Assembly: GCF_022508225.1 (NCBI RefSeq) | Contig: NZ_JAETXJ010000003.1 | Span: 79,556-119,555 of the forward strand | DNA: 40,000 bases | Direction: 5' to 3' | Origin: Desulfovibrio sp. UIB00 | GTDB lineage: Bacteria > Desulfobacterota > Desulfovibrionia > Desulfovibrionales > Desulfovibrionaceae | Shown: positions 1-40,000 of the stretch, in pieces | Numbering within the stretch: the first letter of the stretch is position 1 | Layout: every line of letters begins with the position of its first letter | The notes under the pieces: model-generated | Databases searched by the model: none | Told to the model about the DNA's origin: nothing | The model's input: the letters and a program-made list of their open reading frames with translations, nothing else | Translations under genes and position numbers: made by a program

Positions 1-163
1 TGATGATTTAATTGCATGAAATAACAGCATATTAATATTTATCTGTGTAACGCTGCGAGTGGTTGGCTATTTTACTGCGAAACCTGTAGTCTTGCTCCAT
101 ACAAAGCGGAGGTTGTCCTCCCCCCGAATATTCCAGTCACTCCGCAAACTGAAGGAGAACCAT

Positions 164-592
164 ATGGAAACCAGCGCAAGAAACGTTTTTTGTGGTAAAG
201 TTGTTGCCGTTAATTCTGGCGCAGTCAACGATGAAGTAGAATTGTCCGTTGAAGGCGGCATCAACATCGTTGCTTCCATTACCAAGGTGAGCACCAAGAA
301 TCTTGGTCTTAAGCCCGGCGCCAGCGCAATGGCTCTCATCAAGGCCAGCTTTGTGCTGCTGATGAACGATGCAGAAAACTACCTGCTCTCTACCCGCAAC
401 CAGTTTGCCGGTACTGTGAGCAAGGTCACCCCCGGCGCGGTCAATGCCGAGGTTATTGTTGAACTGCCCGGCGGCGCTTCCATCGCCTCCATTGTGACCA
501 TGGGCAGCATCAAGAACCTTGGCCTGGAACCCGGCAAAAAGGTTACCGCCATTGTTAAGGCCTCGCAGGTTATTCTTGCTGTAGCCAAATAG
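164..592 (+). CDS. Molybdenum-pterin-binding (Mop) protein with two tandem TOBE/Mop domains
   Basis: ORF 59..592. Preferred start is ATG 164, preceded by GAAGGAG (151-157). The protein has two internally repeated ~70-aa halves (SARN.F.G.V..V..GAVN.EV......G..I.S.....S.KNLGL.PG......KAS.V.L), typical of di-Mop/TOBE molybdate-binding proteins. Confidence 0.8.
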   Translation: METSARNVFCGKVVAVNSGAVNDEVELSVEGGINIVASITKVSTKNLGLKPGASAMALIKASFVLLMNDAENYLLSTRNQFAGTVSKVTPGAVNAEVIVELPGGASIASIVTMGSIKNLGLEPGKKVTAIVKASQVILAVAK

Positions 593-644
593 ATCGATTC
601 ATCAAGTTTAGGTTAGGGCCATTTTTACAGGCCTTGATCTGTAG

Positions 645-686
645 CGGCTCTGCTGTTTGCAATAAACGGCAGAGCCGAATTTTTTG
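645..686 (+). terminator. Rho-independent terminator after mop
   Basis: 9-bp stem cggctctgc (645-653) / gcagagccg (669-677), followed by aattttttg. Confidence 0.7.
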
Positions 687-874
687 CTCTGGCCTGCGTA
701 TATAACGTGCTGAAAGGTTATTATTTTTGAACTATTGCCGCGCCTGAGCCAAAAAAATATGACCTGACCATATAGCCTGCGGCCTCGCCTTCTGATATTT
801 GAGGCGGCGCGGGTGGCTTGCGCCGTGCCATGGCAAAGGACAGGCCCCCGTAATACTCGTACTACTGGAATTTT

Positions 875-2176
875 ATGAACAAAAAACTCGTGCGCGATTC
901 CTTTGTGGTTGGGGCGGCCTTGTTCGCCATGTTTTTTGGCGCGGGAAACGTTGTGTTTCCCCCTTACATCGGCCTGACGGCAGGAACGCAGTGGTTCACG
1001 GGTTTTTTGTGCTATTACGCGGCAGATGTGGGCCTTGCCCTGTTGACCATATACGCCTTGCTGGCTTCTTCTTGCATTGACAGAAAGGAAGGGCTTTTCC
1101 ACAGGCTTGGCGGAACTCCTGCCATGCTCATGATGCTGGCAATCATTCTGTGTATTGGGCCGTTGCTGGCTATTCCACGTACCGGGGCCACCGCCTTTGC
1201 CATTTCTTTTGCGCCGCTTGGCTACTCTTCCAAGGGGTTCAGCCTTGCAAAAGTGCTTTATTCTGCTGCTTTTTTTGGTATTTCGACCTTGCTGGCATAC
1301 CGCGAATCCAATATGGTTGACGCCATCGCCCGTTACCTTTCGCCCATCAAGATCGGCGGTTTTTTCCTGATTGTGTGCGCCGCCGTTGTGTGGCCGCTGG
1401 GAGAAATCAATCCCAACGTGCGCGATGCGAGGGTCGCCTGGAACAGCATCCTCGCCGGATACCAGACGCTTGATGTCATGGCCTCGCTGGTGTTCGGATA
1501 TATCATTGTGAATGCGCTTAAGGGCAAGGGCTATACATCCGGCAGCCAGAAGGCGCTCTCTGTTGGCTTGTCGAGCCTTGTGGCAGGCGTGCTGCTGTTC
1601 ATAATCTATGGCGGGCTGTGCTACCTTGGCGCGACAGGCTCCGGCCTGTATCCTGCTGATACGGAAAAAGGCGCGCTGGTATCCGGCCTTGTGGGCGGGC
1701 TTTTTGGCCGTGCCAGCAATGTGCTGCTGGCTGTGATCATGACTGTTTCGTGCATGGCAACGGCTGTGGGGCTGATCGGCACCACGGGCACCTTTATTTC
1801 GCAGTTCAGCAAGGGGCGCTTCAGTTACCGGGCTGTGGCCGTTACCACCGGCTTGTTCAGCATGGTGATCTCCAACGTGGGGCTCGACAGCATCATTTCC
1901 CTTGCGGCCCCGGTACTGATTTTTCTGTACCCCGGCACTCTTGCTGTTATCGTGCTTTCACTGTTTGACAAGTTCATCAAGAATGACAACATCTTCCGTT
2001 TTGCCACCGTAGGCGCTTTGCTGAGCAGCGGCCTGAGCGTGCTTGAAGATTTTGGGCTGCCCATCAAACTGACAGCCTTGCTGCCTTTTGAATCGGTGGG
2101 GCTTGGCTGGATATTGCCCTCCCTGATTTTTGGCATTGCGGGCTTTTTTGTGCGTCAGGAGAGGGGCAGGGCGTAG
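875..2176 (+). CDS. brnQ: Branched-chain amino acid transport system II carrier (LIVCS family)
   Basis: 433-aa polytopic membrane protein. The N-terminus FVVGAALFAMFFGAGNVVFPPYIGL is characteristic of BrnQ. Confidence 0.9.
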   Translation: MNKKLVRDSFVVGAALFAMFFGAGNVVFPPYIGLTAGTQWFTGFLCYYAADVGLALLTIYALLASSCIDRKEGLFHRLGGTPAMLMMLAIILCIGPLLAIPRTGATAFAISFAPLGYSSKGFSLAKVLYSAAFFGISTLLAYRESNMVDAIARYLSPIKIGGFFLIVCAAVVWPLGEINPNVRDARVAWNSILAGYQTLDVMASLVFGYIIVNALKGKGYTSGSQKALSVGLSSLVAGVLLFIIYGGLCYLGATGSGLYPADTEKGALVSGLVGGLFGRASNVLLAVIMTVSCMATAVGLIGTTGTFISQFSKGRFSYRAVAVTTGLFSMVISNVGLDSIISLAAPVLIFLYPGTLAVIVLSLFDKFIKNDNIFRFATVGALLSSGLSVLEDFGLPIKLTALLPFESVGLGWILPSLIFGIAGFFVRQERGRA

Positions 2177-2245
2177 TTTCAGGAGCTATTGCTGACTGGC
2201 GCTTTGCGCCGCGCATATTTTTTGCAGAAACAAGATCTGTGCTGG

Positions 2246-3859
2246 TTAGCCATGATCGGCAGAATGCGACGGAGCCGGCGCTCCATGGGGTGCTGTGTCG
2301 ATTTTGCCAAAGCATCTGTCGTCAATCATGATGTGCTGGGCTGTCAGCTCGTAAATCATAAAGTGCAGCAAGGCCGCGAGGTCTGCGCCATCGCGCTGGA
2401 ACTGCGCCAGCAGAATGTTGGCTCTGTCCAGCAGGCGCTGGTGGGCCTGTATGTGCGCGGGTGCATCCGGGTATTCGATCTGATTCAGGATGTGCTCCTC
2501 AAACTGAAAATGCTCTACAGTGTCTGCCAGCAGGCTTTCAACAGCAGTGCCGATTGCTTTTTTGTCAGCGCCGGAGCTATCCAGTTGCAGCAGGTTGTTG
2601 ACTGTCGCAAACAGATTGCGGTGCTGCTGATCAATCTCCTCATGCCCGCATTCGTAAGTTTCGCTCCACTGAAGGCGCAATGCGCTTGAAGGGCTGCAAA
2701 TAAAATTGCTGATGCTGCCGTCCAGATCCTCCAGCCTGACCTGATTGCGCCCGGCAAGTTTAGCTCTGTACAGGGCCAGATCTGCGCGTTGCATCCATTC
2801 GTCCACAGTGTCGGTTGCCCGGCAGGCAGCCACGCCAATACTTACTGTAACCCTTGCATCAAAAGAAAAATGTAGTTTTTCAAGGTGATGGCGGATGTGC
2901 TCCGCCAGGGTTACGGCGTCAAAAAAAGTTGATGAAGGTAAAACCACAACAAATTCTTCTCCGCCCCACCGTCCAGGCACATCAGTTGCGCGTATGTCTG
3001 TGCGCAGCAATCTGCCAAAACCTCGCAGCACTTCATCGCCAGCAAGGTGCCCGAACTGGTCATTGATGCGCTTGAAGTTGTCCAGATCCAGCATCAACAA
3101 CGTAACCGGATGCCCATAGCGGTGCATGCGCGCCATTTCCTGCTGCAATATTTCTTCAATGCGTACACGGTTCCAGCAGCCTGTCAGTCTGTCCAGCAGG
3201 GCAGCCTTGCGCAAGGCCGCATCCGAACGCTCCTTTGCCATGAGCGCAAAGCCAGTTGATACCATGATCAAGGAAATAAAGGTGACAACATAGAGTGTTA
3301 CCTGAACCGGTGTGTTCAGAAAAATGCTCATTATCTGGTCTGGGGCAATAATGGCTGTGCAAAACTTCCATGCAAGCGCAATAATTGATAACCCAATGCC
3401 AAATACCATCAGGTTCCGCCCGCGCACAGAAAAATCAAACCTGTAGCTTAGCAGTGCCTTTTGCACGAGAAAACCCTGAAATGCCAGCAAGGCATTGATC
3501 AGCAGAACGCGAAAGATGACAGCGTCAAAGAAAGCAAGCACACCAATAGTTGTTACCAGGGGTGGCCCCCAGAACAGAACTTTGTGCTTCGGATGAACTC
3601 CAAGGAAAATATGAACAGCGTGGTAAAAAATTGCGTATGAAAGAGAGAAAAAAGTGTTTGCGCAGACAATAGATAAAAAATCAGGAATAGTTCCGCGCAG
3701 AGCAAAGAGAATATAGCTTGTGGCGTGAATGCAGAGCGCCAAACCCCATTCGCGTAAACCATCGCCTGCATGACGTTCAGAAGCCGCAAGCGCAGATGCC
3801 GCAAGCGTAATACAACCGGCGACCAGCATCACGAACATTGTTGGAATATGAAATTCCAC
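2246..3859 (-). CDS. Membrane diguanylate cyclase (GGDEF) with C-terminal hemerythrin-like domain
   Basis: About 200 aa of N-terminal hydrophobic segments, then a GGDEF domain (RWGGEEFVVVLP). The C-terminal ~130 aa carry hemerythrin His/Glu/Asp spacing (GHEEIDQQH, VEHFQFEEH, HIQAHQ, AQHIMIDD). Confidence 0.85.
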   Translation of the reverse strand: MEFHIPTMFVMLVAGCITLAASALAASERHAGDGLREWGLALCIHATSYILFALRGTIPDFLSIVCANTFFSLSYAIFYHAVHIFLGVHPKHKVLFWGPPLVTTIGVLAFFDAVIFRVLLINALLAFQGFLVQKALLSYRFDFSVRGRNLMVFGIGLSIIALAWKFCTAIIAPDQIMSIFLNTPVQVTLYVVTFISLIMVSTGFALMAKERSDAALRKAALLDRLTGCWNRVRIEEILQQEMARMHRYGHPVTLLMLDLDNFKRINDQFGHLAGDEVLRGFGRLLRTDIRATDVPGRWGGEEFVVVLPSSTFFDAVTLAEHIRHHLEKLHFSFDARVTVSIGVAACRATDTVDEWMQRADLALYRAKLAGRNQVRLEDLDGSISNFICSPSSALRLQWSETYECGHEEIDQQHRNLFATVNNLLQLDSSGADKKAIGTAVESLLADTVEHFQFEEHILNQIEYPDAPAHIQAHQRLLDRANILLAQFQRDGADLAALLHFMIYELTAQHIMIDDRCFGKIDTAPHGAPAPSHSADHG

Positions 3860-4065
3860 TTTAGCTCCAAATTTACCATCTCTCGTTCAAGTGATGTGGT
3901 AAGGGTCTAGTACATTATAGTAATAAAAATATATCAACAGTCAAATTATATAATATTTTCTAAAACGGCAACAAGATTACCTGTTTACATGAGCAGTTAT
4001 TAATAGCATTTGTTAATCCTTGTGGACATGCCAAGGCGATGCTGGCCGCGCACCATTTGCAGCGT

Positions 4066-4120
4066 ATAAACTACGAGCGGAACTCCATCTAGGAGTTCCG
4101 CTCGTAGTTTATGCTTTTTT
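4066..4120. terminator. Perfect 21-bp-stem hairpin just downstream of the carbamoyltransferase gene
   Basis: ataaactacgagcggaactcc (4066-4086), a 5-nt loop, then ggagttccgctcgtagtttat (4092-4112) and gctttttt. The T-run is on the + strand although both flanking genes are on the - strand. Confidence 0.5.
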
Positions 4121-4136
4121 GCAATGCAGCAGCACG

Positions 4137-6008
4137 TCAATCGAGGGTGAAAATGGACTTGAAGTCTACATTTTCCTGCCACTCTGGCTGATTGCGCTTG
4201 TCAAAAATCATGTCGCCAAGCACAAGAAAGTCCATCTCTGTACGCATAAAGCAGGTATAGGCATCCAGGGGCGTGCAGACAATGGGTTCGCCACGCACGT
4301 TAAAGCTGGTGTTAACGACCATGGGGCAGCCCTGCTCCCGCCGGAATGTGTCTATCAGCCCCCAGTAACGGGGATTGGTGCTGCGCGAAACGCTCTGGAT
4401 GCGGGCAGACCAGTCCACATGCGTGATGGCCGGGACAGAAGAGCGTTGCAGATACAGCCTGTCGTAGAGCGGCAGCTCACGCACGTTTTCCGGCAGCGCC
4501 GTGCGGTGCTTCTGCGCCACTGGGGCGCACACAAGCATGTAGGGCGACTTGGCGTCAAGATCAAACCATTCGGCGCAGTATTCTTCAAGCACAGAGGGCG
4601 CAAAGGGGCGGAACCCCTCGCGAAACTTGATCTTGAGGTTCAGCTTTTTTTGCATTTCAGGTCTTCTGGGGTCACCCAGAATCGACCTGTCGCCCAGAGC
4701 ACGGGGGCCATATTCCATGCGGCCCTGAAACCAGCCGACCACAGCGCCGTCCGCTAGGTGCTGGGCCACCGTGGAATACAGTTCTTCAATGTTGGTGTAT
4801 TCGGTATAGGGCGCGTCAAAACGGCGCGCGACCCGCAGAACGTCGTTGCGCGAAAACTCCGGCCCAAGGTAGGAGCCTTGCATGGCATCAATACCGTTGG
4901 GGGATGGGCGCTCGTTGCCGCCCCAGATGTGCCAGGCAGCCTGTGCAGCCCCAAGCGCGCCGCCAGAGTCGCCGGAGGCGGGCTGGATCCATACATTCTT
5001 GAAAATGCCGCTGCGTATCAGCAGACCGTTGGCAACGCAGTTCAGGGCCACGCCGCCCGCCATGACAAGATTGTCGCAGCCGGTCAGCTCGCGGGCTGTG
5101 CGGGCCAGCTTGAGCACGATGTCTTCCGTCACCTGCTGGATAGCCAGCGCCAGGGCCATATACTCCTGACCGATTTCGCTCTCCGCATCGCGAGGAGGAA
5201 TACCCAGCAGCTTTTCCCACTTGTCGCGCTTGTACATGCGCAGGCCGGTGGCATAGTCAAAGTATTCCATGTTCAGCAGCAGGGAGCCGTCTTCGCGAAT
5301 ATCCACAAGGCTGTCGCAGATGGCTTTTTTGAGCCTGCCCACAAGCTCCATGTCGCCATCGCCGTACGGCGCAAGCCCCATGAGCTTGTATTCGCCCGAA
5401 TTGACCTTGAAGCCGCAGTACGCGGTAAAAGCCGTGTAGAGCAGACCCAGCGAGTGGGGGAACTGCTGCTCTTTGAGAATGCGAATACTGGCGTTTTCGC
5501 CAAGGCCAATGGTGGTGGTCGCCCATTCGCCAACGCCATCAATGGTCAGGATGGCGGCCTTGTCAAAGGGCGAAGGATAAAAGGCGCTGGCAGCGTGCGA
5601 AAGATGGTGCTCTGGAAAAAGCATCTTGGGCGAGCCGGGGCCGAGTTTGGCTATGGCCTCGCGCAGCATGGAGCGCATGAACAGCTTTTCCTTGATCCAG
5701 ACGGGAATGGCGGAAAGAAAGCTGCGCAGGCCAGCCGGGGCAAAGCCGTTGTAGGTTTCAAGCAGGCGCTCGAACTTGAGGTAGGGCTTGTCGTAAAAAG
5801 CCACAGCCTCCAGATCGGCAATATTCAGACCGCCCTCGCGCAGCACGTAGGCCGCAGCGTGACTGGGAAATCCGGAATCGTGCTTGATACGTGAAAAGCG
5901 CTCTTCGTGAGCGGCTGCCACAATTTTGCCGTCCACCAGCAGCACGGCTGCGGAGTCGTGGTAATAGGCAGAAATGCCAAGAATGGCTCTGGGCATGAAG
6001 GCTCCCAT
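4137..6008 (-). CDS. Carbamoyltransferase (NodU/CmcH/SxtI family)
   Basis: 623 aa. The N-terminus ILGISAYYHDSAAVLLVDGKIVAAAHEERFSRIKHD and overall length are typical of NodU-type O-carbamoyltransferases. An alternative start is ATG at 5996. Confidence 0.9.
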   Translation of the reverse strand: MGAFMPRAILGISAYYHDSAAVLLVDGKIVAAAHEERFSRIKHDSGFPSHAAAYVLREGGLNIADLEAVAFYDKPYLKFERLLETYNGFAPAGLRSFLSAIPVWIKEKLFMRSMLREAIAKLGPGSPKMLFPEHHLSHAASAFYPSPFDKAAILTIDGVGEWATTTIGLGENASIRILKEQQFPHSLGLLYTAFTAYCGFKVNSGEYKLMGLAPYGDGDMELVGRLKKAICDSLVDIREDGSLLLNMEYFDYATGLRMYKRDKWEKLLGIPPRDAESEIGQEYMALALAIQQVTEDIVLKLARTARELTGCDNLVMAGGVALNCVANGLLIRSGIFKNVWIQPASGDSGGALGAAQAAWHIWGGNERPSPNGIDAMQGSYLGPEFSRNDVLRVARRFDAPYTEYTNIEELYSTVAQHLADGAVVGWFQGRMEYGPRALGDRSILGDPRRPEMQKKLNLKIKFREGFRPFAPSVLEEYCAEWFDLDAKSPYMLVCAPVAQKHRTALPENVRELPLYDRLYLQRSSVPAITHVDWSARIQSVSRSTNPRYWGLIDTFRREQGCPMVVNTSFNVRGEPIVCTPLDAYTCFMRTEMDFLVLGDMIFDKRNQPEWQENVDFKSIFTLD

Positions 6009-6044
6009 ATGTCGTTGGCGCTGGGTGCGCCTGATCCGATGCTG

Positions 6045-6194
6045 TTAAAAAACAGAGTAAATAAAGGGCGCTATGGCCGAGCCGCTGGTCATCACCACAA
6101 GCACGCCAAACAGCAGCAGAACGAGCACAAGGGGAAGCAGCCAGAATTTTTTGCGCTGCATAAAAAATTGCAGCAGGTCTTTAAGAAAATCCAT
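6045..6194 (-). CDS. Small membrane protein (SxtK / DUF5989-like), 49 aa, absent from the ORF track
   Basis: Hand translation of the minus strand gives MDFLKDLLQFFMQRKKFWLLPLVLVLLLFGVLVVMTSGSAIAPFIYSVF*. AGGAG lies 6 nt upstream of ATG (6192-6194) and the stop is at 6045-6047. The family call rests on remembered annotation of small ORFs next to carbamoyltransferases. Confidence 0.7.
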   Translation of the reverse strand: MDFLKDLLQFFMQRKKFWLLPLVLVLLLFGVLVVMTSGSAIAPFIYSVF

Positions 6195-6218
6195 TGATAT
6201 CTCCTGAAGGAACAAATC

Positions 6219-6629
6219 CTAAAAAGGATGTTCCAGATCTTTTGCTTCAAAGGTGTGATCGCGCGAGACAAAGGTGGAATCCGAGCTTTTTTTCCAACCT
6301 TTGCGACGCATGGGGTCATGGCCGAAAAGGCGCATGACAAGCGCCAGCGGGGTCACAACAACAAAAAATATGACGCTCAACAGCAGACGCGACATGACGG
6401 AGCCAAGCAGCAGGGAAAGCCCCAGCCAGAGCTTTGCCACGGGCGAATACATGCGGGGCCAGATCATGCCCGCCAGCAGCAGCCCCAGAGCAAGGGGCAG
6501 CAGGGTGAGCGACTTGGTAAACATGACGGCCAACAGACATATCAATGTCATGGCCATAGCGGTATCGGCGCATTCCTTGTTGCTCACGGCAGCAGGTAAA
6601 AAGCCGAAATGTAGTTTGCGGGTTTGCAT
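6219..6629 (-). CDS. SxtJ-family small membrane protein
   Basis: 136 aa with two to three hydrophobic segments. Its ATG overlaps the stop of the upstream SGNH gene (TGATG at 6627-6631). Its position between an SGNH hydrolase and a carbamoyltransferase matches remembered sxtJ-like neighbourhoods. Confidence 0.65.
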   Translation of the reverse strand: MQTRKLHFGFLPAAVSNKECADTAMAMTLICLLAVMFTKSLTLLPLALGLLLAGMIWPRMYSPVAKLWLGLSLLLGSVMSRLLLSVIFFVVVTPLALVMRLFGHDPMRRKGWKKSSDSTFVSRDHTFEAKDLEHPF

Positions 6630-7762
6630 CAGTTTCCTCTTGCAGCAGGGGATGATTGCAGGACGGCGCGCACGTATGGCTCAAGAATGTCTGCGGCAAC
6701 AGCGTTGCCAAAGGCGTTCCAGTGCTTGTCGCAACTGAAATACAGGTCGGGGTATTTGACGCCGCGTGCAAGCATGGCAGGCATCAAGTCCACATAGGTC
6801 GCGCCGGTGCGCCCGGCCAGTTCGCGCAGCTTGCGGGCAAGGGGCGGTTCCTTGCCGTCATAGTGCTCAAAATCCTGATAGGCAGGGATGGTGAACAGAA
6901 TAACCTTGCGGTTTCCCGCTTCGGCCACAAGCTGTTCAATGGAATAGCGCATGATGTTCCATTCGTTCTCGGGCACGGAATAGTACATGGATCCGCCCGA
7001 AGGATCACCTATATTTTCAGGTGTCCAGCGGGGGACAAGCTTCATGTTTTCGATTTTGAAATCATTCAGATAAATAGCAACCCGGTACAGGCAGCTCCAT
7101 TCCAGCAGGGTGAGCTTAAAGCTTTTGGCCAAGGCCTGAACCTTAGTCGGCTGGGGCAGTTTTTTAACCGGGTAAAACAGCTTGTAGTCAGGATAATCGC
7201 CAACCAGATATGGGCGGTAATCGTCCGTGTCCTGAGTGTAGTAGAAATCCAGGCTGTTATCTTCAAAATCATTGCGGGGCAGAATGCCCAGCAGAACAAC
7301 ATCATGCTTGAACTGTTTAACCAGATGCTTGTATTGCAGCCATTCCTGAATGGTACCAAAACCGCCGGAAGTGCCAAAATTGAGCACTTCCTTGTCGGTC
7401 GACGCCTCAAGCAGGTTGGAGAGCCTAGCTTCCGAGCTGTTGCCCCATCCTTCAATAAAAGAATCGCCCAGTATAACCACGCGCGGCTGGTCTGCATCCT
7501 TGGTGCGCTCCTTGTCGCGCATGCCAAAGGCGTTAGAAGCATACTGGGCCGTAAAGCAGGGCTTTTTGTGAAAATATGTGGAAGAAGGGTGGTGCCATAC
7601 GCCAAAATGCTCGTCGCTGAACGTCCAGAACTTGCTGTTAACGTTCACCAGACTGTAAGACGGCATCTGAATATTTGTGTTTATATACTTGATGTAAAAA
7701 TAGGATGCCACCTCAAGCATGGCTACCAGCATAAACAGAAAAATCAGGAATCTTTTTAGCAT
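6629..7762 (-). CDS. SGNH/GDSL-family hydrolase or acyltransferase with N-terminal membrane anchor
   Basis: 377 aa. It has an N-terminal TM (FLIFLFMLVAMLEVASYFYI), a GDS block (VVILGDSFIEGWGN) and a C-terminal DKHWN-type block. Confidence 0.7.
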   Translation of the reverse strand: MLKRFLIFLFMLVAMLEVASYFYIKYINTNIQMPSYSLVNVNSKFWTFSDEHFGVWHHPSSTYFHKKPCFTAQYASNAFGMRDKERTKDADQPRVVILGDSFIEGWGNSSEARLSNLLEASTDKEVLNFGTSGGFGTIQEWLQYKHLVKQFKHDVVLLGILPRNDFEDNSLDFYYTQDTDDYRPYLVGDYPDYKLFYPVKKLPQPTKVQALAKSFKLTLLEWSCLYRVAIYLNDFKIENMKLVPRWTPENIGDPSGGSMYYSVPENEWNIMRYSIEQLVAEAGNRKVILFTIPAYQDFEHYDGKEPPLARKLRELAGRTGATYVDLMPAMLARGVKYPDLYFSCDKHWNAFGNAVAADILEPYVRAVLQSSPAARGN

Positions 7763-7970
7763 AAAGGAGTGGTTGAAAGAAAGTTTCGGGGTTCAGACGT
7801 GTTGGCTTCCTCACCGGAGGCGGCACCTGAACAAAAAGGGCAAAGCGCGGACATAATCAAGTAGAGCATATATGCCTGCTTTGCCAACTTTTCAAGCATG
7901 GCTTTGTGGGGGTAGAAACTCTATATCCCCTTATGGCGCGGGCTGCGGCACCTCACTATGTAATCAGAAT

Positions 7971-8022
7971 TGAAAATAACCGCACAAAAATCCGTTTTTG
8001 CAGGATTTTGTGCGGTTATTCA
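7971..8022 (-). terminator. Long hairpin downstream of prfC
   Basis: aataaccgcacaaaaatcc / ggattttgtgcggttatt arms around a gtttttgca loop, with A/T-rich flanks. Confidence 0.6.
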
Positions 8023-8060
8023 ATTTTATGCAGATGCGAACAGATGAAGTTTTTGCCCGG

Positions 8061-9680
8061 CTATCTGATTTCACGTGTGGTGTGAAAGGTTATCTGCGGC
8101 CATTCTTCAATAACCCTTGAGAGCCGCCATTCGCTGCTGGAAAGGATGGCAAGGCAGTCGTCGCCGTCGTAGGCGAGGTTTGACTGCTGGTCGGATTTAA
8201 AGGACTCCAGCGCCGCCCTGTCATTGGAGGTTATCCAGCGCGCGGCAGAAATGGGGCAGGGCTCGTACACGGCAATAACGCCGTATTCGGCCTTGAGCCG
8301 GGCAATGATAACGTCAAACTGCAGCACACCCACTGCGCCAAGAATGTGCGAGCTGTCTGTGATCGGGCGAAAAACCTGGATGGCCCCTTCTTCCGCAAGC
8401 TGTTTCAGGCCTTTGGCAAGCTGCTTGGAGCGCAGGGGGTCTGCCAGCTGCACGCGGCGAAAATGCTCGGGCGAGAAGTTGGGAATACCCGTAAACTTGA
8501 GCACCTCTGAAGTTGTGAGCGTGTCGCCGATTTTCAGGGTACCGTGGTTATGCAAACCGATAATGTCGCCGGGCCAGGCATCTTCAACGCCTTCACGGTC
8601 TTGCGCCATAAAGGTGATTGCCCGCGAAAGCTGCACCTCTTTGCCGATGCGGTGGTGCTTGACCTTCATGCCGCGCTCAAACCTGCCGGAACATATGCGC
8701 ATAAAGGCAATTCTGTCACGGTGGGCGGGGTCCATGTTTGCCTGAATCTTGAAAACAACGCCAGAAAAATCTTCTTCAAGCGGATTGACCACGCGTTCGC
8801 CCGTGGCGCATTCCGCCACGCGGGGGATGGGGCCGGGGGCAAGACGCACAAGAGTGTCGAGCAGTTCCTGAACGCCGAAATTGTTGACCGCACTGCCAAA
8901 AAACACCGGGGTCTGCTTGCCCTTGAGGTACAGTTCCTTGTCAAAAGGAAAGCCCGCGCCTTCCAGCAGGTCAATCTCGGTGCGCAGCTGCTCGGCGGCG
9001 TCTTCACCAATCAGTTCGACGAGTTGCGGATCGTTCAGTCCGTTGATGACCAGAGCTTCCTTGGGGCGGGAGGTCTTTTTTCCGTCCTCCGCAAAAAAGC
9101 GGATAGCCTGCCGCTCGATGTCATACACGCCCTGAAAGCTCTTGCCCATGCCAATGGGCCAGGTCATGGGCGCGGCCTGAATGCCCAGGGTCTGCTCAAT
9201 ATCGCTCAAGAGGTCAAAGGCATCGCGGCCTTCGCGGTCAAGCTTGTTGATAAAGGTCAAAATGGGCGTGTCGCGCATGCGGCACACTTCCATGAGCTTG
9301 CGGGTCTGCGTTTCAACGCCCTTGACCGAGTCAATGACCATGAGGGCGGAGTCCACAGCCGTGAGCACGCGGTAGGTGTCTTCTGAAAAGTCCTGGTGAC
9401 CAGGCGTATCAAGCAGATTTATGATATGGTCGGCGTAGGTGAACTTCATCACCGAGGATGAAACGGAAATACCGCGCTCGCGTTCAACTTCCATCCAGTC
9501 AGAAGTGGCATGGCGCTGGGCCTTCTTGGCTTTAACCGCGCCCGCCATCTGGATGGCTCCACCAAACAGCAGCAGCTTTTCCGTGAGGGTTGTCTTGCCT
9601 GCGTCAGGGTGGGAAATAATGCCAAAAGTGCGGCGTCTGAGCGCTTCGCGACTCATGGCCGATGATATGTTTGTTTGCAT
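8061..9680 (-). CDS. prfC: Peptide chain release factor 3 (GTPase)
   Basis: 539 aa. [33 protein letters not shown] and DTPGHQDF are G-domain motifs, and the protein matches the E. coli PrfC layout along its length. An alternative start is at 9656. Confidence 0.95.
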
Positions 9681-9794
9681 AAATCTGCCTGGAATTCAGA
9701 GGTCAGGAGTGTGCCGGTGGGTCGGAATCCGGCTGCATAGCGGCGCAAAGGCCTGCCGCATAATAAGATTGCTGGCTGATTGCGCGGGCCTGGC

Positions 9795-9821
9795 AAAAAA
9801 GCAGCACGGCATCTGCCGTGC
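9795..9821 (-). terminator. Rho-independent terminator (minus strand), about 260 nt downstream of the HD-GYP gene
   Basis: gcacggc (9804-9810) / gccgtgc (9815-9821) stem. On the minus strand it is followed by a T6 run (A-run 9795-9800 on +). Confidence 0.6.
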
Positions 9822-10077
9822 GTTTGCGCTGCGCTGCAACGATCAGCATCCACACCGCGAGGACAAAACCTCACGAAACACAGCGTGGGCCGTGCATTTG
9901 CCAAAACGGCAATTTAACCACTTATGTTAAGGCAGTCAAACAGTTTGCATGGGGGTGACTGCTTGAATTGCAGATGCCCGAAAGCAACATGAGCCGCAGT
10001 TCCAGCTGGTTACAAACCGTTAAGGATGCTTCGCACAACACCGCATGCTGGATTTTCTGGCGCATTTTGATGGATGT

Positions 10078-10752
10078 TCACTCCACACGCAGCATGGCAA
10101 CAAGGTCACGCAGTCTGTCCCTGATGCTCATAAAGGCTTTGACCACATCCGGGTCAAACTGGCTGCCAGTGCCTTTGATGATTTCTCGGCAGGCCTCGTC
10201 GAAGCTCTTGGCCTGGCGGTATGGGCGTGATTGCAGCATGGCTGAAAGACTATCTGCCACGGTGATGATGCGTGCGCCCAGCGGAATGTGCCCGCTTTTA
10301 AGTCCCTGCGGGTATCCGTTGCCGTCAAAGCGTTCGTGGTGGGCGCGTACCATATCCACAATGCCGCAATCCCGCAGGCAGGCTATGGGAGCAAGAATGT
10401 CGGCCCCCATGTCTGGATGCTTGCGGATCGCCAGCCATTCCTTGGGAGTAAGAGCGGATGTTTTGGCCAGAATGTCGTCAGGAACGCCAATTTTTCCAAG
10501 GTCATGCAGGTGACCAGCCACATGGATTATGTCGGCAACCTGGTGTCCCAGCCCCATTGCAAGGGCCAAAGACTGCGAGATGATGGCAACTTCTTCTGAA
10601 TGGGCGAGGGTATAGGTATCTTTGGCATCTATGGCTTTGCCGAGTGATTCCGCAAGTTGGTGGATGATTTCTGTCACAGCAGCGCTGCAAGGAACGAGTT
10701 TCTCGTGGCGGGTGGCGCTTTCGGCAAGGTTAAGGCGGGAATGACACAACAT
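10078..10752 (-). CDS. HD-GYP domain c-di-GMP phosphodiesterase-like protein (stand-alone)
   Basis: 224 aa with HSEEV...HLHDLGKIGVPD...HHERFDGNGYPQGL (HD and GYP signatures). Confidence 0.85.
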   Translation of the reverse strand: MLCHSRLNLAESATRHEKLVPCSAAVTEIIHQLAESLGKAIDAKDTYTLAHSEEVAIISQSLALAMGLGHQVADIIHVAGHLHDLGKIGVPDDILAKTSALTPKEWLAIRKHPDMGADILAPIACLRDCGIVDMVRAHHERFDGNGYPQGLKSGHIPLGARIITVADSLSAMLQSRPYRQAKSFDEACREIIKGTGSQFDPDVVKAFMSIRDRLRDLVAMLRVE

Positions 10753-10991
10753 TACGTATCCTTATGGTCGGCGAAATGCGCCGTTCACGTTCAGACGTGC
10801 GGGCAGGATTGAAAACACTTTTCAGATGAGGACACGGATTAGCAGTTTTGAAATCTAATTTCAATGTCAAATTAGCGGTATTCGTAAAAATTTGCAAGTT
10901 AGATAATGCACATGATAATAATAAATATCATTTAATAATAGTATGTTATAAGTATATAATAACATAACCTGCGAAGCTGATTAGTACGCAA

Positions 10992-11022
10992 AACAGGGCC
11001 GCCCCAATGGAGCAGCCCTGTT
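10992..11022 (-). terminator. Hairpin downstream of glpK
   Basis: aacagggc (10992-10999) / gccctgtt (11015-11022). There is no clear U-tract on the minus strand. Confidence 0.4.
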
Positions 11023-11060
11023 ATTCTGTATTGTGCGTCCGGTTCTAGCCGGGGCCAAGT

Positions 11061-12557
11061 TTATTCTTCAATCCAGCTTCTGGCCCGCTCCACAGCGCGG
11101 TGCCACTGGTGCAGCAGTTCCTGCCGACGGTCTTCTGGCATGTTGGGTTCAAAGCGGCGGTCAAGTTTCCACTGGGCGCAGAGCTGTTCTTCGCTTTCCC
11201 AGAAGCCTACAGCCAGACCGGCAAGGTAGGCCGCGCCAAGCGCGGTTGTTTCCGTAACCATGGGACGCTCAACAACAACGCCGGTGAGGTTGGCCTGGCA
11301 CTGCATGAGCATGTTGTTACGGCTTGCGCCGCCGTCCACGCGCAGGGTGGTCAGGGGAACGCCAGCGTCTTTCTGCATGGCCTCCATGATGTCGAGGGTT
11401 TGCAGGGCAATGGATTCTATCGCCGCCCTGGCAATGTGTCCGCGATTGGTGCCGCGCGTGATGCCCACCATGGTGCCTCGGGCGTACTGATCCCAGTAGG
11501 GAGCGCCCATGCCCACAAAGGCTGGCACAAGGTACACGCCGCCGTTGTCCGGCACGGTGATGGCAAGGCTTTCCATTTCGGAAGAATCGCGGATAAAGCC
11601 AAGACCATCGCGCAACCACTGCACCACTGCGCCGCCCACAAAAACGCTGCCTTCAAGGGCGTAATAACGGCCCTTGGGCGTTTCCCATGCCACGGTGGTC
11701 AGCATGTTGTTTTTGCTTTCGCGGGCCTTGGTGCCCGTGTTGAGCAGCAGGAAGCAGCCAGTGCCATAGGTGTTTTTGGCCATGCCTTCGGTCATGCAGG
11801 CATTGCCGTAGGTAGCGGCCTGCTGGTCGCCAGCCACGCCCGCAATGGGCACAGCCTGACCGAAAAATTCGGGGTGGGTCTGAGCCATAACGCTGGAGGA
11901 AGGTGCCACTTCAGGCAGCATGGCGCGCGGCACGCCGATGATTTCAAGCAGTTCGTCATCCCACTGGCCGGTGTGGATGTTGAAGAGCAGGGTGCGGCTG
12001 GCATTGGAAGGGTCGGTCACATGCGCGCCGCGCTTGCTGAAGTTCCAGATAAGCCATGTATCAATGGTGCCGAAAAGCAGTTCACCTGCTTCGGCCTTGG
12101 CGCGCGCACCGGGCACGTTGTCGAGTATCCAGCGTACCTTGGTGCCGGAAAAATAGGCATCAAGCACAAGGCCGGTTTTCGCACGAATGACCTCAGCCTT
12201 GCCCGCAGCGCGCAGCTGGTCGCAAAAACCTGCCGTACGTCGGTCTTGCCACACAATGGCATTGTATACGGGGGCGCCAGTGGCCTTGTCCCACACAACC
12301 GTGGTTTCGCGCTGGTTGGTGATGCCAACGGCGGCCAGTTCGTTGCTCTGCACGTTGGCGTGTTTCAGGCATTCCTTGGCAACATGCGACTGCGTGTCAA
12401 AGATTTCATTGGGGTTATGTTCAACCCAGCCGGGCTGGGGGAATATTTGGGTGAATTCCCGCTGCGCAACCTGAACAATGTTGGCGTCGCGGTCAAAAAG
12501 AATAGCGCGTGAGCTGGTTGTGCCCTGATCAAGAGACAGAATGTATTTATGAGCCAT
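11061..12557 (-). CDS. glpK: Glycerol kinase
   Basis: [22 protein letters not shown]...[15 protein letters not shown] is a classic GlpK N-terminus. Preferred start is ATG 12557, preceded by GGAGG (ORF track start 12575). Confidence 0.95.
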
Positions 12558-12648
12558 ATAATCCTCCGAAAGCATTGTTGGTGTTTGTTGCCGCAGCGCA
12601 CAGGGGAAATCTGTACGCCGCAGGCAGCACGGAGTTGCTCAAAACGGT

Positions 12649-13380
12649 CTAAAGCAGGCCTATGGCCTTGCCCACAACATAGGCAAGCACAGCGCCGACC
12701 ATGGGAGCGCACACCGGAATCCAGGCATAGGCCCAGTCAGAAGAGCCCTTGCCGGCAATGGGCAGCACAGCATGCGCAATGCGGGGGCCAAGGTCACGGG
12801 CGGGGTTGATGGCGTAACCGGTGGGGCCGCCAAGGCTAAGGCCCAGAGCCCACACAAGGATGCCCACCATGTAGGGGCCGTAACCAGAAGGCAGGGTACC
12901 ATTGTTGGTGTGGAAAATGGCGAAGATGCCAAAAAGCAGCATGAAGGTACCGATAACTTCGCACAAAAAGTTCTGTCCGTAGCTGCGGATGGCAGGCGCG
13001 GTGCTGAAGACAGCCAGTTTGAGGCCGGGGTCTTCAGTGGGAGCCCAGTGGGGCAGGTAGGCAAGCCAGACAATGGCCGCGCCAGTGAAACCGCCAGCAA
13101 TCTGCGCCAGCATGGTTGCGAACGCCTGGCTTGCGCCGTAAACGCCAAGCATGGTTTTAGCCAGGGTCACTGCGGGGTTGAGGTCAGCCTGAGGCGCGCC
13201 AAGCGCCACCGAGGTAAATACGCCGAGCATGACGCCAAAAGCCCAGCCCGCCGTGATAACAATCCAGCCGCCGCCGTTGCCCTTGGAGTCTTTAAGCAGA
13301 ACGCAGGCAACAACGCCAGCACCAAAGGTAATCAGTATCATCGTTCCAAAAAATTCACCAAGAAGGTTGGTCATGGGCAT
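12649..13380 (-). CDS. glpF: Glycerol uptake facilitator (MIP/aquaporin family)
   Basis: Two NPA boxes (DLNPAVT, AINPARD) and six hydrophobic segments. Preferred start is ATG 13380 (or 13374); the ORF-track N-terminal extension looks non-coding. The gene lies upstream of glpK. Confidence 0.9.
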   Translation of the reverse strand: MPMTNLLGEFFGTMILITFGAGVVACVLLKDSKGNGGGWIVITAGWAFGVMLGVFTSVALGAPQADLNPAVTLAKTMLGVYGASQAFATMLAQIAGGFTGAAIVWLAYLPHWAPTEDPGLKLAVFSTAPAIRSYGQNFLCEVIGTFMLLFGIFAIFHTNNGTLPSGYGPYMVGILVWALGLSLGGPTGYAINPARDLGPRIAHAVLPIAGKGSSDWAYAWIPVCAPMVGAVLAYVVGKAIGLL

Positions 13381-13732
13381 ATCCTTCACAAGTTGTTGAT
13401 ATTGTGCGAGTCTTTCGACTTGCCATCTCCTGTTCCAATAGCTTGCTGGTAAAAATGGGGGGACTGCTTGGCGCAATTTTCCTTTCTGCTTGGATGCCGA
13501 AGGCTCTTTGATATTTGAATGTCGTTTTACAAAACGTGCGTGTCTGATGCAGATATTGAGCCGGAGCATCACAACTGGTTATATGTTTATAAGGAATACT
13601 AATCCTATAATTTGATATATAATGAGATGGAAAAAAGATTGCAAGTACATTGCAATTGTTACAAACAGTAAGAATTATCATTACTCCAAAATGAGTTATT
13701 CCGATTGCCATATTATAAATCTGCCCGAAAAG

Positions 13733-13757
13733 TAAAAAAGCCGCCCGAAGGCGGCCA
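13733..13757 (-). terminator. Rho-independent terminator of MCP gene
   Basis: gccgcc-cgaa-ggcggc hairpin (13740-13756), with a T-run on the minus strand (A-run 13734-13739). Confidence 0.8.
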
Positions 13758-13781
13758 TGTATAGTGGGAACAAAACGTGCG

Positions 13782-15539
13782 TCACCCGTGAGTTTTCATG
13801 TCGCGTATTAGCCCTTGCAGTGCAGCCGTTTGCCGGGAGAGGGCATCCACTGCCTTGCTTGCGTGATCCATAGCCTGCGCAGTTTCGGCAGAAATGGTTG
13901 CGACTTGCTCGACTGATCTGTTGATTTCTTCGCTGGTTGCCGATTGCTGCTCACTCGCAGCGGCAATTGCCTGGATTTGATCGTTAACATGCTCTACATA
14001 CTCAAGTATTTGCCGTAGTGCATCGCCAGAGCGGGCAGAGAGCGTGGTTGCTTCTTCAATAGCTGCGCCCACGTCTTCCACATTATCAATATTTTTTCTT
14101 GTGCCTTGCTGAATACCGGTGATGGCGTCGCCAACTTCACGGGTGGCTGTCATGGTTTTCTCTGCAAGTTTGCGCACTTCATCAGCAACCACGGCAAAAC
14201 CACGGCCCGCATCGCCAGCCCGGGCAGCTTCAATGGCAGCGTTGAGCGCAAGAAGGTTTGTCTGGTCGGCAATATCCGCAATAACGTTCATGATTTGCCC
14301 GATGGCTTCGGCCTGTTTGCCCAATGCTCCCATATCCTGCTTGATTGCTAATGATTTTGCATGAATGGACTTAATGTTCTCAACCGCAGTGGTGACAATC
14401 TGTACGCCCTCAATGGTCTGTTTTTGGGCGTTGTCAGAAACACCTGCTGCGAGTTGGGCATTTTTGGCGACTTCAAGCACTGTCGCATTCATTTCTTCCA
14501 TGGCGGTGGCTGTTTCGTGCACGCGGTTTGACTGTTCGTCCGCTCCACGGCTGGATTGAGTTATCTGCGTAGAAAGCTGCTCCGCAGCGCCAGAGATTAC
14601 TCCAACCACTTCTTCAAGTTGTTGAGCTGCCTGCAACATGCCTTCTGCCTTGGCTCTTTCAGCCATCAGCTTTGATTGCTGGGCTTCAGCAGTTGCCTTG
14701 CGGGCGGCTTCGGCTTGCAGTTCTGCCTCTGCCTGCCGCGTTGAGGCCTGGGTGAAACTTTCGCTGAGCTTGTCGCGCATTTCGCGCATGGCGGCAAACA
14801 GACCGCAGTTTTTACGGCTGCCGTGCAGGCTCATATCCACTTCGAGGTCGCCGTGGGCGATTTTGCGCGCCACGTCTGCGACATCGGCAGGTTCCGCACC
14901 AAGCTGCGCCATGAATGACCGGATTGTAAAAAATGCCCCAAGCGAGCCCGTGATAATTGAAATTCCGGTCAGAACCCATTGCAGCATCAGGCTTGTGGCA
15001 AGCTCGTTCTTTAACGTGCCCAAGTTGTGGCTTGCCACGCCGGTCTGTTCTTCAATAAATGGTTCCAAAGCGGTTGTGAGGGCTTCTGTGGCATTGTCGA
15101 AATCTTCCATGAGTTCGTTGCCGGCCTCTATGCCCTGGTTGATGTAAGTATCGGCCATCTTGCGGCCCAGCGCGTACATGGCGTCAAATGACGTGACCAG
15201 TGCGGCAAGTTTTTCCTGCGATTTTTTGTTGTTCTCAAGAGCGAATTTGTTTTTGAATTTCTGCGCATGCTCATGAAAGGTATCTGCGGCTTCCTGCGCC
15301 TCTTTATAGCCATCTGGGCTGTGCGTTGCGGAAACGTCAGACAGAAATTGCTGCACCTGCACTGTTTGCAGCTTCATATCCGCTGCCAGCATGGCCAAGG
15401 GCATGCTTTCATCAGCCGTTGTATCGGCAAGAAGGTCGGCCTGGCTCAGGTTGTGGCGCATAATCAAGGCGCTGAGCAGTATCAGAAAAAAAATGGAACC
15501 AAAGCCCAGCCAAAGCCGAGTCGCTACTTTCAACTGCAT
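13782..15539 (-). CDS. Methyl-accepting chemotaxis protein
   Basis: Two TM segments flank a ~170-aa sensor region. The C-terminal signalling domain carries [40 protein letters not shown]. Preferred start is ATG 15539 after GGGGGAGG. Confidence 0.9.
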
Positions 15540-15838
15540 GTCGCGCCTCCCCCAAAAGTATGAGGTTGAATGGCCGCAAGTGCGGATATAAGTATTGCAC
15601 AATTATACATATTGAAATTGATATGTTAAACGTGGGAATGATTCTAGCAGCTCATAGCCCACGGAGTCTGGCTCTCCTGCAAAGCTGCTTGGAATGCAGA
15701 TGGAGCCATTCCAAGCATTTTGGTTATAATCACCCTAATGCGCCTTGCGGACTGTGTCCATACGCCACGGCGTAAAAATATTGCTTATTGGTTTCACCAA
15801 TGGTGGGATGCGCGCGCAAAAATTGCTGCACCAACGCA

Positions 15839-15866
15839 AAAGGCCGCCCGGTGATGGACGGCCTTT
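15839..15866 (-). terminator. Hairpin downstream of second MCP gene
   Basis: aaaggccg (15839-15846) / cggccttt (15859-15866). Confidence 0.55.
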
Positions 15867-15893
15867 CACAAAGGACGATTGCACTCAGGAGCT

Positions 15894-17657
15894 TCAGCCT
15901 TGATTTTTCATGTCGCGGATAAGCCCTTGCAGCACCTGCGCCTGCTGCGCAAGGCCGTCAACGGCATGCGCGGCATTTTCCATTGTTTGAGCCGTTTCGG
16001 CAGAAATGGTTGCAACCTGCTCAACAGACTTATTAATTTCCTCGCTGGCGGCAGATTGCTGCTCGCTTGCCGCTGCAATAGCCTGAACCTGATCATTGAC
16101 AAGGTGCACAAGCTCAAGAATCTGTTTGAGCGAATCGCCGGAGCGGATTGAAAGTTTGGTCGCTTCTTCAATGGCGCTCGCGCTCTGTTCCACATTCACG
16201 ATATTTTTTCGCGTTCCGGCCTGAATATCGCCAATGGCCCGACCCACCTCCTGGGTGGCAGACATGGTTTTTTCCGCCAGTTTGCGCACCTCATCAGCAA
16301 CAACGGCAAAGCCGCGCCCGGCATCGCCCGCCCGGGCAGCTTCTATAGCAGCGTTGAGCGCAAGCAGGTTGGTCTGGTCTGCAATGTCGGCAATAACGCT
16401 CATAACCTGCCCGATGCTTTCGGCCTGCTTGCCCAGTACGTCCATATCCTGCCGGATGGCAAGGGATTGCGTGTGCACAGACTCAATGCCCTTGACCGCA
16501 TCGTTGACAATCTGCGCGCCTTCCAGAGCCTGCTGCCGGGTCTGGTCTGCGATGCCGGCGGCCTGCTGCGCATTTTGGGCAACTTCGCGCACGGTGGCAT
16601 TCATTTGCTCCATGGCCGTTGCGGTTTCGCGCACGCGGCCAGACTGATCGTCAGCTCCGCTGCGGGATTGGTCTATCTTAACCGCAAGATCCTGCGAAGC
16701 GCTGGAGACAATTTCAACCACATGTTCCAGTTGGCTGGCAGCGTGGAGCATCCCTTCGCTTTTGGCGTTCTCTGCAAGAGCTTGTGCCTTTTGGGCTTCC
16801 ACAAGGGCCTTTCTGGCTTCTTCGCGGTCATGTTCCGCTTCGGCCTGAGCGGTAGAAGAAGCCTTGCGGTAGTTTGCCAGATTGTCTGCCGTGCTGTTCA
16901 GCGCCAGAGCCAGAGTGCTCAGACTGGCAAAGCTTCCGGCAGCGAGGCGTTCATCTGACTGCTGGGTGCCAAGGGTGGAGGCAAAAGACACACACTGGCG
17001 CATGGCGCGCAGATCCCTGTTGGTCAGGAAATATCCTGCGCAATACACCAGACATATGGCAAAAATAAATTCAATCCACATCAGGGTGCGCCGCGATGCG
17101 ATGTCCTCATTCATTTCAGCCATGGCTGTTTCAGCAAGGGCGGTAATATTTGCGTCAAATTTTTCAAAATGTTCGCGAAAAGCCACGGCATAGGGCGTGG
17201 CTTCCTTTTCATAGGTCTTGTAGGTGAGGTAACGCTGGTCTGCGGGGATATCCTTTAAGGGAGCAACAAGGCTCTGGCCGTTGTTCATAAATGCAATTGC
17301 CGCCTCATGGGCCTTGTCAGTCAAGGCTCTGGAGTTTGCAGGCAGCTTGAGGGAGGAGAGTGTGGCAAAGTGCTTTTTAACGGCAGCAATGGCTGTGTCT
17401 ATTTGCTTGAGGTCTTTGTCAATATCGCTGCCAAGCATGATATTTCTGGTTAATCTGCTAAAATAATTTATATTTTTAGTTATTTCCAGGGCCATGATCC
17501 TGCCTGCGATGGCGGTATCGCGGGTGCTGGCGAATTTAATTTCAATATTGTTAATTGCCTGCAACGAAAAGCAAAATAGCCCGGCCATGGCAATGGCCCC
17601 AACTGAAATAGTGAGGATAAATTTTCCACGTAACGTATGCAGTATCTGACTGATCAA
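15894..17657 (-). CDS. Methyl-accepting chemotaxis protein
   Basis: 587 aa with the same conserved MA signalling core as the neighbouring MCP. The TTG start at 17657 is preceded by GGAGGAG. Confidence 0.9.
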
Positions 17658-18382
17658 AATGACTCCTCCGGAACAGTAGTGACATAACAGGGCTGATCAC
17701 AGCGCAATATGTTGACAAGACACGGTTGCAACAAATGATTTGTGTTTATCATTCAGTTACAAGTGATGGTATCAATAGTAGTGTTGCTGTAATTTTATTT
17801 TCGGAATTTATGTTACAATGTTTATATTTCATAAATATAAATATTTTTTTCACATGCAAAGATTCATGCGAAAAACAAATGTTAAAAAATATAACATTCG
17901 ATAATTTTTGCTTTAGAAATATTGTTATGACTTACTATAGTAATGTTGAGGTATTGTTCGGACAAGAGCGTGTGATATTATCAAAACTGAACTATCTTGT
18001 TTTTGACCTGATTGTTGAAACATTGATTAAGTGTATAGGATATGATGCTTTAAAAACTGCAAATAAAATCATGATTCATTTTTTATAATATTTATTGCGC
18101 AGATATCACGTAACAATTTTTTTAAGCTTACTTTTTTTTAAAATGTACAACTCGGTATAAATATGAAAAAAATTTATCCGATAAGTGAATATCATTGAGA
18201 TTATCCAGCTTGATAGACGCATATTCTATTTCAGGATAATTTCTATAGTTTTATTTCACATAAATATTGCTGCTTGTAGCTGTATTTGTATCTTAAAAAT
18301 TCATTTTTATTTGTTTGTTGGTGACAGTATTTGCAGAATATATGATTTATTGCAGATAGTTGTGCATAAAGTTAAAAAGTGT

Positions 18383-18398
18383 TGGAACAGATATTGCT
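18383..18398 (+). promoter_or_regulatory. Candidate sigma-54 (-24/-12) promoter for the Cache-GGDEF gene
   Basis: TGGAACAGATATTGCT has GG and GC at the canonical spacing of TGGCACG-N4-TTGCW, with one mismatch in the -24 box. It lies about 47 nt upstream of ATG 18445. Confidence 0.35.
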
Positions 18399-18444
18399 AA
18401 TGATCCCAGGCAGGCAAAAAAAGTAAAATCTGGCAGTTAACGAG

Positions 18445-20070
18445 ATGGCCATGAACACACATAGGCTTATGAGTATTTTTCGGTTTGACACGATCAGGGG
18501 ACGCATTCGCGCCTATACCATTGCCATTGTCTGCATTCCAATTATCATTGCGGCTCTATTTTTTATTTTTTTTCAGCAAGAACGCCTTATCGAGCATGAA
18601 AAAAATCAACTTTCTGAAATTCTCAGTCAAAATAAAAATACAATTGAAGCGTATGTGGACGTGTGCTTTCAGGATGTTTTATTTTTGACAAAAATTATTC
18701 AAGCGCACAGATCAGATATGGAGACTGCTGCAAAAGAATTTAGCGATTACGATGAAAGCCACACAGGCATTGCGGCAGCCGTATTTGTCAATGCACAGGG
18801 GATTTCAGAAATTGACTCCATGGGCAAACCCGGTTTGTACGGCGGTGACAGGTATTACTTTAAACAAGCAATGATGGGCCGCCGTGCAATTACAACAGGA
18901 ATCAAGGGGCGTGTTTCCGGCAAGCCCGTGTGCATGTTTTCAATGCCAGTGACTAATCAGGCTGGAGAATTTGACGGGGTCGTATTTTTGTCCATTCTCG
19001 TTGGCGAGCTGGACGCTTGGCTGCACGGATCTTTTGTTCCAGATAAACAAGGGCTGATACTGTGTGATGCGCAGGGAAACATACTCGCACCCCACACTGT
19101 GGTTGCAAGCAACTCAGACGATGCTGCAAAACAGGTTCCCTTGCAGCTCATGCAGCTTGGCAAAACTGTTCAGATTTTTGTGAATGATCAGGGCGTGCGC
19201 ATGCTCGGCGCTTCCGTTACTGTAGGGAGCGGTGGCTGGCGGCTGGTGTATTTTCGGTCAGTAGACGAAATTGTTGCAGGATACAAATGGCTTACGATTT
19301 TTGTCGGTCTTGGATCGCTCTGCGCCATATTGTTCATGATGCCATTGATGCTGCGTTTTAGCCGCAGCATTGAAGCTCCTCTTGAGGAGCTAACAGCCTA
19401 TGCCCTTGAGCTGCGTAAAAATAATTACGAGGCAACAGGGCAATTGCGTGACCAGAAAAATATGCCCAGCGAGCTCAGAATCCTGTTTGATGCATTTACT
19501 GTAATGAGTTTCAGGGTCGCCAGGCAGATTAAAAAGGCCGAGGCCGTGAGCCTGAAAGATGCGCTCACAGGCCTGCACAACCGCCGTTTTTTGCAGGAAA
19601 TGGGCACAGAATTTCTTAAAAAAACGCATTCAGCAGGCCAGCAGTGCGCTTGCCTGATGCTTGATATCGACCACTTTAAAAGTATCAATGACACCTTTGG
19701 GCACAATGTGGGCGATCTGGTTTTGCAGCACACAGCGCGGATAATCAATGCCGGCGTACGCAGTGCAGACCTCCTTGTGCGCTATGGAGGCGAGGAGTTT
19801 GTGGTTCTTGTTGCCTGTACGGATGCCCGGCAAGGTGAAGAACTTGCCCATCGCATACGGCATGCAGTGGCAGCGAACCCCTTGTCGCACGAAGGCAACA
19901 ACCACACGTTAACAATAAGTATTGGTGTGGCGGTATGCGCAGATATGGCAGACACGGTGGAATCGCCAAAATCCGCCGAGGCGGCGCTGGCCGTCATGCT
20001 GATCCGGGCGGATAAAGCCCTGTACGCTGCCAAGGAAGCTGGGCGTGATGCCGTGGTGGTTTCAGGCTAA
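18445..20070 (+). CDS. Sensor diguanylate cyclase (TM - Cache-like periplasmic domain - TM - GGDEF)
   Basis: 541 aa. TM1 is IAIVCIPIIIAALFFIFF, followed by a ~250-aa extracytoplasmic region and TM2 WLTIFVGLGSLCAILFMMPLML. The GGDEF domain carries RYGGEEFVVLV. Confidence 0.85.
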   Translation: MAMNTHRLMSIFRFDTIRGRIRAYTIAIVCIPIIIAALFFIFFQQERLIEHEKNQLSEILSQNKNTIEAYVDVCFQDVLFLTKIIQAHRSDMETAAKEFSDYDESHTGIAAAVFVNAQGISEIDSMGKPGLYGGDRYYFKQAMMGRRAITTGIKGRVSGKPVCMFSMPVTNQAGEFDGVVFLSILVGELDAWLHGSFVPDKQGLILCDAQGNILAPHTVVASNSDDAAKQVPLQLMQLGKTVQIFVNDQGVRMLGASVTVGSGGWRLVYFRSVDEIVAGYKWLTIFVGLGSLCAILFMMPLMLRFSRSIEAPLEELTAYALELRKNNYEATGQLRDQKNMPSELRILFDAFTVMSFRVARQIKKAEAVSLKDALTGLHNRRFLQEMGTEFLKKTHSAGQQCACLMLDIDHFKSINDTFGHNVGDLVLQHTARIINAGVRSADLLVRYGGEEFVVLVACTDARQGEELAHRIRHAVAANPLSHEGNNHTLTISIGVAVCADMADTVESPKSAEAALAVMLIRADKALYAAKEAGRDAVVVSG

Positions 20071-20155
20071 GACGGCAACCATAAGATATGCGTTGGGAAC
20101 GCTGCGCGAATCAGGCCAGCCCTTTTGTTAATCAGCATCCTGCGTTTTATACAGA

Positions 20156-22576
20156 TTAAGCGCCGGATGGCAGGCAGGTTTTGCCGCTGATTTTTTGAAT
20201 AAGCTTGTTGAGCGCGCCCGCCTGTAATGCGAGCTGTTCCACAGCTGTTACAGACCGTTCCATTCCGCTGGTTGTTTGATCTGCCACACCGCTGACTTCA
20301 TTCAATACCTGATGGATTTCTTCACTGGTTGCCGACTGTTCTTCAACTGCGGTCGCAATGGAGCGCACCTGATCAGTGGTTAATCCAGCCAGTTCCAAAA
20401 TTTCATACAATGCTATGCCGGATTGATCCGCTAGTTGCGTTGCTTCTTGCACGGCTAGAGCGGCATCTCCCATGCCTTCAGCGGTCTTGCCAGCGCCAGA
20501 TTGAATGGCGGTTATGGCAGAGCTTACTTCCGCAGTTGCTCGCATCGTTTTTTCTGCAAGCTTTCTGACCTCATCGGCAACCACAGCAAATCCACGTCCA
20601 GCTTCACCAGCACGGGCTGCCTCGATAGCGGCGTTCAAAGCCAGAAGGTTGGTCTGATCGGCAATATCTGTGATGACATCCATGATCTGCCCGATATCGG
20701 CAACCTGATCGCCCAGGCCGCTGATATCTTTCTTTAAAATGTCTGTTTGTCCTTTCACGCGGCTAATTGCAGCAACCGACTGCTGCACCGTGGCGGCACC
20801 TTTCTTGGCCTGCTGCATGGTTTTGTCTGCCTGCTGGCTTGCGTCGGAGGCATTTTGGGCAATCTCCACAGCTGTGGCGTTCATCTGGCTGATGGCCACA
20901 GCGGCCTCAGCCGTACGGACGTGCAAGGTGTTCATGCCCTTGCTCGTTTGCTCTACAACCGTTGAAAGTTCTGCTGCTGCCGTTGAAACCTCCCCGGCAA
21001 TGGATCCGGCCTGTTCAGCTGTCTCGCAAATAATCCTGTTTGAGGTAAGCAGTTTTTCCTCCTGCTCCCGGAGTTCCGTGAGGACCGTGAACTGGACAAA
21101 ACAACCAATAAAAGTTGCTGCCGGATCATATATGGGGGTGGCATCAAGTTTTATAAAAAATGCTTTGCCTTTTGTATCGTGACCTTCAAGTGTGCGGCCA
21201 GGGTTTGCCTGTTTTTCTTTGAGCGCTGTAAGTATGTCACCTGATATTTCTGAATTGTGGAGGAAAAAATTTGTTACATGAGTTCCAAAGTGCGTGTCGG
21301 CCCTTTGTTCCATAGCCAGAAAATCACACAAGAGCTGATTCAGATATGTGATGCGGCCTTCCTGATTAACCACCAGGCAGGGAGTAGCAACGCCGCCGAG
21401 TATCCCCTGCACAAATCCAAGTTTTTCCTTGAGAGCCGTAACCATTGCTTCGAGGTCTTGTTTCAGTTGATTAAGTTCGGCTGTACTGCCGTCAGCCTTA
21501 AGAATTGCATGGAGGTTGCCCGCCGCAACCGCGTTGCTATACAGCACCATGCCCCTGATGGTGCGCGTAATGCCGCGACCCACCAGATATGCCAGCAGCG
21601 AGGCCAGTACCAGCGCAACGCCCGTTGCCAACAGCATGGTTGCGCGTTTTGCTTTATAATCATCGATGCGCACAGCAAGTAACACATCCAACTCAGCGGC
21701 GCACACCTCCCAGTAGCGAAATGCTGCATTAAATGCCTTTTCGCCTGCGGCCATAAATTCATTCTGAGGTATTGCTGCCCCAGCCGAAATGCTGTTGAGC
21801 ATGGTAATAAAAGGTTCTGTGGCCGCCTTGTAGCTTTCAAGCGCCGTTTTAAGCTTGGGCGCAAGCGAAGGACTGACCCCATAAAAATTGGGGTCTTCGT
21901 TCAGGGCCGTCTGAGTGTCAGCCAGAATGCGGGAATAGTCGGACTCCTGAAGCATTGCAGCCAGCGTGTGGAACTGGCGCCGTTCGTTTTCTCCAAGTTG
22001 GGATCCGAGCAGGGTCGCGTTGCCAAAATCAAGGATTGACGCGATTCTGCGCTGGGTCTGGGGCAGCGTGAGCAGGGTCATATCCATTGTGTAGTAGCTG
22101 TCCAGGTCCGGATCAAGAATCAGATTTGAGGTGTCGCCGCAGTGAGTAATCATGCCCGAAACATCTTCCATCAATTGGGCAAGCCCCTCTTTGAACGCGG
22201 CGGCATCATTCTTCCTGCTTTTCAGCTGCGCCCACCGATCTGCAACGTCGCCTGGAAAAAGGTGGGAGCGACCACGAATTTTCAGGCCATCAGCGGTGAA
22301 TTGCAGGTCAGATCCATGCAGCCTGTTTGCCGCCTCAAGTTCGGCAAATGCCTGATCAACCTTGCGCTGGCCATCTGGCTGTGTTGTTTTTGGCAGATAC
22401 TCCAGCAGATTTTCCAGTGGTCGTTGAAAAGAGTTACCCTGGGTTTCCAGACTGCTGAAAGAGATTTGCGAATTGATGTTGGATACAGAGATGTAAAGCA
22501 AAACGCCCAGAGGCAATACAAAGGCTATTCCAATAGACGTCAACTTGCCGGAAAGTTTGATGTTTCTTAAGGCCAT
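20156..22576 (-). CDS. Methyl-accepting chemotaxis protein with large periplasmic domain, HAMP and PAS-like module
   Basis: MA core [41 protein letters not shown]. Preferred start is ATG 22576 ([11 protein letters not shown]..., followed by a TM); the ORF track start is 22630. Confidence 0.9.
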
Positions 22577-23171
22577 GATAACGGTGCTCCAGAGTAAAGT
22601 AACCACACCGTTCTGCCTGTGGATAAGCACTGGCAGAACAGTTGGGCATCAAGTTCAAAAAACGCGGAACAGGCAGAATCGTACATTGAGCACGTACGTA
22701 TCTTGTTGCGCAGCATTTTTTGAACTGTTCTTTAATCTGCCCTGAAAGGGGGGAGGAGCAGAGAACGACTTATTGGCACAAACGCTCTGGCGCACTGTAA
22801 CACGTATAATTGTGCACACCGCCGCATCAGGTCCAATAAAGTTCACCCAACTCCGGGGGGAGGAGCTCTGGAGTGGCAAATTGTATATAAACTTGCTGAA
22901 TTCTTTTATCCCAAGTTGTATATGTTCTGCAAGTACTAGTGCCCTGGCGTGCGTAGCGGAATCGGATTCAGAAAATGAGGGCAGTACTAAGGGTACTGAA
23001 CGCAAATGATTGCTATAAAACTAGTGTGTCTTTAGTAGATAGCTAGTGCTCTCTCTATTTTTATAGAAATTACCCTAAACGATGGCGTTCAGATGGTAGA
23101 GATGCTCCAACAAAAGTGTCCTTGTTGGCGGCAAAAGAGCGCCATACTCTTGGGAGCAAAGCCAAAAAGGG

Positions 23172-23534
23172 TTAATTCTCTCTTGCCTTCTCCTCAAAAT
23201 AATCTTTTAGCGCCACAGCATTATTTATTTCTGTAGCTTTTGCGGCGTAGAGCAGTATCACGGTCGGATTCTGGCGGAGAATGGTCAGCATCTGCGCAAC
23301 AGCAGATGAGGCAGCATCAAGCTCGGCGAAATAGCGCTTCTTGAATTCTGGCCATTTGGTTTCATCGTGTGCGAACCACTTCCGCAGGTTGTCTGAGGGG
23401 GCGATATCTTTAAGCCACACATCCCACGGGGCAGCGCTTTTGGAAATCCCCCGGGGCCACAGCCTGTCCACAAGAACCCGTATTCCTGCTGGCTCGGCAT
23501 CGTGTGCATATACGCGGCGCAAAATAATATTCAT
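23172..23534 (-). CDS. DUF488-family protein
   Basis: IRVLVDRLWPRGISK...WLKDIAPSDNLRKWFAHDETKWPEFKKRY matches the remembered DUF488 signature. Preferred start is ATG 23534. Confidence 0.8.
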   Translation of the reverse strand: MNIILRRVYAHDAEPAGIRVLVDRLWPRGISKSAAPWDVWLKDIAPSDNLRKWFAHDETKWPEFKKRYFAELDAASSAVAQMLTILRQNPTVILLYAAKATEINNAVALKDYFEEKAREN

Positions 23535-23684
23535 GGCATTAACCCTGTCTGGGTGTGGCGACATTGCTAAGATTGCGCAGCGCAGGGGGCAATGCAAGTA
23601 AAATAGCTAGTAACTTAGTTGGTAGATTCCTGGTTAAAATTTATCTACTAGTTGATTTGCTGAAAATTTGACTGGAGGCATTGC

Positions 23685-23972
23685 TTGAAATTCGTACAGA
23701 ACAGCGCATTTTTGATACTGTTTTTGCTCATATCCGGCTGCGGCTTGATTATTGATATTGCATGCCTTGCGACAGGAAGACCGGGGACACAAAAACCGGA
23801 TTCTGAAAAAACAGACTTTGAAAGATCAATGGATAAAACAAATAAAGAGCAAGGCAATTGGGTACGGGACCAACAACGGAAGTTAGAAGAAGATCGACAA
23901 CGCAGCATAAGAGAGAGCAATGAAAAGATGCAGCGTTGGGCAGAAGAAGCTAAGCAAAAGCAGAAAAATTGA
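23685..23972 (+). CDS. Small putative lipoprotein with charged C-terminal tail
   Basis: The TTG start is preceded by GGAGG (23674-23678). It has a signal peptide with lipobox LLISGC. No family was recognised. Confidence 0.55.
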   Translation: MKFVQNSAFLILFLLISGCGLIIDIACLATGRPGTQKPDSEKTDFERSMDKTNKEQGNWVRDQQRKLEEDRQRSIRESNEKMQRWAEEAKQKQKN

Positions 23973-24207
23973 AGTTTACCTGAGTATTGAGTTGACCAGT
24001 ATTGGGGTGGCAAAGCCACAATTCGCGCTAGGTCGTAATCCCCGTTACATATCTGCTTGCTCTGCGGCAGAAGCGCACCGAGGAATGGGCAAAGCCTTGA
24101 GCAATGCGGCCCGCATTGGGAGATATGTTTGGAAGAATAGCGGTGTCTTTGGATTTGCGCCTTGTAGCGCCGCGCTTAAAGGAAAAATCCTGGAATGATT
24201 ATATAAG

Positions 24208-24236
24208 TTGACAGAGCCGGCGGTTCCGCGTAGATA
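24208..24236 (+). promoter_or_regulatory. Sigma-70-like promoter of tRNA-Pro copy 1
   Basis: TTGACA (24208-24213), 17 nt, then TAGATA (24231-24236), 12 nt before the tRNA 5' end. A similar arrangement sits upstream of copy 2. Confidence 0.45.
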
Positions 24237-24248
24237 CACCTTTCGCGT

Positions 24249-24325
24249 CGGGATGTAGCGCAGCCTGGGAGCGCACTTGAATGGGGTTCAAGGGGTCGAA
24301 GGTTCAAATCCTTTCATCCCGACCA
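24249..24325 (+). tRNA. tRNA-Pro (anticodon GGG)
   Basis: Hand-folded cloverleaf. Acceptor is CGGGATG/CATCCCG and D arm GCGC..GCGC. The anticodon stem CTTGA/TCAAG has loop A-T-GGG-G-T. T arm is GAAGG-TTCAAAT-CCTTT, with discriminator A and an encoded CCA. Confidence 0.9.
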
Positions 24326-24327
24326 GA
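24281..24327 (+). repeat. attL: 47-bp direct repeat (tRNA-Pro anticodon loop to CCA plus GA)
   Basis: atggggttcaaggggtcgaaggttcaaatcctttcatcccgaccaga is identical at 31965-32011. Confidence 0.85.
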
Positions 24328-24333
24328 ATTTGG

Positions 24334-24365
24334 GGGAATTCATGGAAACATGAATTCCCTTTTTT
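24334..24365 (+). terminator. tRNA terminator hairpin (island-side version)
   Basis: gggaattcatg-gaaa-catgaattccc followed by tttttt. The same sequence occurs in reverse complement at 34194-34225, and a variant at 32020-32050. Confidence 0.8.
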
Positions 24366-24384
24366 CGTTGGTGGCGAGGAGCCG

Positions 24385-24849
24385 TTATTCAAATGCAGCT
24401 CCATATATTTTTAAGCGAATCCATAACCTTTTAACAGGATTAACCTCCCACCCAAATGCTAGTTTCGGAAAATTTTGAGTAGACCCTATTGCAAAAGCAC
24501 CCACAAGCCGCTCCCCAGTACGGCATTTAATTTCGCAATGTTGATTATACTCCATATTCTCTAGTTTACCTCTCTTTTCAATGTCATATCTGTCGCATTC
24601 TGACGCGCATTCACCAATCCAAGGGATTGACTCCAATTGTCCATCCTCTTTAATAAATCCATAGTCTCGTATGGAAATAGGTCGAAAGCTTTTGCTAACG
24701 ATAAACATAGCATCTCTATCATCCATTTCAGAACGGTAGGAGCCATATTTAACTACAAATCTATCCTTCCTCTCAAACAACTTATCATAAATAACGATTA
24801 TACCGCCTATTGCAGATATAAGAATTCCAAAATCAGACAGATTTATCAT
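24385..24849 (-). CDS. Hypothetical single-TM protein (paralog of 33710..34174)
   Basis: 154 aa. N-terminal TM is FGILISAIGGIIVIY, followed by a Cys-containing ~125-aa domain (WIGECASECD...CEIKC). It differs from the second copy at 21 of 154 positions by eye, mostly conservatively. No family was recognised. Confidence 0.7.
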   Translation of the reverse strand: MINLSDFGILISAIGGIIVIYDKLFERKDRFVVKYGSYRSEMDDRDAMFIVSKSFRPISIRDYGFIKEDGQLESIPWIGECASECDRYDIEKRGKLENMEYNQHCEIKCRTGERLVGAFAIGSTQNFPKLAFGWEVNPVKRLWIRLKIYGAAFE

Positions 24850-24962
24850 AATAAAAGCCTACCTTGCAGACTTTAAAATATTGTGTATGGGTCAAATTAA
24901 TTCATGGAAATATAGATTTTATTTTTTATTAAAAACTATGCATGAAATAGTGATAGCACAAG

Positions 24963-25418
24963 TTAGTTATTGCATCTATACATTTGCCTAACTAGCACTA
25001 CAATGAAAAGTAAAAATGACCATACAGATGTGATGCATAAAAAAATTAAATATTTAAATGTTTCAGTTGTATTATAATAGGCAAGAAGTGTTGCTATATA
25101 TGTAATACACCCAATGAAAGTAATGTATAAATAATTTAATAATAATATTTTAAAATATCCCTCTTTCTTGTATAATTGTAAATGTGGAGAATCAATAGAA
25201 AATAATATTGCTATTGCAGTAGTAATAAATCCAACAATAGATATTGTTGAAGATGCTACAATTGATGAGAAGCTATCTATTTTTTGGCAGACAATAGTAA
25301 AATAACATTCAAAAAAATTAGTTTTCGTGAGAAAGAAAAAAAGCATTCCAGGAATTGTCACGTTCATACATAGTAGCACTAGTGACATCGTCAGAATTTT
25401 GTTTGATTTTTTCTTCAT
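24963..25418 (-). CDS. RexB-like four-TM membrane protein
   Basis: 151 aa with a basic N-terminus (MKKKSNK) and four hydrophobic segments. Size, topology and a central stretch (KKEGYFKILLLNYLY) resemble remembered lambda RexB (144 aa). It lies directly downstream of the RexA-like gene. The start is uncertain (25418, 25388, 25367 or 25346). Confidence 0.65.
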   Translation of the reverse strand: MKKKSNKILTMSLVLLCMNVTIPGMLFFFLTKTNFFECYFTIVCQKIDSFSSIVASSTISIVGFITTAIAILFSIDSPHLQLYKKEGYFKILLLNYLYITFIGCITYIATLLAYYNTTETFKYLIFLCITSVWSFLLFIVVLVRQMYRCNN

Positions 25419-26259
25419 TAATAAAATCTCTTACTTTATCTATAACAACGTCATTTGCAATGTCTTTCTTATTCATTGTTGCCGCAATTGATTCTTCATT
25501 CTGTGATATGCTTATAATATCACTTACAGCTCCACTTCCAACGATATAAAAATCTGTGGCGGCTTCTCCAAATTCATGCTTAGCTTTAACTACAAATTTT
25601 TTTAAATCTTCATCCTTGATAGTAGAAGCAATTGCCTGAAATGATGCATTGATATCCTTTCTCTTCTTTGGTTTAATAATTATTTCAATAGCATCGGTGT
25701 CAGTTTCAATTTTGTCTCCGAAGTATTCTTTAAGACACTGAAAAATTCCATTATTCATTCCAACTTCAAAAGTTGCCCTTCCAACAAAGGGCATCTTCAA
25801 TACTTCTGCAGTGGTAGCAGAAGATGTGAGAGGATAAACTTTGAAATTTATTCCCAGAACATCGAGATTTTTTAAAATACAATTTATTAATTGCGTGAAT
25901 TTGGTAATTTTGGGTCCGTAAAAAGTTGACCCAATGCCAAAATAATCTTTTCTTGGAAGAATATATGACGCGAAACCCAATGATTCATCAGCAGATAGCT
26001 TATCATAAATATCAGACTGAGACATTTGATTTTCATTTATAGCTTTAATAATTTCTGAACTTTTTGTCATTACAAAAAGATATACTCCATCAGAAACATA
26101 AAATATAAATAATTTTTCACCGAATTCAGTTACTAAATTCTTTTTAAATGCAGCAGGGGCATGACGATCAAAATTACGAATAAATTCTCGCAAATTAAAG
26201 GAATATTTAGATTCTGTAGAATCCAGAACTAAATAGTGTGCGAAGTAGTTAACTTTCAT
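25318..26259 (-). CDS. RexA-like protein
   Basis: 313 aa from ATG 26259 (GAGGGA upstream; the ORF track starts at TTG 26310). By-eye collinear matches to remembered lambda RexA: LSADESLGFASY/LADDESLGFPSF, FYGPKITKFTQLI/VFGPTTSDLTDFL, PFVGRATFEV/HFIGRTTVKV, IEIIIKPKKRKDI/LDIVIKPKFKRDI. Confidence 0.75.
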   Translation of the reverse strand: MKVNYFAHYLVLDSTESKYSFNLREFIRNFDRHAPAAFKKNLVTEFGEKLFIFYVSDGVYLFVMTKSSEIIKAINENQMSQSDIYDKLSADESLGFASYILPRKDYFGIGSTFYGPKITKFTQLINCILKNLDVLGINFKVYPLTSSATTAEVLKMPFVGRATFEVGMNNGIFQCLKEYFGDKIETDTDAIEIIIKPKKRKDINASFQAIASTIKDEDLKKFVVKAKHEFGEAATDFYIVGSGAVSDIISISQNEESIAATMNKKDIANDVVIDKVRDFINEEKIKQNSDDVTSATMYERDNSWNAFFLSHEN

Positions 26260-26709
26260 GCATCCCTCATTATTTATCGTTTCATAAAAAATATCAGCAA
26301 ATTTAAACAATGCAACTTATTTCGAACAAGACATATTTAACTATCTAATTTTAATATGTTATTTGGAAAAAATTAGAATGATGCTATAAGAATACGAAGT
26401 TGTTCATCTGCCACTCATGGGTATTATTAGCTTTATTTCTCCCTCCTTTCCCCAATACCCCCCTCCAATCCTTCCGCCCCCAAATCTCCCCCTAGGGTTT
26501 GCCCTGGGTCGAATTTGAGCCCTACTGCGATTTTTTTCTTGGAATGATGGTTGGGTCAGGATTTGTTAAAAAATCCCCTTAGAATCAAAATTTGGCCCAA
26601 AGTTCGATTTCATATGGTAACGGCAAGATCATGCATATATGCAAATAAAATCGCTCTATTGAATATTTTCAGATAGATATGTGAATACAATCTATTTGGA
26701 GGTATTCTG

Positions 26710-27102
26710 ATGGAATGTAATGATTGGAAATTGATTTGCTGTTACACAAGGAAACGAGCAATCGATGATGGAATCATGGTTGATGTATCAGATTTTGTTA
26801 GCGACTTTGGGTTTATTGTTCCAGTTGCAATAACAAATAACCTTTTCACACGGTATATTCAGCCAACAAATAAATTGGCTGAAGCTGGACAATCTTCAGA
26901 ATCAAGAATGATTGATTTGCTCGTTGTTATGATGATAAAATTATTTCAACGACCAAATACAGAACAACTTTCATTCAATGTTAGCTTTGACATGGAATAT
27001 GAAGAGAAGATTGAATCAAAGCTCGTTCAAATCTTAGCGGTAATCGGTCAAGGTGATGCTGGGGAACCAGTGCTGACAATAATGCTACCTGAAGACTTTT
27101 AG
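26710..27102 (+). CDS. Small acidic protein of mobile-element type (possibly DUF6573-like)
   Basis: 130 aa with GGAGG 6 nt upstream. YTRKRAIDDGIMVDVSDF...GFIVPVAIT...PVLTIMLPEDF resembles small proteins I recall from plasmid and ICE accessory regions. The family name comes from memory only. Confidence 0.55.
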   Translation: MECNDWKLICCYTRKRAIDDGIMVDVSDFVSDFGFIVPVAITNNLFTRYIQPTNKLAEAGQSSESRMIDLLVVMMIKLFQRPNTEQLSFNVSFDMEYEEKIESKLVQILAVIGQGDAGEPVLTIMLPEDF

Positions 27103-27113
27103 TTAAAAAAAAT

Positions 27114-27139
27114 GGCCGGAATTAGTCCGGTCTTTTTTT
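27114..27139 (+). terminator. Rho-independent terminator
   Basis: 7-bp stem (ggccgga/tccggtc, with one G:U) and a 5-nt loop, followed by T7. It is preceded by an A8 run, so it may act in both directions. Confidence 0.7.
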
Positions 27140-27612
27140 GTGAATTAATAACTTAGCAACTTAATATGGTATGAGGCAGTGTTCATGGTGATTGAAAAGA
27201 TGTTCAAGCGATGAAGCAACTGTATGAAGCGTGTATCAATGATCTTAAAAACTAACTGTAATAATTGACAAAATAAATCTGTCCGTTAATTTTGAGCTAC
27301 GATTTCGAATGGATTTTGCCGTTAAAATCACATCACAAGGAGTTATTGATGAGAAATGCTGTCTGTTTTGTATTAGGTATGTCTAAGATGCTTACATTAC
27401 ATCATATTCCATGAACTTTGCTTAATCAGCGGTCCTATGCCGCATGATTAGCGAACTGTCTTCTTATTATTGCAACATGATGATTTTATTATATTTGTAA
27501 AGAAAGTTATTTTATTTAAGTATGTTATTTAGTCGTAGTTTAAAAGTATTCACAAAATTATTTTAATTACGGTGAGTTATGAAACAATACAGAATTTGCG
27601 AAGGTTTTAAAC

Positions 27613-28641
27613 ATGAGCATCGTACAGAACACACCTCAAGAGAATTCTAACTTTAAAGCACTGAGTTTAGAAACACTTTTAAAACAAAGCTACAACGTTG
27701 AATATCTGATTGATCAAATTCTTCCAAAAAATGAATCACTGTTAATTGTTGGAAAATGTGGATGCGGAAAATCAACTTTGGTGATGCAGATCGCTGTAGA
27801 GCTTTGCGACCCATCACATAACTTGTTCTTAGGTCTGTTGCCAATTTCACCAAGTCCACAACCTCGCAAAGTACTCATAATCCAAGCTGAGAACCATGGT
27901 GGAGGACTTTCGAAGCATTTTACCGAAATGCTTCAAGGACGGTCCATGGCATCGTGCCAATCGATTTTGACCGGAATCTATTTCATGAGCAACAAGCTCA
28001 CAGGTAGGGCCAGCGGTGATTTGATGGCACCAGCGTTTTACGCAGAGGTTGAACGGCTTCTTGCAGCCGGGCACTACGATGTTGTTATTCTGGACCCTCT
28101 CGCGAGTTTCCATTCGAGCGAAGAATTCAATAATGAGCAGATGCGGCGCGTATTGGATAGGTTGCAAGCTCTCACTGAGAATTACCATGCAACGCTGATT
28201 GTGGTGCATCACGATGGTAAAAATCCCGCAAACTCTACTGGGGGTCGTGGTGCAAGCTCAATCGGAGATTGGGCCGCAAACGTGTGGCAGATTCGGAACA
28301 ATAAAGGAAAGTTTGAGCTTGAGAATCTTAAAGCTAGGAATTCTGCAAGGTATCCATCAGTGATTAAGCTCGAGTTGAAAAATTCCATCTTTACTGCATC
28401 ATCAGCAACATCTAATTCGTTACATGCAGACCTTGCATATGTTGTTAATGCTTTAAAAAATCTGAATGGACAAGCGAATTCAACTAGCGATTTGGTTAAT
28501 GAAACGTCAAGGTTACTTAGAAATGATGGAAAAGCATCTTCACCGAGCATTGCAAGACCATTAATTGATAAAGCTGTAAATTCTGGATTAGTTACTGAAA
28601 TTCATCCAGGAGGAAATAAGATTACGTTCAAATTGATTTAA
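27613..28641 (+). CDS. RecA-fold AAA ATPase (RepA/AAA_25-like) with C-terminal winged-helix-like tail
   Basis: 342 aa. Walker A is GKCGCGKST and Walker B VVILDPL, with a LIVVHHDGKN sensor-like block. This type is typical of replication or mobilisation ATPases of small integrative elements. Confidence 0.8.
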   Translation: MSIVQNTPQENSNFKALSLETLLKQSYNVEYLIDQILPKNESLLIVGKCGCGKSTLVMQIAVELCDPSHNLFLGLLPISPSPQPRKVLIIQAENHGGGLSKHFTEMLQGRSMASCQSILTGIYFMSNKLTGRASGDLMAPAFYAEVERLLAAGHYDVVILDPLASFHSSEEFNNEQMRRVLDRLQALTENYHATLIVVHHDGKNPANSTGGRGASSIGDWAANVWQIRNNKGKFELENLKARNSARYPSVIKLELKNSIFTASSATSNSLHADLAYVVNALKNLNGQANSTSDLVNETSRLLRNDGKASSPSIARPLIDKAVNSGLVTEIHPGGNKITFKLI

Positions 28642-28653
28642 CAATAATAAATA

Positions 28654-28707
28654 GGTCTGTATCTTTTATGAATACACACTATTAGTTAACTATAAAAGGT
28701 ACAGACC
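28654..28707 (+). terminator. Long imperfect hairpin after the ATPase gene
   Basis: ggtctgtatctttta ... tataaaaggtacagacc: arms of about 16 bp with one mismatch and a loop of about 20 nt. Confidence 0.5.
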
Positions 28708-29165
28708 GTTATTAAAGTAAATTCCAGTTATATTTAAATTTCAGGTATATTTTAAAAAAAATTCAATAAAATCAGCATGTTTTGAATATGTAAATTTTGA
28801 AATTTACAAGCTGAAAAGTTATTGTAAGCTAATAAAATATTTGAATATTTTAAATTTCAAACTGCTATATATAATAATGGAATGCAAAAACATTCCAATT
28901 ATTATTTTCTCTACACGCTCGATACTCACTGCATCACTGTACTTCATTTTCATTTCAAACACTTCATAGAGATATTTTTAGGAATACATATTAATGTGTT
29001 CAACAAAAGCATTGGTAAAACCTACTGGTTCTTTTGTTTACGGAGGTTTGTGTTGAATATTGCAATGCAATTATGGAAGCTACAATACCTAGTTAGAAAT
29101 TCAAAGCTATTAAGGAAGATTGTGATTGAAACAATAGTTACAATTTTAAAAAGCAGAATTTAACC

Positions 29166-29190
29166 AAAGAGTGTGTACACACTCTTTTTT
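29166..29190 (+). terminator. Perfect palindrome plus T-run
   Basis: aaAGAGTGTGTACACACTCTtt (18-bp perfect core at 29168-29185) runs into a T6 tract. Confidence 0.6.
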
Positions 29191-29241
29191 ATCACTTGAA
29201 TATAGATATTCTTCATAAAAATATGTCTTATGGAGAATGCT

Positions 29242-29655
29242 ATGAGTAAGAAATCACCTGATTCACGTGTTGATAAAGTTAAGAAGCAGGAATCAAAGTA
29301 TGATGCAAATGTGTTGCGGGATTTGATTCGGAACGGCAAAACCGCTTCGGAAATCATGCTGGCAATGGATATTGGTCACAAACAGATTTTGAAGCATCAC
29401 GTTTTGAAACTGATCGCTACTGACAAGGAATTCTACGAAGTTCCGGGACTGTACGATAAGAACCGCCGTAAGGCCTTCGTAAACAGCCGTGGTGAAATCC
29501 GATTAAGGATGCCCAATATCGATTTCAAGGGAATGTCTCTTGAACCAGATACCGAATTTGATGTGGTGGTGGAAGATGATAAGATCATCCTGATTCGCAT
29601 TGTAGCAGAACCGAAGCTAGATTCGTCCAAAATCCTCGCCGTGAGCGATTTGTAA
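29242..29655 (+). CDS. Putative DNA-binding regulator with AbrB/SpoVT-like C-terminal domain
   Basis: ATG 29242 is preceded by GGAGA (the ORF track starts at 29230). The C-terminal GEIRLRMPNIDFKGMSLEPDTEFDVVVEDDKIILIRI looks like a swapped-hairpin (AbrB/MazE) fold, and the N-terminus is basic. The call is tentative. Confidence 0.5.
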   Translation: MSKKSPDSRVDKVKKQESKYDANVLRDLIRNGKTASEIMLAMDIGHKQILKHHVLKLIATDKEFYEVPGLYDKNRRKAFVNSRGEIRLRMPNIDFKGMSLEPDTEFDVVVEDDKIILIRIVAEPKLDSSKILAVSDL

Positions 29656-29885
29656 TCGCAAGGAGCCACTTCAGAAAATGGGGTGGCCTTTTAATTATAA
29701 CAACGCTGATTTGTTAAAAAATGGAACGTCCGATTTGTACCAGAAACGGACATTCAAATGTTTGACGGGGTGAAATTAAATAAATTCAGCCTGTTATGTG
29801 GAGTTCCAAGGGAAACCCTATCCCTGTCCCCAAAATGAATGTCCAAATTCTTGGACTTTTCATAACGAAACGTAAATTGGAGTAC

Positions 29886-30452
29886 ATGATCATGAAGGTG
29901 CAGCCAATTACTGATCTGAAGGATATTAAGCGCATCAAGCGATTGTTGTCATCTAATCCGAGAAACTTGTTGCTATTTATAATGGGTATCAACGCAGGGT
30001 TACGAGTCCAAGATATTTTGGCATTGCGTGTGACTGATGTTGAATATGCTGTTGTTGGAGATCGTATAACTGTGATTGAAAGGAAGACAAAGAAAGAGAA
30101 TGTGCTCATCATTAACCAGGAAATTTATGATGCCGTGCAACGGTATCTGGCCTTTCATAAGCAGCGTGTTCCGAGGGAGTTCCTGTTTAAGAGCCGGAAA
30201 GGTTGGAACTACCCACTGAGCACATATGCTGTAACCCATATGGTCCAGGGCTGGTGCGATGAAATCAATCTGGCCGGCAATTACGGTGCTCATACCCTTC
30301 GCAAGACGTGGTGTTACCAGCAACGAAAGCTCTATGGCGTGTCCTGGGAGTTACTCGCGAAAAGGATGAACCATTCCAACCCCGCAGTAACTCGCCGTTA
30401 CCTTGGCATCCAAGCTGAGGAAGTGGAAGAAGTGTTGCTCAATGCTATCTAG
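29886..30452 (+). CDS. Short tyrosine recombinase (catalytic domain only, ~186-188 aa)
   Basis: GLRVQD (Arg I region), AHTLRKT (H-x-x-R), a NHSN His and RRYLG (catalytic Tyr). The start is ATG 29886 or 29892, with GGAG at 29879-29882. The ORF-track N-terminal extension is unlikely to be real. Confidence 0.75.
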   Translation: MIMKVQPITDLKDIKRIKRLLSSNPRNLLLFIMGINAGLRVQDILALRVTDVEYAVVGDRITVIERKTKKENVLIINQEIYDAVQRYLAFHKQRVPREFLFKSRKGWNYPLSTYAVTHMVQGWCDEINLAGNYGAHTLRKTWCYQQRKLYGVSWELLAKRMNHSNPAVTRRYLGIQAEEVEEVLLNAI

Positions 30453-30633
30453 CACAGCTTTAAAAAAATTTGAAAAAAAATTGTGTATGATGAAGTCGCA
30501 CAACTGTAATGAGCTGTATGAAAAAGTGTCTGAGCAACTTAAAAAACATGTCGTTTGCTTAAAATAATAATGACGTGCTATCGGATATCAGCTCTACCAA
30601 AATAATGGTAGCAACTTCAACAGGAGATAATTG

Positions 30634-31737
30634 ATGAGCGTACACCCACATAAAGATGGGCGCTGGATTTGCACGTATTATCCAAACGGCATACGGAAGG
30701 ACAAGTCGTTTGGGCGCGGTCCTGATGCAAAATCTTCAGCAGACTTGTTTGATTTAGAAATGAAAAAACTTTACTCAAATAAAGGAACTCATTGCGAATC
30801 AGTCGTACCAGTACAAATCTCTGAGCCAATGAAACCTTTAAGCCAGATGACCTTTGGAGGACTGGTAGAAGAGTATCTTCAGCATAGTCGGGCGAATGGT
30901 TCCACAGAAAACCATTTAGACAGCATTTTGAGTGTCGCAAATGCGCTCTTTTACCCGGCATTTGGAAAGGAAAAGCTGATTGTAAGCTTCGATTATGGAC
31001 ACGACATCTTGCCGTTCATGACCAAGATCGCAAACGAGCCTTCTCAAAGGGGGAGTTGTCGTGCGACAGTAACCGTGAACAAGTACGGACACTTTCTCGT
31101 AGCTCTGTTCAACTACGCAATAGCGCGTGACTACATTTCAAACAACCCTATGCGCCTTTGGAAAAAAGCAAAGGTCAAAAAAAAGGACATACAGCTTACA
31201 ATTGAAGATGCACAAAAGATTATGCATTGTGCTGCGCCTCACTTGAGATGGGCAATGGAAGTATGCTTTAATTTGGGGACACGCTCTGGTGAATCAGAAT
31301 TACTTTCATTGAAATGGTCAGACGTAGACTACGAGAAAAAGATGGTCCATGTCTACGGCAGAAAGACAAAAACGGACCGGTTCATACCAGTCAGTGATGA
31401 GTTTCTTAAGAAGCTTGCAGAAAAGCAGGCTGTCGCCCGTACAGATCACATTGTTGAATTTCGAGGCAGACCAATTCGAATGATTCGTAATGCGTTCCGT
31501 CAGGCTGTGAGAAAAGCTCAAATTACATATCCTGTTCGCATGTATGATTTGAGACACCTTTTTGCGACCTCTCTCATCAGTGCAGGGGCCTCAATTGGGT
31601 CAGTTTCGAAGCTGATGGGTCATGCTCGAATCTCAACAACGGTCAATGTCTACTACCAGGTCAAGCAGGAGGAGCTGGAGCGCGCGATGAGCATTTTACC
31701 CAAGCTCGAAGTGAACGATGCTAAGACGGGCTCTTGA
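30634..31737 (+). CDS. int: Tyrosine-type site-specific integrase
   Basis: 367 aa with AGGAGA 6 nt upstream of ATG 30634. It has an N-terminal SAM/arm-like region, TRSGE (Arg I), YDLRHLFAT (H-x-x-R), GHARISTT and VYYQ (Tyr). It lies about 230 bp from attR. Confidence 0.9.
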   Translation: MSVHPHKDGRWICTYYPNGIRKDKSFGRGPDAKSSADLFDLEMKKLYSNKGTHCESVVPVQISEPMKPLSQMTFGGLVEEYLQHSRANGSTENHLDSILSVANALFYPAFGKEKLIVSFDYGHDILPFMTKIANEPSQRGSCRATVTVNKYGHFLVALFNYAIARDYISNNPMRLWKKAKVKKKDIQLTIEDAQKIMHCAAPHLRWAMEVCFNLGTRSGESELLSLKWSDVDYEKKMVHVYGRKTKTDRFIPVSDEFLKKLAEKQAVARTDHIVEFRGRPIRMIRNAFRQAVRKAQITYPVRMYDLRHLFATSLISAGASIGSVSKLMGHARISTTVNVYYQVKQEELERAMSILPKLEVNDAKTGS

Positions 31738-31755
31738 GGGCCAAAAACAACCAAC

Positions 31756-31788
31756 CAGGATAGCGAATAGTTCGTTGTCCTGTTTTTT
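31756..31788 (+). terminator. Rho-independent terminator of int
   Basis: 12-bp stem (31756-31767 / 31771-31782, two G:U pairs) with a 3-nt loop, followed by T6 (31783-31788). Confidence 0.75.
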
Positions 31789-31847
31789 GCTGATTAAAAA
31801 ACCATCAGTGGAAAAAATATTACTGTATAACAATGTTACGACAAAGC

Positions 31848-31897
31848 AAAACGCCAAAAACATGTTGGCGTATAATTGGCGTATAATTGGCGTTTAA
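31848..31897 (+). repeat. Tandem 11-bp repeats TTGGCGTATAA x2 plus TTGGCGTTTAA, with an upstream inverted copy
   Basis: Copies at 31865-31875, 31876-31886 and 31887-31897. The inverted aaaacgccaa lies at 31848-31857. The array sits between int and attR. Confidence 0.7.
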
Positions 31898-31964
31898 TAT
31901 TAAATATGAACTGTTAATATATTAATAATAACCAATGTAATATTAGTATATAAGATTATCTGTG

Positions 31965-32011
31965 ATGGGGTTCAAGGGGTCGAAGGTTCAAATCCTTTCA
32001 TCCCGACCAGA
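31965..32011 (+). repeat. attR: displaced 3' part of tRNA-Pro (47-bp direct repeat)
   Basis: Identical to 24281-24327. There is no tRNA 5' half upstream, only AT-rich island DNA. Confidence 0.85.
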
Positions 32012-32019
32012 GATTTAAA

Positions 32020-32050
32020 GGGAATTCATGGAAACATGAATTCCCTTTTC
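32020..32050 (+). terminator. Host-side version of the tRNA terminator hairpin
   Basis: gggaattcatg-gaaa-catgaattccc followed by ttttctc. The spacer to CCA differs from the copy at 24328-24333. Confidence 0.6.
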
Positions 32051-32249
32051 TCGTTTCTAACGGCTGTTTTTCCGCTTTCTATCGACAAAAAAACAGATTC
32101 CCCTGCCTGTAAGTATAAAAAATCCGTCTTTTTTACTTCATCAGGCATAATTTGTGCCAAAAACAGTTGCCTGACTGTTGTCGTCAAGAAAAAAAAGGAA
32201 TATGCAGAAAACAAACCTGTTTTTTTTGGCAAAACCAAGGAGGGTCATC

Positions 32250-32930
32250 ATGTTTAAGCGTCTCATGCTTGCATTTGTTCTGTCCCTGGCACTCGCAGCT
32301 CCTGCGGCTGCGGAAAACACCGGCGTTTATGGCGGCTTAAAATTTATTGATTCCATTCAAAGCACTGGCCCGTTCTCTTTGAGCGGGGATGTGAAGGGGC
32401 TTGGCGTTGGTCAGTATTCGCAAAACACCGTTGGGGGCGGTATTTTTGTGGGGTACGACTTTTACCCGCATTTTCAGGTGCCCATGCGCACAGAACTGGA
32501 ATATGCCATACGCAGCAATATGACCAAGACCTGGGATCAGAAAGTAAATGGCGGCACGGCATCGTTCAAGGGCGAGTGGGGCGTGCAAACTCTGTTTGCC
32601 AACGCATATTGGGACTTCCACAACTCCACGGCCTTTACTCCTTACCTCGGCGGCGGCCTCGGCATGGGATTCATCAAGACCAAGTACACTGCGGATGTTG
32701 ACGGCGATGGGGATTCCGGCAGCCTGACGCAGTATGATACCGTTTTTGCATGGAATCTCGGCGCGGGCTGTTCCTATGCCTTTACGGAAAACATCTCGGC
32801 AGATCTGGCCTACCGCTTTGTGGGGCTGGGCTATACCGACATCAGCAAGCGCGTTGACGACAACAAGGTTTCCATCGGCAATACTCCGTATGCCAATGAA
32901 TTCAGCCTTGGCCTGCGTTTTACGTTCTAG
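32250..32930 (+). CDS. Outer-membrane beta-barrel protein (OmpW/Opa-like small porin family)
   Basis: ATG 32250 follows AAGGAGGG. It has a signal peptide ending LALAAPAAA, alternating beta-strand pattern and a C-terminal LGLRFTF motif. Confidence 0.8.
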   Translation: MFKRLMLAFVLSLALAAPAAAENTGVYGGLKFIDSIQSTGPFSLSGDVKGLGVGQYSQNTVGGGIFVGYDFYPHFQVPMRTELEYAIRSNMTKTWDQKVNGGTASFKGEWGVQTLFANAYWDFHNSTAFTPYLGGGLGMGFIKTKYTADVDGDGDSGSLTQYDTVFAWNLGAGCSYAFTENISADLAYRFVGLGYTDISKRVDDNKVSIGNTPYANEFSLGLRFTF

Positions 32931-32964
32931 GCATAGGAAAAGACAAACTGTCAGCTAGATTAGT

Positions 32965-32993
32965 GGGCCGGGGATTTCTCCGGCCCTTTTTTT
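32965..32993 (+). terminator. Rho-independent terminator
   Basis: gggccgg-ggatttct-ccggccc followed by T7. Confidence 0.85.
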
Positions 32994-33094
32994 ATGTGTT
33001 GTTGCCGCAATAACCGCGCTTGTCTTCGGTTGACCACACCGATGGATAAAAATAATATAAAGTATCTTGTCGCAACCCTGTTACTGGAGATGTT

Positions 33095-33559
33095 ATGGAC
33101 CTGAAGAAAGGACAAAGCATAATTGATGTCTTTGATGCGCTGTTACAGTCTACAGATCCAGCCCTCGCGCATGTGCGGGTAGCGCCAGACGCATGGACGC
33201 TTACGGAAATTGTCGGCCATCTTGTGGATTCTGCTGCCAACAACCATCAGCGGTTTGCCCGCTTGATATCGGGCAACCTTGAACAGTTTCCCCCATATGA
33301 CGCGGAAATATTTGTGACTGTTCAGCAGTATGACGGCTGTGATTTTGCAGAAATGGCAAAGTTCTGGCGGCAATATAACTGGATGCTCATGCACATAATG
33401 CGGGCAATACCAGCCACTGCCCTTGAGAATATGTGGCAGCGCCCGGATGGGGCAAAGTCGCTACGGACTCTTGTTGAAGGCTATTTTGAGCATATAGAGA
33501 TGCACGCAGACCAGTATCGCGAGCGCATGCAGATGGTAACGACTCATATTTTTGGTTAG
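33095..33559 (+). CDS. DinB-superfamily (DinB_2-like) metal-dependent protein
   Basis: 154 aa with WTLTEIVGHLVDSAANNHQR and a C-terminal YFEHIEMHADQ His pattern. Confidence 0.7.
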   Translation: MDLKKGQSIIDVFDALLQSTDPALAHVRVAPDAWTLTEIVGHLVDSAANNHQRFARLISGNLEQFPPYDAEIFVTVQQYDGCDFAEMAKFWRQYNWMLMHIMRAIPATALENMWQRPDGAKSLRTLVEGYFEHIEMHADQYRERMQMVTTHIFG

Positions 33560-33709
33560 AAGCAGGAATTAGCGGTAAAATATCAAATTTTGCATCTGGT
33601 TCTAAAATTTAATAAAGTTCATGAAGGCATGAAGTTCATTACAATCGCAGACAGGAATGAACTGAGTTGAATATTCAAAAGCTCACTATTTTCCTTGCAG
33701 GTATTACCT

Positions 33710-34174
33710 ATGATGAATCTGTCGGATTTTGGAATTCTTATTTCTGCTATAGGTGGTGTAATTGTTATATATGAAAAAGTTTTTGAAAAACGAGACAAAT
33801 TTATCATTAAGTTTGATTCTTATCATCCAGAAATGGATGATAGAGATGCAATGTTTATAGTTAGTAAAAGCTTTCGACCTATCTCAATAAGAAACTATGG
33901 CTTTATAAAAGAGGATGGACAGTTGGAGTCAATCCCTTGGATTGGTGAATGCGCGTCAGAATGCGACAACTATGATATTGAAAGAAGAGGCACATTAGAG
34001 AATATGGAGTATAATCAAATTTGCGAAATTAAATGCCGCATAGCGGGGCGGCTTGTAGGTGCTTTTGCAATAGGATCTACTCAGAATTTTCCGAAACTAG
34101 CATTTGGGTGGGAGGTTAATCCTGTTAAAAGGTTATGGATTCGCTTAAAAATATATGGAGCTGCATTTGAATAA
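33710..34174 (+). CDS. Hypothetical single-TM protein (paralog of 24385..24849)
   Basis: 154 aa from ATG 33710, in locally AT-rich DNA. The C-terminal 42 aa are identical to the other copy. It converges on tRNA-Pro copy 2. Confidence 0.7.
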   Translation: MMNLSDFGILISAIGGVIVIYEKVFEKRDKFIIKFDSYHPEMDDRDAMFIVSKSFRPISIRNYGFIKEDGQLESIPWIGECASECDNYDIERRGTLENMEYNQICEIKCRIAGRLVGAFAIGSTQNFPKLAFGWEVNPVKRLWIRLKIYGAAFE

Positions 34175-34193
34175 CGGCTCCTCGCCACCAACG

Positions 34194-34225
34194 AAAAAAG
34201 GGAATTCATGTTTCCATGAATTCCC
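34194..34225 (-). terminator. tRNA terminator hairpin (copy 2)
   Basis: Reverse complement of 24334-24365, identical. Confidence 0.8.
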
Positions 34226-34233
34226 CCAAATTC

Positions 34234-34310
34234 TGGTCGGGATGAAAGGATTTGAACCTTCGACCCCTTGAACCCCATTCAAGTGCGCTCCCAGGCTGCG
34301 CTACATCCCG
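34234..34310 (-). tRNA. tRNA-Pro (anticodon GGG), second identical copy
   Basis: Reverse complement is identical to 24249-24325. Confidence 0.9.
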
Positions 34311-34322
34311 ACGCGAAAAGAG

Positions 34323-34352
34323 TAACTACGCGGAACAGCACGGCCTGTCAAC
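34323..34352 (-). promoter_or_regulatory. Sigma-70-like promoter of tRNA-Pro copy 2
   Basis: On the minus strand: TTGACA (34352-34347), 18 nt, then TAGTTA (34328-34323). It is partly conserved with the promoter of copy 1. Confidence 0.4.
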
Positions 34353-34364
34353 ATTTTTGCAACA

Positions 34365-36392
34365 TTATTTTGCATTTTTTAAGACTAATCCCACAAGCGG
34401 CGGAAGATACAGGGTGATGTCCCCCTCATACCGACCCGGCAGGGGAGCAGTAAAATGCTCTGTTGGCGGGCTTTTTACCGCCAGATTACCATGTCCGGCA
34501 AAGCGGATTTCGTCAGACGAAAGCAGCTCCGCATACTTGCCGGGGCTTACGGCAAAGCGCAGGCCTTTTTGCGCCTCAAGCTCATGAAAATTGAAGGCAA
34601 AGAGCAGTTGCCCGCGCTCAAAGGCAAGCAGTCGCTTTTCTTCATGTATAAAGCGGAACATGGGCGGCTGTGCAAAGTCCTCAAGGTGGCTTTGCACAAG
34701 GGCGAGCATCTGCCTGTCCCATGAGGCCAGGGAGTGATATTTCAGTCCCGGGTCGTCCGCCAGCCGCCATTGACGGTGCGCATTTTTTTCCGCATCCAGC
34801 CATTCGGGATGTCCGAACTCGCAACCCATAAAGTTCAGGTAGCCCGCATCTGCCGTTGCCAGTGTTATAAGCCGCATGAGCCGATAAAAGGCCAACCCGC
34901 GCGATATGTTCCAGCTCTCGGCCTTGTTGCCCATATGACCGTACATGGCATCGCCCAGCAACCGCCAGATCATGGCATCGCTGCCGTTGATGTGCTGGTC
35001 GTGGCATTCCACATAGCTGATGGTGCGGTCGTAGGGCCGATGGTTGGTCATTTCATACCACAGGCTGCCCATGTCGCGCGGCTCTTCAATGCACTTTGCC
35101 CAGTAATCGGGAATCCCCATGGCGAAGCGGTAATCAAAACCAAGGCCGCCTTGCTCCGGCGGGCAGGTCAGCCCCGGCATGCCGGAAAATTCTTCGGCAA
35201 TGGTCATAGCTGATGTAGTAAGCTCATGCGTGAGGGCATTGGCAAGGTTGAGATACAGTTCCCCGTTCACATCTGCGCGGGGCAGGCCGTTTTTGCCGTA
35301 AAAGCAGCGCCCCACATGAGAAAAATCGTCATCTTCGCCAAAATCCGCATAAAGCATGTTGCCCACGGCATCAAAGCGGAAGCCGTCCACGCGGAATTCT
35401 TCCAGCCAGTAGCGGCAGTTGGAGAGCAGAAAACGCCGCGTTGCCTCCTGGCTGAAATCAAAGGATGGCGTTCCCCACTGGTTTTGTTGCTCGGTAAAAA
35501 AATACCTGCTCCCATCGTACTGCGCCAGCCCTTGCTCCGTATTGGCGCTGGCGTGGCCGTGGGGCACATCAAGTATAACCGCCAGCCCCAGGCCGTGCGC
35601 GGTGTCCACAAGCTCCTTGAAGCCGTCCGGTGTGCCATAACGCGACGACGGCGCAAAATAGCTGCTCACCTGATAGCCGAATGATTTGTACAGCGGGTGC
35701 TCCAGTATGCCCATGAGCTGCACCGCCGTATAGCCGCAAGCCTTGATACGGGGCAGTATGTCGCGGCAAAAATCCGCATAGCTGCCCACGCTGTTGCCCT
35801 TGTGCGCCTGCGCGGATTGCGCCATGCCCACATGGGCCTCGTAAATACGGGGAAAGGCCTGCCGGGCAGGGCGGCGATGTTTGAAGCGGTAAGGTTCATC
35901 CGGCAGCCACAGGCGGGCGCACCATTGCTCCGGCACTGTCGCGTTCTGTTCCACCCAGTTGGCAAAGGCTGGTATGCGCTTGAGGGCCTTGCCGGGGTGC
36001 TGCGCGTCCTGCGCTTGCGCGGGAACCAGCCGCAACTCCACGTAGGTGCCGTGTTGCAGGGTATCGCCGGGCAGTTCCAGCTCAAAAATGCCGTCTGCAC
36101 AGCGCTCAAAACGGTATTTGGCGTGGCGCTGAAAGTTCAGTTTGTCAGTGGTGAGCCACAGGCTTTCGGCATTGGGCATGTATTCGCGCCAGCGCCATAT
36201 GCTGCCTGCGGGTGTTGTGAGGCGGTGAGCGCCAAAGGTGAGGTGCTGACCAGCGTAGGCGCGCAACGAGCCGTGATGGGTGCGTATGCGCTCAATTTCT
36301 GCCATATAGGCATGGGTGCGGCGTTGAATGAAGGGGCGGTACTGCTCCAGGGCTGGGTCATCCAACGGACTGCCGGGAGAAGCGGAAGGCAT
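34365..36392 (-). CDS. glgB: 1,4-alpha-glucan branching enzyme (GH13, eukaryote-like GH13_8 type)
   Basis: 675 aa with AGGAGA upstream. GH13 regions include VILDVPHGH, DGFRFDAVGNM, IAEEFSGMPG and YVECHDQ. Confidence 0.8.
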   Translation of the reverse strand: MPSASPGSPLDDPALEQYRPFIQRRTHAYMAEIERIRTHHGSLRAYAGQHLTFGAHRLTTPAGSIWRWREYMPNAESLWLTTDKLNFQRHAKYRFERCADGIFELELPGDTLQHGTYVELRLVPAQAQDAQHPGKALKRIPAFANWVEQNATVPEQWCARLWLPDEPYRFKHRRPARQAFPRIYEAHVGMAQSAQAHKGNSVGSYADFCRDILPRIKACGYTAVQLMGILEHPLYKSFGYQVSSYFAPSSRYGTPDGFKELVDTAHGLGLAVILDVPHGHASANTEQGLAQYDGSRYFFTEQQNQWGTPSFDFSQEATRRFLLSNCRYWLEEFRVDGFRFDAVGNMLYADFGEDDDFSHVGRCFYGKNGLPRADVNGELYLNLANALTHELTTSAMTIAEEFSGMPGLTCPPEQGGLGFDYRFAMGIPDYWAKCIEEPRDMGSLWYEMTNHRPYDRTISYVECHDQHINGSDAMIWRLLGDAMYGHMGNKAESWNISRGLAFYRLMRLITLATADAGYLNFMGCEFGHPEWLDAEKNAHRQWRLADDPGLKYHSLASWDRQMLALVQSHLEDFAQPPMFRFIHEEKRLLAFERGQLLFAFNFHELEAQKGLRFAVSPGKYAELLSSDEIRFAGHGNLAVKSPPTEHFTAPLPGRYEGDITLYLPPLVGLVLKNAK

Positions 36393-36508
36393 GGCGGATC
36401 TCCTGATTATGGTTGCCCGAAAGCGGCGGGCGCAGGCTCGTCATGCATTGCCCGTCCGACCCGAGAGCCGGACGGGCACAAGGGCCATTGCTGGCCCGGA
36501 AGCGTCAG

Positions 36509-37414
36509 TTATTTGCAGCAGGCGCGCCAATCCTTGGCCGAAAGTTCGGCAAGGCATTCCACCAGAGCCTGAGTGCCCTTGCTGCCCTGGCCCTTGGCCT
36601 GCATGATGCGGTAAAGCTGGTCAGCCAGGGTGATGCCGGGCAGCACAAGCTTCATGCGGCGGCATTCGTCAAGGCAGAGGCCCAGATCCTTGATGAAGTG
36701 GTCGATGAAGAAGCCGGGGGCAAAGTCGCCCTTGAGCATGCGGCGGCCAAGGGTGTTCATGGCAAAGCTGCCGCCGGAACCCGCAACAACAAGCTCCATC
36801 CACTTGGCAACATCAAGGCCTGCTTCCTGCGCAAAGAGGAAGGATTCGCAGGTGCTGATCATCACGCCAGCAATGGCGGCCTGATTGGCAAGCTTGCCCT
36901 TCTGACCAAAGCCCGCGCCGCCGCAGTGCAGAATGTTGGTGCCCATCTTGTTGAAGCAGGGCAGTACACGCTCGTAAGCCGCGTTGTCGCCGCCCACAAA
37001 GATGGAGAGCTTGGCATCGCGCGCGCCCACGTCGCCGCCGGTAACAGGGGCGTCCAGCGATTCGCAGCCCTGCTTTTTGGCAGCAGCGGCAATGCGTTCA
37101 GCCAGCACGGGGCTGGAGGTGCTCATGTCGCACACAATGCCGCCAGCGGCCAGGCCGCGCAGCACGCCGTTTTCGCCCAGCGTCACTTCTTCCACATCGT
37201 GGGGATAGCCCACAATGGTAAAGACCACGTCAGAGGCTTCGGCCACGGCGCGGGGGGTGTCGGCCCACTTGGCGCCCTTGGCGAGCAGGGGTTCGGCCTT
37301 GGCCTTGGTGCGGTTATATACGGTCAGCGGCCAGCCGGCTGCCTGAAGGTGCCCAGCCATCGAAAGGCCCATAACACCCGTGCCAATCCAGCCAATACGC
37401 ATTTTGTCAGCCAT
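36509..37414 (-). CDS. NAD(P)-dependent beta-hydroxyacid dehydrogenase family (3-hydroxyisobutyrate / tartronate semialdehyde reductase-like)
   Basis: Rossmann motif IGWIGTGVMG, with length and C-terminal helical domain typical of the family. Confidence 0.85.
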   Translation of the reverse strand: MADKMRIGWIGTGVMGLSMAGHLQAAGWPLTVYNRTKAKAEPLLAKGAKWADTPRAVAEASDVVFTIVGYPHDVEEVTLGENGVLRGLAAGGIVCDMSTSSPVLAERIAAAAKKQGCESLDAPVTGGDVGARDAKLSIFVGGDNAAYERVLPCFNKMGTNILHCGGAGFGQKGKLANQAAIAGVMISTCESFLFAQEAGLDVAKWMELVVAGSGGSFAMNTLGRRMLKGDFAPGFFIDHFIKDLGLCLDECRRMKLVLPGITLADQLYRIMQAKGQGSKGTQALVECLAELSAKDWRACCK

Positions 37415-37431
37415 TGATTCTCTCCTTTTGT

Positions 37432-39168
37432 CTACTGAAAACGGCGTTCAAGGATTGCTTTCTGCATGGCCTCGCGCGAAACGGTTTTGTTTTTGCGCAC
37501 CGCGTCCACGTGGAGCCGATACAGTTCAAGGTTTCGATGCATGTTCTCATTGAAGGGGTCATTGCCGCTGAAATCCTTTGCAAGGGATGCATCTGCGGCA
37601 GCAAGAACTTCGGGAGCAAGCAACGCGCTTTCTTCTACCTTGCTGCGGTAAAAGGTGAGGGACTTTTCAATGCTCGTATCAAGCATCACAAGGCCCCGGT
37701 TGGCAGTATCCAATATCTGCTTGAGCTTTTCAAGGGCCGCACCCTTGGCGGAAGCCTTTTCACGCTCCATACTTTCAATTTGCGTTTTCAAACTGTTACG
37801 TCTGCTGGAGTAATTTCTTAGGGTTTCGATCATATATACGCCGGTACGCAGCAGCGATTGCGCTTCAAGCTGCTTCTGGCGTTCCAGCATGATATTGTTT
37901 TCCTTGATGGTATTGCGCAGATCCTGAAGATTCTTGCGGGAGGCCTCATCCGGCGCGGCAGCCAGCAGGCGGTCGAGTTCATCAAGGGGATTACGGGCGG
38001 TCTGACCGTCCTGCGCCAGCGGGGCCAGTTTCTCGCCAGCCTTGTTCCATTCGGCGGTCAGTTCCTGCGGGCGCCCACCGCCGGGGGTGTTGATACCCGA
38101 TATTACGGGGCGAAAGCCCAGATCGCGGGCGTGCGCTGGGCCGTCTGTGAGAAAGAAGGGCATTTCTTCCCTGCGGCCCGGCAGAATCTCCGCATCGCCG
38201 GAGAGGAAGGAGCCGCCCTTGCGCACAAAGCCGCCAGCAGAGCCGTGCAAACGGCCAGCCATTGAAAAGCGAAAGGCATCCAGCACCATTTCCGCCGCAT
38301 TGCCGGCGGTGTCATAAATACCAAGAGGATTGGGCTTGCGCGAGCCTATGTTTGCCATGCCCTCGGCCCGTGCGCCCTGTTCCGGCCTGTAAACGGCGTA
38401 GTCGGCCTTGCTCTCGCCGGTGGGCAGGGCGAAAAAATCCTCCTGCAACAGCAGCTGGCTGCCAGCAGTCTGCCCGCCGCGCGCGGCGTATTCCCATTCC
38501 GTTTCTGTGGGCAGGCGCACAAAGCCAACGTTGCGCTGGTCGCCTGCAAAGCGCGGCAGCGAATCTGGCGCGTTCTGCAAAAGCCATGTGGTGTAACGGC
38601 GGGTAAAGTCCACGGCATCGTACCAGCTCATGTCCGTAGCGGGATGGGCAGCCTCCGCGCCGGGATTTGCCGTATCCGGACAGGCATTGTCCATCACGGC
38701 ATGCCATTGCAGGTTGCTCACTTCGTATTTTGCCACAAGATAAAAGTAGTTCTGCCCCTGCGGAGCCTGTTTGCGCCAGGCGGTGGGCAGGTCTTCAAGC
38801 GTAAAAGCGCCGGAAAGCGCGGTGTTGTAGCGCCGGTCGTAAAAGGCCCTGTCCTGATGGGCGCTGTCGTCCACACCGGGGCGCATGGGCATATCCCACA
38901 GCAGGCCCTTGGCGGGCACGGCCACCAGCTTGAAAACCATGCTCAGACCGCAGGGCATGGGCAGGATGATGTCGTTATCCGCCGGTTTAGGATTATAGGC
39001 GTCAGCCGTGCTCACATCGGCCTTGCGGGCCAGAGCCGCCAGAGCGGATTGCGAGGCGCAGGGGGCAAAAAGCAGGGCGCAGCACACAGCGGCGGCAAAG
39101 CTCCATTGCAAGGGCGCGAGATTGCGGATGCGCAGATCAGATTTCACGGATAACCTCCGAGGGTTCAA
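37432..39168 (-). CDS. Secreted formylglycine-generating-enzyme (SUMF1/FGE) domain protein with long C-terminal coiled-coil-like tail
   Basis: Signal peptide AAVCCALLFAPCASQSALA. FGE-type blocks are KYEVSNLQW, SWYDAVDF, RLPTETEWEYAARGG, GIYDTAGNAAEM and VRKGGSF. The last ~190 aa are heptad-rich and charged. Confidence 0.8.
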   Translation of the reverse strand: MNPRRLSVKSDLRIRNLAPLQWSFAAAVCCALLFAPCASQSALAALARKADVSTADAYNPKPADNDIILPMPCGLSMVFKLVAVPAKGLLWDMPMRPGVDDSAHQDRAFYDRRYNTALSGAFTLEDLPTAWRKQAPQGQNYFYLVAKYEVSNLQWHAVMDNACPDTANPGAEAAHPATDMSWYDAVDFTRRYTTWLLQNAPDSLPRFAGDQRNVGFVRLPTETEWEYAARGGQTAGSQLLLQEDFFALPTGESKADYAVYRPEQGARAEGMANIGSRKPNPLGIYDTAGNAAEMVLDAFRFSMAGRLHGSAGGFVRKGGSFLSGDAEILPGRREEMPFFLTDGPAHARDLGFRPVISGINTPGGGRPQELTAEWNKAGEKLAPLAQDGQTARNPLDELDRLLAAAPDEASRKNLQDLRNTIKENNIMLERQKQLEAQSLLRTGVYMIETLRNYSSRRNSLKTQIESMEREKASAKGAALEKLKQILDTANRGLVMLDTSIEKSLTFYRSKVEESALLAPEVLAAADASLAKDFSGNDPFNENMHRNLELYRLHVDAVRKNKTVSREAMQKAILERRFQ

Positions 39169-40000
39169 CGCGGGCAGCTCTCAAGGCTGGGGCAAGGGCG
39201 GCCAGCAGGGCAAGCCCGGAAACTGCGGCAAAGGCCAGCGCAAAATGCTCCGGCAGCAGGAGACATACCTGCTCCATGCCGGTAACGCTGGCGCTGAAAA
39301 GCTTGTTGATGGCAAAGGCCGCCACCCCGTACACCCCGGAGGCCAGAGCCGTACCCGCAAGGGCTGTAAGCAGGGACTGCGCCAGAGGAAAGACCATCAG
39401 CTTGCCAGTGGTAAAGCCATGAAGCCGCAGCAGGCCGAGGATGCGCTCCTTGCGCTTGATTCCAGCCAGTACGCTGCTGGCGGTGGAGGCCAGAAAGCCA
39501 ATGGCCGTTGCCGCGCAGATGAGGGCAAATATCAGATTGAGGGCGCGGGCAAGTGCCGTAACCTGCTCGATTTCTTCCGCATGGGTGTACACATCAAGCT
39601 TTTGGGCGGCAAAGGCTTCCCGCAGTTGCATCACATGGTCAAGGCTGCGGGCGTACAGGCGGAATCCGGGGTAAACGCGCTCGCCCTGCGGGCGGGGTTC
39701 GCCTGTCCAGCCGTTCTGCGCGCCCAGTTCGGGCACAGCGCGGCCATCACGGTAGTCTTCCGTAGCTTCCATAAGAGGCAGCGGCACGTAGGCCACATCC
39801 TTCTGCTGAGCCGCCAGAGGCAGCACTGCCGCCACGCGCAGGGCCACGCGGGCAGTCTGCACCTTGCCCTGAAAGCGCCGTTCAACCTTTCCATTAAGGG
39901 TGTCGCCCTGCTTGAGGTGCAGCTTTTCCGCCGCTGAGGAAGACAGGGTTACGCCAACGGCTTCTGTATCTGGCATTTGCGGCATGGTCGGCACCCCAGC
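39137..40000 (-). CDS. ABC transporter permease, FtsX/MacB-like (partial, runs off the window)
   Basis: C-terminal FtsX-type TM bundle (ALICAATAIGFLAS..., LMVFPLAQSLLTALAGTALASGVYG..., LLPEHFALAFAAVSGLALLAAL). The reading frame is open to the window edge, and its 3' end overlaps the FGE gene start by 32 nt. Confidence 0.7.
   Translation of the reverse strand, partial: AGVPTMPQMPDTEAVGVTLSSSAAEKLHLKQGDTLNGKVERRFQGKVQTARVALRVAAVLPLAAQQKDVAYVPLPLMEATEDYRDGRAVPELGAQNGWTGEPRPQGERVYPGFRLYARSLDHVMQLREAFAAQKLDVYTHAEEIEQVTALARALNLIFALICAATAIGFLASTASSVLAGIKRKERILGLLRLHGFTTGKLMVFPLAQSLLTALAGTALASGVYGVAAFAINKLFSASVTGMEQVCLLLPEHFALAFAAVSGLALLAALAPALRAARVEPSEVIREI

Follow-up and report, generated by a model that had tools for sequence, protein, structure and literature searches.

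A segment of 7.7 kb in a gut Desulfovibrio (positions 24328-31964 of the window, by which we mean the whole 40,000-nt stretch of DNA that was analysed) represents a genuine element, though one of a fairly ordinary kind. It is probably an integrative genomic island of a family specific to the Desulfovibrionaceae, which is moved by a helper, carries a cargo slot, and resides in one of a convergent pair of tRNA genes.

The integration target is a tRNA-Pro(GGG) gene on the DUF488 side (copy B, 24249-24325, plus strand; ARAGORN; Rfam tRNA, 59.6 bits). A 47-nt sequence that starts in the anticodon loop, 2 nt ahead of the anticodon, and ends with CCA plus GA is repeated exactly and in direct orientation on the plus strand, as the attL core at 24281-24327 and the attR core at 31965-32011. 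The latter is a displaced tRNA 3' fragment, with no tRNA 5' half ahead of it. The core halves occur only three times in the window, with none expected (100 shuffles). An island-borne terminator hairpin (24332-24361, plus strand) serves the restored tRNA gene, and its spacer is unlike that of the terminator past attR (32017-32048, plus strand), which is followed by a host outer-membrane beta-barrel protein (porin) gene (32250-32930, plus strand; Pfam OMP_b-brl, 1e-16). In a related Desulfovibrio genome, L010, the site is unoccupied: the attR-type terminator directly follows the tRNA, the porin gene is the immediate downstream neighbor, and one HSP spans the reconstructed junction, colinear with the porin gene. 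In L023, where another island is bounded by the same core, this terminator version likewise lies past attR. The terminator after attR is therefore the host's own. The initial annotation had described the perfect repeat, the missing 5' half, the two terminators with different spacers, and insertion by an integrase at the 3' portion of the tRNA gene, and each of these points held. The empty site that it proposed to look for is the one in L010, and insertion is further borne out by the corresponding island of Desulfovibrio desulfuricans SFAD67 and by a same-core island in another species.

With an intact tRNA gene on one side and a displaced 3' fragment opposite, an integrase gene at one end, a tRNA restored by the island, a foreign composition, and an unoccupied site in a relative, the element belongs with the Islander-type tRNA/tmRNA islands (PMC4383910). 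It differs in targeting one member of a convergent pair of identical tRNA genes, and in a backbone that adds both a second recombinase consisting of the catalytic domain only and a narrow-family protein of 141 aa. The GC content of the island is 36.8% (cargo part 31.4%, backbone 38.9%) against 52-60% outside (51.7% in the 24-kb left flank and 59.7% in the right flank); the compositional drop reported earlier is thus real, but was overstated at 20-35% against 60-68%.

The second tRNA-Pro(GGG) gene (copy A, 34234-34310, minus strand; ARAGORN) is complete, lies on the amylase side and is convergent with copy B. A 644-bp inverted repeat (left arm 24207-24850, right arm 33709-34352) covers the tRNA and terminator together with a gene paralogous to the first one of the island; neither this repeat nor the second tRNA gene had been mentioned in the initial annotation. 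The arms are mosaic, with 24249-24474 identical at every position and the remainder at 84%, and such an identical block has P ~5e-12 given the divergence elsewhere in the arms. The paralogue, ORF159 (33710-34174, plus strand), is low in GC (35%), adjoins copy A, and shares 86% amino acid identity with ORF154 of the island. The convergent pair is kept across species (L007, L010, L013, L014 and L001) and flanks a hypervariable segment that has opposite orientations in SFAD67 and the window. Recombination between the inverted tRNA copies has probably flipped this segment between strains.

Relatives of the island are numerous. SFAD67 carries the same island within the same bounding repeat, with a 445-aa gene in place of ORF154-RexBA; the island core is 94.7-99.3% identical to that of the window, as compared to 89.5% and 94.5% for the flanks. 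In another species, a related island (helicase 59% and integrase 67% identical) occupies the tRNA-Pro gene adjoining the same host gene, is bounded by the same core, repeated over 46 nt, and has flagellin cargo, and metagenome versions of it carry a BglII-like restriction-modification system as cargo. The 141-aa protein, the short recombinase and the integrase are found as a trio at more than 20 further loci, in many of which a DUF6573 gene lies upstream. Across many Desulfovibrionaceae loci the backbone is found with its cargo, its replication genes and even its integrase exchanged, and larger relatives hold Prim-Pol (+AAA_25) and D5_N/DUF5906 primase-helicase modules. The Desulfovibrionaceae-specific family to which the island would belong is apparently undescribed. 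An excised or circular form of the island was not observed, and the predicted attP junction had 0 matches in JGI metagenomes; one related element, L024, is represented by a single circular-path contig, which repeat collapse in assembly could also produce.

From left to right, the cargo genes are followed by a backbone of DUF6573, RepA-like helicase, 36-aa ORF and 141-aa protein, and then by an integration module of short recombinase and integrase. The tyrosine integrase gene lies next to attR (30631-31737, plus strand; Pfam, 1e-24; PHROG 1, 1.3e-54), and the named members among the 200 relatives of its product are all from Desulfovibrionaceae. Three tandem 11-bp repeats of TTGGCGTATAA (31865-31897, plus strand) are candidate arm-type integrase sites and are kept in L023 and L024, and a related motif, ACGCCAAA, is repeated in L036-type elements. 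The second tyrosine recombinase (29892-30452, plus strand; Pfam Phage_integrase, 1e-18; PHROG 216, 1.1e-42) has 186 aa from a start codon placed by homologues, comprises the catalytic domain only and retains the catalytic residues. It is 92-99% identical in elements whose integrases are just 45% identical. Assignment as a FimB/FimE-type invertase was rejected, as NCBIfam PRK09870 matches at 26 bits, below its cut-off of 221, with no convincing short inverted repeats bracketing a switch segment. The 141-aa protein (29230-29655, plus strand) combines three helices with C-terminal strands and belongs to a family of 57 clusters in which identity is never below 57%. It is putatively a DNA-binding regulator or excision factor; no excisionase or AlpA-like (AlpA/HTH_17) gene was recognised among the island ORFs. 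A conserved 36-aa ORF (29053-29163, plus strand) has a GGAGG ribosome-binding site and is followed by a terminator; it shows synonymous changes in an alignment of five elements, and gene calling in L023 also recovers it, at 36 aa.

Further upstream is a RepA-like ATPase of the hexameric-helicase type (27613-28641, plus strand; AAA_25, E 2.6e-31) that has no primase domain. It shares the AAA_25/RecA-type core with RepA of the IncQ plasmid RSF1010 (1g8y, E 5.7e-8), but is ~25% identical to it and has ~100 additional C-terminal residues. No Prim-Pol remnant was found upstream of the helicase gene, and no RepB'-type primase, RepC-type initiator or convincing iterons were found near it; of the parts of an IncQ-type replicon, the RepA-like protein alone is present. 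Since the helicase is without a partner primase or clear iterons, autonomous replication is at most putative. The initial annotation had thus correctly recognised the integrase beside attR, the second short recombinase and a RepA/AAA-type ATPase. Its AbrB-like regulator, the 141-aa protein, fares less well: VapB/MazE/AbrB proteins are the top Foldseek matches, but weakly so (E ~1, from an AF2 model of pLDDT 69), and the protein has no Pfam domain match.

A DUF6573 gene (26710-27102, plus strand; Pfam, 5.9e-22) is preceded by a conserved non-coding region (26440-26709, plus strand) that marks the boundary between cargo and backbone. The region is kept across eight family members and contains a 12-bp inverted repeat (26505-26516 and 26588-26599) with one compensatory change in the stem. 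Cargo breakpoints fall at this boundary, at 26460 in L001 and 26449 in L010. The interval from attL to ~26450 is probably a cargo slot, occupied here by RexA/RexB and ORF154.

These are the accessory genes that had been noted as stacked at the attL end, and the "exclusion module" among them can now be named. The 313-aa RexA homologue (25318-26259, minus strand; Pfam RexA, 1.1e-52; PADLOC RexA, 9.2e-54; lambda RexA 8TWQ, 3.5e-21) is followed immediately downstream by the gene for a RexB-like membrane protein with four hydrophobic segments (24963-25418, minus strand, start codon uncertain; PADLOC RexB, E 4e-6). From this arrangement, which is that of lambda RexAB and RexAB-type prophage systems (PMC12894663; 8TWQ), we infer a RexAB-type anti-phage system. 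In such systems RexB, a membrane protein, is activated by RexA once the latter has sensed infection (PMC12894663), and the cargo pair would likewise be expected to abort phage infection. The pair differs from that of lambda in its location on a non-phage island rather than in a prophage immunity region, in the length of RexA (279 aa in lambda), and in the additional gene beside it. This gene, ORF154 (24385-24849, minus strand), encodes 154 aa with an N-terminal hydrophobic segment and may yield a membrane-anchored cargo product. It has no match in Pfam, PHROG, PADLOC, NCBIfam or the PDB, and its family comprises 65 representative relatives of ~160 aa.

The initial annotation had likened the island to a phage satellite or a small integrative mobilisable element; of the genes that define either, the integrase alone was found. 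Searches of the island ORFs gave no capsid, packaging or relaxase gene and no AlpA gene. As the island has no transfer, packaging or capsid genes, its transfer must depend on a helper, either phage or conjugative. That it is a phage satellite of the PICI, P4 or PICMI kind, induced by a helper phage to excise and replicate and then packaged into the capsids of the helper, perhaps as concatemers in the manner of the minimalist PICMIs, is possible but improbable. The small size, integrase, replication gene, small regulator, defence cargo and lack of structural genes all suit a satellite, and the Prim-Pol and D5_N/DUF5906 modules of the larger relatives are of the type that satellites use. P4-like satellites are likewise small, with a conserved backbone and a variable anti-phage slot (10.1101/2021.01.21.427644; PMC13586616; PMC10085698), and defence hotspots are known in them (10.1101/2021.01.21.427644; PMC13586616). 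However, Psu, Delta and Sid (PMC10085698) were not found for any island ORF (Pfam, PHROGs), nor were AlpA/HTH_17 or epsilon; the helicase is AAA_25/RepA-like rather than a P4 alpha primase-helicase; and the host is a Desulfovibrio, while Enterobacteriaceae account for 93% of the P4-like elements in a survey. As for PICIs, neither packaging or interference genes such as TerS, Ppi and Rpp nor an AlpA/Stl regulator was detected among the island ORFs, and a primase was likewise not detected. Of the integrase and Pri-Rep module of PICIs, the island itself has the integrase and a helicase, and relatives hold Prim-Pol+AAA_25 or D5_N/DUF5906. The PICMIs of Vibrionaceae (PMC10803314) resemble the island in gene number (a handful, on the 5-8 kb scale), in having an integrase and a replication gene but no capsid-remodelling genes, and in their large non-coding regions, and they show that satellites may be without capsid-remodelling genes. 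Membership was nevertheless rejected: of integrase, AlpA, DUF3987/DUF5906 primase and location at fis, the island has the integrase alone, and its target is tRNA-Pro. In addition, no helper phage is known, an IMG/VR search gave no close relative of the island, and DUF6573 has 0 homologues in 50,697 phage genomes versus 269 plasmids.

The last observation favours an integrative mobilisable element, which would be acted upon by a conjugative relaxase and type IV secretion system at an oriT-like site, possibly within 26440-26709; we regard this as a similarly tentative proposal. In the phage and plasmid sets searched, the DUF6573 homologues are confined to plasmids, 199 of the 269 being conjugative or mobilisable, and one plasmid has the gene in a group of small genes adjoining tra genes. 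The island helicase is nearest to RepA of mobilisable IncQ plasmids, and the conserved non-coding region holds the conserved inverted repeat. That repeat (26505-26599) could equally be a promoter or operator, an origin or a recombination site, however, and no relaxase, coupling protein or recognisable oriT was found in the island, nor was a conjugative element seen near it.

The segment could instead be an old insertion that was retained for its RexAB genes and is now a fixed, immobile defence island, with strain differences in orientation and cargo arising only by homologous recombination at the tRNA pair. Integrase-less remnants occur at the same locus in L007 and L010, and in L007 the degenerate attR and lost integrase imply that such islands decay in place, so the window copy, too, might have lost its mobility even though its repeats are perfect. 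Between the window and SFAD67, the inter-tRNA block as a whole, with the host porin gene (98.2% identical) in it, is closer than are the flanks, which fits block exchange by homologous recombination. We consider this unlikely, since the 47-nt repeats are perfect, all backbone ORFs and arm repeats are intact, and a family with the same core occurs in different species with many cargo types. Local duplication of host DNA, suggested by the inverted second copy of the tRNA-Pro region, is hardly credible as the origin of the repeat, which spans the anticodon loop to just past CCA and encloses an integrase and low-GC DNA, and it is contradicted by the exact unoccupied site in L010.

The island supplies a terminator and a tRNA 3' part of its own and displaces the host terminator and porin gene. 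For a helper-moved integrative island, we propose that the integrase recombines an attP carrying the 47-nt core with the segment of tRNA-Pro that runs from the anticodon loop to the 3' end. Excision would involve the integrase and, from the conserved module beside it, the 141-aa protein, the 186-aa recombinase, or both; the excised circle might be amplified with the aid of the RepA-like helicase, and a phage or conjugative element would move it. A bolder version, to which we give little credence, is that the 141-aa protein, the 186-aa recombinase and the conserved non-coding inverted-repeat region define a new helper-dependent family in Desulfovibrionaceae. The target of the short recombinase would then be a site inside the element instead of att. 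Such activity would explain why this module is 85-99% identical while integrases (45%), replication genes and cargo are swapped, and why cargo breakpoints coincide in independent genomes. If so, the short recombinase would exchange cargo cassettes at the ~26450 boundary, or resolve or flip the DNA of the element.

A tRNA-Pro(GGG) gene was called by ARAGORN in the window at 24249-24325 on the plus strand, and the 47 nt that run from two bases 5' of its anticodon to CCA plus GA (24281-24327) recur exactly at 31965-32011, where no 5' tRNA half precedes the second copy. The exact copies and the tRNA call bear out the perfect 47-bp direct repeat of the tRNA 3' part described in the initial annotation. 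Each half of the core gives just three occurrences in the window, against an expectation of zero from shuffled sequence. The enclosed island (24328-31964) has a GC content of 36.8%, against flanks of 51.7% (left) and 59.7% (right); the drop in GC claimed earlier is real, but the figures given for it, 20-35% against 60-68%, were exaggerated. The terminator hairpin on the attL side has a spacer unlike that of the attR-side hairpin. As had been proposed, the attR version is the host's own; the same type lies 3' of the tRNA at an unoccupied site and 3' of attR in a different island of another species.

The reading of this region as an integrative mobile island is supported by that unoccupied site and by the same backbone carrying other cargo elsewhere. 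At the unoccupied locus (L010, flanks ~82% identical), the tRNA copy next to the DUF488 gene (copy B) is followed by the host-type terminator and then directly by the porin gene, the arrangement that had been anticipated for an empty site. One HSP spans the reconstructed junction, colinear with the HSP of the porin gene; the porin shows the same divergence as the flanks (82%) and is therefore a host gene. In Desulfovibrio desulfuricans SFAD67 (L001), the same backbone, from 26460 to attR, is 94.7-99.3% identical, and a 445-aa gene stands in place of ORF154, RexB and RexA. A decayed version (L007) retains attR with two mismatches and ~300 bp of the right arm, and contains one unrelated gene; no integrase was found in this copy. 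The breakpoints between cargo and backbone coincide, at 26449-26460, in two independent comparisons.

Excision is predicted to yield an attP of the form ...AGATTATCTGTG + 47-nt core + ATTTGGGGGAATTC... and to restore an attB consisting of the 5' half of the tRNA, the core and GATTTAAAGGGAATTC...; three tandem repeats of TTGGCGTATAA lie ~70 nt 5' of the attR core. The predicted attP junction had no match in the JGI metagenomes. A Logan contig of 8327 bp carrying a related element (L024) opens and closes with one and the same 30-nt stretch of the core, so that at k=31 it traces a circular path, and its sister contig (L025) breaks within the core at both ends. The ends of L024 reflect either circular DNA or an artefact of assembly, as repeat collapse can give the same result.

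The cargo part of the island extends from 24328 to ~26450 and has a GC content of 31%. RexA was identified with high significance (Pfam, 1.1e-52; PADLOC, 9.2e-54; lambda RexA 8TWQ, 3.5e-21), and the RexB-like protein (PADLOC E 4e-6) has four hydrophobic segments. The mechanism proposed for lambda has RexA sensing infection and activating the RexB channel, whereupon infection is aborted (PMC12894663). ORF154 (24385-24849, minus strand) has an N-terminal hydrophobic segment, and its family members are ~160 aa long; searches for its function in Pfam, PHROGs, PADLOC, NCBIfam and PDB returned no match, even with a 30-member profile.

The backbone begins with a non-coding region (26440-26709) at the cargo boundary, ~250 bp of which is conserved across elements with differing integrases, and which contains an inverted repeat of 12 bp (26505-26516 / 26588-26599) whose arms show one compensatory change. 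A shared motif, ATAGATAT, lies upstream of the DUF6573 gene, the 36-aa ORF and the 141-aa gene alike. The DUF6573 protein is present in the backbone, and its single-sequence AF2 model was unusable (pLDDT 40.6). The helicase is a RepA-like AAA_25 protein (RSF1010 RepA match, E 5.7e-8) without a primase domain. That it is a truncated primase-helicase was rejected, as tblastn with the 620-aa Prim-Pol+AAA_25 protein of the related locus L032 gave no matches in the 510-bp upstream gap. The helicase, which is the part exchanged between family members, is flanked by a 23-nt inverted repeat (27474-27496 / 28759-28781, 87% complementary) that may be due to chance in such AT-rich DNA. A search for iterons or an origin found no convincing repeat families, just a 17-bp unit present in 2.1 copies at 28718-28752. 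The 36-aa ORF (LNIAMQLWKLQYLVRNSKLLRKIVIETIVTILKSRI, 29053-29163, plus strand) has a GGAGG ribosome-binding site and a 3' terminator, is conserved in five divergent elements with synonymous changes, and could be a small regulator or toxin-like peptide. The 141-aa protein belongs to a narrow family; its model has three helices and C-terminal strands (pLDDT 69), for which the best fold matches, VapB/MazE/AbrB, are weak (E ~1). The 186-aa tyrosine recombinase is a catalytic domain alone in which R, K, HxxR, H and Y could all be read from the sequence; its assignment as a Fim-type invertase was rejected on a score far under the family cut-off. The integrase (Pfam/PHROG) lies next to attR. No excisionase or AlpA was found among the small ORFs, and the Rfam matches in the window were two tRNAs only.

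The helicase has few near relatives, and neither the window's own helicase nor its ORF154 has an entry in the assembly index. The island of a 59%-identical relative, in another species, also occupies tRNA-Pro(GGG), adjoins the same host gene, repeats the same core over 46 nt at its two ends, and contains, in order, the helicase, the 36-aa ORF, a 137-aa protein, the 186-aa recombinase and the integrase. Its cargo is flagellin, and metagenome versions carry a BglII-like restriction-modification system. Across related islands, the flagellin genes are full-length (456-676 aa) and lie at the attL end (L023 6278-8305, L024 823-2193, L037 1-1667); they are an unusual cargo in a small integrative island. 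Further members retain DUF6573, the 137-141-aa protein, the short recombinase and the integrase, with the replication gene swapped for Prim-Pol+AAA_25, an 824-aa Prim-Pol protein, or D5_N/DUF5906 plus Prim-Pol+AAA, and with the cargo also swapped, for example for Sel1/TPR or DndE/DUF87-like genes. One group has a short recombinase 92-99% identical and a 141-aa protein 79-90% identical to their window counterparts, whereas its integrase shares only 45% identity and its attR is a piece of a different tRNA. The conserved pair beside a divergent integrase and attR therefore forms a module independent of att specificity, which hints at action at an internal site or a general regulatory role. On one contig (Ga0268356_11002, ~158-223 kb), three related elements of ~20-24 kb each (L044, L045, L050) stand in tandem. 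At the end of each lie the 141-aa gene, the short recombinase and the integrase, then several ACGCCAAA-type arm repeats in a row ahead of a fragment of another tRNA. No published description of this family was found in the literature, and the term 'DUF6573' led to no paper; the family, from Desulfovibrionaceae, is apparently undescribed.

Neither the island nor the relatives examined contain capsid, packaging, lysis, relaxase or type IV secretion genes, and a helper is therefore needed for movement. The locus is a tRNA-integrated, helper-dependent genomic island with RexAB cargo, which may be transferred either by conjugative mobilisation or as a phage satellite. The former is favoured by DUF6573 homologues carried by 269 plasmids, most of them conjugative or mobilisable, and by the IncQ-RepA-like helicase, but neither a relaxase nor a recognisable oriT was found in the island. 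Island size and layout fit a satellite, as do the primase-helicase modules of relatives, and PICMIs are a precedent for such minimalism (PMC10803314). However, the integrase apart, the island has no core gene defining the P4-like, PICI or PICMI families (PMC10085698, PMC10803314), DUF6573 homologues were absent from 50,697 phage genomes, and no close relative occurs in IMG/VR. A viral origin was rejected, with no close helicase or integrase relative in IMG/VR and only distant helicase matches in phage genomes.

A second complete tRNA-Pro(GGG) gene, overlooked in the initial annotation, was called by ARAGORN at 34234-34310 on the minus strand (copy A). It lies inside a 644-bp inverted repeat (24207-24850 / 33709-34352) comprising ~40 nt of promoter region, the tRNA, the terminator and a 154-aa gene, present as ORF154 and as ORF159 (33710-34174, plus strand), each intact and 86% identical in protein sequence. 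At the DNA level the arms form a mosaic, with 100% identity over 24249-24474 and 84% over the other 368 nt. Given the divergence elsewhere in the repeat, an identical block extending so far beyond the tRNA has P ~5e-12, which suggests that gene conversion or crossover occurred recently. No second attR for the ORF159 fragment beside copy A was found in the window with up to 3 mismatches allowed. A query with the amylase-like neighbour gene recovered SFAD67 and several Desulfovibrio MAGs, and the convergent pair, with A on the amylase-like side and B on the DUF488 side, is kept in L001/L006, L007, L010, L013 and L014, enclosing unrelated content of 1.8 to 10.2 kb. The island occupies copy B in the window. 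Content also varies in the slot that separates the porin from the other tRNA copy, with DinB and ORF159 in the window (32993-34190), a 304-aa gene and a DndB/DpdB-like gene in L002 (1191-3114), and a 164-aa gene and an IS3 element in L001 (10962-12594).

The window reads DUF488(-), tRNA B(+), island(+), attR, porin(+), DinB, ORF159, tRNA A(-), amylase(-), and SFAD67 reads amylase(+), tRNA A(+), island(+), attR, porin(+), ..., tRNA B(-), DUF488; the entire inter-tRNA segment is therefore inverted between them, with end points within the tRNA and terminator (~125 bp). The island and porin block is 97-100% identical between the two genomes and the flanks 89.5% and 94.5%. Because the block is more alike than its flanks, the data would fit its exchange or flipping via homologous recombination between the inverted tRNA copies; alternatively, integrase-mediated recombination between inverted cores may have produced the inversion. 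The comparison fits inversion either before or after integration. Two weaker observations hint at recurrent flipping. Terminator types are swapped after copies A and B between two species (L013, 12044-12239 / 13936-14100, versus L014), which suggests repeated inversion of the segment even in the island's absence, and metagenome contigs have DinB-ORF155 adjoining a tRNA whose flank fits the B side slightly better.

Two other features of the window were observed. Between the DUF488 gene and copy B, 23632-24096 has no counterpart in SFAD67 and holds a 95-aa ORF (23685-23972) whose N-terminus resembles a lipoprotein signal (LLISGC). A 790-bp intergenic region (17658-18444, ~29-35% GC) separates two large genes with divergent transcription; their counterparts in SFAD67 have MCPsignal (chemoreceptor) and dCache_1/GGDEF domains. 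The intergenic region is also conserved in SFAD67 and is therefore not an insertion.

Sulfate reducers of the genus Desulfovibrio are common inhabitants of the human gut, and to our knowledge little work has charted their mobile elements and phage defences. The locus does not overturn current views. It provides a well-delimited island whose predicted attP and attB make excision and transfer testable, a RexAB-type system outside a prophage, and a cargo slot, so far holding RexAB, restriction-modification, flagellins and several unknowns, that can be mined for new defence and surface genes. The identical convergent tRNA genes are a natural double integration hotspot and inversion substrate, which matters for assembling and comparing these genomes. 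Most worth following are the short-recombinase module, which is conserved, and this convergent pair, whose enclosed content is hypervariable and can be inverted.

Follow-up and report, generated by a model that had tools for sequence, protein, structure and literature searches.

The 40,000-nt stretch of DNA analyzed here (the window) carries two copies of a 154-aa gene, each beside one of two inverted tRNA-Pro genes. The gene is real and under purifying selection, and the copies are alleles delivered by two different islands, not products of an in situ duplication. We propose, with a probability of roughly 0.4, that it is autonomous cargo of the moron type, with a product that acts at the inner membrane and may take part in phage exclusion; the proposal draws on the position, mobility, and neighbors of the gene.

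Two alleles at inverted tRNA-Pro genes

Copy 1 lies on the minus strand (24385..24849) and copy 2 on the plus strand (33710..34174). Both appear in the list of open reading frames (ORFs), and copy 1 is further backed by homologous clusters, dN/dS, and an AlphaFold2 model. An earlier note on this DNA had described the two ORFs as converging on identical tRNA-Pro genes, and ARAGORN agrees: tRNA-Pro(GGG) genes were found at 24249..24325 (+) and 34234..34310 (−), identical and inverted, each 59 nt from the end of one 154-aa ORF. Between tRNA and ORF stands a terminator hairpin with a 13-bp stem, 23 nt from the stop codon of each copy (24332..24361 on the plus strand and, identical, 34198..34227 on the minus strand). 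Its T-run is on the tRNA strand only, and its role as a terminator of the ORF transcript is putative. Both copies are contained in a 644-nt inverted repeat (24207-24850/33709-34352) and, as had been noted, are AT rich, with a GC content of about 0.35 versus 0.55 to 0.62 in the flanks. Ungapped similarity within the repeat ends at the start codon, and similarity between the copies farther upstream fades within about 20 nt. A simple scan upstream of the copies found no sigma-70-like promoter.

The copies differ at 60 nt and 21 of 154 residues, with no stop codon or frameshift, confirming the earlier count. The last difference sits at residue 113, so that the final 41 residues are identical, one fewer than the 42 originally counted. 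All 60 nucleotide differences fall within the first 375 nt of the ORF, where divergence is 16%. By the Nei-Gojobori method, the comparison gave 36 synonymous (Sd) and 24 nonsynonymous (Nd) differences, a dS of 0.53, a dN of 0.068, and a dN/dS ratio of 0.13; so few nonsynonymous changes would be very improbable under neutrality (binomial P = 3e-11). These data show that the gene has been under purifying selection. The further claim that selection maintains both copies stands as far as purifying selection goes, but present-day maintenance of both is not proven by it. Since the copies are alleles from two islands, the low ratio mostly records selection that acted before they shared a genome.

Island 1, its cargo slot, and the remnant of a second island

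Island 1 is a 7.7-kb, low-GC element bounded by a 47-nt perfect direct repeat. The attL core (24281..24327, plus strand) is the 3′ part of tRNA-Pro copy 1, which hosts the attB site, and is 100% identical to the attR core (31965..32011, plus strand). The island encodes two tyrosine recombinases, an AAA_25 ATPase, a DUF6573 protein, RexA, RexB, and, outermost and proximal to the tRNA, the 154-aa protein. The RexA-like gene (25318..26310, minus strand) was recognized by Pfam (1.1e-52) and PADLOC (9e-54), and the RexB-like gene (24963..25418, minus strand; PADLOC, 4e-6) lies 113 nt upstream of copy 1. Copy 1 is thus downstream of a RexAB-like pair on the same strand, as the earlier note had it.

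The inverted tRNA-Pro pair is also found in the sister genomes G446 and G349. In G446, which is about 95% identical in the flanks, the order is tRNA-Pro(+), a porin-like gene, a DinB-like gene, and tRNA-Pro(−); the island and the 154-aa gene are both absent, and both tRNA-Pro sites are empty and carry the native terminator. Because G446 has both tRNAs without an island, the pair is ancestral; in the window, each of the two sites is occupied. Terminator alignment separates two versions of the hairpin. The native version is present at both empty sites of G446 and at attR of island 1, where it follows the core at 32011-32055. The island-type version is present at attL and at copy 2 in the window and at attL of another relative, G485.

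BLAST comparison with G446 showed that a 654-nt low-GC insert (33533..34186, plus strand) replaces the 61-nt spacer of the empty site. The insert consists of copy 2 and 177 nt of upstream DNA. Since its terminator is of the island type, copy 2 sits behind a genuine island junction. By this comparison, copy 2 is the remainder of a second, related island that was deleted down to one gene. An integrase and an attR are absent at copy 2. A decayed attR was considered for the upstream DNA (33533-33709) and rejected, as local alignment to the att and terminator sequences scored no better than shuffled sequences (P = 0.14). The left edge of the insert (33532/33533) lies inside the DinB-like gene (33095-33559) and overwrites its last codons; the C terminus of the product reads ...RERMQMVTTHIFG here and ...RERMQQIQDLAHI in G446.

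The identity of the two C termini looks like a product of gene conversion and not of constraint. The N-terminal 112 residues of copy 2 match the metagenome allele P0003 at 111 of 112 positions, while the C terminus of P0003 differs from that of copy 2 at 6 of 42 positions, and the C termini of alleles P0002 and P0003 differ from both window copies. The positions of the differences and the allele C termini delimit an identical 234-nt tract spanning the ORF 3′ end, the hairpin, and the tRNA (24241..24474, equal to 34085-34318), which was probably homogenized between the copies by gene conversion. The simplest reading is conversion of copy 2 by copy 1, seeded by the inverted tRNA repeats. A constraint imposed by integrase arm sites was considered for this tract and rejected: the G485 integrase is 97% identical, yet the DNA beyond the hairpin is unrelated there.

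Comparison with G485 also delimits the cargo of island 1. The G485 island is 97% identical to window positions 26460-32992, and one unannotated 445-aa gene in the same orientation (L020 5293-6630, minus strand) replaces the block made up of the 154-aa gene, RexB, and RexA (24370..26459, minus strand). Another relative, G493, has other unannotated single genes, encoding 210 and 206 aa, at its two tRNA-Pro copies (L012 822-1454 and 3411-4031, both minus strand). Because G485 and G493 carry other genes there, the tRNA-proximal position is, judging from these alignments, a slot whose cargo changes from one close strain to another. The suggestion that the place just inside attL holds exchangeable cargo was therefore borne out. 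That it is specifically a defense slot is not shown, because the alternative cargo genes are unannotated; the 210-, 206-, and 445-aa genes had no match in Pfam or PADLOC, and they are candidate cargo genes in their own right.

Whatever the 154-aa protein does, the locus is a clean example of att-proximal slots in tRNA islands exchanging single-gene cargo between close strains and of an island decaying to one retained gene. It also illustrates how DNA lying between inverted tRNA copies can undergo gene conversion, and probably inversion, driven by those copies. In G485 (L020, G485:C1:736000-750000), the flank found to the right of tRNA-Pro copy 2 in the window adjoins the island, attR, and the porin-like gene. 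Since the island side is joined to the opposite flank, the whole segment between the inverted tRNA-Pro genes (24249-34310) is inverted relative to G485, which fits recombination between the tRNA repeats.

The protein family and its predicted structure

A word-indexed search returned nine close proteins, all metagenomic. When 1.84 billion representatives were searched with a profile, 96 cluster representatives reached an E value of ≤1e-3 and 30 of them ≤1e-10, and so homologs do exist elsewhere, a point on which the earlier reading had depended. Family members are mostly 150 to 170 aa (about 160) and align end to end; longer ones look like over-extended start calls. With length unrestricted, the profile search found no fused or split forms, only single-domain proteins. 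Of 111 species genomes searched within the genus, 3 had a member; a search of 400 further genomes from the phylum found none.

The description of the family as unrecognised holds across the databases. Pfam has no family for the window copies, and 1 of 62 members gave a chance CENP-C_C row; the same 62 members had no match in NCBIfam. None of the 62 matched PADLOC-DB 2.0 at an E value of ≤0.01, the window copies giving only a chance REase_II row (E = 0.014). The best PHROGs row for the two window copies, at an E value of 0.095, was a PHROG of unknown function. The family profile had no match among PDB sequences at an E value of ≤10, and the ESM Atlas offered unnamed look-alike clusters (0.93) and no named cluster. 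In IMG/VR (2.9 million contigs, six queries), only one contig was found to carry a member. No match was found by tblastn in cultured phages with the remote member P0104 as the query or in plasmids with P0104 and the window protein.

In an alignment of 62 sequences, the conserved positions are D29, D62, G64, F65, S74, and A120, with a DYGF-type motif; no catalytic set or motif is recognizable among them. The Cys cluster that had been put forward as conserved is restricted to the close subfamily. C81 is the only invariant Cys among 10 close homologs, and only 4 to 6 of the 62 members have Cys at the four positions, so the cluster is not a family feature.

AlphaFold2, run on the 62-sequence alignment, gave a model with a pLDDT of 90.9 and a pTM of 0.78. 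It has a helix at residues 4 to 26, eight strands within residues 31 to 132 interrupted by a short helix (75 to 81), and a helix at 138 to 153. The strands form a two-sheet sandwich of about 100 residues, which places the body in the Ig-like β-sandwich class. The N-terminal segment is hydrophobic throughout the family (mean Kyte-Doolittle value, 1.87). Lys and Arg average 3.4 after this transmembrane (TM) segment and 1.5 before it, with the C-side excess in 51 of 62 members. By the well-established positive-inside rule, this excess would place the body in the cytoplasm, and we infer an N-out/C-in topology. The C-terminal helix is basic and amphipathic (family mean, 4.0 K/R and 0.16 D/E) and probably lies on the inner leaflet.

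Fold searches with both models (Foldseek against PDB and BFVD and a wide VIA-align search) returned generic Ig-like sandwiches, archaeal pilins, and FlaF/FlaG, with scores (VIA-align Z ≤ 7.3; Foldseek E ≥ 0.006) that lie within the nonspecific range of the tools. About 100 PDB chains reached a VIA-align Z of 5 to 6.5, nearly all of them Ig-like domains. The protein resembles archaeal type IV pilins and FlaF/FlaG in having an N-terminal hydrophobic helix followed by an Ig-like β-sandwich. Chain 5tug_A aligned over 104 residues with a Z of 7.3 and an rmsd of 3.8 to the first model but with a Z of 6.2 and an rmsd of 7.7 to the better one, and 8fk7_A had a Foldseek E value of 0.03. Scores in this group (Z, 5.5 to 7.3) fall in the range of chance arrangements and are nonspecific. 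By inspection, neither the N terminus (MINLSDFGILISAIGG) nor the family consensus has a G/A-cleavage motif with a conserved charged +5 residue, as in a prepilin-type site. The β-sandwich of pilins is external, but the charge bias here points to a cytoplasmic domain, and pilins lack the basic C-terminal helix. A type IV pilin- or archaellin-like identity was rejected on these grounds: no cleavage motif, positive charge after the TM segment in 51 of 62 members, and nonspecific Z scores.

Other loci and possible function

Genomic context was read at six loci, belonging to five organisms or elements, among the roughly 100 clusters. In five of the six, the member lies at the edge of an integrated element, and a tRNA gene or an att-like tRNA fragment is found 59 nt to about 1.1 kb away. 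Each of the four Desulfovibrio copies occupies a low-GC islet 3′ of a tRNA gene. In Desulfovibrio falkowii, the member is in a 2.2-kb low-GC islet 3′ of tRNA-Ala(GGC), between two unannotated genes. This islet is flanked by 37-nt GC-rich hairpins (L003 8946-8982 and 11193-11229) that are exact reverse complements, one of them being the tRNA-Ala(GGC) terminator. In G008, the member ends a 1.6-kb low-GC islet 3′ of tRNA-Ser(CGA). Before it come a HigA-like gene and an unannotated ORF whose translation suggests that it may be a HigB-like partner; the member converges on a probable BioF-like (biotin synthesis) gene, likewise named from its translation. The earlier note had asked whether homologs always lie next to tRNA-Pro or RexAB-like genes. 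The association with tRNA genes stood for the Desulfovibrio copies and extended to other tRNAs; the one with RexAB did not recur. By tblastn (E ≤ 0.01), RexA and RexB were absent from L003, L021, L022, L007, L008, L009, L020, L012, and L011.

The remote member P0104 is on the IMG/VR viral contig L007. A partial tRNA 3′ end that looks like a prophage att site lies about 700 nt away, with P0104 on its inner side. The fragment (around 68-115, minus strand) has the T-arm, acceptor strand, and CCA but no 5′ half and is followed by a terminator. P0104 is followed by a DUF5677 gene, a Gp49 and HTH_3 pair, and lysis genes (DUF2514 and GH19) about 3.5 kb from the family member. In a different organism (L009), a member 83% identical to P0104 lies between an Mrr_cat nuclease gene and a GNAT gene. 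The surroundings there (GNAT, sulfate permease, and Usp) have a host-like GC content, and there is no tRNA within 20 kb. L007 and L009, a prophage and a chromosome, have only 509 nt in common, spanning the ORF at 81% identity, so the single ORF is the unit that moves. The gene is autonomous: copy 2 and the L009 member stand alone, L007 and L009 share only the ORF, and RexAB is absent from the other loci.

Taken together, these loci suggest that the 154-aa gene is autonomous single-gene cargo (a "moron") of elements that integrate at tRNA genes. It entered this genome twice, with two related tRNA-Pro islands; the second of these was later deleted down to this gene, and the tRNA-proximal 234 nt were homogenized. 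The N-terminal helix would tether the protein to the cytoplasmic membrane with the Ig-like body in the cytoplasm. Expressed from the integrated element, the protein might protect the host or the element against phages or rival elements at the inner membrane, either by interfering with the entry of a genome or by disturbing the membrane after detecting a phage product.

Prophage superinfection-exclusion membrane proteins, such as those of the lactococcal Sie2009 type, HK97 gp15, P22 SieA, and T4 Imm, are small and have an N-terminal membrane helix. Temperate elements carry them as single autonomous morons close to the end at which they integrate, and the genes are expressed while the element is integrated. 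The 154-aa protein shares with this class a small size, an N-terminal TM anchor, and a position as a single gene at an element edge. It differs from these proteins in that no sequence relation was found (a scan of the window copies against PHROGs, which includes such families) and in that its domain is predicted to be cytoplasmic, not external. Classical injection blockers would be matched better by a periplasmic domain than by a cytoplasmic one. Against the exclusion reading, too, are the lack of a conserved catalytic motif, the lack of a match to any defense model, the generic fold matches, the single member-bearing contig found in IMG/VR, the tblastn searches of cultured phages (P0104) and plasmids (P0104 and the window protein) that gave no match, and the promoter scan that identified none. 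A role in exclusion or defense is a guess drawn only from the gene's neighborhood, which across loci includes RexAB, HigBA-like pairs (two loci), an Mrr-like nuclease, and DUF5677. A bolder version, to which we give somewhat less weight, is a new single-gene anti-phage or anti-element system in which the Ig-like domain would act as a sensor that binds a phage product, the TM and amphipathic helices would perturb the membrane or block entry, and the cassette would hop between att-proximal slots. If the protein does exclude phages or rival elements, it would be a very small system that needs no partner and is anchored in the membrane, built on a fold so far unconnected with defense. It would come from sulfate reducers of gut and sediment, a group about whose phage biology little is known.

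It is possible, to about the same degree as that bolder version, that the gene encodes an accessory membrane protein with no part in defense, for instance a lysogenic-conversion-type factor whose β-sandwich modulates an inner-membrane transporter, chemoreceptor, or envelope process of the host and which is kept because the host or the element profits from it in a gut or sediment niche. Ig-like sandwiches serve generically in protein binding, no defense model matches any of the 62 members, and the L009 member sits among ordinary genes at host-like GC. This account has to accommodate the patchy distribution (3 of 111 species genomes of the genus) and the recurrence of the gene at element edges beside RexAB, toxin-antitoxin-like pairs, and a nuclease. 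Proximity to the HigBA-like pairs in two loci and to the lysis genes of L007, together with the single TM helix and the basic amphipathic helix, could instead point to a toxic or lysis-related protein, either an addiction toxin with an unrecognized antidote or a holin/antiholin-like accessory, whose helices damage the membrane when deregulated. We consider this unlikely: there is no conserved partner gene, copy 2 and the L009 member are solitary and no small adjacent ORF recurs between loci, and a free-standing toxin without an antidote would not stay intact.

Slightly less likely again is that copy 2, or both copies, are decaying hitchhikers without a present function that owe their preservation only to having arrived recently and to conversion by copy 1. 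As a relic, copy 2 has neither integrase nor attR, no sigma-70-like promoter was found upstream, and the low dN/dS may predate arrival in this genome; set against this, copy 2 is intact over 465 nt despite the 16% divergence of its first 375 nt, keeps 177 nt of its own upstream DNA and a Shine-Dalgarno-like AGG, and belongs to a family that is conserved as a whole. The relation to Rex deserves separate mention. The 154-aa gene shares with its neighbors, the counterparts of the phage lambda RexA/RexB abortive-infection pair, its island, strand, and swappable cargo block, and RexB is also a membrane protein. A third RexAB component, cotranscribed with rexA-rexB and needed for or modulating Rex exclusion, would account for the same-strand position 113 nt downstream of RexB and for the exchange of all three genes as one 2.09-kb block versus G485. 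This interpretation is largely refuted and now seems highly improbable. The 154-aa protein is unrelated in sequence to RexA and RexB, neither of which was found by tblastn at any other member locus examined; copy 2 has no Rex genes; and, going upstream from the start codon, the copies cease to resemble each other within about 20 nt. The reading that we prefer remains an autonomous cargo gene acting at the inner membrane.

Minor features of the L007 and L009 contexts were also noted. The DUF5677 gene (L007 1301-2143) overlaps the stop codon of P0104 by a few bases, and because of this overlap the two genes may form an operon in the L007 prophage. A DUF5677-type neighbor has no counterpart at the other loci read; the 258-aa neighbor in D. 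falkowii was compared with it and showed no relation. A preprint lists DUF5677 among domains enriched near defense-associated recombinases (PMC12632615), which is weak support at best for the defense reading. The L008 locus is 99.9% identical to L009 except for a 1.3-kb insertion (L008 8278-9604), about 460 nt upstream of the member, that is absent from L009. The translations of its ORFs read as transposase-like, and the insertion is apparently an insertion sequence.

What the first reader, a model, noticed from the sequence alone, without database searches (positions are those of the whole stretch)
24963..26259. RexA/RexB-like two-gene module as cargo of a small island in a Desulfovibrio-type host
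Seen: the 313-aa ORF aligns collinearly by eye with my recollection of phage lambda RexA. Matching blocks are LSADESLGFASY/LADDESLGFPSF, FYGPKITKFTQLI/VFGPTTSDLTDFL, PFVGRATFEV/HFIGRTTVKV, IEIIIKPKKRKDI/LDIVIKPKFKRDI and VKAKHEFGEAATDFYI/LRAKDEAGDILTEHYL. The next ORF is a 151-aa protein with a basic N-terminus and four hydrophobic segments, like lambda RexB. Established: lambda RexAB is a prophage-encoded exclusion/abortive-infection pair with a cytoplasmic sensor and a membrane effector. Inference: here the pair is uncoupled from any cI-type immunity region. It sits at the att-proximal cargo end of a non-phage island, followed by a third small membrane protein gene in the same orientation. 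This could be a diverged variant, possibly with three components, in an anaerobe whose phage defence is poorly explored.
Basis: partly seen in the sequence, partly recalled or inferred. Interest (0 to 1): 0.8.

Follow-up and report, generated by a model that had tools for sequence, protein, structure and literature searches.

The report
RexAB phage-exclusion pair on tRNA island
The two genes are true relatives of phage lambda's RexA/RexB abortive-infection pair, carried as a swappable two-gene cassette on a 7.7-kb island inserted in a proline tRNA gene of a Desulfovibrio-family bacterium; this is a new example of a known defence system, not a new kind, and the proposed third gene does not belong to it.

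Summary
ORF 25318-26259(-) (313 aa) is a RexA: Pfam RexA E 9e-53, direct phmmer to the lambda RexA crystal chain 8TWQ E 3.5e-21, and 8TWQ is the top fold match. ORF 24963-25418(-) (151 aa) is a diverged RexB. It has no pairwise similarity to lambda RexB. However, it hits the PADLOC RexB profile (4e-6), a family profile aligns to lambda RexB over 133 columns (96.6 %, E 5e-10), and it has four long helices.

The pair is conserved in all 14 related loci examined. The third ORF (24385-24849) is found with the pair only in one near-identical metagenome copy. It has an 86 % paralog beside a second tRNA-Pro that has no rexAB, and it lies outside the 1.4-kb rexAB block that is 98-100 % identical to that metagenome copy. 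It is therefore not a third component.

A related contig provides the empty site. The island spans about 24326-32011 in the 3' end of tRNA-Pro(GGG), has 47-nt perfect direct repeats, and has no cI/Cro by Pfam. The host is Desulfovibrionaceae.

One extra finding: in this ~310-aa RexA clade, rexB always starts 53-122 nt inside rexA. Gene callers skip or truncate it, so RexA can look like an orphan.

Verdict: new member of a known kind, of modest interest.

The parts
25318..26259 (-). rexA homolog, 313 aa (cytoplasmic RexA/RdgC-fold protein)
   Evidence: Pfam RexA PF15969 E 9.2e-53; PADLOC RexA 7.6e-54; PHROG 12654 RexA-like 2.3e-28; phmmer to 8TWQ lambda RexA 3.5e-21; Foldseek top hit 8TWQ E 7e-13, then RdgC. 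The basic pair K225/K227 aligns with lambda R219/K221 (PMC11077077).
24963..25418 (-). rexB homolog, 151 aa, four-helix membrane protein; its first 101 nt overlap the 3' end of rexA out of frame
   Evidence: PADLOC RexB 4e-6 over residues 11-147. All 9 positional orthologs hit PADLOC RexB, best 4e-25. hhalign of the family profile against lambda RexB gives 96.6 %, E 5e-10, 133 columns. 11 of 45 family members carry Pfam RexB PF15968. Four hydrophobic segments; AF2 pLDDT 83 with 4 long helices.
24900..26320 (-). approximate extent of the rexAB cassette (98-100 % identical to metagenome contig L014, while both flanks are 76-92 % identical)
   Evidence: Identity in 100-nt windows between the window and L014.
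24385..24849 (-). ORF3, 154 aa, one N-terminal TM helix, uncharacterised family; inside the island but not part of rexAB
   Evidence: No Pfam, PADLOC, PHROG, NCBIfam or PDB hit. 86 % paralog at 33710-34174. Absent from 12 related rexAB loci. 65 representative clusters in 1.84e9 proteins.
24249..24325 (+). tRNA-Pro(GGG) copy 1, the integration target
   Evidence: ARAGORN.
24281..24327 (+). attL core (3' 47 nt of the tRNA)
   Evidence: 47-nt 100 % direct repeat with 31965-32011; alignment.
24332..24361 (+). tRNA terminator hairpin
   Evidence: Terminator scan. Also present after attR and after tRNA copy 2.
31965..32011 (+). attR core (displaced 3' end of the tRNA)
   Evidence: In L021 this sequence is continuous with the full tRNA.
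30631..31737 (+). island tyrosine integrase, 368 aa
   Evidence: Pfam Phage_integrase 1e-24; PHROG 1 integrase 1.3e-54.
29796..30452 (+). second, short tyrosine recombinase, 218 aa
   Evidence: Pfam Phage_integrase 1e-18; PHROG 216 1.1e-42.
29230..29655 (+). 141-aa island ORF, no family hit
27613..28641 (+). AAA_25 (RepA/primase-helicase-type) ATPase, 342 aa; probable island replication protein
   Evidence: Pfam AAA_25 2.6e-31; PHROG 239 DNA primase/helicase 4e-17.
26710..27102 (+). DUF6573 protein, 130 aa, divergent from rexA
   Evidence: Pfam DUF6573 5.9e-22.
33710..34174 (+). ORF3 paralog next to tRNA-Pro copy 2 (outside the island, no rexAB)
   Evidence: 86 % aa identity; 644-nt inverted repeat 24207-24850 / 33709-34352 at 89 %.
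34234..34310 (-). tRNA-Pro(GGG) copy 2
   Evidence: ARAGORN; also present in the empty-site contig L021.

Best explanation
This is a two-gene RexAB-family module that most likely acts as an abortive-infection / phage-exclusion system. RexA (313 aa) is a cytoplasmic protein with the RexA/RdgC fold and a retained basic DNA-contact pair. RexB (151 aa) is a four-helix inner-membrane protein. By analogy with lambda, RexA responds to an infection-associated signal and activates RexB. RexB is modelled as an ion channel, so membrane potential and ATP would collapse and the infection would abort. The module is cargo on a 7.7-kb integrase-bearing island inserted in the 3' end of tRNA-Pro(GGG) in a Desulfovibrionaceae chromosome, and it behaves as a discrete 1.4-kb cassette exchanged between island variants. 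Shown here: homology of both proteins, conserved pairing, island boundaries, cassette mosaicism, and lack of linkage to ORF3. Inferred: the sensor-to-channel mechanism and the defence phenotype, both transferred from lambda and the actinophage Rex-like systems. In this clade rexB starts 53-122 nt inside rexA in a fixed relative frame. I infer that this couples or limits RexB translation relative to RexA, a ratio known to matter in lambda.
For: RexA: Pfam 9e-53, PADLOC 8e-54, PHROG RexA-like 2e-28, phmmer to 8TWQ 3.5e-21, BLASTP 28 % over 266 aa, fold match to 8TWQ E 7e-13 followed by RdgC. RexB: PADLOC RexB 4e-6 full length, 9 of 9 positional orthologs hit RexB with best 4e-25, profile against lambda RexB 90.7 % and 96.6 % at E 5e-10, 11 of 45 family members carry Pfam RexB, four TM segments. 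Pairing: a RexB-like ORF follows rexA in 14 of 14 loci. Cassette: 98-100 % identity to L014 across about 24900-26320 against 76-92 % in the flanks. Island: 47-nt direct repeats, integrase, empty site in L021, GC 30-39 % against 55-63 % in flanking chromosome. Mechanism: lambda model and RexA structure, as summarised in PMC11077077 and 10.1101/2024.10.26.620412.
Against: No functional data exist for this clade. Pairwise similarity to lambda RexB is nil, and the window protein itself does not reach Pfam RexB. The RexB channel activity is a long-standing model and not a demonstrated activity. PMC11077077 found no correlation between RexA DNA binding and T4rII exclusion, and it raises the possibility that exclusion is a by-product of other Rex functions. 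Promoter-like matches around the genes are no more frequent than in shuffled sequence, so expression is unproven.
Confidence: 0.8

Rival explanations
1. A three-component variant in which the 154-aa membrane-anchored ORF3 works together with RexA and RexB.
For: ORF3 is adjacent, on the same strand and 113 nt downstream of rexB. It is also adjacent in L014. It has an N-terminal TM helix.
Against: There is no ORF3 homolog in the 12 other rexAB loci, including the 55 %-identical L015. An 86 % paralog sits beside tRNA-Pro copy 2 next to a DinB_2 gene, without rexAB. Identity to L014 drops from 98-100 % to 76-91 % exactly between rexB and ORF3, so the two have different histories. ORF3 gives no defence-family hit.
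Confidence: 0.04
2. The pair serves the island's own biology and is not a defence system. RexA would be a non-specific DNA-binding modulator of an excision/replication switch. RexB would inhibit ClpXP/ClpAP proteolysis and stabilise island or antitoxin proteins. Both roles are documented for the lambda proteins.
For: PMC11077077 and 10.1101/2021.04.19.439022 show that RexA biases the lambda switch independently of RexB, and that RexB inhibits Clp proteolysis. The DNA-contact basic pair is conserved.
Against: The island has no Pfam-detectable cI/Cro pair for RexA to act on. The cassette moves between island variants as a unit that is independent of the backbone. It also occurs in unrelated contexts, including a Mu-like prophage, beside a serine recombinase, and in plain chromosome. 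That pattern fits autonomous accessory cargo better than a backbone regulator.
Confidence: 0.12
3. The downstream ORF is merely an unrelated small polytopic membrane protein, or a chance hydrophobic ORF in AT-rich DNA, and RexA here is an orphan.
For: BLASTP to lambda RexB finds nothing. The window protein gives no Pfam RexB hit. Gene callers do not call the ORF in several relatives. The literature speaks of orphan RexA genes.
Against: The profile evidence is consistent and covers the full length. The ORF is conserved in position, length, relative frame and N-terminal motif in 14 of 14 loci spanning several phyla. The AF2 model is confident.
Confidence: 0.03

Closest known systems
Phage lambda RexA/RexB (also phage 434, Hafnia phage yong1, Klebsiella phage ST101-KPC2phi6.1)
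   Same: Same two protein families in the same order (rexA then rexB, co-oriented). The RexA fold and the R219/K221-equivalent basic pair are retained. RexB is about 150 aa with four TM segments.
   Different: RexA identity is only 27-33 %, and RexB similarity is seen only at profile level. RexA is about 35 aa longer at the C-terminus. rexB overlaps rexA by 101 nt, where the lambdoid phages have a 15-nt spacer. The pair is not downstream of cI and is not in a prophage; it sits on a 7.7-kb integrative island.
Rex-like systems of temperate actinophages (Sbash gp30/31, CarolAnn, Butters, Toast), as described in PMC11077077 and PMC7542560
   Same: Diverged RexA-like plus membrane RexB-like pairs that exclude heterotypic phages. 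Some of them are separated from the immunity repressor.
   Different: Those are prophage-encoded in Actinobacteria and have longer RexA-like proteins (337-372 aa). I made no direct sequence comparison here.
Sucellos (SclA/SclB), a RexAB-like system from Vibrio cholerae chromosomal-integron cassettes (10.1101/2024.07.02.601686)
   Same: A RexAB-like two-gene defence carried as mobile cargo outside an immunity region, with both genes required.
   Different: Sucellos is reported not to match the Pfam domains and to resemble RexAB only in predicted structure. The present RexA matches Pfam RexA at 9e-53, so it is a much closer relative of lambda RexA.
RdgC (recombination-associated DNA-binding protein)
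   Same: Shares its fold with RexA. It is the second-best structural match after 8TWQ, as reported for lambda RexA.
   Different: The match is weak (E 6e-3, TM 0.24), there is no sequence-family match, and RdgC has no membrane partner.

Membership tests
RexA (Pfam PF15969 / PADLOC RexA) | Sequence match to the family profile above the curated threshold | tested here: met
   179.7 bits against a cut-off of 25, E 9.2e-53, covering profile 1-233 of 235; PADLOC 7.6e-54.
RexA (Pfam PF15969 / PADLOC RexA) | Direct homology to the experimentally characterised lambda RexA | tested here: met
   phmmer E 3.5e-21 to 8TWQ; BLASTP E 7e-25.
RexA (Pfam PF15969 / PADLOC RexA) | Two-domain RexA/RdgC-like fold | tested here: met
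   AF2 model with mean pLDDT 69; the dimerisation-domain region 187-242 is poorly modelled. Foldseek top hits are 8TWQ chains, E 7e-13, probability 1.0, TM 0.47-0.52.
RexA (Pfam PF15969 / PADLOC RexA) | Basic DNA-contact residues (lambda R219/K221) | tested here: met
   K225 and K227 align with R219 and K221. The clade consensus is VKAK. The residue roles come from PMC11077077.
RexA (Pfam PF15969 / PADLOC RexA) | Dimerisation and non-specific DNA binding | not testable with these tools
   Needs purified protein (SEC-MALS, EMSA).
RexB (Pfam PF15968 / PADLOC RexB) | Sequence match to a RexB profile | tested here: met
   PADLOC RexB E 4e-6, residues 11-147 against profile 5-135 of 141. Family profile against lambda RexB: 96.6 %, E 5e-10. 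The window protein alone does not reach Pfam RexB, but 11 of 45 family members do.
RexB (Pfam PF15968 / PADLOC RexB) | Protein of about 140-160 aa with four transmembrane segments | tested here: met
   Hydropathy; AF2 helices 3-31, 47-74, 88-114 and 118-150, pLDDT 83.
RexB (Pfam PF15968 / PADLOC RexB) | Ion-channel / membrane-depolarising activity on activation by RexA | not testable with these tools
   Requires membrane-potential assays.
RexAB system | rexA immediately followed by a co-oriented rexB, conserved among homologs | tested here: met
   14 of 14 loci.
RexAB system | Exclusion / abortive infection of superinfecting phage that requires both genes | not testable with these tools
   Needs a phage challenge of the cloned cassette.
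Lambda-type immunity-region arrangement (cI-rexA-rexB under PRM) | Location directly downstream of a cI-type repressor in a prophage | tested here: not met
   No HTH or cI-like gene in the island by Pfam. The island lacks phage structural genes. This feature defines the lambdoid arrangement and not the protein families.

The most novel reading that the evidence does not exclude
The ~310-aa RexA clade may be a distinct architectural variant of RexAB. In it, a conserved 53-122-nt out-of-frame overlap places the rexB ribosome-binding site and first transmembrane helix inside the rexA C-terminal tail. This overlap would enforce translational coupling and a fixed RexA:RexB ratio. Because gene callers then skip or truncate rexB, many reported 'orphan' RexA genes would be annotation artefacts. 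On a cI-less island, this clade would also show that RexAB works as a stand-alone defence cassette independent of any lysis-lysogeny switch.
Probability: 0.35. Interest if true: 0.45.

Novelty: new member of a known kind. Interest (0 to 1): 0.3.

Why it matters
The finding extends a classic but mechanistically unresolved abortive-infection system to Desulfovibrionaceae and to a minimal carrier that is not a prophage. It also gives a compact 1.4-kb cassette that could be tested without the confounding lambda immunity circuitry. That matters because recent work questions whether exclusion is the primary role of Rex. A practical lesson follows from the gene overlap: automated annotation often misses or truncates rexB in this clade. 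Defence-system finders that depend on gene calls will therefore under-count RexAB, and RexA may wrongly appear as an orphan.

Tried and rejected
(1) Pairwise BLASTP of the 151-aa protein against lambda RexB found nothing, and Pfam RexB gave no hit for the window protein. Profiles were needed.
(2) The search for related loci with the 15-sequence alignment failed for lack of conserved stretches, so I repeated it with 10 sequences.
(3) Exact-sequence look-ups of window RexA, ORF3 and the GlgB-like flank found nothing. The source genome is apparently not in that collection.
I redid it with database hits.
(5) Searches for related islands using the AAA_25 ATPase and the integrase gave only a 1.3-kb fragment and an unrelated contig. 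The idea of a 'cargo slot filled by different defence genes in sister islands' could therefore not be tested.
(6) ORF3 was scanned against Pfam, PADLOC, PHROGs, NCBIfam and the PDB, both alone and as a family. No assignment resulted.
(7) I considered a link between the DinB_2 gene next to the ORF3 paralog and the DinB gene upstream of rexA in L005. The two proteins are unrelated.
(8) I considered a degenerate att core preceding the hairpin-like 29-mer at 24899-24927, which would imply tandem islands. No tRNA-like core is there.
(9) Promoter scans are uninformative: 12 matches found against 13.3 expected.

Full report
**1. The observation**

The region holds three co-oriented minus-strand ORFs:
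- a 313-aa ORF at 25318-26259, whose ATG lies inside a longer TTG ORF; homologs start at this Met;
- a 151-aa ORF at 24963-25418;
- a 154-aa ORF at 24385-24849.

BLASTP against the RexA gene taken from the lambda record gives 28 % identity over 266 aa, E 7e-25. phmmer against all PDB sequences finds only lambda RexA (8TWQ), E 3.5e-21. The region is strongly AT-rich, with GC 0.30-0.33 against about 0.55-0.63 in the chromosomal flanks.

**2. RexA**

- Pfam RexA (PF15969) scores 179.7 bits against a cut-off of 25, E 9e-53, over the whole profile.
- PADLOC RexA gives 8e-54. PHROG 12654, 'RexA-like exclusion protein', gives 2e-28.
- An AlphaFold model built on ten clade members is of moderate quality (pLDDT 69). 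It retrieves 8TWQ first (E 7e-13, probability 1.0) and E. coli RdgC next. This is the same relationship described for lambda RexA in PMC11077077.
- The two basic residues whose mutation abolishes DNA binding and T4rII exclusion in lambda (R219/K221) align with K225/K227. They fall in the clade-wide VKAK motif.

**3. RexB**

Pairwise comparison with lambda RexB finds nothing, and the window protein alone misses Pfam RexB. Profile-level evidence is nevertheless consistent:
- The protein hits the PADLOC RexB profile end to end at 4e-6.
- I collected the ORFs in the equivalent position of eight related loci. All nine proteins hit PADLOC RexB, best 4e-25.
- Their profile aligns with the single lambda RexB sequence at 90.7 %.
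- A broader 19-sequence profile aligns at 96.6 %, E 5e-10, over 133 of 144 residues.
- Eleven of the 45 database relatives already carry a precomputed Pfam RexB domain.
- Hydropathy shows four segments in both the window protein and lambda RexB.
- The AlphaFold model (pLDDT 83) has four long helices joined by two short ones.

The protein is a diverged but genuine RexB.

**4. Is the pair conserved, and is there a third gene?**

A RexB-like ORF follows rexA in all 14 loci of this clade that have downstream sequence: the window, L002, L005-L008, L010-L012, L014-L016, L018 and L020. The organisms are labelled Desulfuromonadaceae, Desulfobulbaceae, Methylophaga, Acinetobacter, Bacteroidales, Rifleibacterium and Salinisphaera.

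The 154-aa ORF3 behaves differently:
- tblastn finds it in none of these loci except L014, which is a near-identical copy of the same cassette.
- Inside the window it has an 86 %-identical paralog at 33710-34174. That copy sits next to a DinB_2 gene and a second tRNA-Pro(GGG), with no rexAB nearby.
- Both ORF3 copies lie in a 644-nt, 89 % inverted repeat that includes the tRNA genes.
- Windowed identity between the window and L014 is 98-100 % from about 26320 to about 24900. It is only 76-92 % on both sides, and ORF3 is among the diverged flanks.

So rexAB is a discrete, recently exchanged 1.4-kb cassette, and ORF3 has a separate history. ORF3 has one N-terminal TM helix. It belongs to a small uncharacterised family with 65 representative clusters and no hit in any library. 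The three-component idea is not supported.

**5. The carrier**

tRNA-Pro(GGG) lies at 24249-24325. Its 3' 47 nt are repeated perfectly at 31965-32011.

A metagenome contig from a close relative, L021 (92-96 % identical core), has OMP gene - hairpin - complete tRNA-Pro - DUF488 gene as one continuous stretch. Its sequence matches window 32992-31965 and then 24369-24097. This is the empty site, and it fixes the island at about 24326-32011 (7.7 kb).

The island encodes:
- ORF3, rexB and rexA at the tRNA (attL) end;
- a DUF6573 protein;
- an AAA_25 ATPase related to the helicase part of phage and plasmid primase-helicases;
- an unassigned 141-aa protein;
- a short tyrosine recombinase, and a 368-aa integrase at the attR end.

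No capsid, tail, terminase or lysis gene was found. No HTH/cI/Cro-type gene was detected either. The unassigned 141-aa ORF could still be a regulator.

ORF3 lies between rexB and the tRNA. Whether the island is a satellite or an integrative mobilisable element cannot be decided.

The host assignment also holds. The flanking GlgB-like protein has named relatives only in Desulfovibrio sp. and Desulfovibrionaceae MAGs, at 59-71 % identity, and unnamed metagenome relatives at 97 %.

**6. Contexts of the clade elsewhere**

- L002-L004 have a divergent HTH_3 / HTH_19 pair about 2 kb upstream of rexA and are listed as viral contigs.
- L020 is Mu-like, with an HTH_3 repressor-like gene, rexAB, Mor and a GH108 endolysin.
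- L018 has rexAB next to a large serine recombinase.
- L005 and L016 look like plain chromosome.

Among 50,697 cultured-phage records, only 19 have a tblastn-detectable relative of this RexA. All 19 are lambdoid enterobacterial phages at 33 % identity or less. So the clade moves among many kinds of mobile element, and a location away from cI is not unusual for it. PMC11077077 already notes Rex-like pairs separated from the repressor and RexA genes outside prophages. A RexAB-like pair, Sucellos, has been validated as integron cargo.

**7. A feature that was not in the finding**

In every one of the 14 loci, rexB starts 53-122 nt before the rexA stop, always in the same relative frame. It usually has a GGAG/GAGG-like motif 8-12 nt upstream. 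In the window the overlap is 101 nt (25318-25418).

The overlapped stretch encodes the basic N-terminus and first TM helix of RexB. The PADLOC alignment begins at residue 11, so the start cannot lie downstream of the rexA stop.

Lambda, Hafnia phage yong1 and Klebsiella phage phi6.1 have cI-rexA, a 15-nt gap, then rexB.

Gene callers handle the overlap badly:
- rexB is not called in L002-L004, L005 and L015.
- It is called N-terminally truncated in L014 (134 aa) and L016 (126 aa instead of 156).
- 19 of the 45 database RexB-like clusters are shorter than 130 aa.

PMC11077077 cites Salinisphaera sp. NP40 as having an orphan RexA. A Salinisphaera MAG has the overlapping rexB. This suggests, but does not prove, that some 'orphans' are annotation artefacts.

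The near-invariant RexA W304 codon (TCC TGG) shares its bases with the RexB P-G motif (CCT GGA). Conservation there cannot be assigned to one frame.

**8. Mechanism**

Shown: both proteins are homologous to lambda RexA and RexB, they are consistently paired, RexB has the expected membrane topology, and the cassette is mobile.

Inferred from lambda (Parma et al. 1992 model, as cited; PMC11077077): RexA senses an infection-associated signal and activates RexB, causing depolarisation and abortive infection.

I give about 0.8 to 'this is a functional RexAB-family module' and about 0.6 to 'its main role is abortive-infection defence'. Even for lambda, the channel activity and the trigger remain unproven. 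The overlap plausibly limits RexB translation relative to RexA. From my own knowledge of the lambda literature, excess RexB suppresses exclusion. This last step is inference.

**9. Verdict**

This is a new member of a known kind. There is one modestly interesting side result: a clade-specific gene overlap that leads to systematic under-annotation of rexB.

Noticed in passing
window 25318-25418; also L002, L005-L008, L010-L012, L014-L016, L018, L020: rexB begins 53-122 nt inside the 3' end of rexA in a fixed relative frame in all 14 loci of this clade, whereas lambdoid phages have a 15-nt gap. Gene callers skip or truncate rexB in most of these loci, which can make RexA look like an orphan, as in the Salinisphaera case cited in PMC11077077.
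   Followed up: partly
window 24207-24850 and 33709-34352: A 644-nt inverted repeat (89 % identical) contains a full tRNA-Pro(GGG) with its promoter-like upstream 42 nt, the terminator hairpin and a copy of ORF3 in each arm. One ORF3 copy is inside the island and the other is in the chromosomal flank of the second tRNA. This raises the possibility of inversion or gene conversion between the arms.
   Followed up: partly
window 32993-34189 versus L021 3523-5194: The stretch next to tRNA-Pro copy 2 is a second variable spot. The window has the ORF3 paralog plus a DinB_2 gene where the related contig L021 has Trypsin_2 and HTH_3 genes. It may be the remnant of a related island. No second att repeat was found.
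   Followed up: partly
window 24899-24927: A 29-nt degenerate copy (79 %) of the tRNA terminator hairpin lies in the rexB-ORF3 spacer. It sits exactly where identity to L014 falls from 99 % to 84-95 %. It could be a cassette boundary or a chance match; no tRNA-like core precedes it.
   Followed up: partly
window 24385-24849 and 33710-34174: ORF3 belongs to a small family of proteins of about 155-165 aa (65 representative clusters at E<=1e-3). Members have one N-terminal TM helix and conserved D29, G64 and A120. There is no hit in Pfam, PADLOC, PHROGs, NCBIfam or the PDB, so function is unknown.
   Followed up: partly
window 29796-30452 and 30631-31737: The island carries two tyrosine recombinases in tandem: a short 218-aa one with only the catalytic domain, and a full 368-aa integrase. 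The role of the short one (invertase, Xer-like resolvase or directionality helper) is unknown.
   Followed up: no
window 17001-19000: A second low-GC stretch (0.36-0.41) lies in an otherwise 0.50-0.60 GC region. At least from 18587 onward it is shared with the related contig L021 (91.5 % identity). I did not examine it.
   Followed up: no
L020 8001-10534; L018 8001-10881: The same RexA clade occurs in a Mu-like prophage between an HTH_3 repressor-like gene and Mor plus a GH108 endolysin. It also occurs directly upstream of a 493-aa large serine recombinase in another viral contig.
   Followed up: partly
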